Assembly (NCBI RefSeq): GCF_019799945.1
Contig: NZ_JABGCH010000002.1
Location: forward strand, 294,219-326,218
DNA: 32,000 nt
Source of the DNA: Modestobacter marinus
GTDB taxonomy: Bacteria; Actinomycetota; Actinomycetes; Mycobacteriales; Geodermatophilaceae
Reading direction: 5' to 3'
Shown: positions 1 to 32,000 of the stretch, in pieces
Position numbering within the stretch: position 1 is the stretch's first letter
Layout: each line of letters opens with the position of its first letter
Notes under the pieces: model-generated
The model's input: the letters and a program-made list of their open reading frames with translations, nothing else
Told to the model about the DNA's origin: nothing
Databases searched by the model: none
Program-made: the position numbers and the translations under genes

Positions 1-11
1 CCGGACCGGAG

Positions 12-782
12 GTGAGCGAGGTGACCGAACCGGGCACCGCGGCAGACCAGACCCGCGCCCTGCCCGTGGGCAGCACCGCGAAGGCGCTCGTCGTCCTGCA
101 GGCGCTGGCCCGGGCGGGCGGCGCGGTGCAGCTGGCCGACCTGGCCCGCGACTGCAGCGTCTCCAAGCCCAGCGCGCACCGGGTCCTCGCCGGGCTGCGG
201 GAGCTGGCGTGGGTCCGCGCGCACGAGGGCGGCCGGTACTCGCTGGGCCCGCAGGCCTACGCGTTCGCCGCCATGGCGTCGCCGGGGACCTCCGTCGAGC
301 AGGCCCTGGCCGGGCTGCGGGACGCCGTGGGGCACACCGTGCACGCCGGTGTCCTGCTGCACGACCACGTCGTCTACACCCACAAGCTCGACGGCCGCGA
401 CCAGTTCGTCATGCGGTCGCGGGTCGGCGCGACGGCGCCGCTGCACTGCACGGGCATGGGCAAGGCGCTGCTGGCGCACCTGCCCGAGGACCAGGTCGCG
501 GCGGTCCTCGCCGCGGGTCTCCCCGGCCGGACGGCGGGCACCCTTACCGACCCCGACGCGCTGCGCGCTGAGCTGGGTCTGATCCGGGAGCGGGGCTACG
601 CGGTCGACGACGAGGAGAACGAGCAGAACATCCGCTGCATCGCCACCGTGGTGCCGGAGAGCCTCGGCCACCCGCTGCGGGCGGTGAGCATCTCGACGGT
701 CACCTTCCTCACCGACCGCGAGCAGTTGATGAGCTACGTCCCCGCGCTGCTGCAGTGCGCGCGGTCGCTGACCACCTCCTGA
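12..782 (+). CDS. IclR-family transcriptional regulator
   Basis: 256-aa ORF. N-terminal winged-HTH (LADLARDCSVSKPSAHRVLAGLRE) and C-terminal IclR effector domain (GKALLAHL, ERGYAVDDEENEQNIRCIA). Start is GTG 12, or GTG 21 which sits 8 nt after GGAGG at 8-12. Confidence 0.85.
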   Translation: MSEVTEPGTAADQTRALPVGSTAKALVVLQALARAGGAVQLADLARDCSVSKPSAHRVLAGLRELAWVRAHEGGRYSLGPQAYAFAAMASPGTSVEQALAGLRDAVGHTVHAGVLLHDHVVYTHKLDGRDQFVMRSRVGATAPLHCTGMGKALLAHLPEDQVAAVLAAGLPGRTAGTLTDPDALRAELGLIRERGYAVDDEENEQNIRCIATVVPESLGHPLRAVSISTVTFLTDREQLMSYVPALLQCARSLTTS

Positions 783-831
783 GCGCGCGGTGCGCCGCCG
801 GCCCCCGGGAGGATCGGTGCACTGTCCGGGT

Positions 832-849
832 CGGACGCCGTGGCGTCCG
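832..849. promoter_or_regulatory. 8-2-8 inverted repeat CGGACGCC-GT-GGCGTCCG between the IclR gene and the SDR RBS
   Basis: Perfect arms read directly. It is flanked by direct GTCCGGG copies (824-830, 845-851) and lies immediately 5' of the GGAGGAGGA RBS (851-859). It could be an operator or a small RNA hairpin. Confidence 0.3.
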
Positions 850-865
850 GGAGGAGGAGACGGAG

Positions 866-1621
866 ATGGCGCAGTACGACGTGGGCGGCCGGTCGGCGAT
901 CGTGACCGGAGGCGGTTCGGGCATCGGCCGGGCCGTGGTCCTGGAACTGGCCGCCAGCGGCGCGGCGGTGCTGGTGGCGGACCTCGCCGAGCAGGCGGCG
1001 GCCGAGGTCGCCGAGGCGGCCCGTGCCGCCGGCGGGACGGCGGCCTCCTTCGTGGCCGACGTCAGCGACGTCACCGCCGTGGAGGCGATGGTCGCCGCCG
1101 CCGGGGAGCTCGGCCCGCTGCGGGTGGCGATCAACAACGCGGGCATCGGGGGCCAGGCCGCGCCACTGGCGGACTACTCGCTGGAGAGCTGGCGGAAGGT
1201 CATCGAGGTCAACCTCAACAGCGTCTTCTACTGCATGCGCGCGGAGATCCCCGCGATGGTCGCCGCCGGCGGCGGGTCGATCATCAACATGGCCTCGGTC
1301 CTCGGCGGCGTCGGGTTCGCCGCGTCCAGCGCCTACGTGACGGCGAAGCACGGGGTCGTGGGCATGACCAAGAGCGCGGCGCTGGAGTACGCGGCGCAGG
1401 GCGTCCGGGTCAACTCGGTCGGCCCGGGCTTCATCACCACGCCGCTGCTGGAGGCCAACCTGGACCAGCCGACCATCGACTTCCTCAGCGCCAAGCACGC
1501 GCTGGGCCGGATGGGCACCGCGGACGAGGTGGCCGGTCTGGTCGCCTTCCTCGCCAGCGACGCCGCCTCGTTCGTCACCGGCAGCTACCACCTGGTCGAC
1601 GGCGGCTACGCCGCCCAGTGA
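866..1621 (+). CDS. Short-chain dehydrogenase/reductase (classical SDR, FabG-like)
   Basis: ATG at 866 follows the RBS GGAGGAGGA. Motifs seen: TGGGSGIGRA (TGxxxGxG), NNAG, and a Ser...YxxxK catalytic motif (SSAYVTAKHG). The upstream part of track ORF 755..1621 is non-coding. Confidence 0.9.
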   Translation: MAQYDVGGRSAIVTGGGSGIGRAVVLELAASGAAVLVADLAEQAAAEVAEAARAAGGTAASFVADVSDVTAVEAMVAAAGELGPLRVAINNAGIGGQAAPLADYSLESWRKVIEVNLNSVFYCMRAEIPAMVAAGGGSIINMASVLGGVGFAASSAYVTAKHGVVGMTKSAALEYAAQGVRVNSVGPGFITTPLLEANLDQPTIDFLSAKHALGRMGTADEVAGLVAFLASDAASFVTGSYHLVDGGYAAQ

Positions 1622-1624
1622 GCA

Positions 1625-1659
1625 GCCGTGGCCCCGGGGCGCCCGCCCGGGGCCACGGC
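1625..1659 (+). terminator. GC-rich hairpin (14-bp stem, 7-nt loop) 4 nt after the SDR stop
   Basis: GCCGTGGCCCCGGG/CCCGGGGCCACGGC pair perfectly (1625-1638 with 1646-1659). There is no U-tract, which is the I-shaped type common in GC-rich actinobacteria. Confidence 0.5.
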
Positions 1660-1696
1660 CGAGGAGCACAGACGGCCGGCTGCGCGGCCGGCCGGG

Positions 1697-1980
1697 TCAG
1701 GTGGACGACGACGGCCATGACGACGGCGACGACACCCAGCCCCGCGAGCACCGGGGCGAGCCCACCGGCCGGACCAGCCCGCCGACCAGGGTGACCACCA
1801 CCGGCCGGGCCAGCTGCGCCCACGGGAGCGGCGGGAGCGTTCCGGACCTGGACGCCGTCCGCTGCGCGGGCTGCCCGACGTAGCGGGCGGCGAGCAGGGC
1901 GAGCGGGATGCTCACCGCGTAGAGCCGGAACGGCGTCCGCCAGCTGTGCGCGCCGAGCGCGCCGCCGAGGCCGAACAGCC
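1697..1980 (-). pseudogene. Possible remnant of a membrane-transporter (MFS-like) gene
   Basis: The minus-strand translation reads GLFGLGGALGAHSWRTPFRLYAVSIPLALLAARYV...PLPWAQLARPVVVTLVGGL. TM-like sequence (LAPVLAGLGVVAVVMAVVV) then continues only in another frame. No credible start or full length. Weak. Confidence 0.2.
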
Positions 1981-2030
1981 CTACGTGAGCACCTTCATCG
2001 CTGACCGGGCCGCCGACACCTTCGCCCAGC

Positions 2031-3056
2031 TCAGGCGCTGGCCTCGGCGACCGCCCGGGCGGCGTCCGGGCGGTCCGCGGAGGGGGTGCGCAGGGCGGAC
2101 AGCGTCCTGCGCACCCCCTCCTCGTAGGAGGTCGGGGTCAGCCCGAAGCTCCGGGCCGCCCGGCTGCCGTCGACCACGAACGGCTGCTCGAACTGGTACA
2201 CCAGCTCGGCGCCCTCCCGGACGATCGGGACGACCCGGCCGACGGCACGGAACCTGGTGGTCCCGTGCCGCAGCAGCCACAGCCGCGTGCCGGCCTGCCG
2301 GCAGGCCTCGGCCGCCAGCGCCCGACCCGTGGTGGGCGCGGGGTGGGGCACGTGCCAGACCGCCGCGTCCGACGTGTCCGTCGTGCCGAGGACGGCGACG
2401 GTCCGGGCGAAGTCGTCCACGAAGGTGGGGGTCAGCGGGAGGTCGGGGTCGCCGACCCAGTGCACGGGACGCCCCCGCAGCGCCGGGCCGAAGACGTTGC
2501 CGGCGATGAGGGACCGCACGCCGGGCCCGTACAGCTCCCCGGCGCGGGCGATGCTGACCTGCAGCCGCCCGGCGGCGGCCGCGTGCAGCATCCGCTCGGC
2601 GAGCCAGGCACGGAGGACCCCCCGGCTGCTGACCGGCCGCCAGGGGGTGTCCTCGGTCATGGGGGCCCGCACCCGGCCGTACATCCAGGTGTCGTCGGCG
2701 TAGACCAGCCGGGCGCCGACCGCGCTCGCGGCGTCGATCAGGGCATCGGTCAGCGCCGGGAAGTCCCGGGTCCACCGCAGGAAGGGCGGCATGACGCAGT
2801 GGTGGACCGCGACCGCCCCGCGGCAGGCCGCGGTCAGCGCCGCGCCGTCGGCCGCGTCAGCCGCGACGGCCTCGACGCCCGGGGTGCCGACGTCGCGACC
2901 GTCCCGGGTCACGGCTCGGACCCGGAGCCCGGCTGCGGACAGGTGGGCGACGACCAGCCGGCCGACCGCTCCGCCGGCGCCCACCACCACGTGGACGCCG
3001 TCCGCGGGCGACGTCGGCGGGGCGGGGCGGTCGGGGGGCGACGACGGACGGGACAC
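2031..3056 (-). CDS. NAD(P)-dependent epimerase/dehydratase-family (atypical SDR) protein
   Basis: 341-aa ORF with a GTG start preceded by GAGGAGG. Rossmann motif VVVGAGGAVGRLV is present. The gene lies downstream of, and on the same strand as, the monooxygenase. Confidence 0.8.
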   Translation of the reverse strand: MSRPSSPPDRPAPPTSPADGVHVVVGAGGAVGRLVVAHLSAAGLRVRAVTRDGRDVGTPGVEAVAADAADGAALTAACRGAVAVHHCVMPPFLRWTRDFPALTDALIDAASAVGARLVYADDTWMYGRVRAPMTEDTPWRPVSSRGVLRAWLAERMLHAAAAGRLQVSIARAGELYGPGVRSLIAGNVFGPALRGRPVHWVGDPDLPLTPTFVDDFARTVAVLGTTDTSDAAVWHVPHPAPTTGRALAAEACRQAGTRLWLLRHGTTRFRAVGRVVPIVREGAELVYQFEQPFVVDGSRAARSFGLTPTSYEEGVRRTLSALRTPSADRPDAARAVAEASA

Positions 3057-3108
3057 GGGGACCTCCTCGGCTCGGTGGGAAAACGGATCGGACGGCGGAG
3101 TCGCGGCG

Positions 3109-4777
3109 TCAGCGGATCACTGAACTGCTCCGCCGGAAGAACATGGCGCCGAGGTACGCCCGGAGCGCCACCTCGTCGGCCGGCGTCGACCGGTGCCCGA
3201 TGTACCCGTCCGGCCGCACGAAGACGAGCGCCCCGGCCGCCGCCCCGTAGAGCCGGTGCGCCTCCCCGGCCGGGTCGAGCACCGCGGTACCGGCGTCCAG
3301 CTCTGCGGGCACCCGGTCGGCCGGGACCACGACCCGGGCACGGACGTCGCCGCCGCAGCGGTCCCCGACCTCGCGCGCCAGCACGGCCAGCCGCTCGGGC
3401 GCGGGGTGCGTCGCCCGGCCGGCGAACAGGAGCAGCGTGGCGTGCGGGCCGCGGAAGAGGTCGAACAGTCGGGTCGGCCCGCTCCCGTCCGCGGCCCGGC
3501 ACCGGGCGTCCGGCGCCCGGTCCCCGGCGTGCGGCCCCCGCCAGGAGCGGACCCGGGTGGCGACACCGCCGACGCGGTCCCGGGACAGGGAGCTCCCCCG
3601 GTAGGAGACGGTGAGCTCCGCGGACCGGTCGAGCACCGCCCGCTGGACGGAGTCGAGCCGGAGCAGCGGGGCGAGCACCCGCTCGCGCAGCTGCCGCACG
3701 ACCGGGTGCGCGGAGAAGACGACGGTGTGCCCCCGGTCGCTGCCCGCCAGCACCGACCGGGCGACCGACAGCCGCTCCTCCTGGTACGTGTCGAGCAGGT
3801 CCTCCGACGCCGAGCCGGCCAGCACGAGCCCGAGCTTCCAGCCCAGGTCGTAGGCGTCCTGCACACCGGTGTTCAGCCCCTGTCCCCCGGCGGGGCTGTG
3901 CACGTGTGCGGCGTCGCCGGCCAGCAGCACCCGGCCCACCCGGTACCTGTCCACGAGGGCCGCCCGCGGGGCGAACTCGGACAACCAGGTGGGGTCGTGC
4001 AGCCGCACGCCCGGGGAAGCCGCGCTCGGCGAACAGCCGCTGCAGCAGCTCCACCGTGACCGGCTCGGGCCCGCCCGTGGAGGGAACGGCGGCCTGCACC
4101 TGCCAGGTCCCGCGCCCGTCGAGCGGATCGGCGGCCAGGTACTCGCGCCCGTCGAACGAGGCGACGGCGACCCCGGGCTCCAACCCGTCGATCTCGACGT
4201 CGCCCAGCACGAAGCGCTCCTGCCTGCCCTTCCCCCGCAGCGGCAGGCCGACCAGCTCGCGCACCGTGCTGTGCCCGCCGTCGCACCCGACGACGTGGTC
4301 GGCGCGCACGACCTCGGGTGGGCCGGCGGTGCCCCCGAGCGTCGCCGTGACGGCACCCTCGTCCTGTGCCAGGGCCACCAGCTCGCGGCCCAGCTCCACG
4401 GCTCCGCCGAGCGAGGCGAGCCGGTTCCGCAGCAGCTCCTCCGTCCGCCACTGCGGGAGGATGACGAGGTCGGGGTACGGGACGCCGGGGCGCGGCGGTC
4501 GCGACGGGACCGACAGGTCGGCGACCAGCCTGCCCCCGGCGTACAGGCGCAGCCGGTGGGCCCGGCGGCCGGCCGCGAGCACCTGCTCCGCGATCCCCAG
4601 GTCGTCGAAGACCTCCAGGGTCCGCGGCTGGAGGCCCTTGCCGCGGGACCGCCGGTGGAACGCGACCGCGCGGTCGACGACGCGGCAGCCGACCCCGCGC
4701 CGGAGCAGGTCGCAGGCGAGGGACAGGCCGGTCGGGCCGGCTCCCACGACGAGCACCTGGACGTCGGTGGTCCCCAT
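3109..4777 (-). pseudogene. FAD-dependent aromatic-ring monooxygenase (PheA/TfdB class A), frameshifted
   Basis: The N-terminal part is in the frame of ORF 2909..4777 (VLVVGAGPTGLSLACDL, CDGGHSTVR). The C-terminal part is in the frame of ORF 3109..4356 (GRVLLAGDAAHVHSPAGGQGLNTGVQDAYDLGWKL plus a thioredoxin-like tail). The frames switch at about 4010-4017, where the minus strand reads TTC CCC GGG c GTG CGG. This is an apparent +1 nt insertion in a C/G run. Confidence 0.85.
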
Positions 4778-4918
4778 GCGGGCCTCCCTCGGTTCTCCGT
4801 CCTCGCCTCGTCACCCTGGCACCCGGAGGGCGGCCCGCGGACCGGCAGGATCGCCGGGTCCAGGGCCGGCGTGCAGCGAGCGCTCGGCGGACCGGTTCTG
4901 CTCCTCCCCCGGTCTCGC

Positions 4919-4924
4919 TAGCGT
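4919..4924 (+). promoter_or_regulatory. Candidate -10 hexamer TAGCGT, 6 nt before GTG 4931 (leaderless mRNA?)
   Basis: Fits the actinobacterial TANNNT pattern. No RBS lies before the start codon, and the spacing is typical of leaderless transcripts. Confidence 0.35.
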
Positions 4925-4930
4925 GGCGGC

Positions 4931-7641
4931 GTGCTCGCAGGCAGGGCGGTGGAGCTGGGCCTGATCGACCGGTTGCTGGACGACGCCCGCGGCTCCACAG
5001 GCCGGGCACTGGTCCTCCGCGGGACCGCCGGGATGGGCAAGTCCGCCCTGCTGGGCGCCGCGCGGCAGCGGGCCGGGAACATGACCGTGCTCTGCGCCCA
5101 GGGCATCGAGTCGGAGTCGGAACTGGCCTTCGCGGGACTGCACCAGCTGCTGCGCGGCGTGCTCGCCCACCTGCCCGCCCTGCCGCCACCCCAGGCGGAC
5201 GAGCTGCGCAGCGCGCTGGGGCTGGCGCGGAGGGGACCGGTCGACCGCTTCCTCGTCTCGGTCGGCGTGCTCGGCCTGCTCGCCGAGGCCGCCGAGGAAC
5301 GGCCGGTGCTCTGCCTGGTGGACGACGCGCACTGGCTCGACGTCGCCTCGGCGGACGCCCTGGTGTTCGCCGCCCGGCGCCTGCTGGCCGAGCGGATCGC
5401 GGTGCTGTTCGCCACGCGGGACGGCGACGGTTCCCGCTTTCCCGGGGGCGGGCTGCCCGAGCACCGGCTGCCGGGCCTGGATCCCGCCTCGGCCGCCGTC
5501 CTGCTCGGCGAGTCGCTGGGCACCCCCGCGCCACCGGAGGTCGCCGCCCGTCTGGTCCAGGCCACCGGGGGAAGTCCCTTCGCGCTGCTGGAGCTGCGGT
5601 CGGCCCTCTCGGGAGCGGAGCTGCGGGGTGCCGCTCCGCTCCCGGTCCCCCTGCCGCTCACCGACGACCTCGCCGGTCTGGTCCTGGCGCGGTTCCGCCG
5701 GCTGCCGGACGCCACCCGCACCCTCCTGCTGGTCGCCGCGGCCGACGACACGGGCAGCGCCGGCACCGTGCTCGCCGCGAGCCGCCACCTGGACGTCGCA
5801 GCTGACGCGCTGGCCCCCGCGGAGGACAGCGGGCTGGTGGCGGTGGTCGAGGACCGGCTGGTGTTCCGGCATCCGCTGGTCCGGTCGGCGATCCTGCGCG
5901 ACGCCGGGTCCGCGGACCGGCGCGCGGCCCACCGGGCGCTGGCCGGAGCCCTCGCCGCGGACCCCGACCGCAGCGCCTGGCACCGCGCCGGTGCCGCGGT
6001 GCCCCCGGACCGTGAGGCGGCGGCGGGGCTGCTCGCGACGGCCGCGCGCGCCCGGGACCGTGGCGCCTTCGACGCGGCCTCGGCGGCGACCGAGCGCGCG
6101 GCCGGCCTCGCCCCGGTGGACGACCGCAGCGGTCACCTCGTGCGGGCCGCCGTCGACGCCTGGCTCGCCGGGCAGACCGGGCGCGCGCGGGAGCTCTCCG
6201 CCCGGGCGCGGGCCGGGGCGACGGGACCCCTGCGGAGGGAGCTCGACCGGCTCGCCGGGACGATCGAGTTCCACTGCGGCCGTCCGGCGGAGGCCTTCGC
6301 CGTCCTCGTCCGGGCCGCCGAGCAGGCCGAGGACGACGGGGAGGCCGTGCGCCTGCTCGCCGAGGCCGCCGAGGCGGCCTCCATCGACGGGAACCTCGCC
6401 GGCTGCCGGGAGGCGGCTTCGATCGCCGGCCGCCGCGGCCCGCCGCCGGACCCCGACGACGGGGTGCTCCGGGATCTCGTCGTCGGGATGGGGGCGTTCC
6501 TGGCCGGTGACCGGGACCGGGCAACCCCGCTGCTCCGCCGGGTCGTCGACGCCGGACGGTCCCTGACGGGGGTGGTGCCGCTGGCACAGGCCGGTCGCGC
6601 GGCGTGGTACCTGGGCGACGAGGGGACGGCGCAGACGCTGTTCGAGCGGTCGGTGCAGGCCGCTCGCGACGCGGGGCAGCTGGGCCTGCTGCCCTACGCG
6701 CTGAACCGGCTGGCGGCCTGCGAGGTGGGAGCCGGGCGCTGGGGCTCGGCGACCGCCTACTACGAGGAGGCGCTGGAGCTGGCCCGCGCGACCGGCCAGG
6801 AGGAGGTGGTCGGCCACCTCCTCGGTGGTCTGGCGCAGCTCGCGGCCTTCCGCGGGGACGAGCCGGCGCTGCTGTCGCTCGCGGACGAGTTCCGGCGGGT
6901 GGCCGGGCCCCGCGGCCTGGTGCTGCTGCAGGAGCAGGTGGCCTGGGCCCACGGGCACCTCCGGCTGTCCGAGGGCCGGACCGCCGAGGCGCTCGCGGCG
7001 ATGCGGGAGATCGGCCATCCCGCCGTCCTGGCCGCCTCCCTGGTCGACCGGGTCGACGCCGCCGTCCACGCCGGCGAGGCCGGACTCGCCCGGCGGTGGG
7101 TCGACACCTGGTCCCGGGAGGTGAGCCGGCGCAGGCCGGCCTGTCCTGCGCCCAGGCCCACGCCCGGGCGCTCGTCGCCGAACCCCCGGAGGCCGAGCGC
7201 TGCCTCGCCCACGCCGGCCGGCCGGGCACGCCGGGCCGCCCCCTGGACCGGGCCCGGGCGGCCCTCGCCTGCGGGGAGCTGCGCCGCCGGCACGGACGCC
7301 GGCTCGACGCCCGGGGGCCGCTGGAGGCGGCCGTCCAGGGGTTCGGCGCGCTCGGCGCCGAGCGGTGGGCCGACCGGGCCCGGCGCGAGCTCCGCGCCGC
7401 CGGCCGGTCGGTCCGGACCGAGCAGCCGGGCCCGAACGCCCGGTTGACCCCGCAGGAGCTGCAGGTCGCCCGGTACGCCGCTCTCGGCCGTTCCAACCGG
7501 GACGTGGCGGCGCTGCTGTTCCTCTCCCAGCGGACCGTCGACTTCCACATGCGCAACGTCTTCGCCAAGCTGGGCATCGCCTCGCGCACGGAGCTCGCCC
7601 ACCTGCCCCTGGACCGGCTGGCCGCGACCCGCTCCGGTTGA
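4931..7641 (+). pseudogene. Large ATP-binding LuxR-family (LAL/MalT-like) regulator, frameshifted
   Basis: Walker A LRGTAGMGKSALL and Walker B VLCLVDDAHWLD are followed by a long helical/TPR-like middle. The C-terminal LuxR HTH (LTPQELQVARYAALGRSNRDVAALLFLSQRTVDFHMRNVFAKLGI) is only in the frame of ORF 6604..7641. The frames switch at about 7110-7130 (TCCCGGGAGGTGAGCC). The 2711-nt span is not a multiple of 3, so this is an apparent 1-nt deletion. Confidence 0.85.
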
Positions 7642-7660
7642 GCCGGCCCGGCCGGCCGGG

Positions 7661-8134
7661 TCACGACCCGTGCGCGCCCTGCGGGGCCGACCGGGCCGCC
7701 GGCGAGCCGGGGGTGCCGGCCGGCCCGGTGGGCAGCCGGAAGGCCAGCACGGCCAGCAGGACGGCGGCGACCGAGACCAGGCTCAGGGTCACCGTCTGCA
7801 GGACCTGGTCGGTGGCGGTCTCCAGGACGTGCAGGTTGCCCTGGTGGTAGGCCTGGTGCGGCAGGTAGGCGGCGAGGGCTGCGAGACCGGTCGCCCGGGC
7901 CAGCCACACGCCCCCGGTGAGCAGCGCCACCAGGGCCACCACCCCGATCGCCAGGTTGCCCTGCCCGACGTCGCGGAGCAGGTGCTCGTTGTACGGGCCG
8001 TCGACGCTGACCCAGTGCCGGCCCCAGCCCGGGAAGTCCCGGTAGAACGACTCGGGCGCGGCCATCTGCCAGATCCCGACGCCCAGGCCGAAGAACGTGA
8101 ACCAGCCGAGCAGGACGGTGACCGTGCGGTGCAT
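7661..8134 (-). CDS. Hypothetical integral membrane protein (about 4 TM)
   Basis: ATG 8134 is preceded by GAGGAGG. Hydrophobic segments: VTVLLGWFTFFGLGVGIW, LAIGVVALVALLTGGVWL, GLAALAAYL, VTLSLVSVAAVLLAVLAF. Confidence 0.7.
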   Translation of the reverse strand: MHRTVTVLLGWFTFFGLGVGIWQMAAPESFYRDFPGWGRHWVSVDGPYNEHLLRDVGQGNLAIGVVALVALLTGGVWLARATGLAALAAYLPHQAYHQGNLHVLETATDQVLQTVTLSLVSVAAVLLAVLAFRLPTGPAGTPGSPAARSAPQGAHGS

Positions 8135-8283
8135 CGCGGGTGCCTCCTCGCATTCGGGAACCCCCGCAGGATGCTCCGGAACCCCGCCTCGTGGACCGGC
8201 ACGATCGCCGGGTCGCACCGGCCCGCCCGGCTCCTACCGTCGGCCCCGTCGGGCAACGGGCAGGCAGCCGCGAGGAGGACCCC

Positions 8284-9228
8284 GTGTCGACGTTCGTGAC
8301 CGGCGGGACGGGCGCCCTCGGGACGCCCACCGTCGCCCTGCTCCGCGAGCGCGGGCACGCGGTGCGCGCCGTCGCCACCACGTCCGCATCGGCGGCCAGG
8401 CTGGCGGGCATGGGGGCCACGCCGGTCCAGGGCTCGCTGTTCGACCCGGGGGTGCTCACCACCGGCCTGGCCGGGGTCGACGCGGTGCTGCACCTCGCGA
8501 CGCGCATCGCACCGATGTCGACGGCGCGGCGCCGCTCCGCCTGGGCGGAGAACGACCGCCTCCGGGCGGAGGGGACCCGGCTGCTGGTCGACGCCGCACT
8601 GGCGCAGGGAGTCGGGGTGCTGGTGTACCCGAGCTTCGCCCTGGTCTACGCGGACGGCGGGGCGACATGGCTCTCCGCGGGCTCCCCGATCGCGCCCACC
8701 GACGTCCTGCGGTCCACGGTGGTCGCCGAGCAGGAGGTGGCCCGCTTCACCGCGGCCGGCGGCCACGGCGTCGTGCTGCGCATGGCTGGGATCTACGGTC
8801 CGCACTCGGCGGCGACGCGGGACGTGCTGGCCCTCGCCGAGAAGGGGATCTCGGGCTTCGTCGGGCCTGCCGACGCCTTCCAGCCGCTGGTGTGGGACGA
8901 GGACGCCGCCGCCGCGCTCGTCGCCGCCGTCGAGACGGAGGGCCTGTCCGGCACGTTCGACGTCGTCGACGACGAGCCGCTCACCCGGGCCCAGCTGGCC
9001 GCGGCGCTGGCCGCCGCGGTGGGCCGGGAGCGGGTCCACCGACCGCCCACTCCCCTGGTCCGGCTCGCCCTGGGGCGCCGGCTCGGGTTCCTCCTCCGCA
9101 GCCAGCGGGTGTCCCACCGGCGGTTCACCGACGCGACCGGCTGGGCGCCGCGGGTGCGGAGCGCGCGGGAGGGGCTGCGGCTGGCGCGGGCCGCGGTCGC
9201 CGCGAGCCAGGCGGTTACCCGCCGCTGA
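8284..9228 (+). CDS. NAD(P)-binding epimerase/dehydratase-family protein
   Basis: GTG 8284 follows GAGGAGGA. N-terminal Rossmann motif VTGGTGALG. The upstream part of track ORF 8140..9228 is not coding. Confidence 0.8.
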   Translation: MSTFVTGGTGALGTPTVALLRERGHAVRAVATTSASAARLAGMGATPVQGSLFDPGVLTTGLAGVDAVLHLATRIAPMSTARRRSAWAENDRLRAEGTRLLVDAALAQGVGVLVYPSFALVYADGGATWLSAGSPIAPTDVLRSTVVAEQEVARFTAAGGHGVVLRMAGIYGPHSAATRDVLALAEKGISGFVGPADAFQPLVWDEDAAAALVAAVETEGLSGTFDVVDDEPLTRAQLAAALAAAVGRERVHRPPTPLVRLALGRRLGFLLRSQRVSHRRFTDATGWAPRVRSAREGLRLARAAVAASQAVTRR

Positions 9229-9263
9229 GCCCGTTGCGCGCTCCACCGCCCCGGCGACCGCCC

Positions 9264-9269
9264 TAGCAT
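9264..9269 (+). promoter_or_regulatory. Candidate -10 hexamer TAGCAT, 6 nt before ATG 9276 (leaderless mRNA?)
   Basis: TANNNT hexamer, no RBS, and the same geometry as at 4919-4931. Confidence 0.35.
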
Positions 9270-9275
9270 CGCCGG

Positions 9276-11165
9276 ATGGGTGTCCTGCAGCCCCGGGGAT
9301 CCGTCTCCGACCGGCTCGCGGCTGCCGCGGCCACCGCGCTGGTCGGCCGCGCCGAGGAGCGCGCCCGCCTGACCGAGCTGCTCCGGCCGGACGGCCCGGC
9401 GGCGGTGTTCGTCCACGGCCCCGGCGGCATCGGCAAGACGTCACTGGTCGAGGCGACCCTGGCGGCGCTCCCCCTGCGCGCGGTGCACCTCGACGGCCGG
9501 CACACCGAACCGACGGTCCCCGGAGCGCTGGCCGCACTCGGGACGGCGCTCGGCGTGCCTGCCCCGCCGTCGGTCGCCGCGGCCGTCGACGCCATCGCCG
9601 GCGCGGGGGTCGACGTCCTCGTCGTCGACGCGTTCGAGCGGCTCAACCTGCTCGACGGCTGGATCCGCAACGACCTGGCCGCTGCCCTGCCCGCCACCGT
9701 TCCGGTCCTGCTGGTCGGCCGGCGCGGTCCCAACGTCGCCTGGCGCACCGCCCCCGGCTGGCGGACCCTGCTGGCCGAGCTGGCGGTCGGGCCCCTGCCG
9801 CCCGGGGACGTCGACAACCTCCTGGCCGCCCGCGGCGTGCGGGGCGCGGACGCCACGCGGATCCGGCGCTTCGCCCGCGGGCACCCCCTCGCCGCCGTCG
9901 TGGCCGCGGAGGCACTGGCCCGCCGTCCCGGGCTGCCGCTCGCGTCCGGCGCGCCGGCCGAGGTGGTCGAGGAGCTGTTCGCCGTCCTCCTCGACGACCT
10001 CGCGCCCGAGGAGCGGGCCACCGTGGAGGCCGCAGCGGTCCTCCGGCGGGTGACCCTGCCGCTGCTCGCCGCGGTCGTCGACGAGCAGGACCCGCAGGAT
10101 GCCTGGCGGACGCTGCGGTCGCTCCCGTTCACCACGGTCACCCGCACCGGACTGGAGTTCGCCGGGGTGGCGGCGACCGTCCTGCTGGAGGCGCTCGAGC
10201 TGCGCGACCCGGTCCGGGTCCGCGCGCTGCGGGCCCGCGCCGCCCGGACCATCCTCGCCGGCCTCGCCGCCGCCCCGGACTGGGAGGGCACCGCCGACCT
10301 GCTGCACCTCGTGCAGAACCCCCTGGTGCGCAACGCGTACGCGCCGCCAGGGCTGCTGCAGCACCCCGCCGAGCAGGCCCGCGCCGAGGACCACGACGCG
10401 GTCATCGCGATCGCCGCCCGGTTCGAGGGCCCGGAGTCCGCCCGGCTCGCCGAGCGGTGGTGGCGCGCCCGGAGGGACGCGTTCGCCGTGGTCCGCGGGG
10501 CGGACGGCGGTGTCGCCGGGTTCTCCGCCACGGCGGTGCTCGGCGCCCACCCCGGCGAGCTGGGGCAGGACCCGGCGGTGGCGGCCGCGGTCGCGCACCT
10601 GCGGCGCGAGCCGATGCCGCCGGGCGCGGACGCCCTCGTGTTCCGGTGGGCGCTGGGCAGCCGGGCCGGTGAGCGGAGCAGCCCGGAGGTGGGCACGCTC
10701 GTCGTCGACCTCAAGCGCACCTACCTCGAGATGCGGGCCACGCTGCGCCGGGTGTACTCCGTCGTCACCGACTGGCCGGCCGCCGCCCCGGTGCTGCGGG
10801 TCATGGGCTTCGACGTCGTCGGGGAGGTCGCCGTCGGCGACCGGCGCCTCGTCCTGGTGTGCCTGGACTTCGGAGCCGGCGGGGTGGACGGCTGGATCGG
10901 CCGCCACGTGCTGGCCGAGCAGGCCACCCCCTCCCCCGGGAGCCCGCCGGAACGGGCCCGGCCGTCGGTGCTGACGCTCACCGGCCGGGAGCAGGAGGTC
11001 CTCGCCCTGCTCGCCGACGGGATGACCAACGTGCAGCTGGCGGAGACGCTCTTCATCAGCGAGCGCACCGCCAACCGGCACGTCAGCAACATCTTCATCA
11101 AGCTGGGCGTGCACAACCGCACCCAGGCGGCGCGGGCGGCGGTGGCCGCGGGGCTGGTCGGCTGA
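9276..11165 (+). CDS. ATPase-LuxR family transcriptional regulator (AAA/STAND N-terminus, LuxR HTH C-terminus)
   Basis: Walker A VHGPGGIGKTSLV and Walker B DVLVVDAFERL. C-terminal HTH: LTGREQEVLALLADGMTNVQLAETLFISERTANRHVSNIFIKLGV. Confidence 0.85.
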   Translation: MGVLQPRGSVSDRLAAAAATALVGRAEERARLTELLRPDGPAAVFVHGPGGIGKTSLVEATLAALPLRAVHLDGRHTEPTVPGALAALGTALGVPAPPSVAAAVDAIAGAGVDVLVVDAFERLNLLDGWIRNDLAAALPATVPVLLVGRRGPNVAWRTAPGWRTLLAELAVGPLPPGDVDNLLAARGVRGADATRIRRFARGHPLAAVVAAEALARRPGLPLASGAPAEVVEELFAVLLDDLAPEERATVEAAAVLRRVTLPLLAAVVDEQDPQDAWRTLRSLPFTTVTRTGLEFAGVAATVLLEALELRDPVRVRALRARAARTILAGLAAAPDWEGTADLLHLVQNPLVRNAYAPPGLLQHPAEQARAEDHDAVIAIAARFEGPESARLAERWWRARRDAFAVVRGADGGVAGFSATAVLGAHPGELGQDPAVAAAVAHLRREPMPPGADALVFRWALGSRAGERSSPEVGTLVVDLKRTYLEMRATLRRVYSVVTDWPAAAPVLRVMGFDVVGEVAVGDRRLVLVCLDFGAGGVDGWIGRHVLAEQATPSPGSPPERARPSVLTLTGREQEVLALLADGMTNVQLAETLFISERTANRHVSNIFIKLGVHNRTQAARAAVAAGLVG

Positions 11166-11168
11166 CCG

Positions 11169-12350
11169 TCACCAGCGGGGTCCGGCCGGGTCCACGCCCA
11201 GCAGCGCCTTGCCGATCACCTCGTGCGTGAACGCGTCGCTGCCCGGGTGGAACCGCGCCGCCCGCACGTCCCGCGACAGCCGCTCCAGCTCCGTCCCCCG
11301 CCGGAACGAGGCGCCGCCGACGACCTCGCAGGCCAGGTCCACGACCCGGTTCGCGGCCACGGTGGCCTGCCACTTGGCCGCCAGCACCTTCGGGCCCCAC
11401 AGCGGTCCGTGGTCGACGCCGGCCACCCAGTCCCGGGCGACCGCGTCGACGCAGCCGCGGGCCGCGTCCAGCGCCAGGTACATGTCCGCGACCTGGGAGT
11501 GCACCAGGGGGTGGTGCGCGAAGGTGCCGCGCGGGATCGCGATGGACCTGCGCCGGGCCGCCTGCGCGACCGCGATCTCCAGCGCGCGCTCGGCGATGCC
11601 GACGTAGACGTTGGCGATCAGGGTCAGCGCCCAGATCTGCATGACCGTGACCGCCGGATGCGCGGCCGGGCCGGCCGGGACGATGCAGAGCACGTCGGAG
11701 TCCGGCACGAACACGTCGTCGAGGACGGTGTCGTGGCTCTCGGTGGCCCGCATCCCCTGGGCGTCCCAGTTGCGGACCGTCGTCACACCGGCGGCGGTGT
11801 GGGAGACGAACCCGTGCACCACTACGGGCCCGGCCGGGTCGGAGGAGTCCATGGCGTGGAACCCCAGCCGGTCCCAGTGCTCGCCGAGGGAACCGAACAT
11901 CTTGCGCCCGGTGATCCGCCAGCCGCCCGCCACCCGGCGGGCGGACGCGGTGGACAGCGCCACCGGGACGTCGTTGCCGGCCTCGGCGTGCCCGGAGGCG
12001 AGCAGCTCGCCGTCGGCCACGTACCCCGCGATGAGGTCCGCACCCGGCAGCCCTATCCGGTGCAGGTCGGCGGCCAGGCCGACCCAGTAGTGGTGCATGC
12101 ACGTCGACAGCGCGGTGGCCGGGGAGAAACGCGCCATTCGGCGCTGCTCCCTGGCGAGGGCGGCGAGGTCGAGGCCGAGGCCGCCGAAGTCCTCGGGCAG
12201 CGCCGCCCGGAACCAGTCGGCGGCCCGCAGGTCGGCGAGGTCGTCGACGGGGTAGACAGCCGCGGCATCGGCGTCCGCGGCGCGCTCGCGGAGCCGGAGC
12301 AGCGTCTCCTCGGACAGCGAGCGGGTCCTGGGGCGAGTGGTGGTGTCCAT
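11169..12350 (-). CDS. Acyl-CoA dehydrogenase-family protein
   Basis: 393 aa from ATG 12350. ACAD three-domain layout seen by eye (GWRITGRKMFGSLG, MRATESHDTVLDDVFVPD, C-terminal helical domain with GGASFRRGTELERLSRDVRAARFHP). Converges on the LuxR stop with a 3-bp gap. Confidence 0.85.
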   Translation of the reverse strand: MDTTTRPRTRSLSEETLLRLRERAADADAAAVYPVDDLADLRAADWFRAALPEDFGGLGLDLAALAREQRRMARFSPATALSTCMHHYWVGLAADLHRIGLPGADLIAGYVADGELLASGHAEAGNDVPVALSTASARRVAGGWRITGRKMFGSLGEHWDRLGFHAMDSSDPAGPVVVHGFVSHTAAGVTTVRNWDAQGMRATESHDTVLDDVFVPDSDVLCIVPAGPAAHPAVTVMQIWALTLIANVYVGIAERALEIAVAQAARRRSIAIPRGTFAHHPLVHSQVADMYLALDAARGCVDAVARDWVAGVDHGPLWGPKVLAAKWQATVAANRVVDLACEVVGGASFRRGTELERLSRDVRAARFHPGSDAFTHEVIGKALLGVDPAGPRW

Positions 12351-12358
12351 GGCCGGAG

Positions 12359-12364
12359 AAGCTA
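12359..12364 (-). promoter_or_regulatory. Candidate -10 hexamer TAGCTT, 8 nt before ATG 12350
   Basis: The minus strand reads cTAGCTTctccggccATG. It is a TANNNT hexamer with no RBS. Confidence 0.3.
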
Positions 12365-12396
12365 GGAGCGGCGCCGTGCCGCCCTCATCCGGCGAA

Positions 12397-12430
12397 CGCT
12401 CCATCCGTCGCTCCATCCCGGGATGGAGCG
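12397..12430. promoter_or_regulatory. Candidate operator: perfect 22-bp palindrome plus a third direct half-site
   Basis: CGCTCCATCC (12397-12406), gt, CGCTCCATCC (12409-18), cg, GGATGGAGCG (12421-30). Positions 12409-12430 are fully self-complementary. It sits in the divergent ACAD / YdhR-like intergenic region. Confidence 0.45.
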
Positions 12431-12461
12431 TCCGGCCGATGAGCGGGCCGGCCGGTGTCCC

Positions 12462-12467
12462 TAGCGT
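12462..12467 (+). promoter_or_regulatory. Candidate -10 hexamer TAGCGT for the YdhR-like gene
   Basis: cccTAGCGTcg lies about 37 nt upstream of ATG 12505. A leader carrying AGGAGG (12492-12497) follows. Confidence 0.35.
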
Positions 12468-12504
12468 CGTCCTCCGTCAGCACCGACCGCCAGGAGGCAC
12501 CGTC

Positions 12505-12816
12505 ATGTACGTCCGCATCGTCACCTTCGGCCTGTCCGTCCCGGCCGAGGACTACGCCCGCTCGGCCGTCGCCGTCGCGCCCGCGTTCGTCGAGTGGCCC
12601 GGCCTGCTGGCCAAGTGGTGGCTCGGCGACGCCGCGTCCGGCACCTACGGCGGGGTGTACCTCTTCGCCTCGCGGGAGGACGCCGACCGGTCCCGCGACA
12701 CCGAGGTGTTCCGGGGCATGGCGGCCAACCCGGCGCTGCACGGGATCAGCGTCCGGGAGTTCGACGTCCTGGACGCACCGACCGCCGTGACCGCACCGAG
12801 CCTCCGGGCGGCGTGA
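12505..12816 (+). CDS. YdhR-like (dimeric alpha/beta-barrel, monooxygenase-like) protein
   Basis: 103 aa from ATG 12505 after AGGAGG. The sequence MYVRIVTFGL...GGVYLFASREDA...REFDVLD resembles E. coli YdhR by eye. Confidence 0.7.
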   Translation: MYVRIVTFGLSVPAEDYARSAVAVAPAFVEWPGLLAKWWLGDAASGTYGGVYLFASREDADRSRDTEVFRGMAANPALHGISVREFDVLDAPTAVTAPSLRAA

Positions 12817-12855
12817 CCTGGGGCGTCCCCGCCCGCCTCCCGTGGGTCTGCGGGG

Positions 12856-12885
12856 GTCAGAAGGAGAACAGTCAGAAGGAGAACC
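12856..12885. repeat. 15-bp tandem duplication (GTCAGAAGGAGAACA / GTCAGAAGGAGAACC) spanning a stop codon
   Basis: Two adjacent copies match at 14 of 15 positions. The second copy holds the stop and last codons (..GFSF*) of the minus-strand gene 12872..13684. The first copy is a non-coding replica just downstream. Confidence 0.9.
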
Positions 12886-13684
12886 CGCTGCAGGTGCGGT
12901 CGTAGTCGCGGGTGTCGTCGTACCACTGCGCGATGTAGACGGGACCGCCCGAGAAGCTGGGTTGCGAGCAGCGCTCGAGCGCCTCGTCCGGGTGCTGGAG
13001 CCTGCCGGCCGTCGCCCACACCGGGACGGTCGGGAGGTCCCAGTTGCCGGTGATCTCCCGCCACCCGGCGCTGTACGAGTACAGGCCGTAGGCGAAGCCG
13101 TTGTCCTCCAGTCCCCGCATGAGGCCCTCGAGCACGAAGCGGTTCTCCTCCTCGCGCGCCGGTGATCCCATCGGCCAGGGCTGGGCCCGCTGCGCCTCGA
13201 CGTCGATCCACACCATCGGCGGGCGCCAGTCGAGGCCGTCCATCGACTCCACGGCGAACTCCGCCGCGGCGTACCCGACGTTGCGCAACTGCCCCGCCCG
13301 CGTCACCTCCCAGGGCCCGTCGTCGCCGTGGGCCGCCAACTGGGCCGGCGAGGGGAACGTGCCCATCGCGTAGGCGTGGTTCGGCTTGTCGTGGTCGCGC
13401 ACCCAGCGGACCTGGTCGGCCAGGCACGGGTTCTCGGTGAACGCCCGCCCGCGGGTGAGGCCGACGATCACGAAGTCGGTCTCCTCCGGCGGCATGGGCA
13501 GTCCGTACCCCCCGTCGGCCGAGGAGCACTGCGGCCAGGAGATGTCGTGCCCGAACATCGTGTCGGCCCGGGCCGGGGAGGCCAGCGGGTGGATGAGGAA
13601 GGCCAGGAGCGCCGCGGTCAGCACCAGCGCCTTCCCCGGCCGAGAGCGGTCGCGTGTCCGGGGCCCGGCGTCGGCGGTGATCAT
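12872..13684 (-). CDS. Secreted glycoside-hydrolase-like protein (GH25/DUF1906-like fold)
   Basis: ATG 13684 follows AGGAGG. Signal peptide ALVLTAALLAFLIHPLASPARA. The mature start TMFGHDISWPQC... and FVIVGLTRG... resemble GH25/Rv2525c-like domains by eye. The function call is tentative. Confidence 0.65.
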   Translation of the reverse strand: MITADAGPRTRDRSRPGKALVLTAALLAFLIHPLASPARADTMFGHDISWPQCSSADGGYGLPMPPEETDFVIVGLTRGRAFTENPCLADQVRWVRDHDKPNHAYAMGTFPSPAQLAAHGDDGPWEVTRAGQLRNVGYAAAEFAVESMDGLDWRPPMVWIDVEAQRAQPWPMGSPAREEENRFVLEGLMRGLEDNGFAYGLYSYSAGWREITGNWDLPTVPVWATAGRLQHPDEALERCSQPSFSGGPVYIAQWYDDTRDYDRTCSGFSF

Positions 13685-13832
13685 CTCGCGCCTCCTGCGT
13701 TCGGCTGGCGGTCGGCAGTTCACGCAGTGTCCCGGTCGTGGCGGCGTTCGGGGACCCACTTCGCGGCCGAGGACGGCAATCCCGTTCCCGTGCGTCACCA
13801 CCCCGAGACGTTCCGGCGCGGCCGCACCTCAG

Positions 13833-13873
13833 CGCGGAGGCCGGGGGGCGTCGCCCGTACCCCGGCCTCCGCG
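13833..13873 (-). terminator. GC-rich hairpin (14-bp stem, 13-nt loop) about 35 nt after the CBM48 gene stop
   Basis: CGCGGAGGCCGGGG (13833-46) pairs perfectly with CCCCGGCCTCCGCG (13860-73). Confidence 0.5.
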
Positions 13874-13906
13874 ACCGGTGCCCCACCCGTCAGCCGACGG
13901 GACGGT

Positions 13907-14182
13907 TCATGGGACCAGGTACGCGCCCTGCGCATCGTGGCCGTCGACCTGCGGGTCGTCGAACCAGTGGCCGCCCTCGCCGAGGTAGCGGAAGTGGGTG
14001 CGGTGGCCCACCGGCAGGGCGATCGACACGCTGCGGGTTCCGTTGCTGCGCTTGCGCAGGACGTGCGTCCCCGGCGTCCAGTCGTTGAAGTCGCCCACGA
14101 CCGAGACGTGCGCGGGGCTGGTGTCCGGGTCCAGGACGAAGGTGACGTTGACGCCGGTCGCGGCCTTCTTGCGGCGGATCAT
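13907..14182 (-). CDS. Small isoamylase-N/CBM48 (glycogen-binding, E-set) domain protein
   Basis: 91 aa from ATG 14182: MIRRKK..VTFVLDPD..VSVVGDFNDWTPG..FRYLGEGGHWFDDP. The rest of track ORF 13907..15352 is spurious. Confidence 0.8.
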   Translation of the reverse strand: MIRRKKAATGVNVTFVLDPDTSPAHVSVVGDFNDWTPGTHVLRKRSNGTRSVSIALPVGHRTHFRYLGEGGHWFDDPQVDGHDAQGAYLVP

Positions 14183-14455
14183 GCTCGTGTCTCCGGTGAT
14201 CGGTGCCGAGGCAGGTCGGCCGTCCGGCCGTTCTGCGGTTGCGCCGCAGGGTAGCGGCGCGACGCGCCGGAGCGGGACCGAGGCGCCACGGCCGGGCATG
14301 AGCATGGTCACGTCCCCGTCGGACGGCGTCCGCCCAGGTCCGGGCTCTGGGACGCGGGGGACCGCCCGCTTCCGGACCGACCACGACGACGCCCTTGTGC
14401 GCGCCGCGCCGCGCGGAGGAGCCTCGGCACCGCACGGGGAGTTCGGAGTTCCGGC

Positions 14456-15181
14456 ATGACGCTGACGGAGACCGCGACGACGACCTGGCACTCCACCTGG
14501 CGCACGCGCACCGCGTTCTGGTGGATGGCGCTCAGCGCCCTCGCTATCGCCGTCTTCGCCCCGCTGCCGTACGCGGTGAACTCGCTTGCCGACCTCGCCG
14601 CTCAGGAGCAGCCGCTGGCCACCAACTACGCCGGCCGGTCGTCCGCCGTCCAGCTGGCGTTCTACCTGCACATCGCCTGCGGTGGTCTGGCCCTGCTGCT
14701 GTCCCCGCTGCAGTTCGCCACCCGGCTGCGCCTCCGCTCCCTCACCGCGCACCGGGCGGTCGGCCGCGTCGTCCTGGTCGCCATCGCCCTCTCCGGGCTC
14801 GCCGGGCTGGTCCTGGCGCCGCACAACGCCGCCGGCCCGGTCGGCACCGCGGGCTTCGGGCTGCTGGCGCTGCTGTGGCTGGGGTTCGCGGCGACCGCCT
14901 TCCGGGTCATCCGCCGGCGGGACGTGACCGCGCACCGGCGCTGGATGGTTCGCACCTTCGCGCTCACCTACGCCGCCGTCACACTCCGGCTGTGGCTCGG
15001 CGTGCTCACGACGGTCCAGATCGGGGTGTGGGGCGTGGACGGCGACACCGCGTTCGAACGCGCGTACCTGCTCGTGCCGTTCCTGTCCTGGGTGCCCAAC
15101 CTGCTCGTCGCGGAGTGGTACCTCGCCGTCCGCCGTCGCGCGGTCCCCGATCCCCTTACCCGGTCGGTCGCCGCGCCGTAG
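14456..15181 (+). CDS. DUF2306-type integral membrane protein
   Basis: 241 aa with about 6 TM segments. The conserved HRxxGR / HRRWM pattern (TAHRAVGRV, TAHRRWMVRTF) is typical of this family, from memory. Confidence 0.75.
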   Translation: MTLTETATTTWHSTWRTRTAFWWMALSALAIAVFAPLPYAVNSLADLAAQEQPLATNYAGRSSAVQLAFYLHIACGGLALLLSPLQFATRLRLRSLTAHRAVGRVVLVAIALSGLAGLVLAPHNAAGPVGTAGFGLLALLWLGFAATAFRVIRRRDVTAHRRWMVRTFALTYAAVTLRLWLGVLTTVQIGVWGVDGDTAFERAYLLVPFLSWVPNLLVAEWYLAVRRRAVPDPLTRSVAAP

Positions 15182-15203
15182 CCTCCCGGCGGGGTGAGTC
15201 TCC

Positions 15204-16226
15204 ATGCCGACGACGTTGTGCAGCCGCCCGTCCGGGCAGGCCGGCGGGCCCCGACGACCGGCGCGGCTCCGGGTCCTCGCCGCGGGAGTCCTCGTGCTCG
15301 CCGCCTGCGGGGAGCCGACCACCGACGCCGGCACCGCCGCGCAGGACCTCACCCTCTACACCTGCCTGAGCGACGAGACCGTCCAGCCGGTGATCGCGGC
15401 GTTCGAGGACAGCGCGCCGGGCGCCTCCGTCGACCTGTTCCGTGCCCCGACCGGTGAGCTGAACGCGCGGGTGGCGGCCGACGTGCGGTCCGGCGGGCTG
15501 CGGGCCGACGTCTTCTGGGGGTGCGACCCGCTCACCGTGCAGGACCTGGTCGACCAGGGCCTGGTGGGTGGCTGGACGCCGCCGGAGGCCGACGCGATCC
15601 CCGCCCAGTTCCGCACCGCGGACTACGTCGGCGCGCACCTGCTGTACATGGTCGCGGTGCACCGCACGGACGTCCCGGCGCCCGCGACGTGGGCGGACCT
15701 GCCCGCGGCCGGGCGCACGGTCGCCGTCCCCGACCCCTCGGTGGCCGCCTCGGCCCTGGGCGCGCTCGGCTGGTTCGCCGCGGATCCCGGCTACGGCCTG
15801 GACTTCTACCAGCGGCTGGCGGACGCCGGCGCGGTCCAGGTGCGCACGCCGGACGAGGTCACCACCGGCGTGGCCCAGGGCCTCTACGACCTCGGCATGA
15901 CCACCGCGAACTCCGCCTACGCCGCGGTGGACGACGGGTCGCCGGTGGCCGTGGCGTGGCCGCAGCCGGGCGCGGTGGCGGTCTACGGACCCGTCGCGCT
16001 CGCCACCGCCAGCGCCGACTCCGCGGTCGCGCAGGACTTCATCTCCTTCGCCGTCGGCCCGGAGGGGCAGCAGACCATCGGCGCGTCCGGCTCATACCCC
16101 ACCCGGCCCGGCGTCACGGGGCCCTCCGTGCCCGCGGGGGCGCCGGTCGTCCATCCCGACTGGACGTCGATCGCCGCGGACCGGGACGCCGTCCTCGGTG
16201 GGTACCAGCGGGTCTTCGGCGGCTGA
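15204..16226 (+). CDS. ABC transporter substrate-binding lipoprotein (Fe(III)/FbpA-like family 1 SBP)
   Basis: Signal plus lipobox (RRPARLRVLAAGVLVLAAC). The body is a periplasmic-binding fold. It is first in an SBP-permease-ATPase operon. The start could also be TTG 15216. Confidence 0.8.
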   Translation: MPTTLCSRPSGQAGGPRRPARLRVLAAGVLVLAACGEPTTDAGTAAQDLTLYTCLSDETVQPVIAAFEDSAPGASVDLFRAPTGELNARVAADVRSGGLRADVFWGCDPLTVQDLVDQGLVGGWTPPEADAIPAQFRTADYVGAHLLYMVAVHRTDVPAPATWADLPAAGRTVAVPDPSVAASALGALGWFAADPGYGLDFYQRLADAGAVQVRTPDEVTTGVAQGLYDLGMTTANSAYAAVDDGSPVAVAWPQPGAVAVYGPVALATASADSAVAQDFISFAVGPEGQQTIGASGSYPTRPGVTGPSVPAGAPVVHPDWTSIAADRDAVLGGYQRVFGG

Positions 16227-16229
16227 CCG

Positions 16230-17873
16230 GTGTCCCGCGTGGGGCGGCCGGCCGGGGCCCGGACCGGCACCGCGGTCGCGGCCGTCGTCCTGCTGGCAGT
16301 GCTCGTCGGGTACCCGCTGCTGCGCCTGGCGCTCGTCGCGGCGGACGAGTGGCCCGGAGTGCGGCCCGCGGGGCTGGGTGAGGCGCTGCGGAACACCGTC
16401 GTCCTCGCCGGGGCCGTGACCCTCGCCGCCGTTCCGGTCGGGGTCGCCCTGGCCCTGGTCCTGCGGCGGCCCGACCTCCCCGGCCGGGCGCTGTGGCAGG
16501 CGGCCGTCCTGCTGCCGCTGCTCGTCCCCGACTTCGTGCTCGGCTACAGCTGGACCCAGGCCTACGCCCGGGCGGGCTTCACCGACACCCTGCTCGGGGT
16601 GCACTGGGCCGGCCTGCTCGGCCCGGCCGGGGTGTGGCTCGTCCTGGTCGTGAACGCGGCCCCGCTGGCGTACCTGGTCGTCGCCGTCGCGCTGGCTGCA
16701 CGGGCCGAGCCGGACCTCGAGCGGGCCGCGCGGATCTCCGGCGCGGGCGCCGCGACGACCGCGGTCACGGTGACGGTGCGGCTGGCGCTGCCGGCGGTGG
16801 CCGCGGCCGGCGTGCTGGTGTTCGTGCTGACCCTCGGCAGCTTCGCGATCCCCCAGGTGCTCGGCGCCCCCGCCGGCTTCCGCACCGTGACCACGCAGAT
16901 CTACGCCGACCTCTCGCTCGGCGGGGACCCCACCTCGTTCGTCCGGGCGGTCACGCTCGCGGTCGTCCTGGTGCTGGTCACCGCCGCCTGCACCGCCCCC
17001 GCCGACGTGCTGCTCGCTCCCCGGCTGCGGTCCCAGCGGCCGGCCGACGCCCGCCCGGCGGCCGCCCTCCCGGCACGCCCGGCGGTCCTGCGGGGACAGA
17101 CCCTCGCGCTGGGCGGCTACGCGGGCCTGACCGCGGGGCTCCCGCTCGCCGCGCTGCTGCTCGCCTCGATCACCCGGGCCGTGGGGGTGCCACCGACACC
17201 GGGCAACTGGGCGCTGGACCACTTCCGGACGGTGCTCACCCCGCGCACCGCGGAGGCGCTCGGGCGGAGCCTGGCCCTGGCGCTGGTGGCCGCCACGCTG
17301 CTCGTGCTGCTCGGTGGGCTGGTCGCCGTCGCGGAGCGCCGGCGCGCCGGGCGGACGGCGGCGACGCTGACCACCCTCACCCTCGTGCTGCCCGGCTCGA
17401 CGCTGGCGGTCGGGCTGCTGCTCGCCTACGGGCGCTGGCTGTCCGGGACGCTGACGCTGATCCTGCTGGCGTACCTGGCCAAGCTGTGGGCGGTCGCGCA
17501 CCGGCCGATCGCCGGCGCCCTCGACCGCTTCCCGCCCGACGAGTTGCGCGCCGCCCGGGTCAGCGGCGCGGGCGCGCTCACCGCCGTCCGCACCGTCGCG
17601 TTGCCGCCGCTCGCCCCGGCGTTGCTCGGCGCGTGGCTGCTGTGCTTCCTCACCGCCCTGCACGAGGTCACCATGTCCAGCCTGCTCTACGGCCCGGGCA
17701 GCGAGACGCTGGCCGTGGTGGTGCTCAACAGCCAGGAGCTCGGCCGGATCGGGCCGACCGCGGCGCTGTCCGTCGTCCTCACCGTGCTGGTCGCGCTCCC
17801 CGCGGGACTGCTGTGGTGGGCGTCCCGCCGGTGGTCCGCGCCGGCCCGCGAGGTGCCGGCCGGTGTCGGCTGA
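16230..17873 (+). CDS. ABC transporter permease, fused double-domain (FbpB/ThiP-like)
   Basis: 547 aa, about 12 TM, with two MetI-like halves each carrying an EAA-type loop (ERAARISGAG.., LRAARVSGAG..). GTG start lies 3 nt after the SBP stop. Confidence 0.85.
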   Translation: MSRVGRPAGARTGTAVAAVVLLAVLVGYPLLRLALVAADEWPGVRPAGLGEALRNTVVLAGAVTLAAVPVGVALALVLRRPDLPGRALWQAAVLLPLLVPDFVLGYSWTQAYARAGFTDTLLGVHWAGLLGPAGVWLVLVVNAAPLAYLVVAVALAARAEPDLERAARISGAGAATTAVTVTVRLALPAVAAAGVLVFVLTLGSFAIPQVLGAPAGFRTVTTQIYADLSLGGDPTSFVRAVTLAVVLVLVTAACTAPADVLLAPRLRSQRPADARPAAALPARPAVLRGQTLALGGYAGLTAGLPLAALLLASITRAVGVPPTPGNWALDHFRTVLTPRTAEALGRSLALALVAATLLVLLGGLVAVAERRRAGRTAATLTTLTLVLPGSTLAVGLLLAYGRWLSGTLTLILLAYLAKLWAVAHRPIAGALDRFPPDELRAARVSGAGALTAVRTVALPPLAPALLGAWLLCFLTALHEVTMSSLLYGPGSETLAVVVLNSQELGRIGPTAALSVVLTVLVALPAGLLWWASRRWSAPAREVPAGVG

Positions 17874-18846
17874 GCCGGCCGTCGAGGTCACCGACCTCGT
17901 CGTCCACCACGGGACGACGGCGGCGCTGCGCGGCGTGAGCCTGCAGGTGCTACCGGGCGAGGTGCTGGCGCTGCTGGGGCCCTCCGGCTCGGGCAAGTCC
18001 ACGTTGCTGCACGCGGTGGCCGGGTTCCTGGAACCGACCTCCGGCGTCGTCCGGCTGGGCGGGCGGACGGTCAGCGGCGCCGGCCGGCCCGTGCCGCCGG
18101 AGCGCCGGGACCTCGCCGTGGTGTTCCAGAACTACGCGCTCTGGCCGCACCTCACCGCGCTGGACACGGTGGCCTACCCGGCGCGCCGCCGCGGGGAGTC
18201 CCGGGCGCAGGCGCGGGCCGAGGGGCGGGCGTTGCTCGGGCGGCTGCACGTCGCCCACCTCGCCGACCGGCGGCCCGCCGAGCTCTCCGGCGGGGAGCAG
18301 CAGCGGGTGGGGCTGGCCCGGGCGCTGGCGCGCCGGCCGGCTGTGTACCTGTTCGACGAGCCCACCGCCCATCTGGACACCCACGTGCGCGGGGTGTTCC
18401 TGGAGGAGCTGGCGAGCCGGCGGCGGGAGAGCGGGGCGGCCGCCGTGTACGCCACGCACGACGCGGAGGAGGCGCTCGGGCTGGCCGACCGGGTCGCGCT
18501 GCTGGACGCCGGCCGGCTGGTGCAGGTCGGCACGCCGGAGCAGGTCTACGCCCAGCCGGTGGACGCGTTCGCCGCCCGGCTCACCGGCCCCGCGTCGGTG
18601 ATCGACGCCCCCGACGGGTCCGGTGAGCTGCTGGTGCGCCTGGGGTGGGCCCGCCTGGGTGGGCCGCTGGAGGGGAAGGTGCGCGGGAGCTGGTTCCGCG
18701 GCCCGCACACCGACCACCTGGTCGACACCCCGCTCGGTGAGCTGCTGATCCGGGAGTCCGGTGGCGCCTGCCGGCCGGTCGGCGAGCGGATCCGCTGGAC
18801 GCTGCTGCACGGCTGGTCCCTGCCGGGGCACGACGGACGAGGGTGA
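17863..18846 (+). CDS. ABC transporter ATP-binding protein
   Basis: Walker A GPSGSGKST, signature LSGGEQQR, Walker B VYLFDEP, and a C-terminal TOBE-like tail. Overlaps the permease stop by 11 nt. Confidence 0.9.
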   Translation: MSAEPAVEVTDLVVHHGTTAALRGVSLQVLPGEVLALLGPSGSGKSTLLHAVAGFLEPTSGVVRLGGRTVSGAGRPVPPERRDLAVVFQNYALWPHLTALDTVAYPARRRGESRAQARAEGRALLGRLHVAHLADRRPAELSGGEQQRVGLARALARRPAVYLFDEPTAHLDTHVRGVFLEELASRRRESGAAAVYATHDAEEALGLADRVALLDAGRLVQVGTPEQVYAQPVDAFAARLTGPASVIDAPDGSGELLVRLGWARLGGPLEGKVRGSWFRGPHTDHLVDTPLGELLIRESGGACRPVGERIRWTLLHGWSLPGHDGRG

Positions 18847-18866
18847 TCGCATCGGGCCGACGGCGT

Positions 18867-18906
18867 CGGCCACCACCCCACGACCGTGCTCGTGGGGTGG
18901 TGGCCG
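18867..18906. terminator. Bidirectional terminator-like hairpin between convergent genes
   Basis: GGCCACCACCCCACGA (18868-83) and TCGTGGGGTGGTGGCC (18890-905) form a perfect 16-bp stem with a 6-nt loop, plus one flanking C:G pair. Confidence 0.6.
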
Positions 18907-18936
18907 GACGCAGGTGCCCCGGGGGCCGCCTCCGGA

Positions 18937-19788
18937 TCAGGCGTACACGCGCTCCGCTGCGGCTGTGGCGTCCGACTCGAGTGGCAGGACCCCGCGCAGG
19001 AATGCCTCGAGGACGTCGGTGAACGCCTCGGGGTTGTCCAGGTTGCTCGCGTGGCCCGCGCCGGGGATCTCGGCGTAGTGGGCCAGCGCGTCCCGTCGCG
19101 CCCACGCCCGGCTGCCGCGGGCGACGTCGCCGATGCCGTCGAGCTCGCCGCAGACCAGGAGCGTCGGCACCGGCAGGCGGTAGTTCGGGTCGGGCCGAAG
19201 GGCGTCCGTGAGGAGCGAGGCGAGGATGCCGACGGTCTCGTGGTTGGACCGGTGGCGGTTCGCGTCGAGCGCGTACTGCTGCACCTTCGGTTGGATGGCG
19301 GTCGCTCGCGCGGCTCGCTGCGCGAACGCGGCCCCTTCGACCGCCGCCTGGGCATGCAACGCGGCGACGCTCATCCACGCCTCCATAGGGTGACGCGCCG
19401 CGGTGTTGCAGGTGGCGTCGGCGATCACCATGGCCCGGACGCGGGGGTTGCCCCTGCCCACCAGCACCTGGGCGATGTTTCCGCCCAGGCTGTGCCCCAC
19501 CAGCACGATCCGGTCCGCGGGGAGGACCTCCAGCAGTGCCTCGACGTCGTGCACGGCGGCCGCGAAGTCGAACCTGCCGGTGGACGCGCCGTGGCTCCGC
19601 AGATCCGGGGTCACGATCGGGAAGCGGTCCTGCAGGGCCTCGACCTGGGGGGCCCAGGCGTGGTGGTCGAGGGTGGCGCCGTGGAGCAGGACCAAGGTGG
19701 GACGGGTGGTCGGCGCCGCCGGTTGACTGGTCCAGTAGCGGAGAGTGGCGTCGGGGCGTTCAAGAGCATGCGACGAGCGGATTGTCAT
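18937..19788 (-). CDS. Alpha/beta-fold hydrolase
   Basis: 283 aa with oxyanion region VLLHGAT and nucleophile elbow GHSLGG. Confidence 0.85.
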   Translation of the reverse strand: MTIRSSHALERPDATLRYWTSQPAAPTTRPTLVLLHGATLDHHAWAPQVEALQDRFPIVTPDLRSHGASTGRFDFAAAVHDVEALLEVLPADRIVLVGHSLGGNIAQVLVGRGNPRVRAMVIADATCNTAARHPMEAWMSVAALHAQAAVEGAAFAQRAARATAIQPKVQQYALDANRHRSNHETVGILASLLTDALRPDPNYRLPVPTLLVCGELDGIGDVARGSRAWARRDALAHYAEIPGAGHASNLDNPEAFTDVLEAFLRGVLPLESDATAAAERVYA

Positions 19789-20208
19789 GTGTCCCTAACC
19801 GGGGGAAATGGGGATTCGCGGCGGCAGAACGTCGTCGTCTCACCCGCTGCAGAAGAGGCACGTGGTTGAACCCGCTACTTGCCGTTAACTATCCCAAGCG
19901 TAGAGCGATCAAACGGTTTCTCCCATAGGACGGCCATCACAGCCGCCGACGAGGCGCGCGGCCGCCGGCAGGCGAGGCTCTGGCGTGCGGGGTCATGCGT
20001 CCGGCCGCTTCCTCGAGTGGCGGAGCTCACGGCGAGGCGAGGACGCACTGCCGCCGAAGACATCCGCCCGCCGTGCCCTCGAGTGGGCAACGCGAGGCGT
20101 CTGCGGCGGCCGATCCGACGACTCAGGGGACATCGCTTCGACCGGCCCGACGCACCGCGACGGCGGGGTTCAGGCCGGGCCGGGAGGACGACCGCGGCGA
20201 AGGGACCG

Positions 20209-20436
20209 CTACTCGCTCGGCTGCGGGAGCGAGGGGCACTCGACCTGCGGATTGACGCCGAGGTAGTTCAGCGGCCCCGCCACGATCGTGATGATGATCG
20301 TGCTCGTCGAGGCGCAACTGGTGTCGCCGCTGGTGAAGTAGCCACGCTGGCCGGCCGCGAGCGCGCCGATGGCCAGCCAGACCAGCAGCAGGATCATCCC
20401 GATGCTGGTCCCCCGCCTGGACCTCGTTGTCCTCAT
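20209..20436 (-). CDS. Small membrane protein (1 N-terminal TM, 2 Cys), hypothetical
   Basis: 75 aa from ATG 20436: MRTTRSRRGTSIGMILLLVWLAIGALAAGQRGYF...GPLNYLGVNPQVEC. Last gene on the hydrogenase strand. Confidence 0.55.
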   Translation of the reverse strand: MRTTRSRRGTSIGMILLLVWLAIGALAAGQRGYFTSGDTSCASTSTIIITIVAGPLNYLGVNPQVECPSLPQPSE

Positions 20437-20560
20437 GCGTGCTCCACTACCCCACGGCGACGTCCGCCACGCCGATCCGCACAACTGGAGACGTCCCGTC
20501 CCCCTGGGTCCTGTACCTGCTCGACGAGCAGGCGACGGACTGCACGGGTCGCTCGAGGCC

Positions 20561-21346
20561 TCAGCCGAGCAGAGCGGGCACCACGGACCGGGTGGCGCGG
20601 TCGTTGACGATCGCCAGGTGCCGCCGGGTGTACCCCTCCAGCCGCGCGACCTGCGGCGCGGTCAGCCGGTCGCAGATCCACTCCCAGTGCAGCGACACCC
20701 AGTCACCGGCCTGCACCGAGCCGGCCAGCCCGACGCCGTCGACCGACCGCACCGCCGTCTCGGCCTGCGGCGGGCCGAGACCCAACGTCTGCCCGTCCCA
20801 GGTCAGCGGACGGCTCTCCACCACGGCGTGGTCGCCCGCGACGCTCAGCACCCGGCCCCAGCGGATCCGGCACCGGTCCAGCACGGTCAGCGCCTGCGGC
20901 GCCTTGCGCCGGTCGGTCAGCAGCCCCGTGTAGGGGTAGATGCAGAAGACGGCGAAGCTGTGGTGCGGCACTCCCCCGGCCAGCACGCCCTCGGTGATGC
21001 TGCCGAACCGGGCACCGGTCATGCACCGGAAGCGGTCCTCCATCGAGTCGCCGACCGCGCGAGTGCCCACCCGGTCCAGCCGGGGCGTGCCGATCCAGTA
21101 CGCCTCCACCACCCGGCGGTCCAGCGGGTCGGGCAGACCCGTCGCCCCGGCGATCAGCTCCAGGTACGGCCACGCCCCGGCGAACTGCCGCGCCATCGCC
21201 CGCAGCCCGCCGTCGTCCCGCCCGGCGACGCCGTACTCGAACAGCCCGCCGGAGTCGGCCGGCCCGCAGAACCCGTGGGAGTTGGGCGGGAACGCATACC
21301 GGGCGAACAGCACCGGGCCGGGGACGGCGGGTCGCAGCCCGGCCAC
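20561..21346 (-). CDS. Hydrogenase-cluster-associated protein (I recall the family as DUF6390) with a HypC-like C-terminal domain
   Basis: 261 aa. GTG 21346 lies 1 nt after the hypC stop. N-terminal FPPNSHGFCGP. The C-terminal approx 75 aa (CRIRWGRVLSVAGDHAVVE...AGDWVSLHWEW) parallel HypC. Confidence 0.8.
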   Translation of the reverse strand: MAGLRPAVPGPVLFARYAFPPNSHGFCGPADSGGLFEYGVAGRDDGGLRAMARQFAGAWPYLELIAGATGLPDPLDRRVVEAYWIGTPRLDRVGTRAVGDSMEDRFRCMTGARFGSITEGVLAGGVPHHSFAVFCIYPYTGLLTDRRKAPQALTVLDRCRIRWGRVLSVAGDHAVVESRPLTWDGQTLGLGPPQAETAVRSVDGVGLAGSVQAGDWVSLHWEWICDRLTAPQVARLEGYTRRHLAIVNDRATRSVVPALLG

Positions 21347-21347
21347 G

Positions 21348-21602
21348 TCACTCGACCTGCTCCCCGGGGTCGCGGGCGCGGCCCATCAGCTCCAGGCCGC
21401 TCATCGCCTGCCCGGCCCCCGCCGCGTCGGTGGTCTCGACGGCGAAGCCCATGTGGATGAGCACCCACTGACCCGCCTGCGGCGGCTCGTCGAGCAGCCC
21501 GATGTTGACCCTGCGCGCCGCCCCCTCCACCTCGACGAGGGCGAGCTGGTCGCCGAAGCCCGGCACCATGCCGACCACCCGCCCGGGGATCCCGAGGCAC
21601 AC
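21348..21602 (-). CDS. hypC: HypC/HupF-family [NiFe]-hydrogenase assembly chaperone
   Basis: 84 aa with the hallmark N-terminus (M)CLGIPGRVV and GQWVLIHMGFAV. GTG start. Confidence 0.93.
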   Translation of the reverse strand: MCLGIPGRVVGMVPGFGDQLALVEVEGAARRVNIGLLDEPPQAGQWVLIHMGFAVETTDAAGAGQAMSGLELMGRARDPGEQVE

Positions 21603-21603
21603 C

Positions 21604-22098
21604 TCAGCCCACCTCCGTCGGCCGGCGGTTCCCGGCCACCACGGCCCGCACCGTCTCCACGGCCACCGGGACGGCGGCCGCGACCGGCGGGGTCAACCCC
21701 ATGCCCTCGCCGGTGTCGGCGACCTGGCAGCCGACCAGCAGGGTCCGCTCGGGAAGCCGGCCACCGAGCGCCGCCAGGGTGGCGAGCACGGTGGCGGGGT
21801 CCATGCCGTGGGCGTCGATCGCGGCGTGCCCGCCGTCGTCCGCCAGGATCTCCACCAGGGCCACGGTCCCGACCGCACCCCGGTCGGGCACCGCGTCCAC
21901 CAGGACGACGGTGTCCCACGGGTCCACCAGGTCGTAGGACAGGTGCAGCCCGCGGATGCCGTAGTCGACCACCCGGACGCCGTCGGGCCAGGACAGCCCG
22001 GCCAGTCGCCGGGCCACCTCCGGACCGAATCCGTCGTCGGTGCAGAAGACGTTCCCGATGCCGGCGACCAGCACCCGGGCTGCCGCGGGAGCCGCCAC
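21604..22098 (-). CDS. hupD: [NiFe]-hydrogenase maturation endopeptidase (HyaD/HupD family)
   Basis: 164 aa with VLVAGIGNVFCTDDGFG, VVLVDAV and DAHGMDP (metal-binding Asp/His pattern). Confidence 0.9.
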   Translation of the reverse strand: MAAPAAARVLVAGIGNVFCTDDGFGPEVARRLAGLSWPDGVRVVDYGIRGLHLSYDLVDPWDTVVLVDAVPDRGAVGTVALVEILADDGGHAAIDAHGMDPATVLATLAALGGRLPERTLLVGCQVADTGEGMGLTPPVAAAVPVAVETVRAVVAGNRRPTEVG

Positions 22099-22446
22099 CT
22101 ACGACTCTCCCCCGTACTCCTCGAAGTCCTCCTCGCCGGCGTCCTCACCGCGCGGAGTGCCGGGGTGGTGGGCCGGTCCGACCGACGCCGGGCCGGGGAC
22201 GCCGCCGGATGCCCCCTCGGCCGGCTGCTCCTCGGCCGGTGAGGCGACCGCGCCGCGGGGCGTGTCGGCCGGCTCGGGTGCCTTGCGCTGGGCGCTCTCG
22301 ACCGGCCCGGTCGCGCCGCCGACGGTCACCCCGCCGCGGTGCATCGCCTGCTCGTCGGCGACGTCGGCGCTCTCCCGGCGACCCTCGTAGGGCGGCAGCA
22401 CCCGGCCCTCGACGTCCGTCGGGCCCGGGTCGGGTGTGTTGGTCAT
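22099..22446 (-). CDS. Hypothetical acidic, intrinsically disordered protein (115 aa)
   Basis: ATG 22446 follows GGAG. Third-codon positions are almost all G/C, supporting coding. Pro/Gly/Glu-rich with an acidic tail EEDFEEYGGES. Abuts the protease start. Confidence 0.6.
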   Translation of the reverse strand: MTNTPDPGPTDVEGRVLPPYEGRRESADVADEQAMHRGGVTVGGATGPVESAQRKAPEPADTPRGAVASPAEEQPAEGASGGVPGPASVGPAHHPGTPRGEDAGEEDFEEYGGES

Positions 22447-22472
22447 CCGTACTCCGTCCGTGGTGCCGGTCG

Positions 22473-22730
22473 TCAGCCGGCCTGGTCGCCGGTCGGCAGG
22501 TCCGGAGCGCCGGGCTGGGCTCCCTGCGGGTCGACCGTCGTGTCGGTGTCCTCGGCCGGCCGGCCGCTGGGCCGGTCGACCGGCCCGCCGGCGGGCTCGT
22601 CGGAGCCGGTGTCCCGCGAGCCGGGAGCGCCGCGGGCGGACTGCGACTCCTCCTGCAGCTGGGTGCCCGGGTCGGTGCCGTCATCGGCGTCGACGATGTC
22701 CCGTCCTCGTCCGGTCATGGCCGCGCTCAC
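22473..22730 (-). CDS. Hypothetical acidic, intrinsically disordered protein (85 aa)
   Basis: GTG 22730 overlaps the upstream stop (GTGA); ATG 22718 is an alternative start. High GC3, Asp/Gly/Pro-rich, no hydrophobic core. Confidence 0.5.
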   Translation of the reverse strand: MSAAMTGRGRDIVDADDGTDPGTQLQEESQSARGAPGSRDTGSDEPAGGPVDRPSGRPAEDTDTTVDPQGAQPGAPDLPTGDQAG

Positions 22731-22846
22731 ATCCGCCGCATGGACAGGTAGCGCTTCACGTCCGGCACCGATCGGATGCCGATGACCACGGCTCCGGCCA
22801 CGGCCACGCTCAGCAGCGCGGTCGTGAGCATGCCGATCACTCTCAC
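22727..22846 (-). CDS. Tiny single-TM protein (34-39 aa; I recall similar ones as DUF6893 small proteins)
   Basis: (VRVIG)MLTTALLSVAVAGAVVIGIRSVPDVKRYLSMRRM. GAGGAG lies 8 nt before GTG 22846, which overlaps the upstream stop (GTGA). ATG 22831 is an alternative start. Confidence 0.6.
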   Translation of the reverse strand: MRVIGMLTTALLSVAVAGAVVIGIRSVPDVKRYLSMRRM

Positions 22847-24174
22847 GGCGGGGTCTCCTCTCGCTGGTCGACGTCCGGTGTCCCGACGAGGGGTTCGAGC
22901 TCGTCGGGGGCGAAGTACAGGTGGCGGCCGTACCAGTCGTGCAGCTCTGCCGCGGGGTCGTCGTCGACGGTGACGGCGACGTGCGTCGCGCCGTCGAGGT
23001 CGACGTGGACGGCGCTGACGGCGGCCTCCCGACCGGCGAGGAACATGTCCTGGGCGTCGGCCCGCCGCGACGGGCGCAGCCGTACCCGGCTGCCCCGCGC
23101 GATGCGCACCCCGGCGACCAGCACCGCGTCGGTCTCCGGCGAGACCGGCGCCGCGGCCTCCGCGGCCCACCAGTCGTCGCCGGTCAGGGCCGGGTGCGGG
23201 TCGCGGAGGATGCCGTGCAGGCGCTGGAGCTCCACCGGGGTCAGCCGGTCGCAGCGGTCGATGATGGTCGCGGCCCGGGGGTCGGTGGCCCGGGCCGCCG
23301 CCTTCTCCTCCTCGGTCAGCGTCATCACCCGCAGGGTGAGGATCTCGTCGATCTCGGTGGAGTCGAACAGCGCCCCGGCGCTCTCCGGGGCCACCGCCGG
23401 GTGGTCGTACAGGATGATCGGCGAGGCCAGCACCACCTCGGACTCCTGACCGCCGCCGCCGGCGAGCACCGGCCAGCAGCGGTGCTGACGGCAGCGTCCC
23501 GCGGCCGCCCGCGCGTCCGCCGGCGGGTCGAGCAGCGAGACGAACCGCGCTCCCCCGGCCACCAGCAGCAGGTGCGCGCCGAGCAGCGACGAGGCCAGCG
23601 CCGCGTCCCGGTCCGCGACCCGGTCCCCGGTGTTGGCCACCCGGACCTCCAGCCGCAGCAGCGGGCCGTCGTCGTCCGCGCGCAGGGAGACCGCCGCCCG
23701 CAGCGGCCCGCGCCGCCGGACCAGCCGGCCGCCCGGCACCGGCTCGACGTCCTCGCCGCCGGGCACGAGGACGGTCCGGTCGACCCCCCGGCGCAGCTCG
23801 TCCACGGGCACCGGGCCGAGCTCCCGCTCGACCGCGACCGCCTCGTCCCAGGTCGTCCACACCCGGTCGCCGGCCCGCAGCTCGCCGACCTCCTCGACGG
23901 TGCCGTCCGCGTGGGCCCGCTCGGCCTGCCGGCGCTGCAGCTGGAGGCAGCGCAGGTGCACGGTCACCGTCACCGGGCCGGGCCCGGCGCGCAGCAGGCA
24001 CTGGACGGCGAGGTCCGGTTCCTCTCCCACCCCGGCCTCGGCGGCTCCCGGCGGGCCGAGCACGCCGAACTGCCACCGCACCTGGTTCTTGGCCGCCGTG
24101 GACCGGTAGGGGTACAGCAGGTACCCCTCGTAGAGGACGGCGTCCGCGGCGAGCCGCGCCAGCGCGAGGGTCAT
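22843..24174 (-). CDS. Conserved-looking hypothetical protein, 443 aa (hydrogenase-cluster orphan)
   Basis: ATG 24174 overlaps the upstream stop (ATGA). Starts MTLALARLAADAVLYEGYLLYPYR. I recognise no motif. The upstream part of track ORF 22843..24948 is another gene's antisense or overlap. Confidence 0.75.
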   Translation of the reverse strand: MTLALARLAADAVLYEGYLLYPYRSTAAKNQVRWQFGVLGPPGAAEAGVGEEPDLAVQCLLRAGPGPVTVTVHLRCLQLQRRQAERAHADGTVEEVGELRAGDRVWTTWDEAVAVERELGPVPVDELRRGVDRTVLVPGGEDVEPVPGGRLVRRRGPLRAAVSLRADDDGPLLRLEVRVANTGDRVADRDAALASSLLGAHLLLVAGGARFVSLLDPPADARAAAGRCRQHRCWPVLAGGGGQESEVVLASPIILYDHPAVAPESAGALFDSTEIDEILTLRVMTLTEEEKAAARATDPRAATIIDRCDRLTPVELQRLHGILRDPHPALTGDDWWAAEAAAPVSPETDAVLVAGVRIARGSRVRLRPSRRADAQDMFLAGREAAVSAVHVDLDGATHVAVTVDDDPAAELHDWYGRHLYFAPDELEPLVGTPDVDQREETPP

Positions 24175-24830
24175 GGCCCGGCCGGCTCCCCCGCCGGCTG
24201 CCCGGCCTCGGCGAGCAGCGTGGTCACGACGTCGTCCCAGCTGGTCAGGCCGCGCCGGGACCGGTGCTGCGCGAGGGCGTCGACGGTGTCCCGGCGCATC
24301 CGCACCCACTCGCTGCCCGGGAAGTGCGCCTCCATCAGGTCGCGCCACACCGCGACCGGCAGCCGGTACCGCGCCTCCGCCTCCCAGGACACCGGGGTGA
24401 CGGCGAAGCCGGTGGCGCCGCGGCCGAAGACCGTCCCGCTGAACAGGAACAGCAGCGGCACCTCGCCGTCCCGCAGCCCGTGCAGGTAGGGAGTGCCGGC
24501 GACGTCGAAGTCGTACGTGCACGGCAGGACCAGCTGCAGCTCGGTGGCGCCGGTGAACCCGGGAGCCACGGTGGAGGTGTGCAGCCAGGAGAAGGGCCGC
24601 AGGGTCTGCGCGAACCGCGACCGGTCGCCGAACAGGTCCCGCAGCGCCCGTTCCTCCTCGTCGTCGTAACGCCGTCGCTGCGGCTCGATCCGCACCTGCG
24701 CCCGCAGGGCCAGGGCGTGCACCGGCTCGCCGGTGCCCTCCTCCACCCGGACCCGGGCGAGCAGGTTCGGCGTGACCGCGTACGGCTCGGGCACCACGTC
24801 GAGGACGGCGAAGGACAGCTGCGGGGTCAC
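24171..24830 (-). CDS. Hypothetical protein, 219 aa (I recall the family as DUF6084)
   Basis: GTG 24830 overlaps the upstream stop (GTGA). Starts VTPQLSFAVLDVVPEPYAVTPNL. Globular composition. Confidence 0.75.
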   Translation of the reverse strand: MTPQLSFAVLDVVPEPYAVTPNLLARVRVEEGTGEPVHALALRAQVRIEPQRRRYDDEEERALRDLFGDRSRFAQTLRPFSWLHTSTVAPGFTGATELQLVLPCTYDFDVAGTPYLHGLRDGEVPLLFLFSGTVFGRGATGFAVTPVSWEAEARYRLPVAVWRDLMEAHFPGSEWVRMRRDTVDALAQHRSRRGLTSWDDVVTTLLAEAGQPAGEPAGP

Positions 24831-25492
24831 GGCGCTGCCCCTTCCGCCGCGCGCGTGCTGCGATCGGCCAGGTCGGCGAAGAAGGCGTCGAGCAGGGCGC
24901 GGGCCTCCGAGCCCCCGTCGAACCCGCGCCAGGCCAGCCGGAGGGCACCGGCCAGCTCGTAACAGCGGTCGATCGGCACCACGTGGGCCGCGGTCCCGGC
25001 GCCGTTGCGGTCCGGCATGCGGACGATCAGTGCCTCGACGTCGGGGGCCATCCGCGCGAGCACCGGGTCGGCGGCCACCATCCGGTCCCAGGCGCCCAGC
25101 GGGAGCTCCGACTCGGTGGCCCCGGCCGGGCCGGGGTAGAACGCCACCGTCCGGTGCTCCACCGAGTTGGTGAAGAAGAACGCCAGCCCGACCGGGATCT
25201 CCAGCTCGTCCCACTGGCCGGCCGAGAGCGCGAGGCCGGGCACGGCGAGGTACCGGTCGGGCACCGCGCGGTAGCGCTGCTCGGCGGCCTCGGCGGTGAA
25301 CAGCAGCGCGCACGGGCGGCACGCGCACAGCAGTCCGCGGCCGACCAGGTCCACCACGTGCGGGTGCTGCTCGCCGATCTCCTCGCCGCACATCTCGCAC
25401 CGCTCCCGCGCGGCCGGCGCCGGCCGGTTCGCCCGCACCCGTGCCAGTACGGCGAGCGCATCGGCCCCGGGCCGCGGGCGGGCGCTGGTCAC
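24827..25492 (-). CDS. Hypothetical Cys-motif protein, 221 aa (I recall the family as DUF5947)
   Basis: GTG 25492 overlaps the upstream stop (GTGA). Cys motif C-x2-C-x20-C-x-C-x2-C (CEMCGEEIGEQHPHVVDLVGRGLLCACRPC). Confidence 0.75.
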   Translation of the reverse strand: MTSARPRPGADALAVLARVRANRPAPAARERCEMCGEEIGEQHPHVVDLVGRGLLCACRPCALLFTAEAAEQRYRAVPDRYLAVPGLALSAGQWDELEIPVGLAFFFTNSVEHRTVAFYPGPAGATESELPLGAWDRMVAADPVLARMAPDVEALIVRMPDRNGAGTAAHVVPIDRCYELAGALRLAWRGFDGGSEARALLDAFFADLADRSTRAAEGAAP

Positions 25493-26421
25493 GTCCCCGC
25501 CCCGGCGGGGACGGCGAGCGCCACGCCGCCGTCGGTGACCAGCAGCGGGACCGGCTCCAGGTGGTCGGCGGTCCCGTCGAGCCCCCGGCCGGCGCGGCGG
25601 ACGTCGTAGTGCGCCGCGCACGCCGGGCAGCGCAGCACCGCGTCCCCGGCGGAGCCGCCGAGCCGCCGCTCGACCAGCCCGCCGGCCAGGCTGCCGCCGC
25701 AGCGGGGGCAGCGGTCGCGGTAGGCGTACAGGTCGCCGGCGATCCGGGCGCCGACCACGGGGATGCCGGCCACGGAGAACGCGCCGAGCTGCCCCGGGGC
25801 CAGGTCGCCGAGCCCGTCCACCGCCGTCCAGGAGGCCTCGGCGGACGGGTGGTCGCCGTCCAGCCGCGCGCGCAGCGCGGCCAATGGGATGACCGTCCCG
25901 GCGGCGGGCGCCTCCTCCACCGCGATCCCGGTGACCTCGGGCGCGGCCGCCCGGACGGCGGTCTCCACGGCGAGGGTCAGGGTGACCGCGGACGACGGGC
26001 AGCCGTCGCAGCTGCCGAGCATCCGCAGCCGCACCACGCCGTCCCCGGTGACCCCGAGGAGCTCCACGTCCCCGCCGTGCGAGCCGAGGTAGGGGCGGAC
26101 GCCGTCCAGGGCGCGCAGCACCCGGGTCCCGACGTCCTCCGGGTGCAGGCCGTGCACGGTGAGCAGGCCGGCCACCAGCTCGTCCGCCGCCAGCCGGTCG
26201 AGCAGGTCGTCGTCCAGCCGGCCGGTGTCGTGCAGGATCCCCAGCAGCCGTTCCAGCCCGGCGCCGTAGAGGTCGGCGACCAGCCGCACGAGCTCCTCGG
26301 CCCGCTCCCGGGCCACCCGTCCGCCGGCGGCGGCGGCCTCCAGCAGTGCCTCGATGCGCTCCCCGGTGGCCCCGAGGTCGAGCTCGCCGCCCTCGGGCGG
26401 GGCCCGGTCCGCCGCCGTCAT
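25489..26421 (-). CDS. NifU-domain Fe-S protein with a Rieske-fold-like C-terminal domain (HhyE-like)
   Basis: 310 aa. ATG 26421 lies 10 nt after the hhyL stop. NifU C-terminal motif YLGSHGGDVELLGV..LGSCDGCPSS. The C-terminal region has CPRCGGSL...CPACAAHYD in a Rieske-like beta context. Confidence 0.85.
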   Translation of the reverse strand: MTAADRAPPEGGELDLGATGERIEALLEAAAAGGRVARERAEELVRLVADLYGAGLERLLGILHDTGRLDDDLLDRLAADELVAGLLTVHGLHPEDVGTRVLRALDGVRPYLGSHGGDVELLGVTGDGVVRLRMLGSCDGCPSSAVTLTLAVETAVRAAAPEVTGIAVEEAPAAGTVIPLAALRARLDGDHPSAEASWTAVDGLGDLAPGQLGAFSVAGIPVVGARIAGDLYAYRDRCPRCGGSLAGGLVERRLGGSAGDAVLRCPACAAHYDVRRAGRGLDGTADHLEPVPLLVTDGGVALAVPAGAGT

Positions 26422-26431
26422 GGTCGGCCGC

Positions 26432-28222
26432 TCACTCGCCGGTGACCGACTGGGTGGGCGAGTGGGTGAGTTCCAGCGTCTTCCCGTTCCCGAGGTACAT
26501 GTGCACGCCGCACGGCAGGCAGGGGTCGAAACTGCGGACGGTGCGCATGATGTCGATCCCCTTGAAGTGCTCCCGGTCGTTCTCCTCGAAGATCGGCTGG
26601 CCCTGGACCGCGTCCTCGTACGGGCCCGGCGTGCCGTAGGAGTCGCGCGGGGCGGCGTTCCACGGGGTCGGCGGGTACGGGTGGTAGTTCGCGATCTTGC
26701 CGTCGCGGATGACCATGTGGTGGCTGAGCACGCCGCGGACGGCCTCGGTGAAGCCGCAGCCGATGGCCTCGTCGGGCACCTCGAAGGACTCCCACGTCTT
26801 GGTGTTGCCGGCCCGGATCTCGGCGAGCGCCTTCTCCGCGAAGTGCAGCGCGCAGGCCGCCGCGTAGGCCTGGAAGTAGGTGCGGGCCCGGTTCCGCTCG
26901 AGCGTGTTGCTCCACCGCGGGATGTGCCACTCCAGGGTCACCGGCCCCTTGAGCGCGGTCTTGGGCAGGTTGATCTGCACGCTGTGCCCGGTGGCCTTCA
27001 CGTAGCCGATGTCGACCAGCTGGGCCAGCGCCGTGGACCACAGCCGGGCCAGCGGGCCGCCGCCGGTGTCCAGCGCGAGGTGGTCGCGGCCGTCGAACCA
27101 GCGCGGGCTCATCACCCAGCTGTACTTGTCGTCCAGGTCGCGCTTCTGCGGCCGGGGGTTGGTGTGCTGGTTCCACGGGTGCCGGACGTCGACCGGGTTG
27201 CCCAGCGGGTCCCGCTCGACGAAGACCTCCTGGCCGACCCAGTCCTCGTAGTAAGAGCTCCCGAGCAGGATCCGGATGCCCAGGTTGATGTCCACCAGGT
27301 CGGTGGTGACCAGCCTCCCGTCGACGACGACGCCCGGGGTGACGAACATCTTCCGGCCCCAGTCCGTCATGTCCCGGTACTCGAAGTTGCAGTGCTCCGG
27401 GTCCTGGAAGGAGCCCCAGCAGCCGAGCAGGGTCCTGCGGAGACCCACCTGCTCGTAGCCGGGCAGCGCCTCGTAGAAGAAGTCGAACAGGTCGTCGTGC
27501 ATCGGCACGACCTTCTTCATGAACTCGACGTAGCGCATGAGCCGGGTCAGGTAGTCGGTCATCAGCTGGATCGTGGCCACGGTGCCGACCCCGCCGGGGT
27601 AGAGCGTGGAGGGGTGCACGTGCCGCCCCTCCATGAGGCAGAACATCTCCCGGGTCCAGCGGCTGACCTGCAGCGCCTCGCGGTAGAACTCGCCGGAGAA
27701 CGGGTTCAGCGACCGCATGACGTCGCCGATGGTCCGGTACCCGTGGGCGTCGGCGTGGGGGGCCTCGGTCCGGTCGGCCCGCGCGAGGACGCCGGGGTTG
27801 GTCTCGGCGACCATCTTCTCGCAGTAGTCCACCCCGACCAGGTTCTCCTGGAAGATGTTGTGGTCGAACATGTACTCCGCGGCCTCGCCGAGGTTGACGA
27901 TCCACTCCCCCAGGTGCGGCGGCTTCACGCCGTAGGCCATGTTCTGCGCGTAGCAGGAGCAGGTGGCGTGGTTGTCCCCGCAGATGCCGCAGATCCGGCT
28001 GGTGATGAAGTGCGCGTCGCGCGGGTCCTTGCCCTTCATGAAGATCGAGTAGCCGCGGAAGATCGACGAGGTGCTGTGGCACTCGACGACCTCCCGGGCG
28101 TCGAAGTCGATCTTCGTGTAGATGCCCAGGCTGCCCACGATCCGGGTGATCGGGTCCCAGGCCATCTCCACCAGGTTGGTGGTGGCCTCCCTGTCGACGA
28201 TGCGGGGCTGGGTCACGGTCAT
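26432..28222 (-). CDS. hhyL: [NiFe]-hydrogenase large subunit, group 1h/5 (high-affinity Hhy type)
   Basis: 596 aa. The N-terminal Ni-Fe ligand motif TSRICGICGDNH and C-terminal SFDPCLPCGVH are the group-5 L1/L2 signatures. A 22-aa tail after the His (MYLGNGKTLELTHSPTQSVTGE) is the expected protease substrate. Confidence 0.97.
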   Translation of the reverse strand: MTVTQPRIVDREATTNLVEMAWDPITRIVGSLGIYTKIDFDAREVVECHSTSSIFRGYSIFMKGKDPRDAHFITSRICGICGDNHATCSCYAQNMAYGVKPPHLGEWIVNLGEAAEYMFDHNIFQENLVGVDYCEKMVAETNPGVLARADRTEAPHADAHGYRTIGDVMRSLNPFSGEFYREALQVSRWTREMFCLMEGRHVHPSTLYPGGVGTVATIQLMTDYLTRLMRYVEFMKKVVPMHDDLFDFFYEALPGYEQVGLRRTLLGCWGSFQDPEHCNFEYRDMTDWGRKMFVTPGVVVDGRLVTTDLVDINLGIRILLGSSYYEDWVGQEVFVERDPLGNPVDVRHPWNQHTNPRPQKRDLDDKYSWVMSPRWFDGRDHLALDTGGGPLARLWSTALAQLVDIGYVKATGHSVQINLPKTALKGPVTLEWHIPRWSNTLERNRARTYFQAYAAACALHFAEKALAEIRAGNTKTWESFEVPDEAIGCGFTEAVRGVLSHHMVIRDGKIANYHPYPPTPWNAAPRDSYGTPGPYEDAVQGQPIFEENDREHFKGIDIMRTVRSFDPCLPCGVHMYLGNGKTLELTHSPTQSVTGE

Positions 28223-28235
28223 CGTCTGCCGCCCT

Positions 28236-29303
28236 TCACCAGGTCCGCTCGGCGCCGGTCACGAGCTCGGGCGACGGTCGCCGCCAGCGGGGCTCGGTGT
28301 CGACGGTGCGGGTCGTGATGGTCCGCAGCCGCCGGATCGCCGCGCCGTAGGCCCCCGACGCGGCCGTCGAGAGCCGGCTGCCCGGCGGCTCGTCCATGAA
28401 CGGCATGAACTTGTCGGGGAAGCCGGGCATGGTGCAGCCGATGCAGATGCCGCCGACGTTGGGGCAGCCGCCCACGCCGTTGACCCAGCCGCGTTTGGGC
28501 ACGTTGCACTTCACCACCGGGCCCCAGCAGCCCAGCTTCACGATGCACTTCGGGGAGCCGTACTCGGTCGCGAAGTCGCCCTGCTCGTAGTAGCCGGCCC
28601 GGTCGCAGCCCTCGTGCACCGTGCGACCGAAGAGCCAGGTCGGCCGGAGGGCGTCGTCCAGCGGGATCATCGGGGCCTGCCCGGTGGCCAGGTAGAGCAG
28701 GTAGGTCAGGGTCTCGGAGAGGTTGTCCGGCTGGATGGGACAACCCGGCACGCAGACGATCGGGATCCCCGCCTTCGACTTCCACTCCCAGCCGAGGTGG
28801 TCGGGCACGCCCATGGCGCCGGTCGGGTTGCCGGCCATGGCGTGGATGCCGCCGTAGGTGGCGCAGGTGCCCGCCGCGACGATGGCGGTGGCCTTCGGGG
28901 CCAGCCGGTCCAGCCACTCGCTGGTGGTGATCGGCTGGCCGGTGGCCGGGTCGTTGCCGAACCCGCACCAGTAGCCCTCGTCCTTGATCGCCTCGTTGGG
29001 GATCGAGCCCTCCACGACCAGCACGAACGGCTCGAGCTCGCCGCGGTCGGCCTTGAAGAACCACTCGATGAAGTCGTCCGCCCCGCCCTTGGGGCCGCAC
29101 TCGAAGTCGATCAGCGGCCAGTGGACCGCCACCTGCGGCAGGCCCGGCAGGGCACCGAGCGCGATCTCCTCGATGCTGGGCTGGGTGGCCGCGGTGAGGG
29201 CCACGGAGTCGCCGTCGCAGCTGAGCCCGGCGTTGATCCAGAGCACGTGGATCAGGGTGTCCTCAGCGGCCCGCGCGGCCTCTCGGGTGGATGCGGACGT
29301 CAT
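28236..29303 (-). CDS. hhyS: [NiFe]-hydrogenase small subunit, group 1h/5
   Basis: 355 aa from ATG 29303. No twin-arginine signal. Fe-S ligand regions: WINAGLSCDGDS, GTCATYGG, VPGCP, the C-terminal Cys cluster CIVKLGCWGPVVKCN and GGCPNVGGICIGC. In-frame upstream ATGs at 29384 and 29414 are less likely starts. Confidence 0.92.
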   Translation of the reverse strand: MTSASTREAARAAEDTLIHVLWINAGLSCDGDSVALTAATQPSIEEIALGALPGLPQVAVHWPLIDFECGPKGGADDFIEWFFKADRGELEPFVLVVEGSIPNEAIKDEGYWCGFGNDPATGQPITTSEWLDRLAPKATAIVAAGTCATYGGIHAMAGNPTGAMGVPDHLGWEWKSKAGIPIVCVPGCPIQPDNLSETLTYLLYLATGQAPMIPLDDALRPTWLFGRTVHEGCDRAGYYEQGDFATEYGSPKCIVKLGCWGPVVKCNVPKRGWVNGVGGCPNVGGICIGCTMPGFPDKFMPFMDEPPGSRLSTAASGAYGAAIRRLRTITTRTVDTEPRWRRPSPELVTGAERTW

Positions 29304-29398
29304 GTCGCCACGCTTCCCGGGGCCTCGGCACGACCGGTGGGGCCACGACCCCTGACTGCCGCTGGGGGCCGGCTCTCGGCCCATGTGTGCGGGTAGGC

Positions 29399-29416
29399 GT
29401 GTGACTACGCTCACAC
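29399..29416. promoter_or_regulatory. Perfect CRP/FNR-family-type site GTGTGA-N6-TCACAC upstream of hhyS
   Basis: TGTGA (29400-04), N6, TCACA (29411-15), read directly. The centre lies about 104 nt upstream of the hhyS ATG, in the 158-bp hypB-hhyS gap. Confidence 0.5.
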
Positions 29417-29461
29417 CCCGGCCGTGTCAAGGAGCCCGGGGACGGGTCAGGTCCGCGGAGG

Positions 29462-30220
29462 TCAGCGGGCCACGAGCCAGTCACGCCACGGCTGCATCCC
29501 CTCCCCCGTGGTCACCGACAGCGGCAGCACGCGGACCCCGGGGTTGACCGACCGGCAGTGCTCCGCGAGCCGGTCGAGCCGCACGTCGACGTAGGGCAGC
29601 AGGTCGACCTTGTTGACCACGACCAGGTCGGCGAGCGCGAACATCGTGGGGTACTTCAGCGGCTTGTCCTCGCCCTCGGTCACCGAGACGACGACGACCC
29701 TGGCGGCCTCCCCGAGGTCGAACAGCGCCGGGCAGACGAGGTTGCCGACGTTCTCCACGAAGACCAGCGAGCCGGGCGCCGGGCGCAGCTCGGCCAGCCC
29801 GCGCGCCAGCATCGCGGCGTCGAGGTGGCACCCGGCGCCGGTGTTGATCTGGACGACGCGCGCTCCGGTGGCGCGGATGCGGTCGGCGTCCAGCCGGGTC
29901 TCCTGGTCCCCCTCGACCACCGCCACCGGCCGCAGCGGGCCGAGCTCGGTGATCGTGCGGCACAGCAGCGAGGTCTTGCCCGAGCCCGGGGAGCTCATCA
30001 GGTTCACCGCGACGACGCCCCGCTCGGCCAGCCACGCCCGGTTGTGCGCGGCGAGGTGGTCGTTCTTGGCCAGCAGCGCCGTCTCGATCTCCACCACGTC
30101 GCCGGTCGGGCCGGAGGGGTGCGGGTGGACGGCGATGTGCTCGTGCCCGCCGTGCTGGGAGGCGCCGGCCAGCACCTCGACCCGGACGTCGGACCCCCCG
30201 CATCCGCAGGTCCCGCACAT
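29462..30220 (-). CDS. hypB: Hydrogenase nickel-incorporation GTPase HypB
   Basis: N-terminal MCGTCGCG metal site, a His-rich stretch [14 protein letters not shown]-loop SSPGSGKTS, and [10 protein letters not shown] and NKVDL GTPase motifs. Confidence 0.95.
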
Positions 30221-30248
30221 CGTCGACCCCCTCCGCTGCCCGGCCGGC

Positions 30249-30596
30249 TCAGGTCACCGCGCGCCGCTCGGCGAGCACGACCGACACCACCGACAGCTCC
30301 CGCCCGGCGACCACCTCGACGTCGGCGCTGCCGCAGCCGCAGAGCAGGACCGGGTCGCGGAGGACGAAGTCCTGCCCACAGGTGCGGCAGCGGGCCCGCC
30401 CCTCGGGACGCTCGAACTCCAGCGCGGCGCCCTCCAGGGGCGTCCCCGCGGTCACCAGCTCGAAGCAGAACCGCATCGCGTCGGGCACGACCCCGGACAG
30501 CCGGCCCACCCGCAGCCGGACGCCGGCCACCGGGACGTCCCCGGTCCGCGCGGTGACGACGTCGACGACGCCCTGGGTGATCGCGAGCTCATGCAT
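30249..30596 (-). CDS. hypA: Hydrogenase nickel-insertion metallochaperone HypA
   Basis: 115 aa from ATG 30596 after AGGAG. N-terminal MHE Ni site and Zn motifs CRTCG...CGCGS. Confidence 0.9.
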
Positions 30597-30622
30597 CGCA
30601 CTCCTGCCCGTCCAGGGCCGGG

Positions 30623-30651
30623 ACGCTACGCCGGGCGGCGGCGCGGGTGAA
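30623..30651 (-). promoter_or_regulatory. Candidate sigma-A-type promoter for hypAB (TTCACC-N17-TAGCGT)
   Basis: Minus strand: -35 TTCACC (30651-30646), a 17-nt spacer, -10 TAGCGT (30628-30623), then a leader of about 20 nt carrying AGGAG before the hypA ATG. Confidence 0.35.
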
Positions 30652-30667
30652 GGCCCCGCGACCGCCC

Positions 30668-31228
30668 CTACTGCCCGGCCAGCCGGCGCAGCGTGCGCAA
30701 CGATTCCTCGGCCGACCAGAGCGCCAGCCGCCAGGGCGCGGTCGCGGCCGCACGGAGCAGCTCCGCGCCCAGCCGGCACAGGTCGGCGTACTCCGGAGTG
30801 CGCGGGCCGGCCGCCGGAGCGGCCGCGGACGTCGTCGGGGTGGGCCCGGCGGGGGGCGTCGTCGGGGTGGGCCCGGCGGGGGGCGTCGTCGGGGCGGCTC
30901 CGGCGGTAGGGGGCGTCGGAGCCGGCCCGGTCGCGGGCGGCGCCGGCGGGAGGAGCGCGTCCATGGCGGTGCGCCGTTGCGGCGCGCGCAGCGAGGCGAA
31001 CGACGGGATCGCCGGGGAGGGCGGGCCCTCGTCGCGGGCCGGCTCGGGCACCACTTGCCGGATCGCCGCGATCATGCCGGCGCCCAGCCCCGGGACGGCG
31101 GCGAGCTCCCGCCGGGAGAGGACGGCGAGGTCGTCGACGCTGGTGATGCCGGCGCGGATGAGCGCGGAGACCGCCCGTCCCGGCAGACCCAGCTCCCGGA
31201 TGTCGTCCCCCGGGGACCTGGTCGGCAT
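30668..31228 (-). CDS. RNA-polymerase alpha C-terminal-domain-like (helix-hairpin-helix) protein with a Pro/Thr-repeat linker
   Basis: 186 aa. The N-terminus IRELGLPGRAVSALIRAGITSVDDLAVLSRRELAAVPGLGAGMIAAIRQVV matches the alphaCTD HhH pattern by eye. A P/T/A-rich repeat region and a short C-terminal helical segment follow. Confidence 0.7.
   Translation of the reverse strand: MPTRSPGDDIRELGLPGRAVSALIRAGITSVDDLAVLSRRELAAVPGLGAGMIAAIRQVVPEPARDEGPPSPAIPSFASLRAPQRRTAMDALLPPAPPATGPAPTPPTAGAAPTTPPAGPTPTTPPAGPTPTTSAAAPAAGPRTPEYADLCRLGAELLRAAATAPWRLALWSAEESLRTLRRLAGQ
30830..30883. repeat. Perfect 27-bp tandem repeat x2 (degenerate copies continue to about 30940)
   Basis: CGTCGTCGGGGTGGGCCCGGCGGGGGG occurs at 30830-56 and 30857-83. 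It encodes PTPTTPPAG units in the minus-strand protein. Confidence 0.9.
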
Positions 31229-31234
31229 GGCCCC

Positions 31235-31240
31235 AACCTA
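31235..31240 (-). promoter_or_regulatory. Candidate -10 hexamer TAGGTT, 6 nt before ATG 31228 (leaderless mRNA?)
   Basis: The minus strand reads gcgcTAGGTTggggccATG. It is a TANNNT hexamer with no RBS. Confidence 0.35.
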
Positions 31241-31299
31241 GCGCCGCCCCGGCGGGACGCGGCGGGGACCGGGCGCAACCGACGAGCCCGGACGGCACC

Positions 31300-31730
31300 C
31301 CGCCTGCCGCCCGGCATGGTCGACCGCCCGACCGAGCACACCGGCTGCCGGACAGGACTCCGGCCGCCGTGGAGGCCCAGGTCCTGGCGATGTGCTCGGC
31401 GCGCGCGCTCGGCCCAGCCCGGATCGGTCCGCTGATCGCGCTGGCGCCCTCGACGGTGCACGCGGTGCTGTACCGCGACGGCATGCACTGCCTGGCCTGG
31501 CCGGATCGGCCAACCGGTCAGCCGGTCCGCCGCTACGAGCGCGCCCGTCCCGGCGAGCTGGTGCACGTCGATGTCAAGAAGCTCGGCGCCATCCGCCCCG
31601 CCGGCGGCTGGCGCGCCCACGGCCGCGGCTCGGCCGAACACCACCACAGCCGCAGCGAGACCAACGCCGGCCGCCGGGTCGGGTACGACTACGTCCACTC
31701 CCTCGTCGATGACCACGCGCGACTGAGCCG
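31300..31730 (+). mobile_element. IS481-family transposase gene fragment (truncated at both ends)
   Basis: The translation ..DRTPAAVEAQVLAMCSARALGPARIG..STVHAVLYRDGM..RRYERARPGELVHVDVKKLG...GYDYVHSLVDDHARL matches the middle of IS481 transposases, from the linker to the first DDE Asp region. The N-terminal HTH and the remaining catalytic core are absent. Sense breaks after about 31725. Confidence 0.75.
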
Positions 31731-31812
31731 CCACCTGCACCACCCCGCCCCAGCGAGCCGGACTAAAGGATGAGCACGTCGCTCACTCGCACGGCGCGTG
31801 TACCACGCACGC

Positions 31813-32000
31813 TCACACCAGCGCCTTGGTCTTGAGGGTCTCGTACTCCGGCTGCGAGATCACGCCGGCATCGAAGAGAGCCCGCGCCTGGGCGATCTGG
31901 TCGGTCGGGGTCTTCTGGCCTGCGACCTCCCTGATGTAGGCGTCCTGCTGCTGCCTCGACACCACGGCGCTGCGCAGCGCTCGCTCGGCCATGCCGCCAC
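31813..32000 (-). CDS. SHOCT-domain protein (C-terminal part; may run off the window, or be 59 aa from ATG 31992)
   Basis: Hand translation gives ..MAERALRSAVVSRQQQDAYIREVAGQKTPTDQIAQARALFDAGVISQPEYETLKTKALV*. The last approx 28 aa fit the SHOCT pattern. The frame is still open at the window edge. Confidence 0.55.
   Translation of the reverse strand, partial: GGMAERALRSAVVSRQQQDAYIREVAGQKTPTDQIAQARALFDAGVISQPEYETLKTKALV

Follow-up and report, generated by a model that had tools for sequence, protein, structure and literature searches.

[quoted passage not shown]

Described accessory genes of group 1h hydrogenases

Group 1h [NiFe]-hydrogenases are a major biological sink of atmospheric H2 and are attractive as oxygen-insensitive catalysts. 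For more than a decade the genes between their large-subunit gene hhyL and the maturation protease gene have been labelled 'conserved hypothetical', which raises the question of whether they encode the missing electron acceptor or assembly factors. In Cupriavidus necator they are the ORFs PHG066-069, given as being of unknown function, and PHG066, PHG067 and PHG070 rank among its 50 most highly expressed genes (PMC4377017). Elsewhere they appear as the conserved hypothetical genes hhaABC, which in T. roseum are induced together with hhyLS (PMC6776052). HhyE has been knocked out in M. smegmatis; without it activity is lost, even when NBT serves as artificial acceptor, and the authors allow an assembly role for the protein (PMC6883350). 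The same paper describes MSMEG_2717 as homologous to PHG067 (DUF5947 family) and cites work in which HhyE reportedly migrates together with HhyLS in native gels and PHG067 is said to have been put forward as the electron acceptor of the actinobacterial-type hydrogenase (AH). Hhy lacks TM segments and is membrane-associated (bioRxiv 10.1101/769216). The only solved 1h enzyme is 5AA5, in which the large subunit is processed. The original prediction for the DNA analysed here, that the module is undescribed and its first protein uncharacterised, does not stand against this record.

The Modestobacter locus and its conservation

The DNA examined is a 32,000-nt window from Modestobacter marinus (~75% GC). 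The stretch downstream of hhyL is the M. marinus copy of a conserved group 1h ('atmospheric H2') accessory gene set, made up of HhyE, DUF5947, DUF6084, a PHG069-type 443-aa protein, DUF6893 and two lineage-specific disordered proteins (Table 1).

Table 1. Coordinates of the hydrogenase genes and accessory genes in the window.
Feature	Position	Strand	Basis
hhyL, group 1h [NiFe]-hydrogenase large subunit	26432..28222	-	Pfam PF00374
g1, HhyE-type protein, 310 aa	25489..26421	-	Pfam NifU 6e-21, Rieske 2e-4
g2, DUF5947 (PHG067 type), 221 aa	24827..25492	-	Pfam PF19372 1e-70
g3, DUF6084 (PHG068 type), 219 aa	24171..24830	-	Pfam PF19562 6e-91
g4, PHG069 type, 443 aa	22843..24174	-	family without Pfam model
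g5, DUF6893, 39-aa single-TM micro-protein	22727..22846	-	Pfam PF21833 3e-12
g6, disordered protein, 81-85 aa	22473..22730	-	GC3 0.91, tblastn
g7, disordered protein, 115 aa	22099..22446	-	GC3 0.92, tblastn
hupD/HycI-type hydrogenase maturation endopeptidase	21604..22098	-	Pfam PF01750, TIGR00072 9e-35
hypC	21348..21602	-	Pfam PF01455, TIGR00074

The g1 gene starts 10 nt past the hhyL stop, that is, directly downstream of the group 1h large subunit. The hhyL product ends in DPCLPCGVH followed by a 22-aa cleavable extension, the substrate of the protease; it matches HofG of 5AA5 at E=0, and the deposited HofG chain stops at the His. The six ORFs originally predicted between hhyL and the protease gene all translate cleanly on the minus strand at the expected lengths (310, 221, 219, 443, 39 and 85 aa), and their GC3 of 0.90-0.98 in a ~75% GC window supports their coding status. 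The count had to be corrected to seven, since g7 had been overlooked, and of the 34-39 aa given for g5 the longer value is right and the shorter is not, as 79/79 homologues have 39 aa. In Pfam and NCBIfam the HycI, HypC, HypB and HypA models are matched by neighbouring genes, and g2-g7 gave no Hyp or HycI match at E<=0.01 or even at E<=10. This agrees with the earlier view that the last five of the six genes, g2-g6, belong to no known Hyp step.

All five 4-nt overlaps that had been proposed between g1 and g6 are present exactly where they had been placed, reading GTGA, GTGA, ATGA, GTGA and GTGA from g1/g2 to g5/g6. We scored their conservation as the availability of a 4-nt overlap start at the junction across 80 related loci. 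Such a start was found at g1/g2 in 54/75 loci, at g2/g3 in 68/78 and at g3/g4 in 78/80; it was less conserved at g4/g5 (31/78) and not conserved at g5/g6 (1/13). The control junctions hhyL/g1 (6/74) and hupD/hypC (6/73) had it in 8% of loci. Retention of 72-98% at the first three junctions against 8% at the controls is more than chance packing would give. Gene order was kept in 80/80 genome loci, with DUF5947 after the NifU-like gene in 78/80 loci and in pHG1, and DUF6084 before the long hypothetical protein in 80/80. The module lay within the structural operon in 80/80 loci and, in most genomes, not in the hyp operon. Among 72,556 plasmids, hhyL, DUF5947 and the 443-aa family co-occurred in the same 13 records, a perfect match. 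The synteny and this co-occurrence bear out the proposal that the genes are dedicated to group 1h enzymes, and show that they are inherited together with hhyL.

The N-terminus of g1 is a helical region with an HGLHP motif. It is followed by a NifU-like domain (residues 100-175 match Pfam NifU) with the CxxC pair C138/C141, and by a C-terminal Rieske-fold-like domain with two further CxxC pairs (C238/241/265/268). Conservation of these Cys residues is 92-96%, and solved Nfu proteins in the PDB match g1 at 5e-14. A NifU-like CxxC plus two C-terminal CxxC is exactly the motif set of HhyE (cf. PMC6883350). We rejected g1 as a Rieske [2Fe-2S] protein: its ligands are CxxC...CxxC and not CxH...CxxH, the fold is only related, and the score against PF00355 is barely over the cut-off (21.4 vs 20.3 bits).

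The g2 protein matches PF19372 with 237 bits (cut-off 25) and keeps C32, C35, H43, H45, C56, C58, C61 and C177 invariant in 81 sequences including Cupriavidus, also in lineages where g1 has no Cys. From this pattern it is a putative metal-binding protein. Its AF2 model (pLDDT 77.9) had no fold match in the PDB. The g3 protein matches PF19562 with 304 bits (cut-off 25), has no conserved Cys/His cluster, and is absent in some lineages (L092, S. cattleyicolor). Neither g3 nor g4 has a Cys conserved family-wide, and none of the PDB chains, those of 5AA5 among them, matches g2, g3 or g4.

The g4 protein matched nothing in Pfam or NCBIfam, and its family comprises 3855 clusters at 50% identity. An N-terminal YEGYxLYPYR...KNxxRWQFG motif precedes a beta-sandwich, a helical segment that is acidic and, at the C-terminus, an SH3-like domain (AF2 pLDDT 90.4, pTM 0.78). 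Foldseek matched the model to the SH3 fold of PetP (probability 1.0, TM 0.63-0.75 over ~70 residues of the C-terminal part), and weakly to DrmA. The C-terminal part also resembled the nitrile hydratase beta subunit (probability 0.66-0.80 over 170-200 columns), although the target-normalised TM was low (0.23-0.25). The modelled fold shared with these two proteins is generic, there is no sequence relation to g4, and the resemblance is no evidence of function. Overall, the structure models of the module proteins gave no informative fold match.

The micro-protein g5 matches PF21833 at 46.8 bits (cut-off 24.6), is present in 78/80 loci and carries the sole TM-like segment of the cluster (KD19 2.28). 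Gly5 is invariant in 79 aligned homologues, and the conserved C-terminal end reads S-[ILV]-P-D-x-x-R-Y-[LM]-x-x-R-x-M. A DUF6893 ORF also follows the protease gene in other phyla and in pHG1. The micro-protein is universal, yet often unannotated. The remaining two, g6 and g7, are lineage-variable disordered proteins. The start of g6 is ambiguous, the candidates being the GTG within the overlap and an ATG four codons downstream. The conserved core of the protein, EEPQxERGxxGSRDTGSDxPxGGPxDRPxG, begins near residue 25; tblastn matched g6 in 23/80 loci, some matches being spurious, and the core motif occurs in ~18 aligned sequences. For g7, matched in 17/80 loci, the motifs are PPYEGR (conserved), SPAdEQPA and GPxHxxGTxRxED. 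In some Mycobacterium loci (L031, L056) g6 and g7 form one ORF.

Natural fusions and the role of the module

The new evidence on function comes from natural fusions that join the 443-aa protein to the maturation endopeptidase, DUF6084 to the 443-aa protein, and the NifU-like protein to DUF5947. Among the 150 best 50%-identity clusters of g4, at least seven carry g4 fused in frame to the HycI endopeptidase, and an eighth case is truncated; genomic context was checked for three of these fusions. The nearest relatives of the fused proteins are unfused, so the fusion arose more than once. The DUF6084::g4 fusion (P0223) and the fusion of a g1N-like protein to DUF5947 come from one organism and were seen on two independent contigs. 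Outside the Modestobacter lineage, the protease gene follows g4 directly with a 4-nt overlap in pHG1, L083, L088, L091 and L092/L093. In L083 the order is hhyL, g4, protease without g1-g3 between. In L092/L093, g1N-like, DUF5947, g4, protease and DUF6893 come directly after hypA-hypB, on a 13.9-kb contig that has no structural genes. It is g4 that has the closest ties to the endopeptidase, and the fusion pattern suggests two sub-modules, g1::g2 and g3::g4::protease. What fusion and adjacency demonstrate is a functional link, not the step concerned. Together with the conserved overlaps, the fusions make it probable that the products are made together and interact, as had been proposed, and we infer that they form physical complexes.

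We favour a dedicated assembly/maturation module that is not part of the mature electron path, with a probability of roughly 0.55, because of the natural fusions and the location of the module inside a hyp cluster in one lineage. The direct succession of g4 and protease gene outside the Modestobacter lineage, the lack of a family-wide Cys in g3 and g4, the g1-like proteins without a NifU CxxC outside Actinomycetota, the absence of PDB matches for g2-g4, the cleavable extension of HhyL, the phenotype of HhyE loss (PMC6883350) and the expression data (PMC6776052, PMC4377017) also speak for it. Of the roles originally offered, the specialised assembly scaffold agrees better with these data than does an electron or quinone tether. 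In the first sub-module, g1 and the Cys/His protein g2 would supply a metal or cluster or keep it bound; in the second, g3 and g4 would act on the unprocessed large subunit alongside the C-terminal endopeptidase, with DUF6893 as a small partner in the membrane. The tight 4-nt coupling may keep the proteins stoichiometric. A bolder and more tentative version is a two-part, hydrogenase-class-specific assembly machine. Here DUF5947 would work with the NifU-like protein as a metallochaperone or cofactor scaffold of a new kind; its invariant CxxC-x7-HxH-x10-CxCxxC...C site is reminiscent of the way in which paired CxxC ligands make up the NiFe site. A chaperone formed by DUF6084 and the 443-aa protein would hold the precursor large subunit for the endopeptidase, and DUF6893 would connect assembly with the membrane, perhaps with nickel import. 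If real, this machine would help to explain how group 1h enzymes are assembled in air and could explain their difficult heterologous production.

If instead the mature enzyme used the proteins as its physiological outlet for electrons or as its tether to the membrane, Fe-S or metal centres in HhyE and DUF5947 would pass HhyS electrons towards menaquinone, with DUF6893 as the membrane anchor of the complex and g3 and g4 as structural adaptors. The three conserved CxxC pairs of actinobacterial g1, the eight invariant Cys/His of g2 and the module's place in the structural operon at all 80 loci are in line with this, as is the need for HhyE in H2 oxidation (PMC6883350). The reported co-migration of HhyE with HhyLS would fit a stable redox partner, and the reported proposal of PHG067 as acceptor points the same way (both as cited in PMC6883350). 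As the only TM protein of the cluster, g5 would suit a tether for a membrane-associated enzyme that has no TM segment of its own (10.1101/769216). However, the CxxC motifs and C-terminal 4-Cys domain of g1 are seen in actinobacterial loci and are missing in pHG1, L088, L090 and L092, and PHG066 has a single Cys. The fact that g1-like proteins outside Actinomycetota keep the fold without the NifU CxxC means that the conserved family function cannot be an Fe-S electron relay. Moreover, g4 is repeatedly fused to a protease that acts only transiently in maturation, the module sits within the hyp cluster in L092, NBT does not bypass HhyE loss (PMC6883350), and module proteins are in no solved 1h structure. 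The C. necator AH is described as cytoplasmic (PMC4377017) though pHG1 encodes DUF6893, so the micro-protein does not track with membrane association. We consider an outlet or tether unlikely.

Between these lies a mixed arrangement in which g3-g4, the protease and g5 mature the enzyme and actinobacterial HhyE, perhaps with g2, is additionally a stable redox partner. The division of the set by the fusions, the lack of g1-g3 between hhyL and g4 in L083, and the CxxC motifs and 4-Cys domain as additions to g1 in actinobacterial loci would all accord with it. The same indirect data underlie it, however, and the Cys/His residues of g2 are invariant even in lineages with a Cys-less g1, so that g2 does not obviously follow g1's lineage-specific change; this arrangement, too, seems improbable. 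Finally, the overlaps might reflect compact operon packing in a high-GC actinobacterium, with the genes as unrelated passengers. Overlaps of 4 nt are common in such genomes, and neighbouring operon junctions are also tight (gaps of 0-13 nt). The data already contradict this reading: the overlaps are better conserved than at the control junctions, order and overlaps recur on a betaproteobacterial megaplasmid, co-occurrence with hhyL is perfect across the plasmids, and natural fusions are known. We give it almost no credence.

The Modestobacter instance is ordinary in itself; it is the cross-genome evidence, which besides the fusions includes the hyp-cluster location in one lineage, the Cys-less NifU-like orthologues and the universal DUF6893 micro-protein, that makes the question of role directly testable. 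Heterologous production of group 1h enzymes would probably require these proteins if they are assembly factors.

Comparison with known systems

Accessory genes of the O2-tolerant membrane-bound hydrogenases (hoxL/O/Q/R/T/V, hyaE/F, hupG-K) are needed for maturation in air. They offer an analogy only: hydrogenase-specific non-Hyp genes lie between structural and protease/hyp genes, as here, whereas g2-g6 share no sequence similarity with those families. The Nfu/NifU C-terminal-domain Fe-S carriers have their domain and CxxC in common with g1, which differs in its additional N- and C-terminal domains. HhyE (MSMEG_2718) has both the motif set of g1 and its position after hhyL. The genes g1-g4 probably also correspond to hhaABC as named in publications on group 1h operons. 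From position, HhaA/B/C would be DUF5947, DUF6084 and the 443-aa family one-to-one; this nomenclature (M. smegmatis, T. roseum) does not cover g5, g6 or g7.

The genes g1-g4 match PHG066-069 of the C. necator H16 (Ralstonia eutropha) AH operon (hofKG; PHG066-PHG070) on pHG1, whose host is a betaproteobacterium and whose AH is described as cytoplasmic (PMC4377017). The pHG1 operon differs in that PHG066 has 192 aa and lacks both the CxxC and the C-terminal 4-Cys domain, in having no g6 or g7, and in placing DUF6893 after the protease gene rather than before it. The order is otherwise the same (large subunit, NifU-like protein, DUF5947, DUF6084, long hypothetical protein, endopeptidase), with overlaps of 4/8/4/4 nt. 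Identity to the Modestobacter proteins is ~41-47% for g2, ~39% for g3 and 43% over the C-terminal half for g4, which tblastn aligned to the syntenic 476-aa pHG1 ORF at E 4e-30.

Gene layout and family identities

The original prediction described six minus-strand genes, joined by 4-nt start/stop overlaps, between hhyL, encoding the large subunit of the group 1h hydrogenase, and the gene for a HupD/HycI endopeptidase (hupD, the protease gene). Translation of the window reproduced these six open reading frames, g1 to g6, exactly in their coordinates and overlaps, with the junctions from g1/g2 to g5/g6 reading GTGA, GTGA, ATGA, GTGA and GTGA in order. All six genes lie between hhyL and the protease gene, but a seventh ORF in the same interval, g7, had been overlooked; it is separated from g6 by 26 nt. 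In this window of ~75% GC content, the GC3 values of g1-g6 are 0.90-0.98, and Shine-Dalgarno-like purine-rich runs precede the starts of g3, g4 and g5 by 7-18 nt. The module is preceded by hypA, hypB, hhyS (the small subunit gene) and hhyL, and is followed by the HycI/HupD endopeptidase gene, hypC and a DUF6390 gene.

Positions of the features discussed (window coordinates unless a related locus, L0xx, or a record is named)
Feature	Position	Strand	Description
g1 (HhyE type)	25489-26421	-	310 aa, uninterrupted translation
g2 (DUF5947)	24827-25492	-	221 aa, uninterrupted translation
g2 region lost with Met34 start	25394-25492	-	
g3 (DUF6084)	24171-24830	-	219 aa, uninterrupted translation
g4 (443-aa family)	22843-24174	-	443 aa, uninterrupted translation
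g5 (DUF6893)	22727-22846	-	39 aa, uninterrupted translation
g6	22473-22730	-	85 aa, uninterrupted translation
g7	22099-22446	-	115 aa, GC3 0.92; between g6 and protease gene
DUF6390 gene	20561-21346	-	261 aa; after hypC
Small ORF	20209-20484	-	GC3 0.90
Longest hypA ORF	30249-31484	-	411 aa
g6+g7 single ORF	L031:15498-15983		
g6+g7 single ORF	L056:17812-18270		
pHG1 DUF6893 ORF	L085:10330-10431 (NC_005241.1 about 66753-66854)		between AH protease gene and hypF
Tandem DUF6893 copies	L090:11270-11620		three copies, after protease gene

In Pfam, the g1 protein matches the NifU-like domain (PF01106, 6e-21) and, marginally, the Rieske fold. Its conserved cysteines, C138/C141 of the NifU CxxC and two further CxxC pairs at the C-terminus, are exactly the motif set of the published HhyE description (PMC6883350). 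We rejected g1 as a Rieske centre because Cys residues stand in place of the His ligands. The g2, g3 and g5 products belong to DUF5947, DUF6084 and DUF6893, respectively, and g4, g6 and g7 had no Pfam or NCBIfam match. Neither database gave a Hyp family match for g2-g7, in agreement with the earlier statement that the last five of the six genes (g2-g6) carry no recognizable Hyp assignment. The g4 protein is identical (100%) to a Modestobacter marinus protein annotated as hypothetical. Sequence and profile searches of the full set of PDB chains with g2, g3 and g4 returned nothing meaningful. A Pfam match of Phage_TAC_7 to the acidic helix of g4 (8 of 60 family members, below cut-off) was rejected as composition-driven, and paralogy of g4 with g3 or with g2 was rejected since hhalign showed no relationship for either pair.

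In g2, residues C32, C35, H43, H45, C56, C58, C61 and C177 are invariant from Modestobacter through Cupriavidus, a set that argues for a putative metal site. The NCBI model of the M. marinus DUF5947 protein (P0272, 188 aa) begins at Met34 of the 221-aa protein and drops a conserved N-terminal helix together with Cys32, a residue without variation across 81 homologues. Because the Met34 start loses this residue, the GTG start within the GTGA overlap is the better-supported one. Foldseek comparison of the g2 model with the PDB gave no match at E<0.04.

Several further observations concern the flanking genes. The DUF6390 product has several Cys-containing motifs, and its gene lies no more than 10 kb from the module in 65 of 80 related loci; DUF6390 is another hydrogenase-linked family without assigned function. 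The small ORF starting 76 nt 3' of this gene has one hydrophobic segment (GMILLLVWLAIGALAAG) and gave no match in a Pfam search. In the longest hypA ORF, the HypA domain occupies residues 297-402 and the part 5' of it has atypical codon-position GC (GC2 0.71). The length of this ORF is a high-GC artefact; translation probably begins at the Met near residue 297, and hhyS probably starts at Met37 of its 392-aa ORF.

Conservation of the overlaps and association with hydrogenase genes

At least 593 relatives of g4 turned up when one genome per species was scanned; the best 80 loci, mostly from Actinomycetota, were taken for comparison. The order hhyS-hhyL-g1-g2-g3-g4-g5-hupD-hypC was present in every one of these loci not cut by a contig end. 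We counted the loci in which a 4-nt overlap start was available at each junction. Such a start was found for g1/g2 in 54/75 loci, for g2/g3 in 68/78 and for g3/g4 in 78/80, compared with 6/74 and 6/73 at the control junctions hhyL/g1 and hupD/hypC. Coupled translation of g1-g4 is a conserved trait. This conservation did not extend over the whole of the unbroken coupling proposed for the six genes: the g4/g5 (31/78) and g5/g6 (1/13) overlaps of the window are a lineage detail.

The small proteins differ in their distribution. All 79 of 79 g5 homologues are 39 aa long, with one TM helix and a conserved end, S-[ILV]-P-D-x-x-R-Y-[LM]-x-x-R-x-M. By tblastn over the 80 loci, g6 was found in 23 and g7 in 17, a few of these matches being spurious. 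Both are otherwise disordered, with the motifs GSRDTGSDxPxGGPxDRPxG in g6 and PPYEGR, SPAdEQPA and GPxHxxGTxRxED in g7. They travel as a pair, and some Mycobacterium loci have them as one ORF adjoining DUF6390. Both are real ORFs that vary between lineages, and they stand outside the cross-phylum core.

The families had been expected to be dedicated to group 1h hydrogenases, and they were not equally frequent away from hhyL in either the loci or plasmids. In a collection of 72,556 plasmid records, hhyL-like genes (E<=1e-50) occurred in 13, and g4 and g2 homologues in exactly those 13. Homologues of g3 were found in 11 of the 13, and the module homologues lay within a few kb of hhyL in each record. 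More distant g4 relatives lay among hydrogenase or hyp genes in 8/8 further contexts. We did not detect g3 in the other two of the 13, both Streptantibioticus cattleyicolor replicons (NC_016113.1 / NC_017585.1), or in loci L092 and L083; in L083, hhyL is followed directly by a g4-like gene and then the protease gene. Since some clusters lack g3 and L083 has this arrangement, the g4-protease pair varies least of all parts of the module. In a non-actinobacterial lineage (L081/L088/L089), DUF6893 and hypA are separated by a YceI-family gene (PF04264) within the hydrogenase cluster, and a PadR-YceI fusion stands at the cluster end.

Predicted structure, gene fusions and the proposed role of the module

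The structure of g4 was predicted with confidence (pLDDT 90.4, pTM 0.78), with a conserved motif at its N-terminus, a large beta-sandwich, an acidic helical segment and, at its C-terminus, a small barrel. In Foldseek searches against the PDB the barrel resembled SH3-like PetP (probability 1.0), and nitrile hydratase beta matched weakly. The top match was the DISARM helicase subunit DrmA (7s9w_A / 7s9v_A; E 8e-7, probability 1.0), which superposes poorly (TM 0.28/0.12, rmsd 21 A). Given the low TM, and a matching region to which the DrmAB paper allows no name to be put, this likeness was given no interpretation; it may reflect a shared beta-sandwich domain. None of the matches to the predicted model points to a function.

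Gene fusions were surveyed in the g4 family, using the 150 best 50%-identity representatives out of roughly 3,900 clusters. An in-frame fusion of g4 to the HycI endopeptidase was present in seven, three of them confirmed in a normal operon context, and an eighth case was a truncated fusion copy. The nearest relatives of these fusions are unfused, and therefore the fusion arose more than once. One organism, represented by two independent contigs, has both a DUF6084::g4 fusion (765 aa) and a fusion of DUF5947 to a protein like the N-terminal, NifU-like part of g1 (375 aa). Outside Modestobacter-like lineages the protease gene directly follows g4, with a 4-nt overlap in most contexts examined, and DUF6893 comes next. 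In L092/L093 a set comprising the g1 N-terminal-like gene, DUF5947, g4, protease and DUF6893 genes stands directly after hypA-hypB, with no hydrogenase structural gene on the 13.9-kb contig. HhyL of the window ends in DPCLPCGVH plus 22 residues and is therefore a normal protease substrate; in 5AA5, the only solved group 1h enzyme, the large subunit is processed.

Because g4 is repeatedly fused to, and almost always coupled with, the endopeptidase, whose action is confined to the immature large subunit, it would most simply be a maturation partner. The fusion pattern, which separates g1-g2 from g3-g4-protease, suggests that the module is dedicated to assembly/maturation and has two sub-complexes, one that would contain g1 and g2 and another g3, g4 and the protease. 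We hold this reading to be slightly better than an even bet (roughly 0.55). It fits the published finding that without HhyE activity is lost, even when an artificial acceptor is supplied, and the authors' own caveat that HhyE is possibly an assembly factor (PMC6883350).

The main rival is that the module proteins form an electron outlet or membrane tether of the enzyme. The Cys motifs of actinobacterial HhyE and the invariant Cys/His residues of g2 speak for it, as does HhyE being reported to co-migrate with HhyLS. Hhy is moreover membrane-associated without TM segments, and g5 is the sole TM protein of the cluster. DUF6893 had seemed to track membrane association, being present in mycobacteria and seemingly missing in Cupriavidus necator. 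This was rejected when a 33-aa ORF of the C. necator plasmid pHG1 (MKGFLKYLVLPALVVALLANIKDIRRYIRIRSM) matched DUF6893/PF21833 above the Pfam cut-off (E 8.8e-10), since the actinobacterial-type hydrogenase (AH) of that organism has been described as a cytoplasmic enzyme (PMC4377017). In other phyla, short g1-like proteins, including PHG066 of pHG1, align with g1 residues 10-170 (E 1e-13 to 1e-27); they keep an HGLHP motif and lack the NifU CxxC, and therefore an Fe-S electron relay cannot be the conserved function of the family. Neither g3 nor g4 has a family-wide conserved Cys. Equally possible is a mixed arrangement, in which g3-g4 serve maturation and actinobacterial HhyE has an added redox role. 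Among the roles originally proposed, the comparative evidence moves the balance towards assembly.

The pHG1 DUF6893 ORF lies in a gap without a listed gene; the PLSDB gene table is incomplete, and the ORF may be annotated elsewhere. Of the three tandem DUF6893 copies in L090, two are called as genes.

Relation to named gene sets

The AH operon of C. necator H16 pHG1 comprises hofK, hofG, a NifU family gene (192 aa), DUF5947, DUF6084, a hypothetical gene (476 aa) and a protease gene, with overlaps of 4, 8, 4 and 4 nt. The counterparts of the module and protease are PHG066-070. According to one study, PHG067 has been put forward as the electron acceptor and has a homologue in MSMEG_2717 (PMC6883350). 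The genes that follow hhyLS in T. roseum bear the name hhaABC, are classed as conserved hypothetical and are co-induced 5.5-fold (PMC6776052); going by position, HhaA, HhaB and HhaC would correspond to DUF5947, DUF6084 and the 443-aa family. The same ORFs had thus already been named, and the original description of the module as undescribed does not hold: the module adds a member to a gene set that is already known and named, though functionally uncharacterised.
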